From IMG/VR virus record IMGVR_UViG_3300045988_045270: a stretch of 36,846 bases of DNA; one strand, given 5' to 3'. Origin of the DNA: a virus. Shown piece by piece: positions 1 through 36,846 of this stretch. The notes beneath the pieces are model-generated. The model saw nothing but the letters and a program-made list of their open reading frames with translations. It was not told where the DNA came from and ran no database searches. How positions within the stretch are numbered: the first letter of the stretch is position 1; every line of letters starts with the position of its first letter. The position numbers and the translations under genes were made by a program.

Positions 1-84
1 ATTGTGGCTGAATCCGGGATTGATCCTGATAAAGAAATCACAGTTATGGCAGAAACTGGAAAAATCATTATTGAACAAAAAAAA
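1..84. repeat. Terminal direct repeat, identical to 36763-36846 except for the poly-A run (8 A here, 9 A at the 3' copy); consistent with a circular contig overlap
   Basis: Read directly: 84-nt identity between the window start and end. The run after 'ttgaac' is 8 A here (positions 77-84) and 9 A at 36837-36845. Confidence 0.9.
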
Positions 85-87
85 TAA
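1..87 (+). CDS. 3' end of the AbrB/MazE-like small DNA-binding protein gene (same gene as 36678..36846), partial at the window start; TAA at 85-87
   Basis: In frame with the ORF that starts at 36678, which encodes ...KIVAESGIDPDKEITVMAETGKIIIEQKK*. Confidence 0.5.
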   Translation: MVAESGIDPDKEITVMAETGKIIIEQKK

Positions 88-98
88 AGGCAAAAAAT

Positions 99-238
99 AT
101 GAAAGAAAAAACACAGAAACTCTTTGACGGAGCTTGCCCAGAATGCATTATCCTACTGACTTTTGAAGCTGATATGTACAAAGGCATGGAACTCGGCAGA
201 AAGTATACACTTGAAGAACTTGGACTATTGAAATTATG
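99..238 (+). CDS. Hypothetical 46-aa protein with a single CPEC motif
   Basis: ATG at 99 preceded by a purine-rich stretch, TGA at 236-238. Translation: MKEKTQKLFDGACPECIILLTFEADMYKGMELGRKYTLEELGLLKL. Confidence 0.3.
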
Positions 239-241
239 ATT

Positions 242-269
242 GAAAAAAGGGCATAAAAACCCTTTTTTC
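242..269. terminator. Hairpin AAAAAGGG-cataaaaa-CCCTTTTT, a putative bidirectional intrinsic terminator
   Basis: 8-bp stem with A/T-rich flanks, read directly from the sequence. Confidence 0.4.
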
Positions 270-340
270 TGGTAATAATTAGAGTATAATTACAGTAGAG
301 AAAGAGGGCAAAAAAATGTTGGAAAAGGAGGGCAAAAAAA

Positions 341-544
341 ATGGTATTTTCTAATAAAACATATGACATTCTAAAGTGGGTTGCACTTGTAGGAACAAAC
401 GCATTTTCAGCATTAATTATCACGCTCGGCAAAATCTGGGGATGGAGCTATGCAGTACCGATTGCAGGAACTATTTCGGCGATCGGAACGTGCATTGGTG
501 CGTGTTTACAATTAAGCTCAGCAAACTATAAAAGGGGTGAATAA
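341..544 (+). CDS. Putative class II holin with two transmembrane segments
   Basis: 67 aa with two hydrophobic helices (LKWVALVGTNAFSALIITLGKIW and AVPIAGTISAIGTCIGACL) and a charged C-terminus, immediately upstream of the endolysin. Confidence 0.55.
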   Translation: MVFSNKTYDILKWVALVGTNAFSALIITLGKIWGWSYAVPIAGTISAIGTCIGACLQLSSANYKRGE

Positions 545-892
545 ATGACTCCTGAAACAAGCGTAAGCATCGCATTACTTATTTCTTTGACATCGCTTGC
601 ATGTACGTTGATCAACACTTTTGCAGGTGGCAAAAAACGTCTGGAAGAACAGGCAGAGCGAGAAAAGAATAGGCAGATGGATATCGAAAAAAATTTTGTA
701 AAGATAAACTTAAAACTTGACGATTTTTGTGACACCACAAAAAAGATGATGGCAGAGAACAGTGAAAAGGCTGAGCAGTTGAAAAATGTATCAGAGCAAA
801 TCGTACTTGTTAAGGAACGCGTAAATACGTTGTTTAAGTACAAAGATGATCACGAAGCAAGAATCAAAGAGCTTGAAGACAAGATAAAATAA
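545..892 (+). CDS. BhlA/UviB/XhlA-like holin-associated membrane protein: N-terminal transmembrane segment plus coiled coil
   Basis: N-terminal hydrophobic segment ([19 protein letters not shown]) followed by a long charged coiled coil. It sits between the holin and the endolysin. Confidence 0.5.
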
Positions 893-905
893 GGAGGGAT
901 TAAAA

Positions 906-1940
906 ATGTACGGTATTGATATTTCAAAACACAACGGCAATATTAATTTAGAGCCATATAAAGGACAGTTTGTAATTATTAGAGTTGGATACGGCCATTT
1001 CCATTTAGACGAAAAATTTGAAAGAAACGTGAATGAGTGCAAAAGGCTAGGCATTCCGTTTGGGGTTTATCATTATTCATATGCACTGAATGAAAAGGAA
1101 GCAGAGGAAGAAGCCAAAGGAGTGCTTAACGCAATTGCAAAATATAAGAACGATATCAAGGTTGGCGTATGGTTCGATATGGAAGATGCAGATGGATACA
1201 AAAAGAAACACGGCTTTAAGTTCTCAAATGGAACTATTGCACCTATTTGTTATAAGTTCTGTAAGATTATTGAGGACGCAGGATATTATGCAGGCATTTA
1301 CACATCTAGTTCATGGCTTCAGTATGTAAATGGATTAAATGACAGATTCGACAAATGGGTTGCCAATTGGGGCAAGAATGATGGAGCACAGCACACAAAC
1401 ACTTCTCAATATGGCACATTACAACAGTACACTTCTAAACCGTTAGACAAGAACGTAATGTATGCAGACCTTTCAAGATATTCAAGACGTAACACAACAC
1501 AGCCTCAGTCAAAACCAATTGATCAGATTGCTAATGAAGTAATTGCAGGGCAATGGGGTGATGGAGCTGACAGAAAGAAACGCTTAACCGATGCAGGATA
1601 TGACTACAATGCTGTTCAGAATGCAGTGAATGCAAAGCTGGCAAAGAAATCTAATGAAGAGATTGCACAGGAAGTCATTGCAGGAAAGTGGGGCAATGGT
1701 AATGATCGCAAACAGCGCTTAACAAGTGCTGGATATAACTACACTGAAATACAAGAAATTGTTAATAAATTGACGAGTGCTAATAAAGCAAGCAAAGCAG
1801 TATATTACACTGTTAAGAGTGGCGATACATTAAGTGGCATTGCTTCTAAATACGGAACGACATATCAGCGTTTAGCACAGATGAACGGTATTGCTAATCC
1901 AAACAAGATATATACTGGACAGCGTTTAAGAGTGAAGTAA
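906..1940 (+). CDS. Endolysin: GH25 muramidase domain, two CW_7 cell-wall-binding repeats, and a C-terminal LysM
   Basis: N-terminus [10 protein letters not shown]...VIIRVGYG...DMED is GH25-like. There is a tandem repeat [30 protein letters not shown] / [30 protein letters not shown] (CW_7-like). The C-terminus [30 protein letters not shown]...RLRV is LysM-like. Confidence 0.9.
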
Positions 1941-2320
1941 TGGCACAAGGCTATTATTCATGTAGCAGGTGTGGGAAGATACATCCGAAAGGATATGTAT
2001 GCCATGTAGAGAAGAAGCACTACAAGTACAGTTACAAAGAGTCAAGGCTGAGAAGCAAGAGCGTATGGACAGAGAAGAGCAAACAGATTAGAGAAGATGC
2101 AAACTATCTATGTGAAGTGTGCAAAGACAAAGGCATATATAACTATCGTAATGTTGAAGTACATCACATAGAGAAGTTGAAGGATAAGCCAGAGTTATGG
2201 TTGGAAGATGATAACCTTATATGCTTATGTAAAGACTGTCACAGGTTAGCTGATGCAGGAATGATTGACAAAGAGTATTTGAAGAAGTTAGCTAGGCAGA
2301 GAATAGACAGGCTGAAATAA
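1940..2320 (+). CDS. HNH endonuclease (packaging-associated)
   Basis: CxxC...EVHHIEKL...LCKDCH motif. The gene lies between the lysis and packaging genes, as in cos-type phages. Confidence 0.85.
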   Translation: MAQGYYSCSRCGKIHPKGYVCHVEKKHYKYSYKESRLRSKSVWTEKSKQIREDANYLCEVCKDKGIYNYRNVEVHHIEKLKDKPELWLEDDNLICLCKDCHRLADAGMIDKEYLKKLARQRIDRLK

Positions 2321-2543
2321 TCCCCCCCATGGTAACGGGCATTTTCTGGTGAGACAGTGAGATGAAACGCCCAAAGGAATGAACACAAAATTAAAAAAAT
2401 CTTATGGTTTTTTGGAAAAACGGCAAATATCACGCTATAATGTGAATATAGCCGTTTTTATGTTTCAAAAAGAAGCAAAAAAGCAAAAAAATGTTCCACG
2501 TGGAACATGAGCGGGCTATATGAATGAAAGGAAGAAAACAAAA
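2321..2543. promoter_or_regulatory. Non-coding region with a C7 run (2322-2328) and a perfect 18-bp palindrome ATGTTCCACGTGGAACAT (2491-2508); candidate cos or terminase-recognition region
   Basis: The palindrome and the unusual C-run in an AT-rich genome are read directly. The position between HNH and the packaging genes is typical for cos. Confidence 0.35.
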
Positions 2544-3098
2544 ATGGAAAACAAAAAAATGAACATTGTTTACAAGAAAGTTAAGGACTTAATTCCGTAT
2601 GAGAACAATCCGAGACATAATGATGAAGCTGTTGACTATGTAGCAAAGAGCATTGAATAGTTTGGCTTCAAAGTTCCGTGTGTTGTGAGTGGTGACGGCG
2701 TATTGATCACGGGTCATACAAGACTTAAAGCATTTAAGAAGTTAGGTATCGAAGAAGTTCCGTGCATTGTGGCTGATGATCTTACTGAAGATCAGATTAA
2801 GGCATTCAGGATTGCAGATAACAAAGTATCCGAATACAGCACATGGGACAACACAAAACTTGCTGAAGAACTGAGCGACATCATGATGGATATGACACAG
2901 TTCGGTGATGATCTTTTCAAGGATGATGATACGATGAACGTTGAGCTTCCCGAAGAAGAAAATCCTTACAGCCAGAAGAAACACATCCCACAGTATGAAC
3001 CGACAGGTGACTTTGTCGATATTATGGAACTTATTGATGATGAAAAGACAAACGAGTTGATAAAAGAAATCAAAGAGTCAAACGTCACTGAAGATTAA
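2544..3098 (+). pseudogene. ParB-like nuclease-domain gene interrupted by an in-frame TAG (2658-2660); the reading frame stays open for a further 75 codons beyond its TAA (3096-3098), to 3323
   Basis: Translation MENKKMNIVYKKVKDLIPYENNPRHNDEAVDYVAKSIE*FGFKVPCVVSGDGVLITGHTRLKAFKKLGIEEVPCIVADDL carries the ParB N-terminal domain motifs (NPR, SI..G...P, GHTRL). The TAG falls inside the conserved block. Confidence 0.6.
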
Positions 3099-3312
3099 AA
3101 GAATTTTCTCATCAAAGGGGCTTACAGACATCTTAAATTCAATTATTCAAAGATTGCTGACTATTATTCCAATGCATCTGAAGAAATGCAGATTCTCATG
3201 GAGAAATCAGCGCTTGTCATTATTGACATTGATGATGCAATTGCAAACGGATATGTGAAACTTACAAAGGCTGTCGAGGACTTGATTGCTGAAGGTGGGG
3301 GCGGTGAAGACA

Positions 3313-4173
3313 ATGATGAATAAAAACTTTGCTGTATTTATTCTTTCACATGGACGTGCGAACAATATCAAGACAGTTAATATGTTGAAACGTTTTCATT
3401 ATACAGGTGATTGGTATGTTGTTATAGACAATGAGGATGATCAAGAAGAACTGTACAGAAATGAGTTTGGAAATCACATCATTCAATTTGATAAGCGAGA
3501 CTATGTAAGCAAAATCGACCTTGGCGACATGGACACAGACAGAATGGTTGGCGTGTTTGCGAGAAACTTTATTCAAGATGAAGCAGAACGTCTTGGCTAT
3601 GAATGCCACCTACAGCTTGATGATGATTTTTCTGAAATCGCAATAAGATATGCAGATGATGATAAATTACAAAGCATGATGGTTACTGACCTTGATGCTG
3701 TATTCGATGCGTGCCTTGATTTATTTTTATCAACGCCGTTGACTGCTTTATCATTTGCATTATCAAGTGATTACATTGGCGGAGTTGCTAGTGATAGGTT
3801 CCAAGCAGGAATGTTCAGGAAAACAATGGGATCGTTTTTCTTAAAAGCAAAAGACAAATTTCAATTTGTCATGCGTATGAACGATGATATTACATCATGC
3901 ATTTTGCACGGATCACGAGGAAAGTTGTTCTATACCATTTCGAGCTTGCAGGTGATTACTCCTGCGACTCAGCATAATACTGGTGGAATGACTGACATCT
4001 ATCAAAAGAATGGTACATATCGAAAATCGTTTTACAGTGTCTTGTGTTGTCCTTCATTTGTGAAGGTTTCAGCGATGGGAATTACTGACTTCAGGATTCA
4101 TCACACTATCAGTTGGAATAATGCCGTGCCAAAGCTTCTATCTGAAAGGTGGTGCAAGCATGAAAGACATTGA
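3313..4173 (+). CDS. GT-A fold (GT2-like) nucleotide-sugar glycosyltransferase
   Basis: N-terminal beta-strand FAVFILSHGRA, VVIDNEDD near residue 40, and the DXD motif LQLDDDF near residue 100. Strong RBS AGGTGGGGGCGGTGAAG precedes the ATG at 3313. Confidence 0.5.
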   Translation: MMNKNFAVFILSHGRANNIKTVNMLKRFHYTGDWYVVIDNEDDQEELYRNEFGNHIIQFDKRDYVSKIDLGDMDTDRMVGVFARNFIQDEAERLGYECHLQLDDDFSEIAIRYADDDKLQSMMVTDLDAVFDACLDLFLSTPLTALSFALSSDYIGGVASDRFQAGMFRKTMGSFFLKAKDKFQFVMRMNDDITSCILHGSRGKLFYTISSLQVITPATQHNTGGMTDIYQKNGTYRKSFYSVLCCPSFVKVSAMGITDFRIHHTISWNNAVPKLLSERWCKHERH

Positions 4174-5260
4174 TTATCTTATTATAGGTGCAGGGCTGAG
4201 CGGTTCAGTGATTGCGAGGGAAATGACGGACAAGGGCTATAAATGCGTTATTCTGGAAGATCGCACCGAGGTTGGTGGAAATATAAGGGACAAGGAAATC
4301 AGCGGAATAAACGTGCATCTATACGGCCCTCATATATTTAGAACTAATGACATCGAAATATGGGCTTATGTTAACCGTTTCGCTAGTTTTAACAATTTTA
4401 TCAATGAACCTATTGCAAATTACAAAGGCGAAATATATAACCTTCCGTTTAACATGAACACATTCTCTAAACTGTGGAGAGTTACAACACCAGAAGAAGC
4501 AAAGAGAAAGATTGAGGAGCAGAGAATACCGTGTGAAGATCCGAAAAATCTCGAAGAATATGTTCTAAATCTTGTAGGCACGGATATTTATGATAAATTG
4601 ATAAAAGGATACACAGAAAAGCAGTGGGGCAAGCCATGCAAGGAACTTGATAAAAGTATTATCAGGCGTATTCCGTTGCGATTCACGTACAACAATAATT
4701 ATTTCAATGCAAAGTACCAAGGCATTCCCGTTGATGGTTATTCTAAGGCAGTAGAAAGACTCCTAGAAGGCGTTGAAGTGGTGACAGGGTATAAATGTTC
4801 ATGCTCAAGTAAAGAGTGGCTAGAAAGGGCAAAAAACGTGGTTCTGACAGGTGCTATTGACGAGTGGTACGGTTATTGCTTTGGAACGTTAGAATATCGT
4901 AGCCTGAAATTTGAAACAGAGGAATTGAAGGAAGAAAATCATCAAGGCAATGCTGTCGTGAATTATACCGATGCTAGAGTGCCGTATACCAGAGTTATTG
5001 AACACAAGCATTTCACAGGGGTGAATACATCGACAACCATTATCACGAAGGAATATCCGCAGAAATGGAATATCGGGAAAGAGCGGTACTATCCGATTGA
5101 AGATGAAAAGAACAAAGCACTGTATCAGAAATACAAAGAACTTGCAGACCGTGATGGATTGATCACAGTTGGAAGGCTTGCAGAGTACAAATATTATGAT
5201 ATGGAAGATACAATCAAAAGTGCATTAAAGGCGGTGAGAGAATTATGCGAAAAACAGTAA
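4160..5260 (+). CDS. glf: UDP-galactopyranose mutase (Glf-like flavoenzyme)
   Basis: FAD-binding DYLIIGAGLSGSVIA...GGNIRD motif, and HLYGPHIFRTND...VW.YVN.F..FN.F.N...A.YKGEIYNLPFNMNTF matches the UGM family along its whole length. RBS GAAAGGTGGTG. Confidence 0.85.
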   Translation: MKDIDYLIIGAGLSGSVIAREMTDKGYKCVILEDRTEVGGNIRDKEISGINVHLYGPHIFRTNDIEIWAYVNRFASFNNFINEPIANYKGEIYNLPFNMNTFSKLWRVTTPEEAKRKIEEQRIPCEDPKNLEEYVLNLVGTDIYDKLIKGYTEKQWGKPCKELDKSIIRRIPLRFTYNNNYFNAKYQGIPVDGYSKAVERLLEGVEVVTGYKCSCSSKEWLERAKNVVLTGAIDEWYGYCFGTLEYRSLKFETEELKEENHQGNAVVNYTDARVPYTRVIEHKHFTGVNTSTTIITKEYPQKWNIGKERYYPIEDEKNKALYQKYKELADRDGLITVGRLAEYKYYDMEDTIKSALKAVRELCEKQ

Positions 5261-5619
5261 ATGAACAGGCTGAAGAAATATTACAGAAAGCAGAAACATT
5301 CGGAGTTGATAAGAATTTCTTTTTTATCACGACATTCAGGCGATACATGGTACAGTTGAAAATATTAAACGAGCTTGAATCGTCGATAAAAAATGACGGC
5401 GTGTTGGTTACGAAAGAATATGTAAAAGGAAGAAAAAACGTATATTCACATCCAGCCATTCAGGATTATAACCGAACAACTGACAGTGCAAATAAGACAG
5501 TCAGCACGTTAATGAAGATCATTTCGAGATTTTCCAGTGATGATAATTCTGAAAATGATACTGACCCATTGCTTCAGCTGATAAATGGCGGTGACGATGA
5601 TGGCAGTGACGAGCAGTAA
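5245..5619 (+). CDS. terS: Terminase small subunit (P27 family)
   Basis: About 120 aa with ...KEYVKGRKNVYSHPA... and an acidic C-terminus, immediately upstream of TerL. Typical partner of an HNH endonuclease. Confidence 0.65.
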   Translation: MRKTVNEQAEEILQKAETFGVDKNFFFITTFRRYMVQLKILNELESSIKNDGVLVTKEYVKGRKNVYSHPAIQDYNRTTDSANKTVSTLMKIISRFSSDDNSENDTDPLLQLINGGDDDGSDEQ

Positions 5620-5681
5620 GGCTTATGAATATTGCAAAAACTCTGTCAGAAAGAAAACCACACCGAGATACGTCAAAAAGG

Positions 5682-5689
5682 TGTATAAT
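5682..5689 (+). promoter_or_regulatory. Extended -10 promoter TGtATAAT in front of the GIY-YIG gene
   Basis: TGTATAAT at 5682-5689, about 27 nt upstream of ATG 5717. Read directly. Confidence 0.4.
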
Positions 5690-5716
5690 ATACAGTAGAA
5701 AAGAGGTATCAACAAG

Positions 5717-6328
5717 ATGGGTACATATACTGTATATAAGCATACATCACCAAATGGAAAGGTATATATCGGAATCACAAAGCTAAGTGTTGAAAGACGG
5801 TGGCAAGAAGGAAAAAATTACAAGACAAGCAGTCATTTTAATAATGCCATAAAAAAATACGGATGGGACAACATTAAACATGAAATCCTATTTACAGGGC
5901 TTTCAAGAAGCGAAGCAGAAGCAAAAGAAATAGAACTAATTGCCAAATATGACAGCACGAATCAGCGTAATGGTTACAACATAGAAAAAGGCGGAAATAC
6001 TCCTGAAATGTCAGAAGAAACACGTCAAAAGATGAGCAAGGCACACAAAGGCAGAAAGTACAAAAAGCGTAGAAACCACACAGAAGAAGAAAAGCTAGCA
6101 ATTAGCAAAAAATTAAAAGGAAGGGCATCTCCAATGAAGGGAAAACATTGGAGCATAGAACAACGCAGTGCAGTAGGAACGCCTATAATATGCACAACGA
6201 CAGGTGAAGAATTTTATAGCATTCGTGATGCATCACGTTCTACAGGATGCGACAGAGCAAATATATCTAGAGTATTAAAAGGAGAATACAAACAGACAAG
6301 GGGGCTTAAGTTTGAGTATAAAAAATAG
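5717..6328 (+). CDS. Free-standing GIY-YIG homing endonuclease with NUMOD3-like repeats
   Basis: GIY-YIG motif YTVYKHTSPNGKVYIGIT...R...E, repeated KxxKGRK/SPMKGKHWS DNA-binding modules, and an HTH-like C-terminus. The gene is inserted between terS and terL and its stop is a tandem TAG-TAA. Confidence 0.85.
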   Translation: MGTYTVYKHTSPNGKVYIGITKLSVERRWQEGKNYKTSSHFNNAIKKYGWDNIKHEILFTGLSRSEAEAKEIELIAKYDSTNQRNGYNIEKGGNTPEMSEETRQKMSKAHKGRKYKKRRNHTEEEKLAISKKLKGRASPMKGKHWSIEQRSAVGTPIICTTTGEEFYSIRDASRSTGCDRANISRVLKGEYKQTRGLKFEYKK

Positions 6329-8000
6329 TAAAGCATATATATACTGCAAAGAAAATTATAGAAAACAGACTTGCCCTAAGTACGTCCGAAAGCAGATGCG
6401 AGACTGGATGAAGATTGCAGAAGGAAAAAACGCAAAGTACTTTGTATCTGAAAAGAAGGTTCAGCAGATCGAAAACATTCTGAAACTGCTTATCATGCCA
6501 AAAGGATTGAAAGCAGGACAGTCTATGTATAAGTGCGCAACTGGGTATCAATGGCTAATTTACACAGCCATGCTATGCACTGTATATCGTGACAAACCGA
6601 AAAATCGCAGATATGAGACAGGGCTGTTAGAAATATGCAGAAAGAATTTTAAGACATATACAGTCGGAACAATCTTTATTATCTTGTTTTTGACAGAGCC
6701 AAGGTTTTCAAAATTCTTTTCAGTTGCACCAGATGGAGCATTGTCAAGAGAAATAAAAGAAGCAATATCTGACACAATTAAAAGCAGTCCGCTTATTTAT
6801 GAATATAAAGGAACGAAGCGTTTTAAGTTGTTAAGGGACTACATTAAGTTCAAGCCGAATGAAAATACGTTGATCCCGTTAGCATACAGTAATAACCGTA
6901 TGGACGGACGTATGCCGAATGCATTTATCGCTGATGAAGTTGGAGCATTGCCAAATGGTTATCCTGTTGAAGCTATGCGTTCTGGACAGCTAAATGTTGT
7001 TAACAAACTAGGGTTCGTTATCAGCACAAAATATCCGACAATCGACAATCCTTTCGAGGACGAGGTCGCGTATGCCAAGAAGGTTCTTGATGGCATTGAG
7101 AAAGACGATACTATTTTTGCACTGTTGTATGAACCTGACAAAACATCAGACTGGGAAACAGACAATCTTGTTTTGAAGCAGGCGAATCCTGCATCATTAG
7201 AAATCCCTGAAATCTGGGATGATCTTGTCAAGAAGCGTGCGAGAGCCATTGCCATTGAGAATGAGCGAGAGAACTTTGTAACAAAGCACTGCAATATTAT
7301 CTATCAAGGGCAAGGAACTGAAACGTTTATTGACGTTAAAGATGTTCAAGCGTGCAAGGTTGCAGATATTGATTGGAACGGAAGGGTTGTATATTTAGGC
7401 GTTGACCTTTCAGAATCGAACGATAATACATCTGTTGCCATGGTTTCTGTAGATGATGATGATAACATTCTTGCAGAAAGTTTTGCGTTCATTCCAGCAG
7501 ACAGGATCACAGAGAAAACAATATCAGAGCGTGTGAACTATCAAGAACTATTGAAGAGTGATAAGGTGTTTGCATGTGGTGACAGAGTTATCTCATATGC
7601 GTTTGTCGAGCAGTTCATATTGAGTCTTGAGAGCCGTTATAACGTACAAATTCAGGCGATTGGATATGATAGATGGAATGCATTAAGTACAGCGCAGAAA
7701 CTGGCTAATGAGGGCTATAACACGGTTCAGATAAAGCAGTATTCAAGCGTGCTTCATTCTCCGACAAAGAGAATGAAAGAAGCAATCCTTAAACAGAAAT
7801 TCAAATACACAGAAAACAAGCTTCTTGAAATCAATTATCAGAATGCTAAATGTGCTTATGATACCAACAAAAATATGTATGTCAGCAAGAAAAAGAGCAA
7901 CGGCAAGGTTGATATGGTTGTATCACTTATCAATGCAATTTACCTTCTTGAACAGGATTATTTCTTGAATGAAGGTGACTTCACATTCCAGATGATTTAA
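6312..8000 (+). CDS. terL: Terminase large subunit (Terminase_1 family)
   Basis: N-terminal YFVSEKKVQQIENILKLLIMPKGLKAGQSMYKCATGYQW matches the Terminase_1 signature. Walker B ADEV and a C-terminal RNaseH-like nuclease region (VYLGVDLSESND...) are present. TTG start sits 6 nt after GGGGG. Confidence 0.9.
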   Translation: MSIKNSKAYIYCKENYRKQTCPKYVRKQMRDWMKIAEGKNAKYFVSEKKVQQIENILKLLIMPKGLKAGQSMYKCATGYQWLIYTAMLCTVYRDKPKNRRYETGLLEICRKNFKTYTVGTIFIILFLTEPRFSKFFSVAPDGALSREIKEAISDTIKSSPLIYEYKGTKRFKLLRDYIKFKPNENTLIPLAYSNNRMDGRMPNAFIADEVGALPNGYPVEAMRSGQLNVVNKLGFVISTKYPTIDNPFEDEVAYAKKVLDGIEKDDTIFALLYEPDKTSDWETDNLVLKQANPASLEIPEIWDDLVKKRARAIAIENERENFVTKHCNIIYQGQGTETFIDVKDVQACKVADIDWNGRVVYLGVDLSESNDNTSVAMVSVDDDDNILAESFAFIPADRITEKTISERVNYQELLKSDKVFACGDRVISYAFVEQFILSLESRYNVQIQAIGYDRWNALSTAQKLANEGYNTVQIKQYSSVLHSPTKRMKEAILKQKFKYTENKLLEINYQNAKCAYDTNKNMYVSKKKSNGKVDMVVSLINAIYLLEQDYFLNEGDFTFQMI

Positions 8001-8077
8001 TTGATATAAACGTGCATTTATGCTAATATATGGGTGTAAAAATGTTTCAAATAGAAAATACTAATAAAGGGGCGGTA

Positions 8078-9313
8078 ATGAGAGTGGCACTATTCAAAAA
8101 AATTATGAATAAATTAAATCTTAACGACCAGAGCGTAGAGTTGAATGATGTGCTGTTATCTGCATTGCTCAATAATGAGACAATCACGAGGGATAAGGCG
8201 CTGACACTTCCTGCCGTATCAGGTGCTGTTGATTTCATCAGTGGTTCGATTGCATCAATGCCTGTGAAGCTTTACAAGTACAGAAACGGCAAGGTTGAAG
8301 AAGTGCAGAGAGACAGCCGTGTACGAATGCTTAATGGCGACACTGGAAACACGCTTGACGGGTTTCAGACAAAAAAGGCCATGGTCGAGGATTACTTACT
8401 TGGCAAGGGTGGATATTGCTTTATTCAAAGAGACAGACAGAACACCGTAACGGCACTGAAATATATTCCAGATATGAATGTTACCGTGTGGTCAAATTCC
8501 GACCCGATGAACCGTTTCATACAGTTCTACGTTGGAACGAACAAAATCTATCCGTGGAACATGGTCAAACTCTTGAGAAATACCAAAGACGGTGCAAGCG
8601 GAAAGGGATTGACCGAAGAAATCTCAAAGGCTCTTGAAACGGCATACAGTACGTTGGTATATCAGCTTGGACTGGTTCAGACAGGCGGTAATAAAAAAGG
8701 ATTCTTACAGGCAGAGCGTAGGCTTGGACAGGAAGAAGTGGACAAGCTCAAGGAAGCATGGAAGAGGTTATACGCCAACAACACCGAGTCCGTCATGGTT
8801 CTGAATAACGGCATCAAGTTTCAGGAATCGTCAAATAGTTCAGTTGAAATGCAGTTGAATGAGAGCAAGAAGACTTTACAGGATGAAATCAATGGAGTGT
8901 TCCATATTCACAGTGACTTCAGCTTGACATTCAAAGAAGCAATCTATCCGATAGTTAAAGCATTTGAGACAGCAATCAACAGCACACTGCTGTTGGAGAA
9001 AGAAAAGAAAAACTTCTTCTTTGAATTTGATACAAAAGAAATTGTGAAAGCAAGCATCAAAGAAAGATTTGATGCTTACAAGGTTGCAAAAGATACAGGA
9101 CTTATGACTATCAATGAGTTGCGCCGAATGGAAAATCTCAATTACATTGAGGGCATGGACGTGATTAATGTTGGACTTGGCGCAGTATTGTATGACACCA
9201 ACACAGGAATATATTACACGCCAAACACAGGACAAGTTACAGGTGGAAATGAAGAAGAAGAAACGGCTGAGAAAGTTGAAGAAACTAAAAAGGGGGCAGA
9301 TGATGAATTATAA
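8078..9313 (+). CDS. Portal protein (HK97 family)
   Basis: Size and position after TerL. RBS AAAGGGG precedes ATG 8078. Acidic C-terminal tail. Confidence 0.75.
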   Translation: MRVALFKKIMNKLNLNDQSVELNDVLLSALLNNETITRDKALTLPAVSGAVDFISGSIASMPVKLYKYRNGKVEEVQRDSRVRMLNGDTGNTLDGFQTKKAMVEDYLLGKGGYCFIQRDRQNTVTALKYIPDMNVTVWSNSDPMNRFIQFYVGTNKIYPWNMVKLLRNTKDGASGKGLTEEISKALETAYSTLVYQLGLVQTGGNKKGFLQAERRLGQEEVDKLKEAWKRLYANNTESVMVLNNGIKFQESSNSSVEMQLNESKKTLQDEINGVFHIHSDFSLTFKEAIYPIVKAFETAINSTLLLEKEKKNFFFEFDTKEIVKASIKERFDAYKVAKDTGLMTINELRRMENLNYIEGMDVINVGLGAVLYDTNTGIYYTPNTGQVTGGNEEEETAEKVEETKKGADDEL

Positions 9314-10052
9314 GTACTTGAAGAATCTGACGAAAACTAGTGCAGATTTTTATATTTATGGCGATATTGTTGATGAGAACGTGCCAGACTGGTTTGGCGA
9401 TAAATCAGAAACAGCAATTGACACAAACACATTCAAGGCAGAGCTTGACAGCTTGAATGGAGTGACAGACTTTAATATTTACATCAATTCAGGTGGTGGC
9501 TCAGTGTTTGCAAGTTCAGCTATGGTCAGTATGTTAAAGAGATTCAGACAGAACACTGGGGCGAAGATTCATGCATATATTGATGGATTGTGTGCAAGTG
9601 CAGCAACGTATCTTGCCATGGTTGCAGATGATATCAATATTTACAAGAATTCGATAATGATGATCCACAAGCCAATGACATATGCTTATGGAAATGCTAA
9701 CGAGCTACAGCATGACATTGACACATTGAATCTGATTGAGTCTGGAACGATGTTGCCAATGTATGAAGCAAAGGCAAAAGAAGGGATCACAGCAGAGAAT
9801 ATCGCAGAACTGGTTGGCAACGAAACATGGTTCTGTGGAAATCCTGATGATGATATGTACATCGGAAATTATTTCAGTGTGAACGCATTGGACAGTGTGA
9901 AGGATGTACAGGCATGTGTAACGGACTTATTCAGAAACTACAAGCATGTGCCGGATGCATTAAAAAAGCCAAAACAGGTTAAAAAGCCTGTCGAGGATCG
10001 TGCGCTTGATTATTCAGCGTACGAGAATATTATTAGTTCATTAAAAAAATGA
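9300..10052 (+). CDS. Prohead maturation protease (ClpP/S14-like)
   Basis: NIYINSGGGSVFASSAMVSMLK...YIDGLCASAATYLAMVADD...MMIHKP matches the ClpP-like head protease motifs. Confidence 0.85.
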   Translation: MMNYKYLKNLTKTSADFYIYGDIVDENVPDWFGDKSETAIDTNTFKAELDSLNGVTDFNIYINSGGGSVFASSAMVSMLKRFRQNTGAKIHAYIDGLCASAATYLAMVADDINIYKNSIMMIHKPMTYAYGNANELQHDIDTLNLIESGTMLPMYEAKAKEGITAENIAELVGNETWFCGNPDDDMYIGNYFSVNALDSVKDVQACVTDLFRNYKHVPDALKKPKQVKKPVEDRALDYSAYENIISSLKK

Positions 10053-10067
10053 TGGAGGGGTGAAGAA

Positions 10068-11204
10068 ATGAACGTAAAAGAACTCATTGAAAATCGAAAT
10101 TCAAAAGTCGCTCAGATGGAGAAATTGCTAACAACTGCAAAGGCAGAAAACAGATTACCGTCTGAAGACGAAAAGAAACAGTTTGCAAACCTTGAAAAGG
10201 AAGTAAAGGACATTGATGCAACTGTTGCTATGTATGATCAGATGGCAGAAATGAGCATGAAGCCAGTGCCAAGCGCACCTGTTGAAATGACAAATGCAGA
10301 AAAAGATCACAAGATGTTTGAAAATGCAATTCGTGGCATTGTGAATACGGACACACCAACAATGCCTGCTGATGCAAAGACACTTATTCCAACAACAGTC
10401 TGGAATGAAATCATTTCTCAAGTAATTGAAATCTCACCTGTATTTTCTATGGCAGACCGCTATAACATCACTGGTAAACTGGTACTGCCAAAGTATGACA
10501 AACAGAACAGTTCTATCGTGATGCAGTATGCAGATGAAGGAACAACAGCAGATTCTGGAAAGGTTGTTATCAGCCAGATTGAACTTGATGGATTCCTTGC
10601 ACGTTGCCTTGCTAAAATTTCAAAGAGCTTGATTAACAATTCCAATTTCGACATTGTGGGATTTGTTGAAGCAAAAATGGCACAGGCAATCGCACTTTAT
10701 TTCGAGCATGAGATTCTGTTCGGTACAGAAGGAAAGGTTGAAGGTTTGAAGGGCATTACAGCAGATATGACTGTTACAACTGCCACAGCTACAAAGATTA
10801 CATCTGACGAGTTGATGGATTTGCAGGACAAAGTAATTGACAACTATCAGGCAAATTCTGTTTGGATTATGAACCGCGAAACTCGAAATGCAATCAGAAA
10901 GTTAAAGGATAATGATGGCGATTATCTGTTGAACCGTGACTTCACAGCAAAGTGGGGCTATACACTTCTCGGCAAGGATGTTTATTGTTCTGATGCTATG
11001 GACAAGATTCTTGCAGGAAAAACAACCATTTATTACGGTGATTTCTCTGGTTTAGCTGTGAAAGTTTCAGAAAATGCTAACATGCAGGTATTGCAGGAAA
11101 GATATGCAGAAGAACATTTACTTGGAATTCTAGCTTTTGTTGAATGGGATGCAAAGGTTGCAGACACTCAGAAACTTTCAAAACTTGTCATGGCTAGCAA
11201 ATAA
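10068..11204 (+). CDS. Major capsid protein (HK97 fold) with an N-terminal scaffold/delta domain
   Basis: 378 aa with a coiled-coil N-terminus and canonical position after the protease. RBS GGAGGGGTGAAG. Confidence 0.85.
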   Translation: MNVKELIENRNSKVAQMEKLLTTAKAENRLPSEDEKKQFANLEKEVKDIDATVAMYDQMAEMSMKPVPSAPVEMTNAEKDHKMFENAIRGIVNTDTPTMPADAKTLIPTTVWNEIISQVIEISPVFSMADRYNITGKLVLPKYDKQNSSIVMQYADEGTTADSGKVVISQIELDGFLARCLAKISKSLINNSNFDIVGFVEAKMAQAIALYFEHEILFGTEGKVEGLKGITADMTVTTATATKITSDELMDLQDKVIDNYQANSVWIMNRETRNAIRKLKDNDGDYLLNRDFTAKWGYTLLGKDVYCSDAMDKILAGKTTIYYGDFSGLAVKVSENANMQVLQERYAEEHLLGILAFVEWDAKVADTQKLSKLVMASK

Positions 11205-11215
11205 TCTATAAAGGG

Positions 11216-11536
11216 GTGAGCAATATGGAAGTAAGCACGGAAGTAAATAAGGTTAGTGATATTACAGAAGAAAGCGTTGCAGATTATTTGAGACTTGACG
11301 AAGTAAATGACAGCGAAATAAATACATTGGCCATGCTTATTTCTATTGCAACCTCATTTATCAAGAGTTATACAGGGCTTGACGATGCTGGTGTTGACAA
11401 ATATCCTGAATTTGTGATTGTGGTGCTTATTCTCTGTCAGGACATGTGGGATAACCGAACAATGTATGTTGACAGTAAAGACTTGAATAACACAGTGCAG
11501 AGCATTCTTGCAATGCATAGTGTCAATCTGTTGTGA
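11216..11536 (+). CDS. Head-tail connector (gp6-like)
   Basis: Small acidic protein in the conserved position after the major capsid protein (MCP). Confidence 0.55.
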   Translation: MSNMEVSTEVNKVSDITEESVADYLRLDEVNDSEINTLAMLISIATSFIKSYTGLDDAGVDKYPEFVIVVLILCQDMWDNRTMYVDSKDLNNTVQSILAMHSVNLL

Positions 11537-11546
11537 GGTGTGAACC

Positions 11547-11873
11547 ATGTTAAATGCAGGGAAGTATTCAAAGCGTATCACGATATATAAGACCGTCATT
11601 GTTACTGATGATGATGGCTTTCAGACAGAACAGAAAAAGGTGATTCTACAGCCGTATGCATACGTTAGAACCACAAAAGGATTTACGCTGATTGCAAACA
11701 ATTCTGATTTTGAAAAAGCATACACCAACTTCACAATTCGTTATCCGAAAACAGAAATTACAAGGGATATGCTGATTGAGTTCCACGGCAAGACATATAC
11801 GATTGAGTATCTGAACAACGTTGATGAAAACAGCGTAGAATTAGAAATTCAGGCAAAGGAAGTGACTCACTGA
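11547..11873 (+). CDS. Head closure / head-tail joining protein
   Basis: About 108 aa with RITIYKTVIVTDDDGFQTEQ...; conserved synteny. Confidence 0.55.
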   Translation: MLNAGKYSKRITIYKTVIVTDDDGFQTEQKKVILQPYAYVRTTKGFTLIANNSDFEKAYTNFTIRYPKTEITRDMLIEFHGKTYTIEYLNNVDENSVELEIQAKEVTH

Positions 11874-12301
11874 TGGCAAAATTCACAGCTGATATTGATG
11901 AAAGCGTGCTGAAGGATATATCTTACATCGACAAGCAGTTTGATCACATCTTTGGTGGCATGACTCAGGCAGGTGCAGAGGTTGTCTACAAGAACGTTAT
12001 TTCGGCACTTCCAGAGGCATTGAAAAGTTCAGGATTCAGCAGTCATGTGAAACTGTCGAAAGTGTACAGAACTCCATCAGATGATGGTATCAACACGAAA
12101 GTTATGATCACTGGATATTTCAAGAACAAGGAAGGCAAGAAGACTCCTGCTCCACTTGTTGCTAATATGTTCGAGTATGGCAGTGACAAAAGGAAATATC
12201 CAAAGCATCCTTTTTTCCGAAAGTCTTTCAAAAAGTCACAGATTATGAAAGCAATGGAAGAAGAGCAGAAAAAGTTGAGCGGGGGACTGTTAGATGAATA
12301 A
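11873..12301 (+). CDS. Tail component (HK97 gp10-like)
   Basis: Synteny and size. Confidence 0.45.
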   Translation: MAKFTADIDESVLKDISYIDKQFDHIFGGMTQAGAEVVYKNVISALPEALKSSGFSSHVKLSKVYRTPSDDGINTKVMITGYFKNKEGKKTPAPLVANMFEYGSDKRKYPKHPFFRKSFKKSQIMKAMEEEQKKLSGGLLDE

Positions 12302-12641
12302 CCTCATCGAAAAAACATTGAGTGATTTAACGGTCAACGGCAAAAAAATTCCAGTCAAGTTCTTACGATACAATGGACGTTCGGAAACATACATCACTTA
12401 CATGATGACAGATGCAGACAGTGTGTTGCATGGTGATGATGAACTGCTGAACTACGTTGAATATTATGACTTTGATATTTACTCAAAAGGCAATTACAAG
12501 CCGATTATCAAGGCGTTAAAAGGATTGCTTAAAGCTGTCGGGTTTATGTGGGAACCTGACCGTTCATCCGAAGATATGTATGAGGACGATACGAAGTATT
12601 ACCACAAGACATTATGTTTTTCTATCGAAAGGAGCGAATAA
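12294..12641 (+). CDS. Tail completion / tail terminator-like protein
   Basis: Synteny and size. Confidence 0.4.
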   Translation: MNNLIEKTLSDLTVNGKKIPVKFLRYNGRSETYITYMMTDADSVLHGDDELLNYVEYYDFDIYSKGNYKPIIKALKGLLKAVGFMWEPDRSSEDMYEDDTKYYHKTLCFSIERSE

Positions 12642-13201
12642 TGGCTAAAATTGGGTTAAATAACTTCCGATATTCGAAACTTACGGAATCGGAAGAAGGA
12701 AAAGCAACATATGATGGCGCGAAAAAGCCAGCCAAGGCTATTTCATGCAAAGTGGATATCAAAAACAATGATGCGTCTTTGTATGCAGATGATGCACTTG
12801 CTGAGAGTGATAATTCATTTCAGAGTGGCACTGTTACAATCGGCATTGACAATGAAGATGTGCAGACAATGGCAGACCTTCTGGGGCATACGGTTTCAGA
12901 AGATCAAGCAGAGCTTGTCAGAAATGCAACTGATGTTGCGCCATATGTAGGTTTCGGAAGAATTGTTACAAAAATGGTGAATGGAGCTTACAAGTACACA
13001 GTAGAATTCTTGTGTAAGGTTAAATTCTCAGAACCGTCACAGGATGATTCTACAAAAGGTGAAAGCGTATCATTCAGCACAACTGAACTTGCAGGAACAG
13101 TGGCGACATTGGCAGATGGAACATGGTCGAAATCTAAAACGTTTAGTACAAAGACTGAAGCTGTCACATATCTTGAAGGACTGATGGCAAAGACAGCCTA
13201 A
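12641..13201 (+). CDS. Major tail protein
   Basis: About 186 aa, RBS AAAGGAGCG, located directly upstream of the chaperone pair and the tape measure. Confidence 0.65.
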   Translation: MAKIGLNNFRYSKLTESEEGKATYDGAKKPAKAISCKVDIKNNDASLYADDALAESDNSFQSGTVTIGIDNEDVQTMADLLGHTVSEDQAELVRNATDVAPYVGFGRIVTKMVNGAYKYTVEFLCKVKFSEPSQDDSTKGESVSFSTTELAGTVATLADGTWSKSKTFSTKTEAVTYLEGLMAKTA

Positions 13202-13255
13202 AAGAATATTCAAGACAGGGTTAGTCCCTGTCTTATTTTATTTGGAGGATAAAAC

Positions 13256-13609
13256 ATGAAGGAAATCTCAAAGACACTTGAATACAAAGGGAAGAAATAC
13301 AAGCTAGTTTTCAATCTGAACGTGATGCAAGTTATTCAAGATAAGTACAGAACACTTGAATACTGGGGCAAACTCACAGATGGTGCAAAAAACAATGGTG
13401 AGCCAAACGCAAAGGCTGTTATCTTTGGAATCACGGCAATGCTGAATGAAGGAATTGACATAGATAACGAAGAAAATGGTACAGAAGAAAAGATGCTTAC
13501 TAAAAAGCAGGTCGGCAGAATGATCACAGAAATTGGCTTGAAATCATCCGCACAGCTGATGAATGGTGTTGTCGTTGACAGCACGCAGAGTGCCGAAAAA
13601 AACGCATAA
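13256..13609 (+). CDS. Tail assembly chaperone (G-like)
   Basis: Position between the major tail protein and the tape measure, ending in a slippery A-run. Confidence 0.6.
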   Translation: MKEISKTLEYKGKKYKLVFNLNVMQVIQDKYRTLEYWGKLTDGAKNNGEPNAKAVIFGITAMLNEGIDIDNEENGTEEKMLTKKQVGRMITEIGLKSSAQLMNGVVVDSTQSAEKNA

Positions 13610-13839
13610 TTCCCGATGAAGATGAACCAGAGCCAATAGACTTTACATGGTTCTACTTTATCGGGCGCAACAAGCTTGGTTTTACATTTCATGAAGTTGG
13701 AAGATTGACACTGACAACTTTCAACCTGTTATACAAACATTACAAGAACGATTTTGACTTTGAGCTGATGCTTGAAAAGACAGGAACAACCTATGCGAAG
13801 GCATATGAAAAATCACAACATGAAGATGATTGGTTTTAA
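13256..13839 (+). CDS. Tail assembly chaperone -1 frameshift fusion product (GT-like); the shift occurs at A_AAA_AAC (13597-13603)
   Basis: A stop-free -1 frame from 13597 to TAA at 13837-13839 encodes ...IIPDEDEPEPIDFTWFYFIGRNKLGFTFHEVGRLTLTTFNLLYKHYKNDFDFELMLEKTG..., with no independent start codon. Confidence 0.6.
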
Positions 13840-13851
13840 GGGGGTGAGTGC

Positions 13852-16281
13852 ATGGCATTAGGTGGAACAATTAAACTTCAGGGCGAGAGTGAATATAGAC
13901 GAGCATTGAAGCAGATCACACAGAACTTGCGTGAAGTATCCTCAGAAATGAAGATCGTCACGAGTACGTATGATAAGAACGACACAAGCACTGATGCATT
14001 GACTGCCAAGAGTGACGTGCTGAACAAGCGACTTGAGGAACAGAAATCAAAGCTGAAACTAGTATCTGACCAGTACAAGCAATATCAGAATGCTGTTAAA
14101 CAGTCAGCAGATGAGCATACACAACTTGGCGAAAAGTTGGAAAATGCAAAAGGAAAGCTTGCAAGCATCGAAGCACAATGTGGCAAAAACAGCAAAGAGT
14201 ACGAAGAACAGAAAAAGGCTGTTGATGATCTTCAAAAACAGTATGATGAAAGCACAACGGCTCAGGACAATAACAAGAAATCACTATCACAGCTTGCAGT
14301 GCAGATGAACAATGCAAAAGCTGACGTTATCAAGACCACAAAAGAGATTGACAATCTCGGCAAAGAATCTGATGATAGCGCAAAACAGGTTGATGATCTG
14401 TCTAAAAAGATGGGTGATGCTGATGGCTCATCAAAAAACCTTAATGATGGATTCACGGTACTCAAAGGCACAATGGCAAATCTGGCATCACAGGCAATCA
14501 GCAAGGTTGTTGATGGATTCAAGAGCCTTGTAGGTGGTGCAGTTGACTATCAGAAGTCTATGGAATATTACACAACATCGTTTACGGTCATGACAGGGTC
14601 AGCAGACAAGGCAAGCGAGACAGTCAAAAAGCTTGCTGATATTGGAGCAACAACTCCATTTGATATGCCACAGTTGGCAGATGCAACATCGTTGCTGATG
14701 AACTATGGCTTTAGTGCTGATGATGCTGTTGATAGTATGATGATGCTTGGCGATATCTCACAGGGAAATGCGGACAAGCTGGACAGCATTTCGAGAGCAT
14801 ACGGGAAAATGAGTTCAGCGCAGAAAGTATCGCTTGAAGACATCAACATGATGATTGATGCAGGATTCAACCCATTACAGGAAATCTCAGAACATACTGG
14901 AGAAAGCATGCAAAGCTTGTATGACAGAATATCAAAAGGAAAAATGTCTGTTGATGAGATCACGGAGTCGATGAAGAGGTCAACTTCTGAAGGCGGTAAA
15001 TACTTTAAGTCAATGGATTCACAGTCTCAGACTTTGGACGGTAGACTTTCTACATTGAGTGATACAATCAATTCAAAACTCGGTGAAGCATTACAGCCGA
15101 TTCTTAAAAAAGCCTCTGATGAATGGATTCCAAACATCACAAATGCAATCGACAATATGGATATTGATTCTGTCGTTTCTGTCATTGATGATATTGTTTC
15201 TGGTGTTGGTAATTTATTCGGATTCATCATGGACAATGGTAGTACAATCGTATCGCTTGTTGCAGGAATCGGGACGGCAATGATGATGTGGAATGTTGCA
15301 AGTATGATCAATGGTGTTGTTACAGCGGTCAAGAGATATCAAGAGGCTAACGAAGGCGCAACTGTTGCACAGGCATTATTGCATGGTGTCATGAACGCCA
15401 ATCCGATTATGCTCATTGCTACACTGCTTGCAGGACTCGCAGCAACAATTATCACATTATGGAATACAAATGAGGGATTCCGCAATGCTGTCATAAGCGT
15501 GTGGAATGCATTCAAGGACACGGTCGGAAATGCAATTAAATCGGTAGGTGGATTCATAGGCAACCTCATATCGTGGTTTCAGGCTCTTCCTGGGCGTATT
15601 GGAGCATTCCTTGGTGAAGTTATAGGCAATGTACAGAATTGGGCTTCTAACATGGCTTCTAGGGCTTCTGAAGCAGGTTCTAACTTTGTTGGCAGGGTTG
15701 TATCATTCATCCGTGGTCTTCCGTCTGCTGTATGGAATTGGCTGTCAAACACGTTGAATAACGCATGGAACTTTGCGAGACAGTTGGCACAAGCAGGTGC
15801 AAATGCAGCATCTGGACTTGTAAATAACATCATCGGGAAAATCAGAAGTCTTCCCCGTCAGTTGTACAACTGGGGTGTTGATATGGTTCAGGGTATCGCA
15901 AACGGTATCAGGAGTGCGATTCATAAAGTCACAAGTGCAGTCAGCGATCTTGCAAACAAAATCAAGTCTTTCCTTCATTTCTCAAGACCTGATGAAGGCC
16001 CATTGGCTGAGTATGAAAGCTGGATGCCTGACATGGTCGAGGGATTGAGCGATTCTTTAAGAAAGGCAAGCCCTGAGCTTATCAGTCAGACAGAAGCATT
16101 GGCGAGTGGAATGTCTGACGCATTCAATGCTAATGGCAGTGTTTCGATAAGTGGTGGAAGAAGCTACGATTCAATGGTTGAAGCATTCAAGGATGCACTA
16201 TCACAGGTCAAAATCGAGATGGACGATGAAGAAATGGGGCACTTTGTCGACAAAACTGTTACAAAACTTATTTACGAATAA
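13852..16281 (+). CDS. Tail tape measure protein
   Basis: 809 aa with an N-terminal coiled coil, central hydrophobic/Gly-rich segments, and a position downstream of the chaperone. Confidence 0.9.
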   Translation: MALGGTIKLQGESEYRRALKQITQNLREVSSEMKIVTSTYDKNDTSTDALTAKSDVLNKRLEEQKSKLKLVSDQYKQYQNAVKQSADEHTQLGEKLENAKGKLASIEAQCGKNSKEYEEQKKAVDDLQKQYDESTTAQDNNKKSLSQLAVQMNNAKADVIKTTKEIDNLGKESDDSAKQVDDLSKKMGDADGSSKNLNDGFTVLKGTMANLASQAISKVVDGFKSLVGGAVDYQKSMEYYTTSFTVMTGSADKASETVKKLADIGATTPFDMPQLADATSLLMNYGFSADDAVDSMMMLGDISQGNADKLDSISRAYGKMSSAQKVSLEDINMMIDAGFNPLQEISEHTGESMQSLYDRISKGKMSVDEITESMKRSTSEGGKYFKSMDSQSQTLDGRLSTLSDTINSKLGEALQPILKKASDEWIPNITNAIDNMDIDSVVSVIDDIVSGVGNLFGFIMDNGSTIVSLVAGIGTAMMMWNVASMINGVVTAVKRYQEANEGATVAQALLHGVMNANPIMLIATLLAGLAATIITLWNTNEGFRNAVISVWNAFKDTVGNAIKSVGGFIGNLISWFQALPGRIGAFLGEVIGNVQNWASNMASRASEAGSNFVGRVVSFIRGLPSAVWNWLSNTLNNAWNFARQLAQAGANAASGLVNNIIGKIRSLPRQLYNWGVDMVQGIANGIRSAIHKVTSAVSDLANKIKSFLHFSRPDEGPLAEYESWMPDMVEGLSDSLRKASPELISQTEALASGMSDAFNANGSVSISGGRSYDSMVEAFKDALSQVKIEMDDEEMGHFVDKTVTKLIYE

Positions 16282-16293
16282 GGCGGTGTAAAT

Positions 16294-16995
16294 ATGAGGA
16301 ATTACGTTGTTCAAAATGGAAAAGACAGCCGATATTTAAAAGGATTGCTGATACAGGAATTGCCACCGATTACAAAGCCTTTGATGCGTACAAGCATTGA
16401 ACAAATAGACGGTCGTGACGGTGATGTGATCACAAGGCTTGGATATTCGGCTTATGACAAAAAAATGAAGATTGGTCTGTTTGGTGACTATGATATTGAT
16501 GATATTATTACGTTTTTCAATTCAAGCGGAACAGTAATATTTTCAAATGAACCAGAAAAATATTACGTGTACGATATTCTAGATACGATTGATTATGAGC
16601 GCCTTATGAGGTTCAGAACGGCTGAAATCACGTATCATGTACAGCCATTCAAATACAGCAATATCGAGAAACTGAAGGCGTTCAGCAATCCGACAAGTGC
16701 TATCACAGTTAGAAATAACGGCAATTATGTTTCCAAGCCGATTATTCATATCAAAGGAACAGGGATTATCAATCTGTCGTTGAATGGCGTGCAGTTGTTC
16801 CGTATTGATATGAGCACATCAAATTCCATCACAATAGACACGGAAAGGCTTGAGGCATACAATGATGATGTACTGATGAACAGATACGTTGTCGGCAATT
16901 ATGACAAGTTTGTTCTCAAAATTGGGCCAAACTCCGTGTCATGGGATGGAGCATTGACATATATTGCATTTGAAAATTATTCGAGGTGGATATAA
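16294..16995 (+). CDS. Distal tail protein (Dit)
   Basis: Position directly after the tape measure, about 233 aa, with Dit-like ...IEQIDGRDGDVITRLGYSAYDKKMKIGLFG... Confidence 0.55.
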   Translation: MRNYVVQNGKDSRYLKGLLIQELPPITKPLMRTSIEQIDGRDGDVITRLGYSAYDKKMKIGLFGDYDIDDIITFFNSSGTVIFSNEPEKYYVYDILDTIDYERLMRFRTAEITYHVQPFKYSNIEKLKAFSNPTSAITVRNNGNYVSKPIIHIKGTGIINLSLNGVQLFRIDMSTSNSITIDTERLEAYNDDVLMNRYVVGNYDKFVLKIGPNSVSWDGALTYIAFENYSRWI

Positions 16996-17330
16996 TGAAA
17001 ACAAATTTTGAAGTTATTAGGGGTGATACGTTGAGCTTTGCGTTTTTAGTTGAGTTTGACGAAGCACCGCAGAAATTAGAAAAGGCAGATTTTACATGTA
17101 AAACGAATTATGATGATGATGATGTAGTGATTCATAAGGAATTAGAAAAAGGAATCAATTTTTCAAGGCAGGACGGCACAAAGCTGTATTACATTGTTCG
17201 TATTGCACCAGAGGACACCAAAAATCTTGAGACAGGGATGTATTATTATGACCTGCAAATCGAACTTAATGGGGATGTATTTACCATCCTTAATGGAGCT
17301 TTAAAGATAGAAAGTGACGTGACAAGATGA
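16986..17330 (+). CDS. Hypothetical tail-associated protein
   Basis: ORF whose ends overlap both neighbouring genes. Confidence 0.3.
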   Translation: MDIMKTNFEVIRGDTLSFAFLVEFDEAPQKLEKADFTCKTNYDDDDVVIHKELEKGINFSRQDGTKLYYIVRIAPEDTKNLETGMYYYDLQIELNGDVFTILNGALKIESDVTR

Positions 17331-19657
17331 GCAGATATTATAGAGTTAAAACATTGATGCTGAAAGGCGAAAAAGGCGAAACAGGGTACAGTATTTCAAA
17401 TATTCAGATGAATGATGATTATACTTTGACTATAACAATCGAAAATGGAATGCAATTCAATACACCGCCAATCCGTGGCGAAAAAGGCGAGCAAGGTACT
17501 GGCATTAGGTCAGTTGAACTGCGTGACGACTACTCACTACTGTTTACTCTTGATGATGGCGAAACACTTGAGACTACAGCAATTCTTGGCAAAGAGTTTG
17601 AAAATATCCGCAAACTAGAAGCGTCTGCAACCAGTGCAAGTAAGATTGCAACTAATGCAAGTACAAGTGCAAGTGCATCAGCACAGTCAGCAAAAAATGC
17701 AAGTCAGAGTGCTACAAATGCACAAGAGAGTGCAAGCAATGCAAGTACAAGTGCAGATACTGCAACATCTAAGGCTACAGAAGCAAGTGCATCAGCTACA
17801 AAAGCAAAAGAATGTGAGATGAATGCAAAATTATCAGAAACAAATGCATCTAACAGTGCGAAAGAAGCTGAAGCAAGTGCAGTAAATGCGAAAACTTCAG
17901 AAAATAAAGCAAAGGAATACGCCAACAATTTACAAAATTCAACTGAAGCCATTAATCAGCTAAAGGAAGATTTAAACGCAAACACTAAAGCAGACGCAAG
18001 AACAAACAGAAGTTTAACTGCACTATGGGATTTAAACAAAGGTATTTCATACCGTTTCGAAAGTGATGTAACTAAAGCATATCAAAAGCAGATTCCAAGT
18101 GGTGCAAAACTAGGCGCAGTAAACAAGATTGGTGGTCGTACTATTGTATATAACCAATTATTTACAACTGAAAATTATGATAGTGATAATTTAAAAATCA
18201 CATATGCAGACAACGTTATTACAATAAACGGTTCTATAAGTAACAATTGGATCAATTTTAGCCCACTAGGTGAAAATTTAAATATTGTCGCTAAGTTTTA
18301 TATTAAAATGACTATTATAAAGAATGATGGCAAGTTATCATTTAACTACGGTTGGTTAAATAGAAGTTGCTATACTGATTCAATATCCACAGGAAGTTCG
18401 TCAGCCATATATAATCAAACAACTAGCGAGTTAGAAAAAGGACCGTCAACAGGTATTTCATGGGCTGATTCATTGGGTAGCGTAACGTTCAATGATGTTA
18501 AAATCAAAATCATGATTGTTAACCTCACAAAGATGTTCGGTAGTGGCAATGAGCCTTCTACAGTAGAGGAGTTCGAAGCAATGTTCCCTAATGATTATTA
18601 TGCTTACAACGAAGGCGAACTTATGAGCATGAGCGTAAACGAGGTTGATAGCGTAGGGAAGAACTATTTTGATTTTTCTAAAATAAAAATGGGTTCTTTA
18701 GTTGACTATGATAAGCAAACTATTACAATACCTCATGATAAGTATAGCGTAGGTGGCATACAAACGTTACGTGAATTATGCCCAAATATAACTCCAGGTA
18801 CTTATGTTTTGTCTATGAATAGGTCTAATCCAAAAAGTGCTAATTTTATATACCTTATCGGTTATGGTAATTCAATAACTATAAATAGACCTATTGAATT
18901 AACAAACAAGCATTTGAATAGTAAAATTGCTCTTTACAACGCTAATAACGCAGAAGTTGAAAATGTAATATCAAACATACAGATTGAAAAAGCAACTACT
19001 GCAACAACCTACTCACCATATACAAAAGCAACATACACAATCCCTCAAGCAATCCTTAATTTAGACGGTTACGGTTGGGGTGTTGGTACGGCTTATAACT
19101 ATGTAGATTTCGAGAATAAGAAATATTACAAGTGTGTAGGCAGATATGTAGTTACAGGTGATGAATATTATATGTCTAATGAAAATTTAGGATATATTGG
19201 GAATAACTCGTCTAATGCTTATTTTGTAAAAAACATTGGACATAAACCCTCACCGTATGAAAGTTGCATAAGTAATAAATTAAAGAGAATAGCGTATTGT
19301 TGGAGCGTAGATAGCGCTTATAATACAATGGAGTTTAATGGTGAGCAGATACACATAAGAATACTAAATAGTGAATTAGGTATCACTAGTGAAACAAGCC
19401 CAAGCGAAGTTGCGAGCGCAGTTAAAAAATACTGCAAAGGCTTATACGACAAGGGAGACCCTATTATTATATATTATGAACTAGCAGAACCCGTTGTTAC
19501 TGATATATCTGATATTATAGGCGATACATTACAAGAACCGTTCAAGGTTGAGAGTGGGGGTTCATTAACTTTCAAGAACGTAAACGGTGACGGCTACAAA
19601 CTTGCAGTACCGAGCGATATTCAATATGTAGTATCGTTAAAAGAGGTGACATCATAA
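17327..19657 (+). CDS. Tail fibre / receptor-binding protein with collagen-like G-X-Y triplets, a Ser/Ala/Thr/Asn low-complexity stalk, and an AT-rich C-terminal domain
   Basis: KTLMLKGEKGETG and RGEKGEQGTG triplets, then (S/T)A(S/T)NA repeats at 17600-17960, then a globular C-terminal half. GC content drops sharply after about 18000. Confidence 0.6.
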   Translation: MSRYYRVKTLMLKGEKGETGYSISNIQMNDDYTLTITIENGMQFNTPPIRGEKGEQGTGIRSVELRDDYSLLFTLDDGETLETTAILGKEFENIRKLEASATSASKIATNASTSASASAQSAKNASQSATNAQESASNASTSADTATSKATEASASATKAKECEMNAKLSETNASNSAKEAEASAVNAKTSENKAKEYANNLQNSTEAINQLKEDLNANTKADARTNRSLTALWDLNKGISYRFESDVTKAYQKQIPSGAKLGAVNKIGGRTIVYNQLFTTENYDSDNLKITYADNVITINGSISNNWINFSPLGENLNIVAKFYIKMTIIKNDGKLSFNYGWLNRSCYTDSISTGSSSAIYNQTTSELEKGPSTGISWADSLGSVTFNDVKIKIMIVNLTKMFGSGNEPSTVEEFEAMFPNDYYAYNEGELMSMSVNEVDSVGKNYFDFSKIKMGSLVDYDKQTITIPHDKYSVGGIQTLRELCPNITPGTYVLSMNRSNPKSANFIYLIGYGNSITINRPIELTNKHLNSKIALYNANNAEVENVISNIQIEKATTATTYSPYTKATYTIPQAILNLDGYGWGVGTAYNYVDFENKKYYKCVGRYVVTGDEYYMSNENLGYIGNNSSNAYFVKNIGHKPSPYESCISNKLKRIAYCWSVDSAYNTMEFNGEQIHIRILNSELGITSETSPSEVASAVKKYCKGLYDKGDPIIIYYELAEPVVTDISDIIGDTLQEPFKVESGGSLTFKNVNGDGYKLAVPSDIQYVVSLKEVTS

Positions 19658-19803
19658 TGACAGATTTACAAAATAAAATGATGGAAAAGCTAGGCTTATC
19701 AAAAGAGGACTTTGAACCTATCAACAAAGAGGAATTACTTGAAGAAGCATATTTAAAATGTGAATATAATTCAATTTTAATCGAGCAATTAATGGAGGAA
19801 TAA
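19657..19803 (+). CDS. Small hypothetical protein (48 aa) in the fibre cassette
   Basis: TAATG overlap with the fibre gene stop. Translation MTDLQNKMMEKLGLSKEDFEPINKEELLEEAYLKCEYNSILIEQLMEE. Confidence 0.35.
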   Translation: MTDLQNKMMEKLGLSKEDFEPINKEELLEEAYLKCEYNSILIEQLMEE

Positions 19804-19804
19804 A

Positions 19805-19942
19805 ATGATTTATAGATTAATGAAAAATAAGATTCGACGTGAAGGATTAACTGAGGAAAATAAGAACTTATTAGATGTGTATTTATTAGGCAAAAGAATT
19901 ACGCAATCTCAATATGAAGAATTAATGCGATTAGCAAATTAA
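19805..19942 (+). CDS. XkdX-like small protein (45 aa)
   Basis: MIYRLMKNKIRREGLTEENKNLLDVYLLGKRITQSQYEELMRLAN resembles the PBSX XkdX family (...gkIT.eqY.ei..). Found among fibre genes as in PBSX. Confidence 0.4.
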   Translation: MIYRLMKNKIRREGLTEENKNLLDVYLLGKRITQSQYEELMRLAN

Positions 19943-19966
19943 ATAAACAGAAAGCGATGTGATAAG

Positions 19967-20731
19967 ATGAGCGGATATTTTATAAAGCCAATCGTAAAAA
20001 CATTGATGCTAAAAGGTCAGAAAGGGCAGAGCATCGAGGGAATCAAAAAAACTAGCACAAGTGGGCTGACTGATACTTATGAAATCACACTTACAGATGG
20101 AACTAAGAAAACTTTTAATGTAAGCAACGGCAAAGGCATTATATCAATTGCAAAGACATCGACAATTGGATTATTAGATACATACACGATTACATATAAT
20201 GATAGAACAACATCAACATTTTCTGTAAAGAATGGTGAAACTGGAAGCATTGAAAACCTACTTGACAGGACTTATCCAATTGGCTCTATCTATATGAGCG
20301 TAAATAGTACTGAACCATCAACACTGTTTGGCGGTACGTGGGAAAGGCTGAAAGGACGTTTCCTAATTGGTGCGGGAACAAATACGGAGGCAAACTCTAA
20401 TGGAGAATATGGCGATCTTGGACGTGGAGACCCAAACTTTGCAGGTGGGGAAACAGGTGGTCAATACTATCATCAATTAACCATTGACGAAATGCCTGAG
20501 CATCATCATGATACAAACGACTATACTTTGGTTGTTAACAAAAACGCTGTTCAGATAAAAAGTAACATGGGTGCTAAGCCTGTAATTGATGAGGAATATA
20601 CTAATATCATACCTAACATAAAGGCAACTAAAAACGAAGATGGCAACGCAACTGGAGATGCAGGAAGAGGGAAAAAACATAGCAATATGCCACCATATCT
20701 AGCAGTGTTCATGTGGAAGAGAACGGCATAA
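19967..20731 (+). CDS. Short tail fibre with collagen-like N-terminus and C-terminal phage tail collar (MdpB-like) domain
   Basis: N-terminus VKTLMLKGQKGQSIEG is shared with the 17327 gene. C-terminus YPIGSIYMSVNSTEPSTLFGGTWERLKGRFLIGAG...HQLTIDEMPEHHH...NMPPYLAVFMWKRTA matches the collar-domain consensus. Confidence 0.6.
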   Translation: MSGYFIKPIVKTLMLKGQKGQSIEGIKKTSTSGLTDTYEITLTDGTKKTFNVSNGKGIISIAKTSTIGLLDTYTITYNDRTTSTFSVKNGETGSIENLLDRTYPIGSIYMSVNSTEPSTLFGGTWERLKGRFLIGAGTNTEANSNGEYGDLGRGDPNFAGGETGGQYYHQLTIDEMPEHHHDTNDYTLVVNKNAVQIKSNMGAKPVIDEEYTNIIPNIKATKNEDGNATGDAGRGKKHSNMPPYLAVFMWKRTA

Positions 20732-20757
20732 TAACATGCTAAGAAAGGAGGGGCTAA

Positions 20758-22419
20758 ATGATCAGAGTATTTTCTCCTAACGATAGAACATTTACGTCAA
20801 ATGGTGATGCGGTTATCCGACCATTCAAGGCAAAAGTGCATAAAGAAGACAATGGAAAATTCTATCTGAATATTGAGGCAGACATATCATATGTTGACAT
20901 TCTGACAGCAAATAGAATCATTGTTGCAGATACGCCACAAGGCGCACAGGCATTCCGCATTAAAAATCCAGAAAAGACAAAACACAAGATCACAATCAAA
21001 GCACCGCATATCTCATATGATGCAGAAAACTATGTGATTGCAGACAGTTATGTTGTCGATAAGAATTGCAATGATGCGATGGATCATTTAAACAGTGCCA
21101 CGGACAATCCTAGTCCGTTTCAGGTGATGTCTGATATTGCCATGGTAGATTCATATAGATGTGTTAGAACATCGCTGTATGACGCTTTTAGCACGGTTCT
21201 GGAGCGTTGGGGCGGACACTTTGTGCGTGACAATTACAGATTCGGAATCATGAGTACCATCGGGCGTGATAACGGAGTGACTGTACGATACAAAAAGAAT
21301 CTGAAGGAAATGACATGCACGGCAAACTGGGATAATGTTGTGACAAAACTCATGCCAGTTGGAAAAGACGGATTGATGTTGGATGAAGTCTACCTTTACA
21401 GCAAGACGCAGTATGACATTCCATTTACAAAAGTCGTGTCTTTCAACCAGAATATTGACCAAGACCTTTACAAGGATGCTGACGGCAATCTTGATGAAGT
21501 GGCATACAATAACGCACTGGTTGAGGATTTGAGAACGCAGGGACAGGCATACGTTAATGAAAATTGCACGCCAAAAGTGAATTACACCTTAAAAGCAAAC
21601 GTTGAAAAGCTGACTGATATAGGCGATACAATCGAAGTCATTGACGAGCCAATGGGCGTGGATATTACAACGCATGTTATTTCGTATGATTATGATTGCA
21701 TTCTAGGCAAGTATACGGAGCTTGAATTTGGAAATTTTAAGCAGAAAGTATCTGGTCTTATGGGAACAGTAAGCTCAACAATTCAGCAGAGTGTGGAACA
21801 AAACAATGCGAAATTACAGGTTGTATTCTCAGATGCAATTCAGCAGGCACAGGAATCAATACTTGGTATGCTTGACAGTTCGTATGTGGTGTATGAAGGT
21901 GACAAGATTCTGGTTGTTGATGCATTACCAAAGGAAGAAGCTCACCACGTTATTATGATAAACAGTGGTGGTATTGCATTTTCAAGCACTGGAATTAATG
22001 GAACATTCGAAAGTGCATGGACGATTGATAATGTGTTGAATATGCAACATATAAATGTGATTAATCTTGTTGCAGACATGATCAAAGGTGGAACATTAAA
22101 ACTTGGCTCTAACCTTAACCAGAACGGACAGATTGAGGTATACGATGAAGCAAACAATCTGATTGCAAAGCTTGACAAAAACGGGCTGATTATGTACGGA
22201 CTTGACGGCTCATATCTTGTGGTCAATAATTCAGTTGGATTTGCAGGATATGACCGCACGGGTGCTAAAACATTCTGGGTTTCAGGTGACGAGTTCCATC
22301 AGAAAAAATCTGTTATTGAGGAAGAGATCACATTGTGCAACAAGGCAAGGTTTATTCAGATAACTGTTAAAGATGGAGATACTGTTACAAATGATGGTAT
22401 CGGTATAGTAGGAGTATAA
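20758..22419 (+). CDS. Tail-associated lysin / tail tip protein (Tal; prophage tail endopeptidase family N-terminal domain)
   Basis: 553 aa with a gp27-like N-terminal region (MIRVFSPNDRTFTSNGDAVIRPF...). It would normally follow Dit directly. Confidence 0.6.
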   Translation: MIRVFSPNDRTFTSNGDAVIRPFKAKVHKEDNGKFYLNIEADISYVDILTANRIIVADTPQGAQAFRIKNPEKTKHKITIKAPHISYDAENYVIADSYVVDKNCNDAMDHLNSATDNPSPFQVMSDIAMVDSYRCVRTSLYDAFSTVLERWGGHFVRDNYRFGIMSTIGRDNGVTVRYKKNLKEMTCTANWDNVVTKLMPVGKDGLMLDEVYLYSKTQYDIPFTKVVSFNQNIDQDLYKDADGNLDEVAYNNALVEDLRTQGQAYVNENCTPKVNYTLKANVEKLTDIGDTIEVIDEPMGVDITTHVISYDYDCILGKYTELEFGNFKQKVSGLMGTVSSTIQQSVEQNNAKLQVVFSDAIQQAQESILGMLDSSYVVYEGDKILVVDALPKEEAHHVIMINSGGIAFSSTGINGTFESAWTIDNVLNMQHINVINLVADMIKGGTLKLGSNLNQNGQIEVYDEANNLIAKLDKNGLIMYGLDGSYLVVNNSVGFAGYDRTGAKTFWVSGDEFHQKKSVIEEEITLCNKARFIQITVKDGDTVTNDGIGIVGV

Positions 22420-22420
22420 T

Positions 22421-24238
22421 ATGGCAACATCAGGAACATTCAAAACATCAGCATATGATGGCGCGTGCCTACAGTTCGACTGGATGTTGAAAAACCAAAA
22501 CATCGTCAACAATCAATCTGTTATCACATGGACATTAAAAGGTGCAGGAATCAAGTCTGGCTATTGGTACATGGCAGGGCCCTTCAAATGCGTTATAAAT
22601 GGGACTACAGTTTATCAGTCAAACACAAGAATTGAGTTATACACTGGGACGGTTGTGGCATCTGGAGAACTTGCAATCGGGCATGATACCAATGGTTCAA
22701 AGAGTTTTTCAGCGTATGCAGAATGTGCAATTTATACAACGGCTGTAAACTGCAAAGGTTCTGGAAGTTGGAGCCTTCCAGACATAGGCAGAGCATCAAA
22801 GCCAAGCCTGAACACATGGCCGAACAATTTGCCAAACTTTAATATCGGCGATACTATTGTGGTGTATATGAACAGAAAATCATCAGTATTTACGCATACA
22901 GTAGTGCTGAAGTTGGGTTCATACAGTTATACTATCGGCACTGGTGTAACGGATAATATTTCGTTGGATACGGACAATATCGCATCAAGTCTGTATGCAC
23001 AAATGCCAAACAGCAATAGCATGACTGGAGAAATCACTGTAACAACGTATAGTGGCAGTGTGATTATAGGTACGTCAAGCTGTACAATCATTGCACACGT
23101 TGTAAATTCTAACCCTGTATTTGATGTGGGTTATTCCGACACAAATTCGACAACAGTTGCAATCACTGGTGACAATCAGTATATTATCAGGAATAACTCG
23201 ATATTGAAAATCAGCATAAGCAATGCGCAGGCATTAAACAGTGCCACGTTGAAAACAATTACTGCCGTAGTAAATGGAAATGCTTATACAGGCAGTTTAA
23301 ACGGCACTACAGGCGTTGTAAACGTTGGCACGGTAAATATATCATCTGATGCAAAAGTGACCGTTAAATTGACGGATTCAAGGGGAAACGAGGGCATCAG
23401 TGAAATCACGGTGCTTGTGTACGACTGGATATTACCAAGTGCAATCATCAAGCTGAACCGAAAGAGCAATTATTATTCAGAAAGCATCTTGAATGTCAAT
23501 GCGAATTATTCATCAATAGGCGGAAAAAATGAGGTAACGATTAAGTACCGCACGAAGAAGGTTGCAAACAGCACATATAGCACTTACACGACAATTCAGG
23601 ATAACACCGATACGAATTTTACAGCTGACAACGAGTATGAATGGAACGTTCAGGTCAATGTTGCAGACAGACTAGGTAATACAACATACAATCTGATTCT
23701 TCCGAGGGGGATTCCGATTGCATATATAGATACTCAAAAAAACAGTTTCGGCGTAAATTGTTTCCCTAAAAACGATGAAAGTTTGGAGATAAATGGCAAA
23801 ACTGTTTTTGATATGGTGTACCCAGTAGGCAGTATTTATATGAGCGTGAACACCACAAGTCCAGCAACTATGTTCGGTGGTTCATGGGTGCAGATAAAGG
23901 ACAAATTTCTGCTAAGTGCAGGAGATATGTATAAAGCTGGAGCAACTGGTGGTGAAGCAACACACACGCTGACAAAAAGCGAAATCCCGAATTATACAAT
24001 TGGTAGTATTCCAGAAGCGGTTCCTGGCAATCACGATAACTGGCGTAATGGCGGGATCACAGGTGACAACTTAGGAAATGCCTCAAGTTCTAAAAAAGGT
24101 GTTGCAAACAACAACGAAGTGCTCATAATAACTTCTGGACCTCAGTGGAGTTATAGAATCAGCACAGACGGTGGAGGTCAACCGCACAACAACATGCCAC
24201 CCTACATAGCCGTCTACATTTGGCAAAGAACGGCGTAA
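22421..24238 (+). CDS. Receptor-binding / tail fibre protein with C-terminal phage tail collar domain
   Basis: C-terminus YPVGSIYMSVNTTSPATMFGGSWVQIKDKFLLSAG...HTLTKSEIPNYT...NMPPYIAVYIWQRTA is paralogous to the 19967 gene C-terminus. Upstream beta-rich Thr/Ser-rich domains. Confidence 0.6.
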   Translation: MATSGTFKTSAYDGACLQFDWMLKNQNIVNNQSVITWTLKGAGIKSGYWYMAGPFKCVINGTTVYQSNTRIELYTGTVVASGELAIGHDTNGSKSFSAYAECAIYTTAVNCKGSGSWSLPDIGRASKPSLNTWPNNLPNFNIGDTIVVYMNRKSSVFTHTVVLKLGSYSYTIGTGVTDNISLDTDNIASSLYAQMPNSNSMTGEITVTTYSGSVIIGTSSCTIIAHVVNSNPVFDVGYSDTNSTTVAITGDNQYIIRNNSILKISISNAQALNSATLKTITAVVNGNAYTGSLNGTTGVVNVGTVNISSDAKVTVKLTDSRGNEGISEITVLVYDWILPSAIIKLNRKSNYYSESILNVNANYSSIGGKNEVTIKYRTKKVANSTYSTYTTIQDNTDTNFTADNEYEWNVQVNVADRLGNTTYNLILPRGIPIAYIDTQKNSFGVNCFPKNDESLEINGKTVFDMVYPVGSIYMSVNTTSPATMFGGSWVQIKDKFLLSAGDMYKAGATGGEATHTLTKSEIPNYTIGSIPEAVPGNHDNWRNGGITGDNLGNASSSKKGVANNNEVLIITSGPQWSYRISTDGGGQPHNNMPPYIAVYIWQRTA

Positions 24239-24310
24239 AAAAGTTTTACAGATTGAATAAATCATGATATACTATTAGTGCAGTGTTTCATGTTCACTGC
24301 ATTCCTTTCT

Positions 24311-24345
24311 CAGCCTGTCGAAGCTTTCGGCGGGCTGTTTTTTTA
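24311..24345 (+). terminator. Rho-independent terminator of the late (tail fibre) operon
   Basis: CAGCC-tgtcgaagctttcggc-GGGCTG stem followed by TTTTTTT. Confidence 0.65.
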
Positions 24346-24398
24346 TTTGAAAAATTCTATACTAACTTGTCATAGCCTACAGGTTAGCATATCTTAGT

Positions 24399-24428
24399 AA
24401 AGAAAAAATCACCGATTGCATTCGGTGA
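24399..24428 (-). terminator. Rho-independent terminator for the minus-strand recombinase gene
   Basis: TCACCGA-ttgcat-TCGGTGA hairpin; on the minus strand it is followed by a T-run (plus-strand A-run at 24403-24408). Confidence 0.5.
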
Positions 24429-24524
24429 TTGATTGATGTATATTATAGATGTGGCTTACATTGGTCATAAATTCTCCTAGTAAAGGGCAGGCAGAAATGT
24501 CTGCTTTTTACTTGAAGAAAACTT

Positions 24525-25094
24525 CTATTCCATCAGGTGAAACATGGACAGAATCAAGAACATTTCGCCACAGGGTGCGCTTGTTCTCACGTGTGAGGTT
24601 ATCATATATTGAGCGCCAACCGCACCAGTGATAGGTTGACCTTGAGCAATCTTGTACTCAAATACGGCTTTGATACGTTCAGAGCCTTTTTTTAATTCAT
24701 GTTCTGCAAGATTGACTTTAAGGTTGAACATAAACAATCCGTTCGCAGTGGACGTGTTTATATCGTCCTCACAAATGGAAATCATGGCGACATTGTTCTG
24801 TTGAAGAAGTTCAAGCATTTTATTAGCTTCAAGGACATTACGTGACAGACGGTCAAGGCGTGTGAAAGCTATGGCATCAAGATTTTTCAGGTTAGACAGC
24901 ATGGATTGCAGTTGTGGGCGCTTCATGGTGCTTGCTGAGTAGCCTTCGTCTACATAAATATGTTGAAGGATATGATCATTGTCGTTGCACCATTGCGTTA
25001 TTTCTTCAGTCTGGGCCTGTATTGAGTATCCATATTTTTTCTGTTCATCTGTTGAAACACGAGCATATCCTGCCACTCGCAGTTTTTTTCTCAT
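24525..25094 (-). pseudogene. Large serine recombinase (integrase) reduced to its N-terminal catalytic domain; truncated at TAG
   Basis: MRKKLRVAGYARVSTDEQ...YVDEGYSAST.KRP.LQ...LDRLSRN...ERIKA matches the serine recombinase catalytic domain with the Ser nucleophile. The recombinase and zinc-ribbon domains are absent. RBS GGAGGG precedes ATG 25094. Confidence 0.6.
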
Positions 25095-25269
25095 AAAAAA
25101 TCCCTCCGATTGATTGAAAATAAAAAAAGCAGTCCATACTAGCCATTGAAAGGCGGTGAGCATATGGACGCTGAAAGTTTCTATTCTTTGCTGTTTAATC
25201 TTTATGCTGAACAGGAAGATCTCAAAATTGAGTATGAGTTAGACAACTCTTTTTTTTCGACAGATGGTT

Positions 25270-25611
25270 TCAATCAGAAACATTTTTACTGTCAAGGTAC
25301 AACTTCATTATCTTCAGATACAGTTCATCCTTCTCAGGTTCAGGAAGATCGTGAAACAGAGACTCGATGCGCAGTGTGAGGTCTGTCGCTTCGTCATAGC
25401 TTGACGTATCAATTCCAAAGTAAGATATATCAATTCCGTAAACCTCGCAAAAACGTTTCAAAGTTGAAAGAGTCAAGGAACGTTTTCCAGATTCAATATT
25501 TGATATGGCAGGTCTTGAAAGCCCGACAAGGTCAGCGAGTTCAGACTGTTTAAGATCACGGGAGATGCGTAGTTCTTTGAGTTTCCTTCCTATTGATTTA
25601 TTGTTGATCAT
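25270..25611 (-). CDS. CI-like repressor (XRE-family HTH)
   Basis: MINNKSIGRKLKELRISRDLKQSELADLVGLSRPAISNIESGKRSLTLSTL has an HTH_3 pattern. It is divergent from a cro-like gene. RBS GGTGGTG. Confidence 0.7.
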   Translation of the reverse strand: MINNKSIGRKLKELRISRDLKQSELADLVGLSRPAISNIESGKRSLTLSTLKRFCEVYGIDISYFGIDTSSYDEATDLTLRIESLFHDLPEPEKDELYLKIMKLYLDSKNVSD

Positions 25612-25757
25612 TATTTTACACCACCTAAAAAAGTTTATATTTCGATGATAACATAACGTTGCTATTTGAAACAATAAAAAATAATCGTCTTTTGATTAAA
25701 AGTAGTTGCAATTTGATTACAAGGGTTTATAATGTAATGCATGAAAGGGGGCACGAA
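25612..25757. promoter_or_regulatory. Divergent cI/cro intergenic switch. The rightward promoter has -35 TTGCAA (25706-25711) and -10 TATAAT (25728-25733), flanked by direct repeats TTTGATTA(A/C)AAG at 25691 and 25712
   Basis: Read directly from the sequence; 16-nt spacer. Confidence 0.5.
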
Positions 25758-25952
25758 ATGAAAAGAGCAGAATTGAAAGCATTCAGAATTTCAAAGGGTT
25801 TTACTCAGAAGGACGTTGCAGAAATGCTTGGAATATCAACGAGCCATTATGCTTGTATTGAGCAAGGAACGCATAATCCTTCTACAGAGCTTGTCAAAGT
25901 TTTTTGCAAAGTGTTTGGATATGAATATGCGAATTTGATTATTGGGAGCTGA
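25758..25952 (+). CDS. Cro-like XRE-family HTH regulator
   Basis: MKRAELKAFRISKGFTQKDVAEMLGISTSHYACIEQGTHNPS has an HTH_3 pattern; RBS AAAGGGGG. Confidence 0.6.
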   Translation: MKRAELKAFRISKGFTQKDVAEMLGISTSHYACIEQGTHNPSTELVKVFCKVFGYEYANLIIGS

Positions 25953-26065
25953 AAAAATGTTAGATATCGTAGCAGAAATCGTAAAAAGAGGGCAAGCAGA
26001 AGAATTAAGAAAAATTATTAAACAGTACGAAATTGATGTTTCAAAAAGAAAGGAAAACAAGAAAA

Positions 26066-26683
26066 ATGAAAGGATTTGAAAACATTACACCAGAAATTGC
26101 AACAGATTTGATTGAACTGGTCAACCAGTTGAAAGGACTTGAAAAGTCAGCACAGGTCAACTATTCTGTGCAGAACAGAAAAACAGGGGAATGGATGCGC
26201 AAGGCATTTGATTATGTGCCATTAGACAACATTTTAAACAAAATCAAGGAAAATAAGAATTTTGCACTATTACAGCCCATTGGAGTTGATGAGAACGGCA
26301 TAAACGGTGTTCGCTGTATTCTGGTACACAAGAGCGGGCATGTATTTGAAACAAACACTTATCCGTTCGCAGTGAAGGAAGGTGCGAAGCTTCAGGATGA
26401 AGGTGCAGAGATCACATACCGTAAGCGTTACTCATTAGGTGCATTTCTTGGTATGGCAACTGAAGAAGATACGGACGGCAATGATGATGAAGCAACGAAC
26501 AGCACGGAACGCAAGGCATCACCAAGACAAATCGTAGTATTGAGCAAGATCTATACAGGCGAGAATCTTATAAAGCTGTTAAAGATGAACAATATCGAAA
26601 AGCTGGAAGATATGCCGATGTCGAAGGCAAGTGAGTTGATTGGTAAGAACATGAAGCAGAGAAAGGTGGAAAAACATGACTAA
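26066..26683 (+). CDS. ERF-family single-strand annealing protein
   Basis: C-terminal ...ITYRKRYSLGAFLGMATEEDTDGNDDEA matches the ERF signature (TYARRY...G...eDDDGN). Confidence 0.7.
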   Translation: MKGFENITPEIATDLIELVNQLKGLEKSAQVNYSVQNRKTGEWMRKAFDYVPLDNILNKIKENKNFALLQPIGVDENGINGVRCILVHKSGHVFETNTYPFAVKEGAKLQDEGAEITYRKRYSLGAFLGMATEEDTDGNDDEATNSTERKASPRQIVVLSKIYTGENLIKLLKMNNIEKLEDMPMSKASELIGKNMKQRKVEKHD

Positions 26684-26945
26684 ATTTATTGACTTGATGT
26701 ATTGTGATTGTTCGAATGGCGCGCAAATTCTTGCATGTGCGCCGACTAGCGCATACATCAGTAAAGGTGACATTGTATGTATTGATGATATGACAGGATT
26801 TTACTTGGTTTCACGTCTGATAACTGTTGCGAAAGATTCAGACACTTACAAGTTTATTACTGATGTTTTAGGCACTCCGTCCACAGTAACGGACAAATAT
26901 ACTCATCAGGAAATCGGAGGAATTGAAGATGAACAATATTATTGA
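26676..26945 (+). CDS. Hypothetical protein
   Basis: ORF in operon context. Confidence 0.3.
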   Translation: MTKFIDLMYCDCSNGAQILACAPTSAYISKGDIVCIDDMTGFYLVSRLITVAKDSDTYKFITDVLGTPSTVTDKYTHQEIGGIEDEQYY

Positions 26946-27243
26946 AAGAACAGGATCAGACGTTACTTTTTCTAAAGAAGTATGTGAGAAAATCATCAGC
27001 CTTGAGAAACAGGCGAAAGATATCAAGAAACAGCAGGACAGCATGAAGAAAGAAATTCTTGATGCTATGCAAAAGTACGGCGTATTAAAGATTGACAACG
27101 AGTTTCTGAAAATCGCATTCATTCCAGAGCATGACACAGAAAAGTTTAACACCAAGACTTTTAAAGAAGAAAATCCTGATGTATACGACTTGTACGCAAA
27201 AATCTCAAAAGTAAAACCATCCATCCGCATTACGGTGAAATGA
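26923..27243 (+). CDS. Hypothetical protein
   Basis: ORF in operon context. Confidence 0.3.
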   Translation: MKMNNIIERTGSDVTFSKEVCEKIISLEKQAKDIKKQQDSMKKEILDAMQKYGVLKIDNEFLKIAFIPEHDTEKFNTKTFKEENPDVYDLYAKISKVKPSIRITVK

Positions 27244-27848
27244 TGGAAACATTCAGCATTAAAGGCGGTACGCTCGAATACTTCGATGATACTCATACAT
27301 ATCTGTATGATGGGCTTATGTTGCCAAGTGTCACACAGATTCTTGGCGTGAAGTATAGAAACGATTATGCAAGCGTGCCTCCTGCCGTGTTGGATAATGC
27401 ATCTAAACGAGGCACGGCAGTACATAAGGCAATCGAAAACTTTAATGTTTCTGGTTATGATGATGGAAGCGAATCAGTGCGAAACTTTAAGTTTCTGCAG
27501 AAACAATATGGGTTCGAGGTTCTGGACAGCGAGTTGCCGATTGTGATTTTCAAGGATGATATGCCGATTGCATGTGGACGGTTGGACATGACAATGCTGA
27601 TGGATGGTAAAACTGGCATTGCTGATATTAAAACCGTCAGTTCTTTAAACAAGGAAAAGATCGCATATCAGCTGAATTTATACAGAATCGGATTGATGCA
27701 AAGTTACGGAGTTGATGCAAAATTCTTGAAGATCATACATCTCAGGGATGGCATCAGGAAATTTATTGACAGCCCTGTAAACGAGAAAATGACATGGGAA
27801 TTAATAGAAGAATTTTTGGAGAAGGAATATGAGAAAAAGATGCAATGA
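27240..27848 (+). CDS. PD-(D/E)XK family nuclease (recombination exonuclease-like)
   Basis: ...GRLDM...ADIKT motif (D...[DE]xK) with upstream H/E residues. Located next to the ERF and SSB genes. Confidence 0.45.
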   Translation: MMETFSIKGGTLEYFDDTHTYLYDGLMLPSVTQILGVKYRNDYASVPPAVLDNASKRGTAVHKAIENFNVSGYDDGSESVRNFKFLQKQYGFEVLDSELPIVIFKDDMPIACGRLDMTMLMDGKTGIADIKTVSSLNKEKIAYQLNLYRIGLMQSYGVDAKFLKIIHLRDGIRKFIDSPVNEKMTWELIEEFLEKEYEKKMQ

Positions 27849-28272
27849 AAAAGTTGAAAACGTAGACTTTGAAAAGTTAAAGAAATGTTTAAAAGATCAT
27901 GGAATCAAGTACACAGACTTGTCTACAGTGTGCGGATATTATCCAAACTATATCAAAGATGTCGCTTTACCAAGGAATTTTCTAAACACACACGTTAGAG
28001 ATGTATTGACTTATGCTTATAAGATTGACCCTAGCGAGTATATAGATACACAGCCAAAAGAAGTAATCAACACAGAGGATACACAGCAAAAAGAAGTAGC
28101 CAACGCAGAAGATGATGAGATGTATACATTTACTTTTTCGATTAATTGGAAATTGTTAAAAAGATTGACGATGCTATCTATAAAAGAGCATATCACTATT
28201 GAGGGTTTAGTGTCTAAATTCATCATTAAAGGAATTGGCGAAAAAATTGTTGAGGAAAGTGAAAATGAATAA
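27829..28272 (+). CDS. Hypothetical protein
   Basis: ORF in operon context. Confidence 0.3.
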   Translation: MRKRCNEKVENVDFEKLKKCLKDHGIKYTDLSTVCGYYPNYIKDVALPRNFLNTHVRDVLTYAYKIDPSEYIDTQPKEVINTEDTQQKEVANAEDDEMYTFTFSINWKLLKRLTMLSIKEHITIEGLVSKFIIKGIGEKIVEESENE

Positions 28273-28663
28273 TGTTAGTTTGATCGGAAGACTTACAAAG
28301 GATGTTCAGGAACGCAGAACGCAGAACGGAACACCAGTTGTCTCATTCACATTGGCAGTTGATCGCAGAAAGAGAGAAGACGGAGCAGATTTTATCAACT
28401 GCATTGCATGGGACAAGGCTGCTGAAACAATCGCACGATATGTTCATAAGGGTGACTTGTTTGGAGTGACTGGATATATTCAGACAAGAAGCTACGAGAA
28501 GGATGGCAGAAAGAATTATGCGACAGAAGTAGTCACGACAGGTTTTCAGTTCTTGGAGCGCAAGCGTGAATCTGACAGCCCTAGCGGTCAAAATAAGAGC
28601 GATTCTTATGATGGTTGGGGGAATGCAAGTAACGACATAAATGACAGTGAACTTCCGTTCTAG
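28265..28663 (+). CDS. ssb: Single-stranded DNA-binding protein
   Basis: OB-fold N-terminus MNNVSLIGRLTKDVQERRTQNGTPVVSFTLAV, a Gly/Ser/Asn-rich linker, and an acidic C-terminal tip DSELPF. TAG stop. Confidence 0.85.
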   Translation: MNNVSLIGRLTKDVQERRTQNGTPVVSFTLAVDRRKREDGADFINCIAWDKAAETIARYVHKGDLFGVTGYIQTRSYEKDGRKNYATEVVTTGFQFLERKRESDSPSGQNKSDSYDGWGNASNDINDSELPF

Positions 28664-28675
28664 GCGGTAATAACG

Positions 28676-29125
28676 ATGATAGGAAATGCAAAAGCTATCA
28701 TCCAGTGGTTGTTCGACCAGCAGGATGCAGAAAAGCTGTACGAGATCAAAGAAAAGAAATCGAAAAGATCATTGACAGCCAATGCGTACTACTGGTCTTT
28801 ACTCAACCAGCTGGCGAGCATTATTAGAATGGATAACCAAGAATGCCACTTTCTTATGCTTAAACGATATGGGCAGTATGAGGTTGTCAGCATTTGTTCA
28901 GATGTGATCCTACATGGATATTTCAAGTATTATGAGGAGATAGGCAAAGGCACGGTAAATGGCAAGGAGTTTACACATTACAAGATTTATAAAGGCAGTT
29001 CACAGATGGATTCTAAGGAGTTTGCTATATTGCTTGACGGCGTAAGAAGCGAATGCGAAGAGTTAGGAATACCAGTGCTAACACCGTCAGAGATAGCACA
29101 GCTTAAATTTATAGGGGGTGATTAG
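28676..29125 (+). CDS. NinB/Orf-like recombination mediator
   Basis: RSLTANAYYWSLLNQLA resembles the lambda Orf motif RSLDQNRKLWACLGDVS. TAG stop. Confidence 0.4.
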   Translation: MIGNAKAIIQWLFDQQDAEKLYEIKEKKSKRSLTANAYYWSLLNQLASIIRMDNQECHFLMLKRYGQYEVVSICSDVILHGYFKYYEEIGKGTVNGKEFTHYKIYKGSSQMDSKEFAILLDGVRSECEELGIPVLTPSEIAQLKFIGGD

Positions 29126-29440
29126 TTGAGAGATTCAATTATGCCTAATGGCATGTATCAGGCTAACGGTCACACATATTATTACAGCAATCAGCGTTAT
29201 GAGGGCACACATAGGCATGAAATATTTTTTGGCACTGCCAACAGAAAAAAATCAATCAAGTATGGTCTTGTCGTATTCATCAGACCTGAAGATCACAACA
29301 TGTCTGAGTATGGCGTACACAACCGAAAAGGGCATGAATTTGATATGTATCTAAAAAAATTGGGGCAGGAAAGAGCCATGGACGAGTATTCATGGACAAC
29401 AGATGAATTTATCGACATTTTCGGAAAATCTTATCTGTGA
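29126..29440 (+). CDS. Hypothetical His-rich protein (start uncertain: TTG 29126 or ATG 29141)
   Basis: ORF in operon context. Confidence 0.3.
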   Translation: MRDSIMPNGMYQANGHTYYYSNQRYEGTHRHEIFFGTANRKKSIKYGLVVFIRPEDHNMSEYGVHNRKGHEFDMYLKKLGQERAMDEYSWTTDEFIDIFGKSYL

Positions 29441-29450
29441 GGTGATTTGA

Positions 29451-29849
29451 TTGTATAGAAAATATCACAATACAAAGACGGTTGCTGATGGCATCAAGTT
29501 CGATTCGAAGCTTGAAGCTGAACGGTATGCACAGTTGAAGATTCTGGAACGTGCAGGAGTTATAAGGGAGTTGGAATTACAGCCTTCTTTTGAACTTTTG
29601 CCGTCATTCAGGAAGAATGGCAAGACATGGCGTAAAACCGTGTATAAAGCCGATTTCAGGTACATTCTAGCCAAGGATGATAGAATTATCATTGAAGACG
29701 TAAAAGGCTCTACAGCGGTAATTACTGACGTTTTCCGTTTAAAACAAAAACTGTTCGAATACAAACATCCAGACTACACAATCAGCATCGTTACGAGTAA
29801 AGACATCAAGAAGTTTCAAAGAGAAACAAAATGCGGCAAAATGTGTTGA
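29451..29849 (+). CDS. DUF1064-family protein (putative PD-(D/E)XK resolvase-like)
   Basis: KFDSKLEAERYAQLKILERAGVIRELELQPSFEL...YKADFRY...IEDVKG matches the DUF1064 consensus. TTG start after GAGGTGA. Confidence 0.5.
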   Translation: MYRKYHNTKTVADGIKFDSKLEAERYAQLKILERAGVIRELELQPSFELLPSFRKNGKTWRKTVYKADFRYILAKDDRIIIEDVKGSTAVITDVFRLKQKLFEYKHPDYTISIVTSKDIKKFQRETKCGKMC

Positions 29850-29874
29850 CTTAATCACATTATGATGATAATAT
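29846..29874 (+). promoter_or_regulatory. Sigma-70-like promoter for the replication operon: TTGACT, 17-nt spacer, TAATAT
   Basis: Read directly from the sequence. Confidence 0.5.
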
Positions 29875-30029
29875 TATAGAGTAGCAAAAATCTACACCAC
29901 CTATTCAGTAACCGCCATTGCTGAATAGCAGTGAATTAAACTGAATAGGTACATGAACCGTATTGCATTAGGTTGGCGGACTTAATGTGATGCGGTTTTT
30001 TGTTTTTAGAAATAGGAGGGTTACTAACC

Positions 30030-30857
30030 ATGAATGATATAAAATTAAATGACATTGCAGATGATTTGTTGATCCTTAACAAAATAACTGTTGATAGGTT
30101 ATTTCAGCTTGAAAATTGTGCAGATTGTATTGCACTGTATGTGTTTTATTACAAAACAGCAAAGTGGCAGAAGACAAACACTGTGAAAGCAAACGATCAG
30201 TATGTGAAGAAGTCACTTAAATGGGGCATTTCAAAGATTCAGAAAACAAAGCAGGCGTTGAAGGAACACGGTCTGATTGATATTGTTCAGCGCAGAAAAG
30301 ATGGAAAAATCGAAGGCTGGTTCATAAAGGTTTCGTACCTTGTGAATGAAAGAAAAGCTGATGAAATCAAGATAAAAGTGCAAAATATCAACAATACCCA
30401 AAATCAACAAGTAGAAAATTGTACAAGTGGCAATGAAGAAACAAATGCTTTAAAAGAAAAAATTAAATGCTTAGAAAAAGAAATAGAAGTGCTTAAAGAT
30501 AATAAGAAAGAAAGAAAGCCAAAGAAGCAAACCAAGTCGTATGATGAACAGATTACTGAATACACAGAAAATGAAGAACTTCAGAATGCACTGAAAGCAT
30601 TTGTTCAGATGAGATCATTCATCAAGAAACCTATGACAGAGTATGCTCTCAAACTCATGCTGAAGAAACTTGATGAATTAGGAAATAACGACACGACAAA
30701 GATTGCTATTCTTAATCAGTCAATAACGCATAACTGGCAAGGAATCTTCCCATTAAAGGATGAATATACAAAGCAGGAGAAACAGCCAGAGAAGAAATAC
30801 GACCAGAACGGCTATGAGTCGGAAGAGGATCTCATGAAAATGTTCTACGGCAAATAA
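30030..30857 (+). CDS. Replication initiation protein (phage replisome organiser N-terminal domain plus DnaD-like C-terminal domain)
   Basis: RBS AGGAGGG. Central coiled-coil/linker and a C-terminal DnaD-like region (...FVQMRSFIKKPMTEYALKLMLKKL...W.GI). Confidence 0.55.
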   Translation: MNDIKLNDIADDLLILNKITVDRLFQLENCADCIALYVFYYKTAKWQKTNTVKANDQYVKKSLKWGISKIQKTKQALKEHGLIDIVQRRKDGKIEGWFIKVSYLVNERKADEIKIKVQNINNTQNQQVENCTSGNEETNALKEKIKCLEKEIEVLKDNKKERKPKKQTKSYDEQITEYTENEELQNALKAFVQMRSFIKKPMTEYALKLMLKKLDELGNNDTTKIAILNQSITHNWQGIFPLKDEYTKQEKQPEKKYDQNGYESEEDLMKMFYGK

Positions 30858-30922
30858 GTTTCAAAAAGAAACAAAATACGGAAAAATGTATTGCAATCGC
30901 TTAAATATTATGATATTATAAT
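30858..30922. repeat. 65-bp cassette, copy 1: palindrome GTTTCaaaaaGAAAC followed by -35 TTGCAA, 17-nt spacer, and an extended -10 TGaTATTAT
   Basis: Identical to 32707-32771 except for one A/T mismatch. Confidence 0.85.
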
Positions 30923-30949
30923 GTTGTAGAAAGAAAGAGGTACAAAGAT

Positions 30950-31144
30950 ATGACAGTAGAACAAACAACAGTAAATGGAAAGAAATATAATCACTGGGGA
31001 GACAGCATCAAGAGAGCTGAAATTGCAGAAGATGTTGAAACTGGAGAAGTAAAAGTGATCAGATACAACGGTTACCTAAGTAATGACTTATCAGTTAGAA
31101 AAGCCATTGCAAGAACATTTGGATTACCAACATTTAGAAAATAA
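30950..31144 (+). CDS. Hypothetical protein
   Basis: ORF with RBS AGAGGT. Confidence 0.35.
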   Translation: MTVEQTTVNGKKYNHWGDSIKRAEIAEDVETGEVKVIRYNGYLSNDLSVRKAIARTFGLPTFRK

Positions 31145-31181
31145 GAAAGAAAGAACATGAAAACATTAGGAGGAACGGAAA

Positions 31182-31397
31182 ATGAAAATTGTAAATGTGT
31201 CAAAATTATTTGGTTTGTGTGGCCCTCGCGGAGGAACAAAAAGTTATTTCGCTATCGTTAATGAGGAAGGAAACTTCCTCAGCCTTGACGGCGAAACCAC
31301 TTATATTCCTTGCGGTGGTAGATACACATTAAAGATTATCATGAGCCAACTTGATGGCTTAAAAGCCTCATGGCTTCCATTCAAATTAAGTAAATAA
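31182..31397 (+). CDS. Hypothetical protein
   Basis: ORF with RBS AGGAGGAA. Confidence 0.35.
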   Translation: MKIVNVSKLFGLCGPRGGTKSYFAIVNEEGNFLSLDGETTYIPCGGRYTLKIIMSQLDGLKASWLPFKLSK

Positions 31398-31579
31398 AAA
31401 AAGAGTGAAGCGATAACACATAAAACACCTTTAAAGAAAGAAGGACGGAAACATGAAAGAAACAAAAATCATTGATGGCCATATGGGCGACACCTTAATG
31501 GCAAATAATATGAAATATACAGACGATGCAGAGCATCCGTTAGACATATACTATGTTATCAAGTAGAGGGAAAAAGAAC

Positions 31580-31831
31580 ATGAAATTTGAAGAACTGTTA
31601 AAAATGCCTAAAAGCATGGATATTGAAGAATTCAACAAGCTTTTAAAAAAGCAAAAGAGAATTAAAAATCGTCTAACAAAAGTAAGCAATCTTATTTATG
31701 ATGAAATAGATAGTCTAGAAGTACTAAGCGATGAGATTGGAAGTGACCGTTACAACAGACATCTAGAAAAGTTACAAGAACTTGAGAATGAACAAGTGAA
31801 ATTATTGGAAAAATTAAAAGCCACCCTATAA
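31580..31831 (+). CDS. Hypothetical coiled-coil protein
   Basis: ORF with RBS GAGGGAAAAAG. Confidence 0.35.
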   Translation: MKFEELLKMPKSMDIEEFNKLLKKQKRIKNRLTKVSNLIYDEIDSLEVLSDEIGSDRYNRHLEKLQELENEQVKLLEKLKATL

Positions 31832-31861
31832 AGAGTGACTTTTGTAGGAAGGACTGACAAC

Positions 31862-32704
31862 ATGAAAAATACAGTTTTTAAGAACGAAAAGTATCCAACA
31901 ACGGAAGCAATCCAGAGGATGTTGAAAACATGCGATGAGAGCGATGAATATATCAAAGGCAATATGATTTACTGCCGAAAATGCAACGAGCCAAGAAGAA
32001 GGTGGTTGTCGATGGTCGGTGAATATTTTCCTGCAATGTGTTCATGCTTGATTGCTGAAAAAGACAGGAAGGAAGCAGAGAAAAAGAAACAAGACAGATT
32101 GGCACGAATTGAAGGATACAGGAATACGGGCTTTCCTGACAGAGAACTTCAGAAATGCCGATTCGATCACGACGATAAGAAATCAAAGAAGGCTAGCGAC
32201 ATGTGCAGGAATTATGCGAGAAGGTTTGACGAGTTCAAGAAAGCAGGTAAAGGGCTTATTCTGTTTGGTGGAGTTGGAACAGGAAAGACGTTTCTTGCAT
32301 CATGCATCGCAAATGAATTGATTGACAATGGTATTCCGTGTCTGGTCACAAATTTTGCACGAATCATCAATACATTGCAGGGAATGTATGAAGGGAAGCA
32401 GAAATATCTTGACAGCCTGAATGAGTTTGACCTTTTAGTTATTGATGATTTGGGAATTGAGCGAAACACGGAGTACGTCAATGAGCTTGTATATAACATC
32501 ATTGATGCAAGATACAGAAGCGGAAAGCCGATGATCATTACAACTAATCTGAAGTATTCTGATTTGTACCATACAGAAGACACAAGCAAAGCCAGAATCT
32601 ACAGCCGTATTATTGAAATGTGTCTTCCTGTACTTGTAAGCGGAGAGGATAGAAGAAAAAACAAGATGCAGGACTCAAGACTCATGGATATATTAAACGG
32701 TTAA
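31862..32704 (+). CDS. DnaC/DnaI-like helicase loader ATPase with an N-terminal Cys cluster
   Basis: Walker A LILFGGVGTGKTFLA and Walker B LLVIDDLG. N-terminal CRKCNEP...AMCSC zinc-binding-like motif. Confidence 0.8.
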   Translation: MKNTVFKNEKYPTTEAIQRMLKTCDESDEYIKGNMIYCRKCNEPRRRWLSMVGEYFPAMCSCLIAEKDRKEAEKKKQDRLARIEGYRNTGFPDRELQKCRFDHDDKKSKKASDMCRNYARRFDEFKKAGKGLILFGGVGTGKTFLASCIANELIDNGIPCLVTNFARIINTLQGMYEGKQKYLDSLNEFDLLVIDDLGIERNTEYVNELVYNIIDARYRSGKPMIITTNLKYSDLYHTEDTSKARIYSRIIEMCLPVLVSGEDRRKNKMQDSRLMDILNG

Positions 32705-32706
32705 AT

Positions 32707-32771
32707 GTTTCAAAAAGAAACAAAATACGGAAAAATGTATTGCAATCGCTTATATATTATGATATTATAAT
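32707..32771. repeat. 65-bp palindrome-plus-promoter cassette, copy 2
   Basis: See 30858-30922. It lies immediately after the stop of the DnaC-like gene. Confidence 0.85.
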
Positions 32772-32811
32772 AAGCGTAAAGAGAAAGGGAAAAAGAAAGG
32801 AAAAAAAGAAC

Positions 32812-33138
32812 ATGACAAACGCACAAATTATATTCAATGAAGCAGTTGAACTTATGAAAAATGGAAAAATCGGAACAACAGGCAATCAGTTTGAAGTTGA
32901 AGATGAAAACGGCAACAAAATGATCCTCGATGAACCAGAAGACATTCATACATTCCAAGCATGGAAAAAGCTCGGTTATTGTGTGAAGAAAGGCGAGAAA
33001 GCTGTTGCACAGTTCTACATCTGGAAATGTGTATCAAAGGAAGTTGAAAATAGCGAAGGAATAACCGAAGAACAGAAAAAAATGTTCATGAAAAAAGCAA
33101 GCTTCTTCAGCGCAAGCCAAGTGCAGGCAATGAATTAA
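32812..33138 (+). CDS. ArdC N-terminal-like (DUF1738-like) ssDNA-binding domain protein; possible anti-restriction function
   Basis: IHTFQAWKKLGYCVKKGEKAVAQFYIW...FFSASQVQ resembles the ArdC N-terminal motif W.TF.QA..LGG.V.KGEKG...F...QV. The call rests on motif recall. Confidence 0.35.
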   Translation: MTNAQIIFNEAVELMKNGKIGTTGNQFEVEDENGNKMILDEPEDIHTFQAWKKLGYCVKKGEKAVAQFYIWKCVSKEVENSEGITEEQKKMFMKKASFFSASQVQAMN

Positions 33139-33141
33139 TGA

Positions 33142-33170
33142 TATAAAGGCAAGCCCACCGCCATAAAGAG
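33142..33170. terminator. Hairpin GCCCAC-cgccataaaga-GTGGGC
   Basis: 6-bp GC stem read directly; the flanking T-run is weak. Confidence 0.3.
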
Positions 33171-33201
33171 TGGGCACACAAAAAAAGGAAGGTAAAAAAA
33201 C

Positions 33202-33450
33202 ATGAAACAAGTACATATTGGCTATCACAGTTTTACAAATTCAGGAATCGCGGAAGAAGTTGCGAACGTGTTATCTGAGGATGATTTTAACGTTGAATTA
33301 TTTGGCGTTGACTTATGGGCAGATGAATTGCCTAACAATTATCAGATTGTCGATTACGGGTCAAGAGAAACAATGCTAGTTTGTGAAGATGGCGAAATCA
33401 TTGATGATGCGGATGAAATTGCAGAATGGGAAGAAAAACATTGTTGTTAG
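33202..33450 (+). CDS. Hypothetical acidic protein
   Basis: ORF with RBS AAGGAAGG. Confidence 0.35.
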   Translation: MKQVHIGYHSFTNSGIAEEVANVLSEDDFNVELFGVDLWADELPNNYQIVDYGSRETMLVCEDGEIIDDADEIAEWEEKHCC

Positions 33451-33472
33451 TTTATAACAAAAGGAGAAAAAC

Positions 33473-33652
33473 ATGGAATATAACAAAGAGAATTACAAAG
33501 GAAGAAGAATCTGGCTTTTTCCAAATGATACATACATGAAAAAAGGAATCATCAAAAATGTTGATGGTTTAGGATTTACTATATTGATAACAGAAGCAGA
33601 AAAAGGATCTGGCTACAGAGTGGGGGGGAACATATTTTCTCAATCATGCTAG
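33473..33652 (+). CDS. Hypothetical protein (59 aa); TAG stop with TAA two codons downstream in frame
   Basis: ORF with RBS AAGGAGAAAAAC. Confidence 0.3.
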   Translation: MEYNKENYKGRRIWLFPNDTYMKKGIIKNVDGLGFTILITEAEKGSGYRVGGNIFSQSC

Positions 33653-33695
33653 CCATATTAAATTCTTCTTTCTGGATTAGTGGAGGAAAAAGAAA

Positions 33696-34181
33696 ATGAT
33701 CAATGCAGAAAAGTATAAGGATAAAATCCTAACTATTGCAGAAGACGGCTACATTTTTGCAATCAATAAGAATGACAAAAACAACGTGATAAGATGTTGT
33801 TCAGACATGAAATGCCAAGACTGTATGTTTGATGATGAAGAAAGTGAGGAGTGCGGATATAACCTTCCACGCTTGAAGTGGTTATTTGCTGAGTACAAAA
33901 GGCCAATCAAATTGAGCAGATTGGAATATGAAGTTTTAAAGCATGTGCAAAAAGAAGATTTTAATTTCATTATCAGAAACAATTATGGTGATTTATTTAT
34001 TCACGAAAATAAACCAATAAAGCCTGACAGTAGTATAGATTGGTGTACTACTGGTAAAAGTTATATATTATGTGCATTTAACGATTTATTCCAATTTGTA
34101 AAGTTTGAAGATGAAGAACCAAGATCAATTAAAGAGATTTTAAAAAATTGCGCTGTTGAAAATATTAAGGAGGAACAATAA
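33696..34181 (+). CDS. Hypothetical Cys-containing protein (AT-rich gene)
   Basis: ORF with RBS GGAGGAAAAAG. Cys cluster CCSDMKCQDCMF...EC. Confidence 0.35.
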   Translation: MINAEKYKDKILTIAEDGYIFAINKNDKNNVIRCCSDMKCQDCMFDDEESEECGYNLPRLKWLFAEYKRPIKLSRLEYEVLKHVQKEDFNFIIRNNYGDLFIHENKPIKPDSSIDWCTTGKSYILCAFNDLFQFVKFEDEEPRSIKEILKNCAVENIKEEQ

Positions 34182-34182
34182 T

Positions 34183-34596
34183 ATGCCAAATTGGTGCGTT
34201 TGTGCTCTAAGAGTACGTGGAAAACAGAAGGATTTACAGAACTTTGTTTTAGAAGGTTTAAAGCCTTGTGATCCTTTAAAAAAGGAACATGCTAAACTCG
34301 AACTAGATGAGTTTGGATATGTTGGCTGTAATGAAAAATGTTGGATTGAAGGCACAAGAAGAGGATTCGTTTATGGCCTAGATGTATATTTTGAAGATTA
34401 TGAGGATGATTCTATTCAGACTATTGCCCTAGATGCTGAATTTGCGTGGGCTATAAGTTCTGAAGAATTACTGAAAGTATGCCAGAAGTATCATGTTGAT
34501 ATGCGAATCTACGCTTTTAAGAAAGGGATGGAGTTTAATCTAGAAATTGAAATCATTAATGGGAAGATTACGAAGGACTCCTATTTCGGGTTTTAG
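34183..34596 (+). CDS. Hypothetical protein
   Basis: ORF with RBS AAGGAGGAAC and a TAATATG junction with the upstream gene. Confidence 0.35.
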   Translation: MPNWCVCALRVRGKQKDLQNFVLEGLKPCDPLKKEHAKLELDEFGYVGCNEKCWIEGTRRGFVYGLDVYFEDYEDDSIQTIALDAEFAWAISSEELLKVCQKYHVDMRIYAFKKGMEFNLEIEIINGKITKDSYFGF

Positions 34597-34644
34597 GATT
34601 ACGTCTGGGAATGCATCTGTCCAGACATGGGAGGATAAAAATAG

Positions 34645-35007
34645 ATGGATTCACAGGAATTAAATAAGGTATTCGATACGCTTGTGGCAAATTGTCCTGT
34701 ACTCGAAAAAGTATGCGAGATGTGGGGTAATCAGCATATGTTAACTATCGCAATGGAAGAAAATGCTGAACTTATACAAGCAATATCAAAAATTAAACGT
34801 AATGGATTGGACCCAATCAACGCTTCACACTTAGATGAAGAGGTTGCAGATGTATTGATATGCATATGTGAACTATATGCGATGGATTGTCTAGATGTAT
34901 ATGAAATTGCTGAAATCATAAAAAGCAAAGTAGGAAGATCTATGAAAAGAACTCAGGATTATATAAAAGATTTAGAAGAGGAGGCTAGATGCGATGGCAG
35001 TTTTTAG
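34645..35007 (+). CDS. MazG-like nucleotide pyrophosphohydrolase
   Basis: EENAELIQAISKIKRNG...HLDEEVADVLICICEL matches the MazG small-NTP-PPase motifs (E..E...EE..D). Confidence 0.65.
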   Translation: MDSQELNKVFDTLVANCPVLEKVCEMWGNQHMLTIAMEENAELIQAISKIKRNGLDPINASHLDEEVADVLICICELYAMDCLDVYEIAEIIKSKVGRSMKRTQDYIKDLEEEARCDGSF

Positions 35008-35326
35008 CGCTGAAAAAGTACAGGAAATTGTAGAAGAAAAGGAAGCTGAATACAAGAAGCTAGAAGAGGAGTATTCATATTTAAAAGAAGAATTTGAAGA
35101 TTTAAAGGCCTATTATGAAGATTTAAAAGATAAATGCAAAAGTTATGAAAAAGCAAACAAAACTATATTGTGCATCTATGATGAAGACTCAAAAAAGATG
35201 GAAGAACTTCAGAAATTAAACAATAAGCTTGTTAAAAACAATAAAGAAGCTAACAGAGATTTCTTTATTCTCGCAGTAGCCTATTCTGCTACACTGATGT
35301 TGATGATTTACTTATTTATCATATAA
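34994..35326 (+). CDS. Membrane-anchored coiled-coil protein
   Basis: Charged coiled-coil N-terminus and a C-terminal hydrophobic helix FFILAVAYSATLMLMIYLFII. Confidence 0.35.
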   Translation: MAVFSAEKVQEIVEEKEAEYKKLEEEYSYLKEEFEDLKAYYEDLKDKCKSYEKANKTILCIYDEDSKKMEELQKLNNKLVKNNKEANRDFFILAVAYSATLMLMIYLFII

Positions 35327-35334
35327 GGGGTGGA

Positions 35335-35538
35335 GTGACAATGAGAGTGAATGAAAATGTAAGCAGATGTAGAACTGACCAATCAATTTATATCCATTAT
35401 GATAATAGATGTATTCCAGGTACTGTAATAGATATCATTGATACTGAAGAATATAGACTAAATAGAGTGGGCGATATGTTAGTTACAAAGATTTATGCTT
35501 ATAAAAGTGGTTTATTTTTAGAGGCGGTGAAAGCATGA
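35335..35538 (+). CDS. Hypothetical protein
   Basis: ORF with RBS AAGGGGTGGAG. Confidence 0.3.
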   Translation: MTMRVNENVSRCRTDQSIYIHYDNRCIPGTVIDIIDTEEYRLNRVGDMLVTKIYAYKSGLFLEAVKA

Positions 35539-35696
35539 GATTAGAAATGAATAACTATTTAACAAAAAAAGTAGTCTACTTCACTTATCAACAGTTTTTG
35601 AACGAACTGGCAGAATTAAAAAAGAAATATTATGTCATTGGATACACTGTCAAGTCACAAGAAAATACTGCAGATGTTCAGTTAGTCGAAAAATAG
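35535..35696 (+). CDS. Hypothetical protein (53 aa)
   Basis: ORF overlapping the upstream stop codon. Confidence 0.25.
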   Translation: MRLEMNNYLTKKVVYFTYQQFLNELAELKKKYYVIGYTVKSQENTADVQLVEK

Positions 35697-35715
35697 ACGA
35701 AAAGAGGTTGAAAAT

Positions 35716-35961
35716 ATGGAACTTGTGGATGATAAAAAAATAGAAGCAATATGTGAATTCATTGGCAACGGTCATGTTGGAGGAGAGTATGCATGTAGAT
35801 TCTTGCTTAAATCACTACCAGAAAAACTTCAAAAAGAAATAGATGCGCCATGTAAACTTGAGTGTCCCGATAATTACTGTTATTGTTGCCCATTCTATAC
35901 AAAAGAAAGTGCAATGCAATGGGTTAAAAGCACAGAAGAGAAAGAAAACGACAAAAAATGA
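35716..35961 (+). CDS. Cys-rich hypothetical protein
   Basis: C...C...CKLECPDNYCYCCPFY suggests metal binding. RBS AAGAGGTTGAAA. Confidence 0.35.
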   Translation: MELVDDKKIEAICEFIGNGHVGGEYACRFLLKSLPEKLQKEIDAPCKLECPDNYCYCCPFYTKESAMQWVKSTEEKENDKK

Positions 35962-36229
35962 TACTATTGTATGTAATGCTATTTTATTTTAAAGATTTAA
36001 TAAAAGATTTAGAAAATGAACTAGAAGAAACTGAAAGTTTTGAAGAAGCAGAAAAGATATAAGTATATCCCTATATTGATACACCAATTTTAAAAACATT
36101 AGTTACACGGACTAATCAAAACGTGGCTCATAAGAAAATTCTATTAACCTATTTAGATTTTGTTTCTATAATCTCATTTTCAATATAGGGATTCATTGAT
36201 ATTTACGAATGATAAAGGAGTGATTTTGA

Positions 36230-36409
36230 ATGATGAATAAAAACAGGGCATTATGCCTTTTATCAGACATATGTATATTAGTTATTCTAATTTCCATGGT
36301 TCTTACTGGAAATAACTGGAACTCAACTGAAGTGAAAGTCTTCTGTTGCAGTTCGCTTTTTATGAATATACTGTTCGTTCAGTATTTTCTTATTACAGGA
36401 GGAAGATAG
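36230..36409 (+). CDS. Small membrane protein (59 aa)
   Basis: RBS AAAGGAGTG. Hydrophobic LCLLSDICILVILISMVL. Confidence 0.3.
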   Translation: MMNKNRALCLLSDICILVILISMVLTGNNWNSTEVKVFCCSSLFMNILFVQYFLITGGR

Positions 36410-36410
36410 C

Positions 36411-36488
36411 ATGGATTTTATTGGACTCTTACTCATAGCAGTATCAATAGTTTTGATAGCGATTGGATGCTTTTGGAAAGAGAACTAA
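36411..36488 (+). CDS. Membrane micro-peptide (25 aa)
   Basis: RBS AGGAGGAAGATAGC. Translation MDFIGLLLIAVSIVLIAIGCFWKEN. Confidence 0.2.
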   Translation: MDFIGLLLIAVSIVLIAIGCFWKEN

Positions 36489-36530
36489 ATAAATATAAAA
36501 AATGGCTCGTGAAGTTATTTGAGGGTGTCA

Positions 36531-36596
36531 GCACAAAACGCAATACTTATAATATGACTTATAATTTCCCAATACTTTTACTGAAAATCGTTTCTC
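36531..36596. promoter_or_regulatory. Three AATACTT repeats (36532, 36561, 36589) plus tandem TTATAAT boxes upstream of the first late-operon gene
   Basis: Read directly from the sequence. Confidence 0.35.
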
Positions 36597-36677
36597 CTAA
36601 TACTTAGTGTTGGCATTCTCAAACGACTTCATGAGTTAGATAACTATATATTTAAAAAGATAAATGAGAGGTATGAA

Positions 36678-36846
36678 ATGGCAAAACTTGCGAAAATGAA
36701 GTACAAAACTATGGGTGGCGATGTAAAAATCAACACGTATAATGCGACAATATCAAAAAAGATTGTGGCTGAATCCGGGATTGATCCTGATAAAGAAATC
36801 ACAGTTATGGCAGAAACTGGAAAAATCATTATTGAACAAAAAAAAT
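36678..36846 (+). CDS. AbrB/MazE (SpoVT-AbrB swapped-hairpin)-like small DNA-binding protein, first gene of the late/lysis transcription unit; continues into the terminal repeat
   Basis: RBS GAGAGG. VKINTYNATISKKIVAESGIDPDKEITVMAETGKIII fits the AbrB-type beta-hairpin pattern. Confidence 0.45.
   Translation, partial: MAKLAKMKYKTMGGDVKINTYNATISKKIVAESGIDPDKEITVMAETGKIIIEQKK
36763..36846. repeat. Terminal direct repeat, copy of 1-84
   Basis: See the first feature. Confidence 0.9.

Follow-up and report, generated by a model that had tools for sequence, protein, structure and literature searches.

We found that the ParB-like frame at 2544-3323 on the plus strand of the virus genome IMGVR_UViG_3300045988_045270 is a pseudogene of the ParB/Srx family and no working member of it; very probably it is a dispensable accessory gene that was recently inactivated by two nonsense mutations. 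The stretch of DNA that we analysed, called the window below, is 36,846 nucleotides long and carries an 85-bp terminal direct repeat, indicating that it is a complete circular assembly of a genome of about 36.76 kb. The frame has 259 codons and is interrupted by TAG at codon 39 (2658-2660) and TAA at codon 185 (3096-3098), so that there is no uninterrupted ORF for the protein. Read conceptually from ATG 2544, it runs MENKK...AKSIE up to the TAG, FGFKVP...NVTED up to the first TAA, and KNFLIK...EDNDE up to the native TAA at 3321-3323. Codons 1-38 (2544..2657), the sole part that standard translation yields, align to the N-terminus of the intact orthologues. Codons 40-184 (2661..3095) complete the ParB-CTPase domain, GHTRLKA box included, and run through the acidic linker into the C-terminal domain; they are cut off from translation beginning at the native start. 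Codons 186-259 with the native TAA (3099..3323) correspond to the helical C-terminal domain and align codon for codon with intact orthologues.

The initial annotation, made from the sequence alone, had noted that the ParB frame runs through the TAG exactly at the SIxExG motif. Our alignment of 49 homologues agrees with this, as Glu39 is at least 90% conserved and lies inside an SIxEFGF box. It had also counted 75 open codons past the TAA at 3096 and considered such openness improbable by chance. The openness is real, and the count is 74 sense codons plus a stop; from the base composition of the window, a stretch of 74 codons would be open by chance with P ~0.003, and the 145-codon middle piece with P ~1e-5. 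Judged from these estimates, chance is ruled out as the cause of the continued openness of the frame beyond its stops.

The orthologues of this frame are single intact ORFs. Among cultured phages the closest relatives are the Lactobacillus delbrueckii phages c5, phiLdb and PMBT4 of the genus Cequinquevirus, in which a single annotated CDS of 774 nt aligns end to end with 2544-3323, with 70-72% nucleotide and ~80% amino-acid identity over the whole 257-259 codons, and these phages have GAG in place of the TAG and GAA in place of the first TAA. Fifteen IMG/VR contigs are 86-96% identical to the frame at the nucleotide level, most of them encoding one unbroken 259-aa protein, and an intact ORF of 257-259 aa is also present on about 30 gut-metagenome phage contigs. 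A search of a large protein collection returned 7,840 proteins at E <= 1e-10, mostly of 242-259 aa; a megablast of 25 kb against the GenBank phage collection found no near-identical phage. The alignment with intact ParB-like proteins that the initial annotation had suggested revealed that the TAG stands for Glu39. Position 2658 is G in 15/15 close relatives, and position 3096 is C in 13/15 and G in 2/15, residue 185 being Glu in some relatives. The lesions are therefore GAG>TAG at Glu39 (G>T) and CAA>TAA at Gln185 (C>T).

The family of the protein was assigned by sequence together with fold. PHROG 620 ('ParB-like partition protein') matched the conceptual read-through full length (residues 2-243, E 1.2e-66), and Pfam ParB_N matched it weakly (E 6e-5, under the gathering score), but nearly all intact homologues carry a precomputed PF02195 match, and the family profile matches Noc and Spo0J by sequence. 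The name given at first, 'ParB-like nuclease', thus holds in its first part, while 'nuclease' is inherited annotation only. Residues P18, Y19, N22, P23 and R24, as well as G57, H58, T59 and R60, do not vary among the 49 homologues, and the window frame encodes all of them. The frame also has both nucleotide-binding boxes (the NPR motif and GxxRxxA), from which nucleotide binding is predicted. The AlphaFold (AF2) model of an intact homologue (P0028; mean pLDDT 67.7) shows a confident N-terminal domain (5-95), a disordered acidic linker (116-154) and a confident helical C-terminal domain (160-225, pLDDT 85-94). The N-terminal domain superposes on ParB of B. subtilis (6sdk) and M. xanthus (7bnr) with 2.3 Å rmsd over about 96 residues, and a fold search for the C-terminal domain returned N-domain matches alone. 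Neither the AF2 model nor Pfam gave any sign of an HTH DNA-binding domain. According to this model, the intact protein is predicted to be an orphan ParB-CTPase-fold protein, in which a ParB/Srx domain at the N-terminus is joined by an acidic disordered linker to a helical C-terminal domain, with no recognisable HTH.

The inactivation is young. Only 7 substitutions in 780 nt are specific to the window lineage, namely 2 nonsense, 2 missense (C64F and E258D) and 3 synonymous, and the remaining frame has no further stop or frameshift and encodes a protein ~96% identical to intact relatives. These few unique changes and the intactness of the rest of the frame indicate that the gene was inactivated recently relative to the divergence of the phage group. 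The own-branch counts (3 synonymous, 2 missense, 2 nonsense), set against mixed ratios in neighbour genes, are too small to speak for relaxed selection. Two nonsense changes among 7 substitutions exceed the expectation for neutral drift, and the first hit may have been selected. A freshly decayed pseudogene was one of the options offered by the initial annotation, and it is the one that the data favour, with intact orthologues, stops that each lie one substitution from a sense codon, and the same allele in a second assembly (see below). The gene would thus have been inactivated by the two point mutations at Glu39 and Gln185. Under the standard code translation would halt after 38 residues and presumably give no functional protein, and the 220 codons downstream would still look coding because the event is recent. 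The gene probably belongs to a dispensable module made up of a promoter-like site, a parS, the ParB-like gene, a TAGT glycosyltransferase gene and Glf; its loss would be tolerated, and possibly favoured, so that broken alleles would persist and recur. Two further ideas on the lesions were dropped. The G>T at 2658 might have made an internal promoter (TTGACT-18-AATAGT); the codon-38 alleles of two relatives (L010, L063) give no comparable -10, and promoter-like matches are common in this AT-rich window (18 observed vs 11.8 expected). A quasi-palindrome-templated origin of the mutations, suggested by a TTGAAG...CTTCAA pairing found by eye, does not fit, as the changes break the stem and do not perfect it.

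Broken alleles recur among relatives of the window. Codon 38 is TAG in three of them (L010, L083 and L090) and TAA in another (L063), and one gene with a different C-terminal part has AGA-TAG at codons 38-39 (L082). Deletions of 1 nt are found near codon 46 (L100-L102, from three ENA projects/samples), at codon 51 (L064) and at codon 243, the last together with a TAGT-Glf deletion (L016 and L095), and a frameshift lies near codon 35 in L021. Elsewhere the C-terminal domain is lost by an in-frame deletion (L065; P0086, with 16 member sequences), the ParB-like gene is fused by deletion to TAGT or Glf (L062, L069 and P0085), or a second, upstream TAGT paralogue is fused to it (P0037 and P0084). 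The TAGT gene itself has a stop in L014. In the loci of the same relatives, TerS and TerL showed no stop or frameshift, several having an insertion within TerL. In culture, LL-Ku and Ld25A form plaques although their ParB-like gene is fused to TAGT by deletion, and the glycosyltransferase of phiLdb is split, which indicates that the module is dispensable for lytic growth, at least in Cequinquevirus; that the window gene is likewise dispensable in its own host is probable.

At least 3-4 sequence backgrounds have a stop at one of the neighbouring codons 38 and 39, which plain random decay would not predict. It is conceivable, if on balance unlikely, that the knock-out is adaptive, with loss of the ParB-like gene (elsewhere of TAGT or Glf) repeatedly selected. 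The pressure could come from a host defence triggered by the protein or by the modified DNA, or from CRISPR spacers directed at the conserved 5' part, in which case escape mutations would pile up around codons 35-51. Selection is suggested by the many independent lesion alleles in the ParB-like gene with none in TerS or TerL, and by the presence of some broken alleles in several samples (L100-L102, and the 16 member sequences of P0086). In samples unbiased by fragment length, 3/4 point-lesion alleles fall in codons 35-39 (L021 at ~35, L010 at 38 and the window at 39), only 87/259 codons can become stops in one step, and codon 38 is unusually variable, being E, K, R or stop. However, much of the 5' clustering derives from a look-up limited to N-terminal fragments of 32-62 aa, so that part of it reflects ascertainment bias, and many types of lesion are also expected from the neutral loss of a dispensable gene. 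The clustering could possibly come from a mutational hotspot, from selection on the position of the cut or from CRISPR escape. Adaptive knock-out would in any case refine the pseudogene explanation and is compatible with it.

The broken gene is part of an accessory module flanked by the HNH/cos region on one side and the terminase genes on the other. Upstream of it are a lysin gene (906-1940) and an HNH endonuclease gene (1940-2320), followed by a promoter-like site on the plus strand (TTGGAA-18-TATAAT, 2412..2441; 10/12 matches in a consensus scan, a pattern match only). A perfect palindrome of the chromosomal parS type, TGTTCCACGTGGAACA, occupies 2492..2507, 37 nt upstream of the ParB-like ATG. 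It has 0 mismatches to TGTTNCACGTGNAACA, the consensus chromosomal parS, and 0/100 shuffles of the window gave such a match. Downstream on the plus strand are the gene for TAGT ('TET-associated glycosyltransferase', 3313..4173; PF20691, E 1.6e-36), whose start overlaps the ParB-like stop, and that for UDP-galactopyranose mutase (Glf, 4160..5260; PF03275, E 2.5e-74), the last accessory gene before TerS. TerS (5245-5619), a NUMOD-type homing endonuclease gene (5717-6328) and TerL (6312-8000) follow. In the window TAGT, a G>T at 3545 gives R78M, a change specific to the lineage and not shared by any of 10 relatives. The initial annotation had passed over the parS, the TAGT/Glf pair and the repeated breakage of the ParB-like gene in relatives. 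The region varies in content. Some relatives have an insertion of ~0.83 kb with a second TAGT paralogue between the parS and the ParB-like gene, most lack the homing endonuclease at 5717-6328, and several have a ~1.09 kb insertion inside TerL near window position 6650. The sole recombinase among the ORFs scanned in the window is a 212-aa resolvase-type serine recombinase beside a cI-like repressor gene.

Many close relatives have the parS in the corresponding position; in others it is degenerate by 1-2 mismatches, a few are without it, and it was not found in the Lactobacillus phage loci. In L021, whose protein is 48% identical, there are two perfect copies (TGTTTCACGTGAAACA), the second of which again follows a promoter-like site and precedes the ribosome-binding site of the ParB-like gene. 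We saw no association between the integrity of the parS and that of the ParB-like gene, since perfect and degenerate sites both occur with intact and with broken genes. As no HTH is visible in the phage protein, the protein that reads the putative parS at 2492-2507 is more likely to be host ParB.

Several known systems resemble this locus. The ParB-like proteins of Cequinquevirus (c5 ORF1, phiLdb_0001 and PMBT4; PHROG 620) are encoded at the same place, after cos/HNH and before the terminase genes, with a TAGT-type glycosyltransferase after the ParB-like gene, and there too the gene is variably deleted, as in the LL-Ku and Ld25A fusions. The window differs from these loci by its two nonsense codons, the upstream parS and the downstream Glf, the latter two not being found there. 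Orphan phage proteins with the ParB-CTPase fold have been surveyed (PMC12704722), and the window protein is of this kind. ParB activators of phage thymine dioxygenases have also been described (PMC13229309, PNAS 2026). These 5mYOX-associated activators, like the window protein, are orphan phage ParBs with a CTPase-fold N-terminal domain and a C-terminal domain and no obvious DNA-binding domain, the architecture seen in the AF2 model of P0028, and both have DNA glycosyltransferases and terminases in their neighbourhoods. The likeness is one of architecture and neighbourhood, and unlike those proteins the window copy is broken. Pfam revealed neither a TET/JBP dioxygenase (PF12851 or related) nor a thymidylate-synthase-like gene among the roughly 20 window ORFs scanned; for the dioxygenase this negative is soft, as divergent 5mYOXs that escape Pfam have been reported (PMC13229309).

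The window family also shares features with the chromosomal CTP-dependent clamps ParB/Spo0J and Noc. Its N-terminal ~96 residues superpose on theirs (2.3 Å rmsd), its GxxRxxA box (GHTRLKA) is invariant, and a consensus parS adjoins the gene. Unlike chromosomal ParB, it shows no HTH in the model or by Pfam, and its linker is acidic and disordered. A Pfam scan of roughly 20 window ORFs gave no ParA gene, and the ParA-binding motif (L/F/I)G(K/R)G(L/F/I) is absent from the N-terminus of the window protein. Of the features of a canonical ParABS system, the locus thus has a parS close to the gene but shows no HTH, no ParA-binding motif and, among the ORFs scanned, no ParA partner. For these reasons the window protein is not a canonical partition ParB. 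A broader reading, which we regard as doubtful, would make the parS/ParB-like/TAGT/Glf cassette a module for regulation or for DNA glycosylation assisted by a ParB clamp, loaded at a host-type parS and repeatedly switched off by mutation, for example in escape from host defence or CRISPR. If so, the recurrence of nonsense and frameshift lesions around codons 35-51 in unrelated backgrounds would have its explanation, and the two stops of the window would be one case of a selected on/off polymorphism and not of random decay.

Gene callers predict three ORFs in 2544-3323, and re-initiation after a premature stop is known in bacteria. The gene might on these grounds now act in pieces, as a 38-aa N-terminal peptide, a 137-aa product from GTG 2685 and a 45-aa product from ATG 3186. 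We consider this very improbable. The two internal starts are Val48 and Met215 of the intact relatives, and neither has a Shine-Dalgarno sequence in front of it. Missing from the 137-aa piece would be the first strand of the ParB fold and its invariant P18-Y19-x-x-N22-P23-R24 motif, and the 45-aa piece would be only part of the helical C-terminal domain. Moreover, the 5mYOX-associated phage ParBs require both their N- and C-terminal domains for function (PMC13229309). The split gene that the initial annotation had listed among its options therefore finds no support.

Both stops are single-base substitutions in a metagenome-assembled contig, and several of the lineage-specific changes are G>T (2658, 2734, 3317 and 3545), the type that oxidative DNA damage yields. 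It is nonetheless highly unlikely that the stops arose in sequencing or assembly, or that a minority variant was raised to consensus. Both stops are also present in the ENA contig LIJU14-1_SAMEA2338658 scaffold_728 (L061, 36,816 bp), which matches the window at all but 2 of 6,098 aligned bases, the exceptions being 2663 and 3545; at the latter it does not have the TAGT R78M change. L061 is thus another assembly of an almost identical genome, and it may come from the same biological sample as the window. The presence of both stops in a second, non-identical assembly shows that the allele is real, and an assembly error was rejected. L061 is one of 3-4 contigs in public collections on which the 137-aa middle fragment is found verbatim, the three fragments being recorded across NCBI, ENA and JGI, and other broken alleles of the gene come from several independent projects.

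Least probable of all is that the stops are suppressed or read through and the full-length ParB-like protein is still made, even though the downstream codons are intact and 96% identical to those of functional relatives. This would take programmed read-through or a suppressor tRNA of the ochre type, which in principle reads both UAA and UAG, and ARAGORN found 0 tRNA and 0 tmRNA genes in the complete window. Among non-nested plus-strand ORFs of >=60 aa, TAA terminates 31, TGA 15 and TAG 6; TAA is thus the main terminator, and TAG ends the SSB gene (28235-28663) directly after its functional DSELPF tip, as the initial annotation had pointed out in arguing against genome-wide TAG reassignment, an argument that our counts support. 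A scan for long same-frame neighbour ORFs split by one stop found only ordinary adjacent genes besides the ParB-like locus; the frame at 36230-36607 also has an internal TAG, and its second half is not coding-like. The stop positions are not conserved, relatives having sense codons there, and near-cognate read-through of two stops would give a negligible yield at known read-through rates. With no tRNA, all three stops in use as terminators, and no other interrupted gene, we rejected code reassignment and a phage-borne suppressor, and the low-level suppression first proposed is also unsupported, the two stops being of different kinds. Stop-codon-recoded gut phages (code 15 or 4 type, with TAG or TGA reassigned) have a suppressor tRNA and many in-frame stops in late genes, and avoid the reassigned stop as terminator, none of which was seen here. 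All that the window has in common with them is that a gut phage gene contains an in-frame TAG; unlike in those phages, there is no suppressor tRNA, one gene is affected, and a TAA is also hit.

For annotation, these results mean that the three small ORFs in 2544-3323 are to be merged and flagged as one pseudogene, and that the genome is not recoded. A gene broken by nonsense mutations is ordinary in itself; leads of moderate interest come from the module linked to parS and from the natural knock-outs that keep recurring. More than the stops, it is the surroundings that deserve attention, in that an orphan ParB-like gene lies between a perfect host-type parS and the genes for TAGT and a UDP-galactofuranose-forming enzyme, a glycosyltransferase module in a genome with no detectable source of hydroxymethyl-pyrimidine. 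If hosts are found, the natural knock-out alleles (nonsense, frameshift and deletion) would be a ready-made series for studying the function of the phage ParB-like protein.

Lesions in the ParB-like gene are clustered. We found that codons 35-51 (window 2646-2696) carry both nonsense and frameshift lesions on different sequence backgrounds, represented by the relatives L010, L021, L063, L064, L082 and L100-L102, and that stops at the neighbouring codons 38 and 39 occur in three to four backgrounds; this clustering is partly an ascertainment bias. Two cultured Lactobacillus delbrueckii phages, LL-Ku (L103, 90-938) and Ld25A (L104, 90-515), have in-frame deletion fusions, in which ParB-like codons 1-34 or 1-91 are joined to parts of the gene for the TET-associated glycosyltransferase (TAGT). 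In RefSeq these ORFs are instead labelled as a glycosyltransferase and a 'ParB-like partition nuclease'.

Next to this gene, a perfect match to the chromosomal-type parS palindrome (TGTTCCACGTGGAACA, window 2492-2507) lies after a promoter-like site (2412-2441) and before the ParB-like start codon. The parS site is retained in many relatives, and L021, a 48%-identical relative, has two perfect copies (TGTTTCACGTGAAACA) at 3740 and 3856 of its own sequence. Since no helix-turn-helix was seen in the phage ParB-like protein, the protein that binds parS may be the host ParB.

Directly 3' of the ParB-like gene are genes for the TAGT and for a UDP-galactopyranose mutase (window 3313-5260). Among the ORFs scanned in the complete 36.8-kb genome, neither a TET/JBP nor a thymidylate-synthase-like gene was found, and transfer of galactofuranose by the TAGT is possible. 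The window TAGT carries a unique change, R78M (G>T at 3545), which is not present in the near-identical contig L061. Furthermore, many relatives (for example L005, at 3011-3844, and L009, L010, L011, L015, L017 and L018) have a second TAGT paralogue, an extra gene of ~0.83 kb between parS and the ParB-like gene that is ~33% identical to the downstream TAGT. Its insertion point falls between window 2508 and 2510, and the window itself lacks it. In some database proteins (P0037 and P0084) this paralogue is fused in-frame to the ParB-like sequence.

Between the terminase genes TerS and TerL there is a NUMOD-type homing endonuclease gene (window 5717-6328) that most close relatives lack. Several relatives have instead, near window 6650, an insertion of ~1.09 kb within TerL, possibly an intron or intein. 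Two early-region genes, at window 32740-33138 and 34645-35007, code for a small protein that has an ArdC-N-like anti-restriction domain (E 6e-7) and for a MazG-like pyrophosphatase (E 1e-4).

The window begins and ends with the same 85-bp direct repeat (1-85 and 36762-36846), which identifies it as a complete circular assembly of ~36.76 kb. On the minus strand, a gene for a resolvase-type serine recombinase of 212 aa adjoins a cI-like repressor gene (24525-25674); the window ORFs scanned yielded no integrase. These observations and the parS site raise the possibility that the phage is a plasmid-like prophage or carries a decayed lysogeny module.

Follow-up and report, generated by a model that had tools for sequence, protein, structure and literature searches.

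A ParB-coupled glycosyltransferase and sugar-nucleotide mutase beside phage terminase genes, probably for sugar-coating the phage's own DNA

What do a glycosyltransferase gene and a UDP-galactopyranose mutase (UGM) gene do immediately upstream of the packaging genes of a gut phage? The two genes occupy positions 3313-5260 of IMG/VR virus record IMGVR_UViG_3300045988_045270, a stretch of 36,846 nt analysed here over its whole length (hereafter, the window). Phage DNA that bears sugars withstands restriction enzymes and CRISPR. An earlier note had proposed that the pair is a moron, directed at the host cell wall or at virion proteins, and had ranked DNA as a less likely target. Our analysis points instead to DNA: the cassette probably serves to sugar-coat the phage's own genome, in which there is no known enzyme for making the attachment point.

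Organization of the locus

The genome is complete and circular, as indicated by an 85-nt terminal repeat, and carries the following features around the pair.

1940-2320: HNH gene, upstream of the ParB-like gene
2330..2370, plus strand: approximate cos region; the packaged left end of phage phiLdb aligns at ~2366
2412..2441, plus strand: sigma-70-like promoter match TTGGAA-18-TATAAT (10/12), upstream of the cassette and kept in relatives
2491..2508, no strand assigned: perfect 18-nt palindrome ATGTTCCACGTGGAACAT, between the promoter-like site and ParB
2544..3323, plus strand: ParB-CTPase-fold gene, 260 codons, two of them nonsense
3313..4173, plus strand: TAGT-family GT-A glycosyltransferase gene, 286 aa; shares its first 11 nt with the end of ParB
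4160..5260, plus strand: UDP-galactopyranose mutase gene, 366 aa; shares 14 nt with the TAGT gene and 16 nt with terS
5245..5619, plus strand: terS, small terminase subunit; downstream boundary of the cassette
5717-6328: homing-endonuclease-like gene, separating terS from terL
6312..8000, plus strand: terL, large terminase subunit; the cassette is upstream of these packaging genes

Both genes of the pair are real, being intact plus-strand ORFs, and they lie where they had been placed, between the HNH/cos region and terS and after a ParB-like gene; a lysin gene is also found upstream, together with the HNH and ParB-like genes. The position of cos was derived from the alignment of window positions 2300-2560 to the first 110 nt of NC_022762 (Lactobacillus phage phiLdb) and relatives. 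The promoter-like element could alternatively be a terminase-binding element, and the palindrome is present in the related contigs L015 and L009 and absent from L018. Megablast against INPHARED with 25 kb of the window gave no match, indicating that there is no cultured close relative, although a related prophage was seen on an 84-kb Hadza gut contig.

ParB, TAGT, mutase and terS overlap one another, the mutase ATG at 4160 follows a Shine-Dalgarno-like GGTGGTG, no terminator was found between the cassette genes and terS/terL before terL, and the G+C content of 3300-5260 (0.37-0.40) is the same as in the rest of the genome. This is not the autonomous unit, with its own promoter and terminator and usually a deviating composition, that a classical moron would be. 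Nor is the slot upstream of terS normally free of metabolic genes, as had been assumed, since it is a known DNA-modification site (PMC13229309, PMC12704722).

The upstream ParB-like nuclease gene of the earlier note does exist, but it is interrupted by in-frame TAG and TAA codons. The gene aligns colinearly with the uninterrupted 259-aa ParB found in relatives, in which the ParB N-terminal domain was detected and which contain Glu at the position of the TAG (2658-2660) and Gln or Glu at that of the TAA (3096-3098). Of 18 relatives, 16 have an intact ParB, and the gene is under purifying selection; the window copy is a probable pseudogene. Reassignment of stop codons was rejected, as the other genes end in TAA (22), TGA (6) or TAG (3), all other long ORFs are intact and relatives contain Glu/Gln codons at both sites; no suppressor tRNA is encoded in the genome. 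Exact 28-30-mers spanning the stops occur nowhere else in IMG/VR or JGI metagenome contigs and, therefore, the stops could be sequencing errors.

These stops raise the possibility, which we consider doubtful but not negligible, that the window contains a decaying remnant, with ParB knocked out, no acceptor pathway, and the TAGT and mutase genes left unused. The contrast with the relatives' mostly intact ParB would fit such a decay, as would a serine recombinase (24525-25163) that also looks truncated and the splitting or loss of the TAGT gene in several Lactobacillus delbrueckii phages. Against it, neither ORF of the pair is interrupted, every motif residue is in place, the products are 99% (TAGT) and 93% (mutase) identical to their L015 counterparts, the same gene architecture is common and otherwise intact, and the stops may not be genuine. 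Decay would describe the present condition of the copy in the window and would fit any designed function.

Identity of the two enzymes

The assignment of the 4160-5260 product as a UGM proved to be strong. It matches PF03275 with 249.8 bits (cut-off 26.3; E 2.5e-74) and TIGR00031 with 375.6 bits (cut-off 303.75; profile coverage residues 5-362), and it has the FAD-binding GxGxxG as GAGLSG at residues 10-15 (PF13450, 1.8e-15). The active-site residues of UGM are, in Klebsiella pneumoniae numbering, Y155, W160, R174, Y185, N270, R280, Y314, R343, Y349 and D351. All ten are identical in HMMER alignments to 2BI7, 1I8T and 4MO2, corresponding in the window to Y151, W156, R170, Y181, N268, R278, Y311, R339, Y345 and D347. 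As far as sequence can tell, this is a true UDP-galactopyranose mutase.

The top PDB match of the mutase is 4MO2, the UNGM of Campylobacter jejuni (4e-135), whose Arg59 and Arg168 are both kept as Arg61 (codon 4340-4342), in the motif YGPHIFR (55-61), and Arg169 (codon 4664-4666), in IIR169RIP. Work by Poulin in ChemBioChem (2014, 15:47) reportedly found that these arginines mark a bifunctional UDP-Gal/UDP-GalNAc mutase, with His and Lys in the monofunctional Escherichia coli UGM. Judging from the two residues, the phage mutase is probably bifunctional as well; His/Lys occupy these positions in 63 of 86 sampled UGM loci. Arg59 follows the TAGT subtype even where the mutases are 88-92% identical, a co-variation that could come in part from linkage.

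The 3313-4173 product matches PF20691 (TAGT) over residues 6-223 with 126.6 bits (gathering cut-off 27.5; E 1.6e-36), and PHROG 842 at 7e-63. The GT-A fold assigned by the earlier note thus holds, but the cell-wall type does not: by its profile matches, the protein is a member of the Pfam TAGT (TET-associated glycosyltransferase) family, which was named for its association with TET/JBP genes and to which the base-J and phage 5hmC DNA glycosyltransferases belong. The motifs previously singled out are all present, VIDNEDD and LQLDDDF spanning residues 37-43 and 100-106. The invariant motif residues are H13-G14-R15, D39/E41/D42, D103-D104 and N190-D191-D192; in a comparison of 16 homologues, R15, D103-D104 and N190-D191-D192 never vary, and D105 hardly does. 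A basic C-terminal region is conserved from residue 216 (pI 9.5 for residues 216-286). Taken together, a sugar-nucleotide mutase and a GT-A transferase are predicted to form a functional unit, as first suggested. No record of the exact TAGT protein was found, its sole match among genome contigs (39%) being in a Bacteroides MAG, and a PDB sequence search returned nothing significant.

An AF2 model of the TAGT protein, with a GT-A fold, has good confidence over residues 1-150 and is poor in the C-terminal third (pLDDT below 50). In a BFVD fold search, the best matches were TAGT-domain proteins (4e-23), and a T-even beta-glucosyl-HMC alpha-glucosyltransferase was also retrieved. The best 50 PDB Foldseek matches are generic GT-A enzymes (MPG synthase, GalS1, ColGalT1, SpsA and others); GlfT, which the earlier note had suggested checking as a candidate for the nearest fold, is absent from these 50. 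They include peptide-modifying enzymes, such as SunS and collagen galactosyltransferase, and, more weakly matched (rank 16, E 8e-4), the prophage-encoded GT-A enzyme TarP, whose substrate is wall teichoic acid.

The match to TarP would suit a lysogenic-conversion moron that works like TarP, decorating the cell-wall polysaccharide or teichoic acid of the host with Galf so as to mask receptors, and the usual role of UGM in the synthesis of cell-envelope glycans and the lack of a hydroxylase in the genome are in line with it. We nevertheless regard this role as improbable. The genes belong to a late operon, overlapping ParB and terS, without a terminator of their own and with native composition; the transferase is of the TAGT family and not GT2 or GtrB; and there is no flippase or membrane partner.

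Conservation of the module and its likely target

The ParB-TAGT-mutase triad occurs just upstream of the terminase genes, within phage backbones, in more than 25 independent contigs from different samples. This shared gene order excludes misassembly and answers affirmatively whether homologous phages keep the pair at this locus. At least five phage backbones, unrelated to one another, contain the triad. ParB-TAGT pairs overlapping by 8-11 nt lie beside the terminase in viruses of L. delbrueckii, L. gasseri, E. coli and haloarchaea, and the TAGT gene of Nocardia phage NTR1, adjacent to terL, comes after an unannotated Orf1. In all three genes of the triad, synonymous differences exceed non-synonymous ones. 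The same module is found in phages whose hosts are Gram-negative, Gram-positive or archaeal and share no envelope acceptor, a further argument against the cell wall as its target.

Some relatives contain an additional gene (slot 1) in the operon, either a second TAGT or an SPL/PA0069-like radical SAM enzyme; to our knowledge, the sole characterised member of the latter family acts on thymine in DNA. The architecture without the slot-1 gene is shared by contigs L009, L011, L013, L015, L018 and L093, ruling out a deletion peculiar to the window. UGM genes also lie beside DNA glycosyltransferases in unrelated phages, namely in the Pootjesviridae cluster and in L. brevis phage ATCCB, where UGM is clustered with ThyS and a beta-GT.

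We propose, with about even confidence, that 3313-5260 is the catalytic core of ParB-TAGT-mutase, a module of three genes that is expressed late and glycosylates DNA after replication, and for which we infer the donor sugar, DNA as the acceptor and the role of ParB. The module would be the first transcription unit after cos. Its FAD-dependent mutase would convert a host UDP-pyranose sugar into a rare furanose donor, starting from UDP-Gal and probably, to go by Arg61 and Arg169, from UDP-GalNAc too. The GT-A enzyme of the TAGT family, metal-dependent and equipped with a DxD motif, would then move the furanose onto phage DNA before packaging, and the ParB-CTPase-fold partner would load or activate the transferase on double-stranded DNA, as in the ParB-dependent phage thymine dioxygenases. 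The outcome would be phage DNA shielded from host nucleases.

DNA moves from least favoured to best-supported target because the transferase, a TAGT family member, is translationally coupled to a ParB-fold gene and because the module is kept across very distant viruses, always beside the terminase. ParB activates phage 5mYOX on double-stranded DNA, and glycosyltransferases, ParBs and terminases co-occur (PMC13229309); ParB has also been proposed to steer modification enzymes during packaging (PMC8256090). The presence of a dedicated enzyme for donor synthesis indicates, in turn, that the module really is a glycosylation pathway.

Could the transferase act late in infection on a protein (virion, terminase or ParB), adding Galf or GalfNAc, rather than on DNA? 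The conserved translational coupling to ParB, from bacterial to archaeal viruses, and the SPL-like radical SAM enzyme in the same operon of relatives make this unlikely, even though the cassette is expressed together with the packaging and structural genes, the genome does not provide for an acceptor base, SunS and collagen galactosyltransferase are among the fold matches, and the TAGT domain of human GREB1 O-GlcNAcylates a protein (PMC7968844). A specific virion acceptor is further disfavoured because the module moves among phages with unrelated structural genes. The collagen-like fibres suggested earlier as targets are not encoded here, as no G-X-Y run of at least six repeats exists in any frame of the window.

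The main unsolved point for DNA as the target is the missing enzyme for a hydroxylated base. Pfam and PHROG scans of all sizeable ORFs of the complete circular genome detected no TET/JBP, no ThyA-like hydroxylase or hydroxymethylase (as correctly noted before for the latter) and no C5-methyltransferase, so that no known acceptor base can be assigned; an enzyme making a hydroxylated acceptor is also absent from the cassettes of relatives. With this enzyme missing and ParB broken by two stops, the module may be weakened or inactive in the window genome. In the chemically defined glycosylated phage DNAs that we know of, the sugar is always on a phage-installed hydroxyl (5hmC, 5hmU or 5hoC). About 65% of the contigs with glycosyltransferases detected by GT-A and GT-B DNA-glycosyltransferase profiles contain no precursor enzyme, and have so far been left aside as impossible to interpret.

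The ParB-fused N6/N4 methyltransferases found in the same genomic slot suggest an analogy: the triad might add its furanose (GalfNAc/Galf) to DNA devoid of hydroxymethyl- or hydroxy-pyrimidines, on a canonical base, for instance at an exocyclic amine, or at some other position, guided by a ParB clamp that is loaded in the vicinity of cos shortly before packaging. We consider this conjecture quite unlikely; if true, it would constitute a new DNA modification chemistry and would account for the many 'orphan' ParB-TAGT pairs of small temperate phages of bacteria and archaea.

In any case, the cassette is a compact and very common gut-phage member of the unexplained group of glycosyltransferases without a precursor enzyme. 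Its donor enzyme predicts an unusual and easily detected furanose adduct, possibly GalfNAc, and natural variants, with or without the second TAGT or the radical SAM enzyme and with Arg or His at the specificity position of the mutase, lend themselves to experimental comparison. Should DNA prove to be the target, it would be the first DNA modification with a furanosyl-HexNAc and would reveal a new acceptor chemistry, with a bearing on gut virome sequencing and phage therapy.

Comparison with known systems

The closest known systems are the phage 5mYOX/TET-dependent GT-A DNA glycosyltransferases (Burke 2021, PMC8256090; Pyle 2023, bioRxiv 10.1101/2023.12.21.572611) and the trypanosome base-J JGT. 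The window enzyme resembles them in its GT-A fold and DDD motif, a likeness based on Pfam TAGT membership; with the 5mYOX/TET-dependent systems, the module would also share post-replicative action, and it shares ParB and terminase as frequent neighbours. Unlike them, the window genome has no methyltransferase, 5mYOX or ThyS, and the cassette has its own sugar-nucleotide mutase for a furanose donor, whereas 5mYOX-type systems draw Glc, GlcNAc or heptose from what the host supplies.

The ParB-dependent phage thymine dioxygenases (O'Toole 2026, PMC13229309) likewise have a small ParB-like gene adjoining a DNA-modifying enzyme near the terminase. The partner in the window differs in being a glycosyltransferase, and the window ParB in being interrupted by two stops. 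A homologous ParB-TAGT-terS-terL left end, ~72% identical to the window in nucleotide sequence, is found in the L. delbrueckii Cequinquevirus phages c5, phiLdb and PMBT4 (protein identity of 93% for terS, as measured with phiLdb, and 79% for ParB). These phages differ in having no mutase gene and in their TAGT gene, which phiLdb has in split form and other phages in truncated form or not at all. The C. jejuni UNGM, in turn, differs from the phage mutase in being a cellular enzyme for capsule synthesis.

Rhizobium phage RL38J1 and the Pootjesviridae cluster (Lee 2026, PMC13326640) are 155-kb myoviruses with other glycosyltransferase types, a mutase only 39% identical to that of the window and no mention of ParB in their description; a ThyA homologue makes their acceptor, 5-hydroxycytosine (PMC13326640). 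As in the window, however, a phage UGM lies within a set of DNA-glycosylation genes, and UDP-Galf has been proposed as the donor in Pootjesviridae cytosine glycosylation (PMC13326640).

Genome layout and cassette architecture

The window ends in an exact 85-nt direct repeat (1-85 and 36762-36846) and is thus a complete, circularly closed phage genome, 36,761 bp long when the repeat is counted once, from a lambda-like temperate siphophage. Its left part comprises, in order, a holin, a GH25/CW_7/LysM lysin, HNH, the cos region, the ParB-like, glycosyltransferase and mutase genes, terS, a homing endonuclease, terL and portal. Head and tail genes extend to 24238 and are followed by a serine recombinase, cI, cro, and recombination and replication genes.

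Genes in and around the cassette
1940-2320, HNH gene
2544-3323, ParB-like gene
3313-4173, + strand, glycosyltransferase gene, intact
4160-5260, + strand, UDP-galactopyranose mutase gene, intact
5245-5619, terS

Each gene from ParB to the mutase runs past the start of the next one, ParB by 11 nt into the glycosyltransferase gene, the glycosyltransferase gene by 14 nt into the mutase gene, and the mutase gene by 16 nt into terS. From ParB to terL we found no terminator-like site other than one weak match within terS, and the G+C of the cassette equals that of the remaining genome. Alignment with the packaged genome of Lactobacillus phage phiLdb places the left end of the latter at approximately 2366, indicating that the cassette is the first transcription unit after cos.

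AT skew is 0.03-0.05 in 3001-4500 (end of ParB and the transferase gene) as compared with around 0.2 in the flanks, with unchanged G+C, and the skew falls comparably at 15-16 kb and 24-25.5 kb. A homing-endonuclease-like gene with NUMOD motifs (5717-6328) separates terS from terL, and the 926-aa terL of relatives (8291-11071 in contig L005) has Hom_end and LAGLIDADG matches; selfish elements appear to accumulate preferentially in the packaging genes. The serine recombinase (24525-25163, - strand; 212 aa) consists of the resolvase catalytic domain only and, because no continuation exists in any frame up to the tail gene ending at 24238, the integrase looks truncated. The early region (32740-33138 and 34645-35007) encodes a protein with an ArdC N-terminal-like anti-restriction domain and a MazG-like nucleotide pyrophosphohydrolase, which could be linked to counter-defence or nucleotide-pool control.

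The mutase, the transferase and their proposed coupling

The strong assignment of the mutase made in an earlier note was borne out. The 366-aa product matches PF03275 (2.5e-74) and scores 375.6 bits with NCBIfam TIGR00031, an equivalog model with a cut-off of 303.75. Alignments to solved UDP-galactopyranose mutases (UGMs) revealed the GxGxxG FAD motif and every active-site residue checked (Y151, W156, R170, Y181, N268, R278, Y311, R339, Y345 and D347); the loss of catalytic residues or FAD motif considered in that note is therefore not seen, indicating a bona fide UGM. Its best solved match is 4MO2 (4e-135), the UDP-GalNAc/UDP-Gal pyranose-furanose mutase of C. jejuni, with E. coli Glf lower at 8e-127. 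Poulin et al., in 2014, reportedly identified R59 and R168 as the specificity arginines of the C. jejuni enzyme, E. coli UGM having His and Lys. The window mutase contains both arginines, as R61 (in YGPHIFR) and R169 (in IIRRIP), while His/Lys occupy these positions in 63 of the 86 UGM loci sampled. Judging from these residues, its product may be UDP-GalfNAc, alongside or in place of UDP-Galf.

The GT-A fold proposed for the transferase was confirmed by an AF2 model (pTM 0.69; good confidence for residues 1-150, poor for the C-terminal third) whose PDB fold matches include the GT-A enzymes MPG synthase, GalS1, ColGalT1 and SpsA, with TarP at rank 16. GlfT, suggested earlier as a possible nearest fold, is absent among the 50 best PDB fold matches listed. 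The protein belongs to PF20691 (TAGT, 'TET-associated glycosyltransferase'; E 1.6e-36) and PHROG 842 (7e-63), and among predicted viral structures it lies closest to TAGT-domain proteins (4e-23); a T-even beta-glucosyl-HMC alpha-glucosyltransferase is also listed. Across 16 homologues, R15, D39/E41/D42, D103-D104 and N190-D191-D192 are invariant and D105 nearly so. Phage GT-A enzymes glycosylating 5hmC in DNA have been tied by fold to the trypanosome base-J glucosyltransferase (Pyle et al., bioRxiv 10.1101/2023.12.21.572611).

TAGTs of the window's clade split into two types, 64% identical overall and differing mainly in residues 105-215. Type I, as in the window, always neighbours an Arg59/Arg168 mutase (14 loci), and type II a His59 or Lys59 mutase, a rule that holds in loci L016, L095 and L097 although their mutases are 88-91% identical to that of the window; Arg/Arg mutases also occur in the ParB-TAGT-mutase triads of L098, L101 and L025. 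We read this co-variation, which reflects few independent events, as functional coupling of donor specificity, because linkage alone would not tie one residue to the neighbouring gene across recombinant backbones.

Relatives, distribution and state of the ParB gene

A search of 5.8 billion proteins found 1466 homologues of the TAGT protein, a large number of them encoded on contigs close to 37 kb long. The nearest cultured relatives, Cequinquevirus phages of L. delbrueckii, share ParB-TAGT-terS-terL with the window (about 72% nucleotide identity) but, unlike it, lack the mutase. Gene neighbourhoods and an IMG/VR scan mapped by tblastn showed ParB-TAGT-mutase-terS to be constant in the window's clade, with the HNH-ParB slot existing in three forms.

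Contents of the HNH-ParB slot
Empty: window, L009, L011, L013, L015, L018, L093
Second 281-aa TAGT: eleven loci
281-aa radical SAM protein: L005-L007

The second TAGT lies upstream of ParB (L003 151-978, L004 73-918, L008, L010, L012, L014, L016, L019-L022, L097) and is only about 34% identical to the first, suggesting a two-sugar modification in phages carrying it. The radical SAM protein (L005 4394-5239; also L006 and L007) has a CxxxCxxC motif, is encoded directly upstream of ParB-TAGT-mutase, and falls in the PA0069/Rv2578c/spore-photoproduct-lyase group, yet scores below the cut-offs of those families. It could be an O2-independent enzyme acting on thymine in DNA, replacing the O2-dependent 5mYOX (TET/JBP-type hydroxylases) in anaerobic gut hosts.

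The triad also adjoins terminase genes in other backbones: L098-L100, L101-L103 (with Terminase_6N), L030 (with Terminase_3, two additional GT2 genes and a second TAGT) and L081; in the short contig L025 only the triad is visible. Without the mutase, ParB and TAGT genes that retain an 8-11 nt overlap are found in L. gasseri phage phi jlb1 and in E. coli lambdoid phages, where terS follows immediately, and in haloarchaeal virus HHTV-2, where terL lies about 3 kb downstream. Nocardia phage NTR1 has a TAGT gene directly upstream of terL, preceded by an Orf1 that lacks annotation. Recurrence of the gene order across relatives and backbones rules out misassembly of the transferase-mutase pair, which is not the one-off moron first proposed but part of an old, mobile module. 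In E. coli lambdoid phages such as vB_EcoS-673R7 (2604-5933), trkG and then ParB-TAGT precede terS, an order which we take to resemble the trkG-ynaK-ydaY region of the K-12 Rac prophage; Rac may thus hold a remnant of the module.

ParB is intact in 16 of 18 relatives and its differences are far more often synonymous than non-synonymous, indicating purifying selection. The window copy, 92% identical to the intact L005 protein (tblastn) and similarly close to others, is interrupted in frame by two nonsense codons (GAG to TAG at 2658-2660; CAA to TAA at 3096-3098). The exact stop-containing strings have no other occurrence in IMG/VR and JGI metagenome contigs, pointing to recent inactivating mutations or errors; recoding is unlikely. 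The independent contig L014 likewise has a TAG in ParB (1097-1876), at the neighbouring codon within the same SIEEFGF motif. These stops may impair the module in this genome, whose TAGT and mutase show no decay; we regard a non-functional copy, a question separate from function, as improbable at about one chance in four.

Proposed role and comparison with known systems

We propose, at about an even chance, that the cassette serves post-replicative DNA glycosylation, in which the transferase would modify phage DNA shortly ahead of packaging. Four observations favour this reading: the family to which the transferase belongs, the conserved coupling of its translation to that of a ParB-CTPase-fold protein, an SPL-like radical SAM enzyme next to the module in some relatives, and a location adjoining the terminase. 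Published findings agree with it: phage thymine dioxygenases are activated on dsDNA by ParB homologues, and the genes found most often beside those for phage 5mYOX encode GTs, ParBs and terminases (PMC13229309); ParB has been proposed to steer modification enzymes onto DNA during packaging (PMC8256090).

Glycosylation of proteins, for which GREB1 is a precedent and late expression is favourable, seems distinctly less probable, since it leaves ParB and the radical SAM neighbour unexplained and the module moves among unrelated virion gene sets. Conversion of the cell wall or teichoic acids, the target initially preferred, is less probable still, being contradicted by the late-operon architecture, the transferase family and the presence of the module in phages of hosts with unrelated envelopes; the remaining probability is assigned to none of the three readings.

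As for the acceptor in DNA glycosylation, no enzyme making 5hmC, 5hmU or 5hoC was found in the complete window genome or in the cassettes of relatives, so the usual acceptor is missing. About 65% of GT contigs lack both 5mYOX and ThyS (ThyA-like base-hydroxylating synthases), and were regarded as less likely DNA modifiers (Pyle et al., bioRxiv 10.1101/2023.12.21.572611).

UGM genes in DNA-glycosylation clusters of other phages fit the proposed role as well. In Pootjesviridae, a phage UGM lies in such a cluster, with galactose on 5-hydroxycytosine (PMC13326640). L. brevis phage ATCCB (MK504445, 3031-6086) encodes in a row a thymidylate synthase homologue, a beta-glucosyltransferase and a UGM, which looks like a pre-replicative DNA glycosylation cluster with a furanose donor; we found no description of it in the literature. 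Likewise, the literature searched does not describe the compact ParB-TAGT-mutase triad and its wide distribution in gut phages, the co-variation of C. jejuni-type mutase residues with transferase subtype, or the complete lack of a precursor-base enzyme. DNA glycosyltransferases of the TAGT family have already been published, as have ParB partners and the occurrence of a phage UGM within a cluster for DNA glycosylation.

Follow-up and report, generated by a model that had tools for sequence, protein, structure and literature searches.

Large serine integrases, such as those of the Listeria phages A118 and U153, the Clostridioides phage phiCD27, and the Lactococcus phage TP901-1, share a common architecture, which consists of a Resolvase catalytic domain followed by a Recombinase domain, a zinc ribbon, and a coiled coil. 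In serine integrases, binding of the att half-sites falls to the recombinase and zinc-ribbon domains, and synapsis and directionality are under the control of the coiled coil. Deletion derivatives of the Streptococcus thermophilus phage phiSfi21 lack the lysogeny genes. The mycobacteriophage D29 is a natural lytic deletion derivative of an L5-like temperate phage, which has lost its repressor and kept its tyrosine integrase. Lytic P335 lactococcal phages have been described that contain no integrase gene (PMC3757294). The Roseburia intestinalis phage Shimadzu is temperate and carries a large serine integrase; its ultravirulent mutants arise in the gut, where the phage repeatedly turns lytic and is countered by CRISPR spacer acquisition (bioRxiv 10.1101/575076). 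The locus analysed here lies in a viral genome of 36,846 nucleotides (IMG/VR record IMGVR_UViG_3300045988_045270), and this whole stretch is referred to as the window. Its integrase gene (int), of the phage large serine type, is very likely a null allele, produced by a single recent and spontaneous loss of 748 bp across a blunt, illegitimate junction, which left a non-integrating phage.

The first 85 nt of the window (1..85) are repeated exactly at 36762-36846, as was found by script, and represent a circular-assembly overlap. This exact terminal overlap indicates a complete circular genome with 36,761 bp of unique sequence. The G+C content is 38%. The gene order begins with the lysis genes, an HNH endonuclease, a ParB-like nuclease, and a glycosyltransferase pair. 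These are followed by terS, a GIY-YIG homing endonuclease, terL, and the head and tail genes up to a tail protein at 22421-24238 (PHROG). The minus-strand pair int and cI comes next, and the order ends with cro, ERF, exonuclease, SSB, NinB, Holliday-junction resolvase, an O-like initiator, and a DnaC-like loader. The int gene lies between cI and the tail gene, which, together with the complete circle, indicates an excised or replicating form and not a decaying integrated prophage. The HNH endonuclease gene (1940-2320) is located after the endolysin gene; the GIY-YIG-type homing endonuclease gene (5717-6328) is located between the small and large terminase genes. Two overlapping genes at 3286-5260 separate the ParB-like nuclease gene from terS. 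One is a glycosyltransferase (phrog_842), and the other encodes 379 aa (phrog_9677), with an N-terminus that by eye is of the FAD-binding or UDP-galactopyranose-mutase type; this pair may be DNA- or surface-modification cargo. A megablast search of GenBank phages (INPHARED) with the int region and both genome halves gave no match, which indicates that there is no cultured close relative. The protein-level neighbours are distant: the portal shares 63% identity with Lactobacillus delbrueckii phages, and the endolysin about 42% with an Erysipelothrix phage.

The int open reading frame of the window runs on the minus strand from ATG (25094-25092) to TAG (24527-24525) and encodes 189 aa. Pfam analysis matched a single domain, Resolvase (PF00239), at residues 7-153 (E 2.6e-34), which is the N-terminal catalytic feature of the large serine recombinases. 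The catalytic motifs YARVSTDEQ (with the nucleophile Ser14), LDRLSRN, and the ERIKA helix are all kept, and the first two fall in invariant columns of the family alignment. Neither the Recombinase domain (PF07508) nor the zinc ribbon (PF13408) was found by Pfam in the window product; both are missing because they were deleted. Pfam also identified no HTH or other domain after residue 153, where small serine recombinases have their C-terminal HTH. A small serine recombinase (resolvase or invertase) was ruled out, since the tail comes from the 3' end of the integrase gene in the wrong frame. The parts of the gene are as follows.

24624..25094, minus strand: native 5' part of the serine integrase, codons 1-157, to ...QPITG (ORF reading, Pfam)
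24623..24624, no strand: deletion scar (BLAST breakpoints against at least 30 intact loci, and junction alignment to both parents)
24525..24623, minus strand: frameshifted tail, 32 non-native codons and the TAG at 24525-24527 (direct reading)
24508..24623, minus strand: out-of-frame int 3' remnant, with 2 bases of codon 407, codons 408-444, and the original TAA at 24508-24510 (matches intact L003 and L028)

An earlier note on this DNA had read a catalytic domain of about 165 aa, followed by about 25 residues and a TAG. The domain and the terminal TAG are present as described; the native part has 157 codons and the tail 32. The same note had also assigned an alternative-frame peptide to a recombinase C-terminus. 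This assignment holds for the last 37 residues, GWRSIYDNLTRENKRTLWRNVLDSVHVSPDGIEVFFK, which correspond to residues 408-444 of the intact 444-aa integrase. It does not hold for the preceding YHWC, which is the native part in the wrong frame.

In the initial protein search, all matches were short (105-312 aa); many were more than 90% identical, and their internal junctions differed. Many of these short homologues share the ...IEVFFK C-terminus with the remnant frame of the window. A full-length query was stitched from overlapping fragments and then scanned against IMG/VR. The scan gave 39 loci, most of which have an uninterrupted 444-aa gene with 93-96% identity to the window gene; at least 30 IMG/VR int loci are intact. 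A second protein search with the intact query identified the intact integrase cluster P0041 (444 aa), which has 1278 member sequences. BLAST comparison of window positions 24200-25700 with the intact loci showed two colinear blocks, which meet at 24624/24623 and are 748 bp apart in every intact locus. The left block, which holds the native 5' part, has 95.6% identity to L005. The right block, from the junction on, has 100% identity to L028 over 424 nt and 99.7% to L003 over 365 nt. The junction reads ...ATCACTGGT joined directly to GCGGTTGGCGC... in the window. Beyond it the left parent continues with AATGTTCC (codons NVPFGY), and on the right parent the bases ahead of the breakpoint are ...TTGAACA. 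Microhomology between the two is 0-1 nt, which makes the junction blunt. Codons 158 to 407 are lost, and the deletion is out of frame, since 748 = 3n+1. In the intact L005, the Recombinase domain (PF07508) occupies aa 179-255 and the zinc ribbon (PF13408) aa 267-324; the 748-bp deletion takes out both domains and the coiled-coil region.

The alignment to intact orthologues agrees with the claim of the earlier note that the recombinase and zinc-ribbon domains were removed out of frame. The internal deletion is real, with a size of 748 bp and not the suggested 0.9 kb or so. At 100% DNA identity to intact relatives, the remnant has not decayed any further, which indicates that the deletion event was recent. 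As judged from the DNA comparison, this identity is far above chance. The window gene has an intact orthologue of high identity, colinear flanks, and a frame that is broken at the breakpoint, as in a pseudogene formed by internal deletion. From its sequence, it is best filed as a pseudogene of the Firmicute phage large serine integrase family. A need for the deletion in fitting the capsid was ruled out, as the intact relatives span 35-39 kb.

The genes of the lysogeny switch adjoin the truncated gene.

25270..25611, minus strand: cI-type repressor, 113 aa (MINNK...), Pfam HTH_3 (E 3.3e-17), intact
25758..25952, plus strand: cro-type regulator, 64 aa (MKRAEL...), Pfam HTH_3 (E 4.6e-12), intact, divergent from cI

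The window cI has 98% identity over 113 aa to the cI of a relative with intact int, and was scored as intact in the census described below. A 64-aa gene is also called at the cro position in the relatives. The intact cI/cro switch proposed from the first reading was confirmed, with a full-length cI and a cro that contains HTH_3. Judged on these two intact genes, the window does not have the repressor-defective feature of a virulent phage; this feature was found in the relatives L133, L036, L034, L041, L038, L224, and L237. A 77-aa open reading frame (25146-25379, plus strand) lies antisense to the cI 3' end within the cI-int spacer. Pfam gave no match for it, and it is possibly spurious; a 71-aa gene is called at the same place in L002, L044, L045, and L277.

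Downstream of int, a candidate attachment site is located between two convergent terminators.

24311..24337, plus strand: terminator-like hairpin ending the tail-protein gene at 22421-24238 (terminator scan)
24355..24404, no strand: candidate attP, a 50-bp imperfect palindrome with 24-nt arms and a 2-nt centre (repeat finding and conservation)
24407..24430, minus strand: terminator-like hairpin downstream of int (terminator scan; conserved in relatives)

The 50-bp palindrome is still present in the window, as it is in those deletion variants that were checked. It was found to be conserved in 45, and later in about 70, relatives. Comparison of the window with L182-L256 showed that the outer arms are invariant, and that an 8-nt patch in the int-proximal inner arm varies. 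The variants of this patch among the relatives include GATATGCT, CATTATGT, CATGCACT, and CATGGTTT. In L009, L011, L013, L025, L031, and L037, an insertion of 330-510 bp is present between the palindrome and the tail-gene terminator. The conserved palindrome arm is also targeted by spacers in two independent host CRISPR arrays.

Integration junctions were searched in IMG/VR and the JGI metagenomes with one palindrome arm as the half-site, and only the undivided site and CRISPR spacers were returned. Three odd half-site matches were rejected as integration junctions: two are CRISPR arrays (L246 and L249), and one is a likely chance 19-mer (L239). Scans of the GTDB species representatives for the integrase, with a single sequence and with a family alignment, gave no relative above 35% identity, and hence no integrated copy, host, or attB. 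No attB, attL, or attR was found for any relative. As no attL or attR was found, the palindrome at 24355-24404 is only a candidate attP. In every contig read (about 100), int is in the phage configuration and adjoins phage genes at either end. Those that carry int (L001-L046, L127-L256, and L277) are all 20-40 kb in length and circular or excised, with intact or deleted int. No phage-host DNA joins were found in them, despite strong purifying selection on the integrase. Contig ends within or near int are explained by circular-permutation breaks. An attP inside the int 3' end, as in Shimadzu, was also rejected; the 458-aa forms are only upstream-start variants with the same C-terminus.

The truncated product would consist of the catalytic domain (residues 1-157) and 32 nonsense residues. 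The protein ends at native residue 157 and the att-binding domains are gone, so that it should bind neither attP nor attB. Because every DNA-binding domain is missing, we infer that the phage is unable to integrate or to excise. The deletion leaves the cI/cro switch, all the lytic functions, and the candidate attP untouched. The phage would still replicate and lyse, and perhaps set up repression. A repressed, unintegrated genome without a partition system would be diluted out at cell division, that is, abortive lysogeny would result. In practice, the phage would spread by lytic growth only, probably in Holdemanella.

The loss of int or cI is recurrent among the relatives. At least 16 distinct DNA-level deletion alleles confined to the cI-int module were identified, each with a different junction. 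They are found in the window, L001, L002, L031, L034, L036, L038 (two deletions), L039, L040, L041, L133, L224, L232, L237, L240/L128, and L243. Extra alleles are known only as proteins, including the cI-Int fusions P0024, P0030, P0084, and P0169. The relative L011 has a nonsense mutation. L024 and L028 have single-base frameshifts exactly at two A-runs of int, which lie at 25081-25087 and 25035-25040 in the window (codons 2-4 and 18-20); these frameshifts might be real slippage or homopolymer sequencing errors. Another relative, L165, contains neither cI nor int. It shares cro and ERF with the window (83-88% DNA identity, L165 positions 1-6000) and has its lysis cassette directly upstream of cro, unlike the window, where the lysis genes are at 545-1940. 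One relative (L039, L146, and L236) contains an insertion of about 1.2 kb in the cI-cro intergenic region, besides its int deletion.

In a census of 67 unique lysogeny regions, both int and cI were intact in 45. Only int was disrupted in 14, both genes were disrupted in 7, and only cI was disrupted in 1. Four regions that were found because they are truncated (the window, L001, L002, and L128) were excluded from the rates. Among the remaining 63 regions, deletions of at least 100 bp in int and/or cI were present in 12 (about 19%) and any disruption in 18 (about 29%), figures that come from pooled, differently collected data sets, in which some contigs occur in several collections and de-duplication was by exact sequence only. 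The deletion junctions across the alleles have 0-15 nt of imperfect homology, a pattern typical of illegitimate recombination. In the IMG/VR loci, which came from DNA searches and not from clusters of truncated proteins, the within-int deletions (L038, L039, and L040) are out of frame, as in the window. An excess of in-frame forms among the short protein hits was considered as selection for read-through, and was rejected as an ascertainment effect of protein clustering. For 47 unique intact int alleles, dN/dS is about 0.05 at a dS of about 0.48, and this ratio does not differ between the retained, deleted, and tail sections of int. These values indicate that the intact integrase is functional and strongly maintained in the lineage, and that the disrupted alleles are recent tips. 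The window is probably one of many independent, short-lived int/cI-loss derivatives of a temperate lineage with a conserved integrase.

The int-deleted genome might instead persist, either with Int supplied in trans by co-circulating relatives or as an unintegrated repressed episome (pseudolysogeny or a carrier state). The sample could also contain an intact variant that provides Int in trans. The window keeps cI, cro, and the conserved 50-bp palindrome, and int-only loss is the commonest class (14 of the 22 disrupted regions). Some deletion alleles also cluster with 9-37 member sequences (P0026 and P0084), which suggests some spread. However, no partition or plasmid-maintenance genes were found in the scanned ORFs, and the attP is only a candidate. 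The ratio of int-only to cI-only loss (14:1) is not significantly different from the ratio of about 4:1 that is expected from the gene sizes (binomial estimate, p of about 0.16). No ParA was identified among the 20 ORFs scanned against PHROGs, where the only related product was a 137-aa protein with a ParB-like nuclease domain, encoded near the packaging genes. The replication genes are of the lambda O-like and DnaC-like type. The plasmid-like derivative that the first reading had offered as one outcome is unsupported on this evidence, and a plasmid prophage (phage-plasmid) was rejected, with partition genes absent among the 20 ORFs scanned. Persistence by these routes is considered unlikely, and a non-integrating null allele remains the preferred reading.

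The half-palindrome search also returned two CRISPR arrays. The array in L246 (1-6032) adjoins cas9-cas1-cas2-csn2, which is a type II-A organization. The type II-A loci L246, L249, and L257-L276 have a 36-nt repeat, GTTCTGTTCTAGCAAAAATCCTTATGGTAACAAAAC, and 30-nt spacers. The Csn2 beside those arrays shares 95% identity with an annotated Holdemanella biformis protein. Of the 281 unique spacers, from 18 arrays, 35 match the phage group with no more than 3 mismatches, and 11 of these match the window itself. The spacer matches and the Csn2 identity indicate that the host is probably Holdemanella (Erysipelotrichaceae). Since these arrays hold many spacers against the phage group, the deletion might have been selected because it removed a protospacer within int from CRISPR-Cas9 attack. 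In the stretch of int that is missing from the window, one spacer (L263_sp8) matches at 29/30 positions, near nt 808 of the gene; another (L246_sp9) falls on the cI start. However, only 1 of the 35 spacers lies in int, where about 1.3 would be expected from the genome share of the gene, so that there is no enrichment in int among the 18 arrays sampled. Selection of this kind is improbable as the cause, and a spontaneous deletion is preferred.

An artefact of assembly or sequencing, or promotion of a minor variant to the consensus, was also considered, since the genome was assembled from short metagenomic reads. Four contigs on record encode exactly the same 189-aa product. One of them is an ENA scaffold (SAMEA2338658; 36,816 nt) and another is a Logan contig (ERR414273); these two come from separate assembly pipelines and apparently from one human gut sample. 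The recovery of the same allele by two pipelines argues against an artefact of one assembler. Moreover, the junction has no repeat long enough to fool a k-mer assembler, and dozens of other samples hold analogous deletions. An artefact is very improbable, and the deletion is regarded as a real allele.

A functional catalytic-domain-only serine recombinase or regulator, conserved by related phages, can be dismissed almost entirely: the gene keeps its catalytic motifs and start region, and many short homologues are on record, but these homologues differ in junction and length and derive from one 444-aa gene by deletion, the window tail is the true 3' end out of frame, no DNA-binding domain is left, and the allele occurs in four contigs only, two of which are apparently from the same sample, so that the differing junctions and the out-of-frame tail contradict it. 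The comparison proposed in the earlier note points the same way; the peptide is a recombinase C-terminus, and the catalytic-domain-only form is not conserved, each short homologue having its own junction.

Temperate phages are already known to give rise to derivatives that lack lysogeny genes, and the single window locus is ordinary. The recurrent independent losses and the host assignment are more interesting than the single locus. We infer that the temperate lineage continually sheds non-lysogenising derivatives, which bloom and do not last. As a tentative view, which we hold with slightly less than even confidence, there might be a source-sink dynamic in a common Holdemanella phage lineage of the human gut, in which the integrase is kept while about a fifth to a quarter of the assembled genomes have fresh, independent, non-persisting deletions in int and/or cI. 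The phage's own ERF-type annealing recombinase or CRISPR pressure might aid the gene loss. If this dynamic is real, the conversion of temperate phages to non-lysogenising ones by gene loss would be routine and measurable in the gut, and the window would capture it at a single moment. The window phage would be misclassified as temperate by tools that rely on an integrase domain match. In the literature, of which coverage was incomplete, no report was found on this phage lineage or on recurrent int deletions in gut metagenomes. The lineage offers a countable natural case of repeated lysogeny loss in an uncultured gut phage, amid strong purifying selection. With the alleles, the selection analysis, and the CRISPR-backed host, how often and why temperate gut phages turn lytic could now be tested in existing read archives.

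In comparison with the known systems, the intact orthologue has the same domain architecture as the large serine integrases of A118/U153, phiCD27, and TP901-1. Its gene also occupies the same position as in the A118/phiCD27/TP901-1 group, at the end of the lysogeny module and beside cI. The catalytic domain shares 39-40% identity with phiCD27 and A118, and the level of about 40% is confined to this domain; the best match by sequence among the solved structures is the catalytic domain of the TP901-1 integrase (3BVP). Unlike the Firmicute large serine integrases, the window copy contains none of the domains past residue 157. The mutants of Shimadzu differ from the window, as they have point mutations in the operator and cro and not int deletions. 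The Shimadzu attP lies inside int; when such an arrangement was looked for here, no alternative C-terminus was found. The window resembles the lytic P335 phages and the phiSfi21 derivatives, in which a temperate Firmicute siphophage gave rise to non-lysogenising forms by the loss of int and/or the repressor. Those cases come from industrial fermentations and from isolates; the window lineage shows repeated losses in uncultured human-gut metagenomes, and the window keeps cI. As in D29, the lifestyle would have been changed by a deletion in the lysogeny region. However, the window is the reverse of D29, with the integrase lost and the repressor kept.
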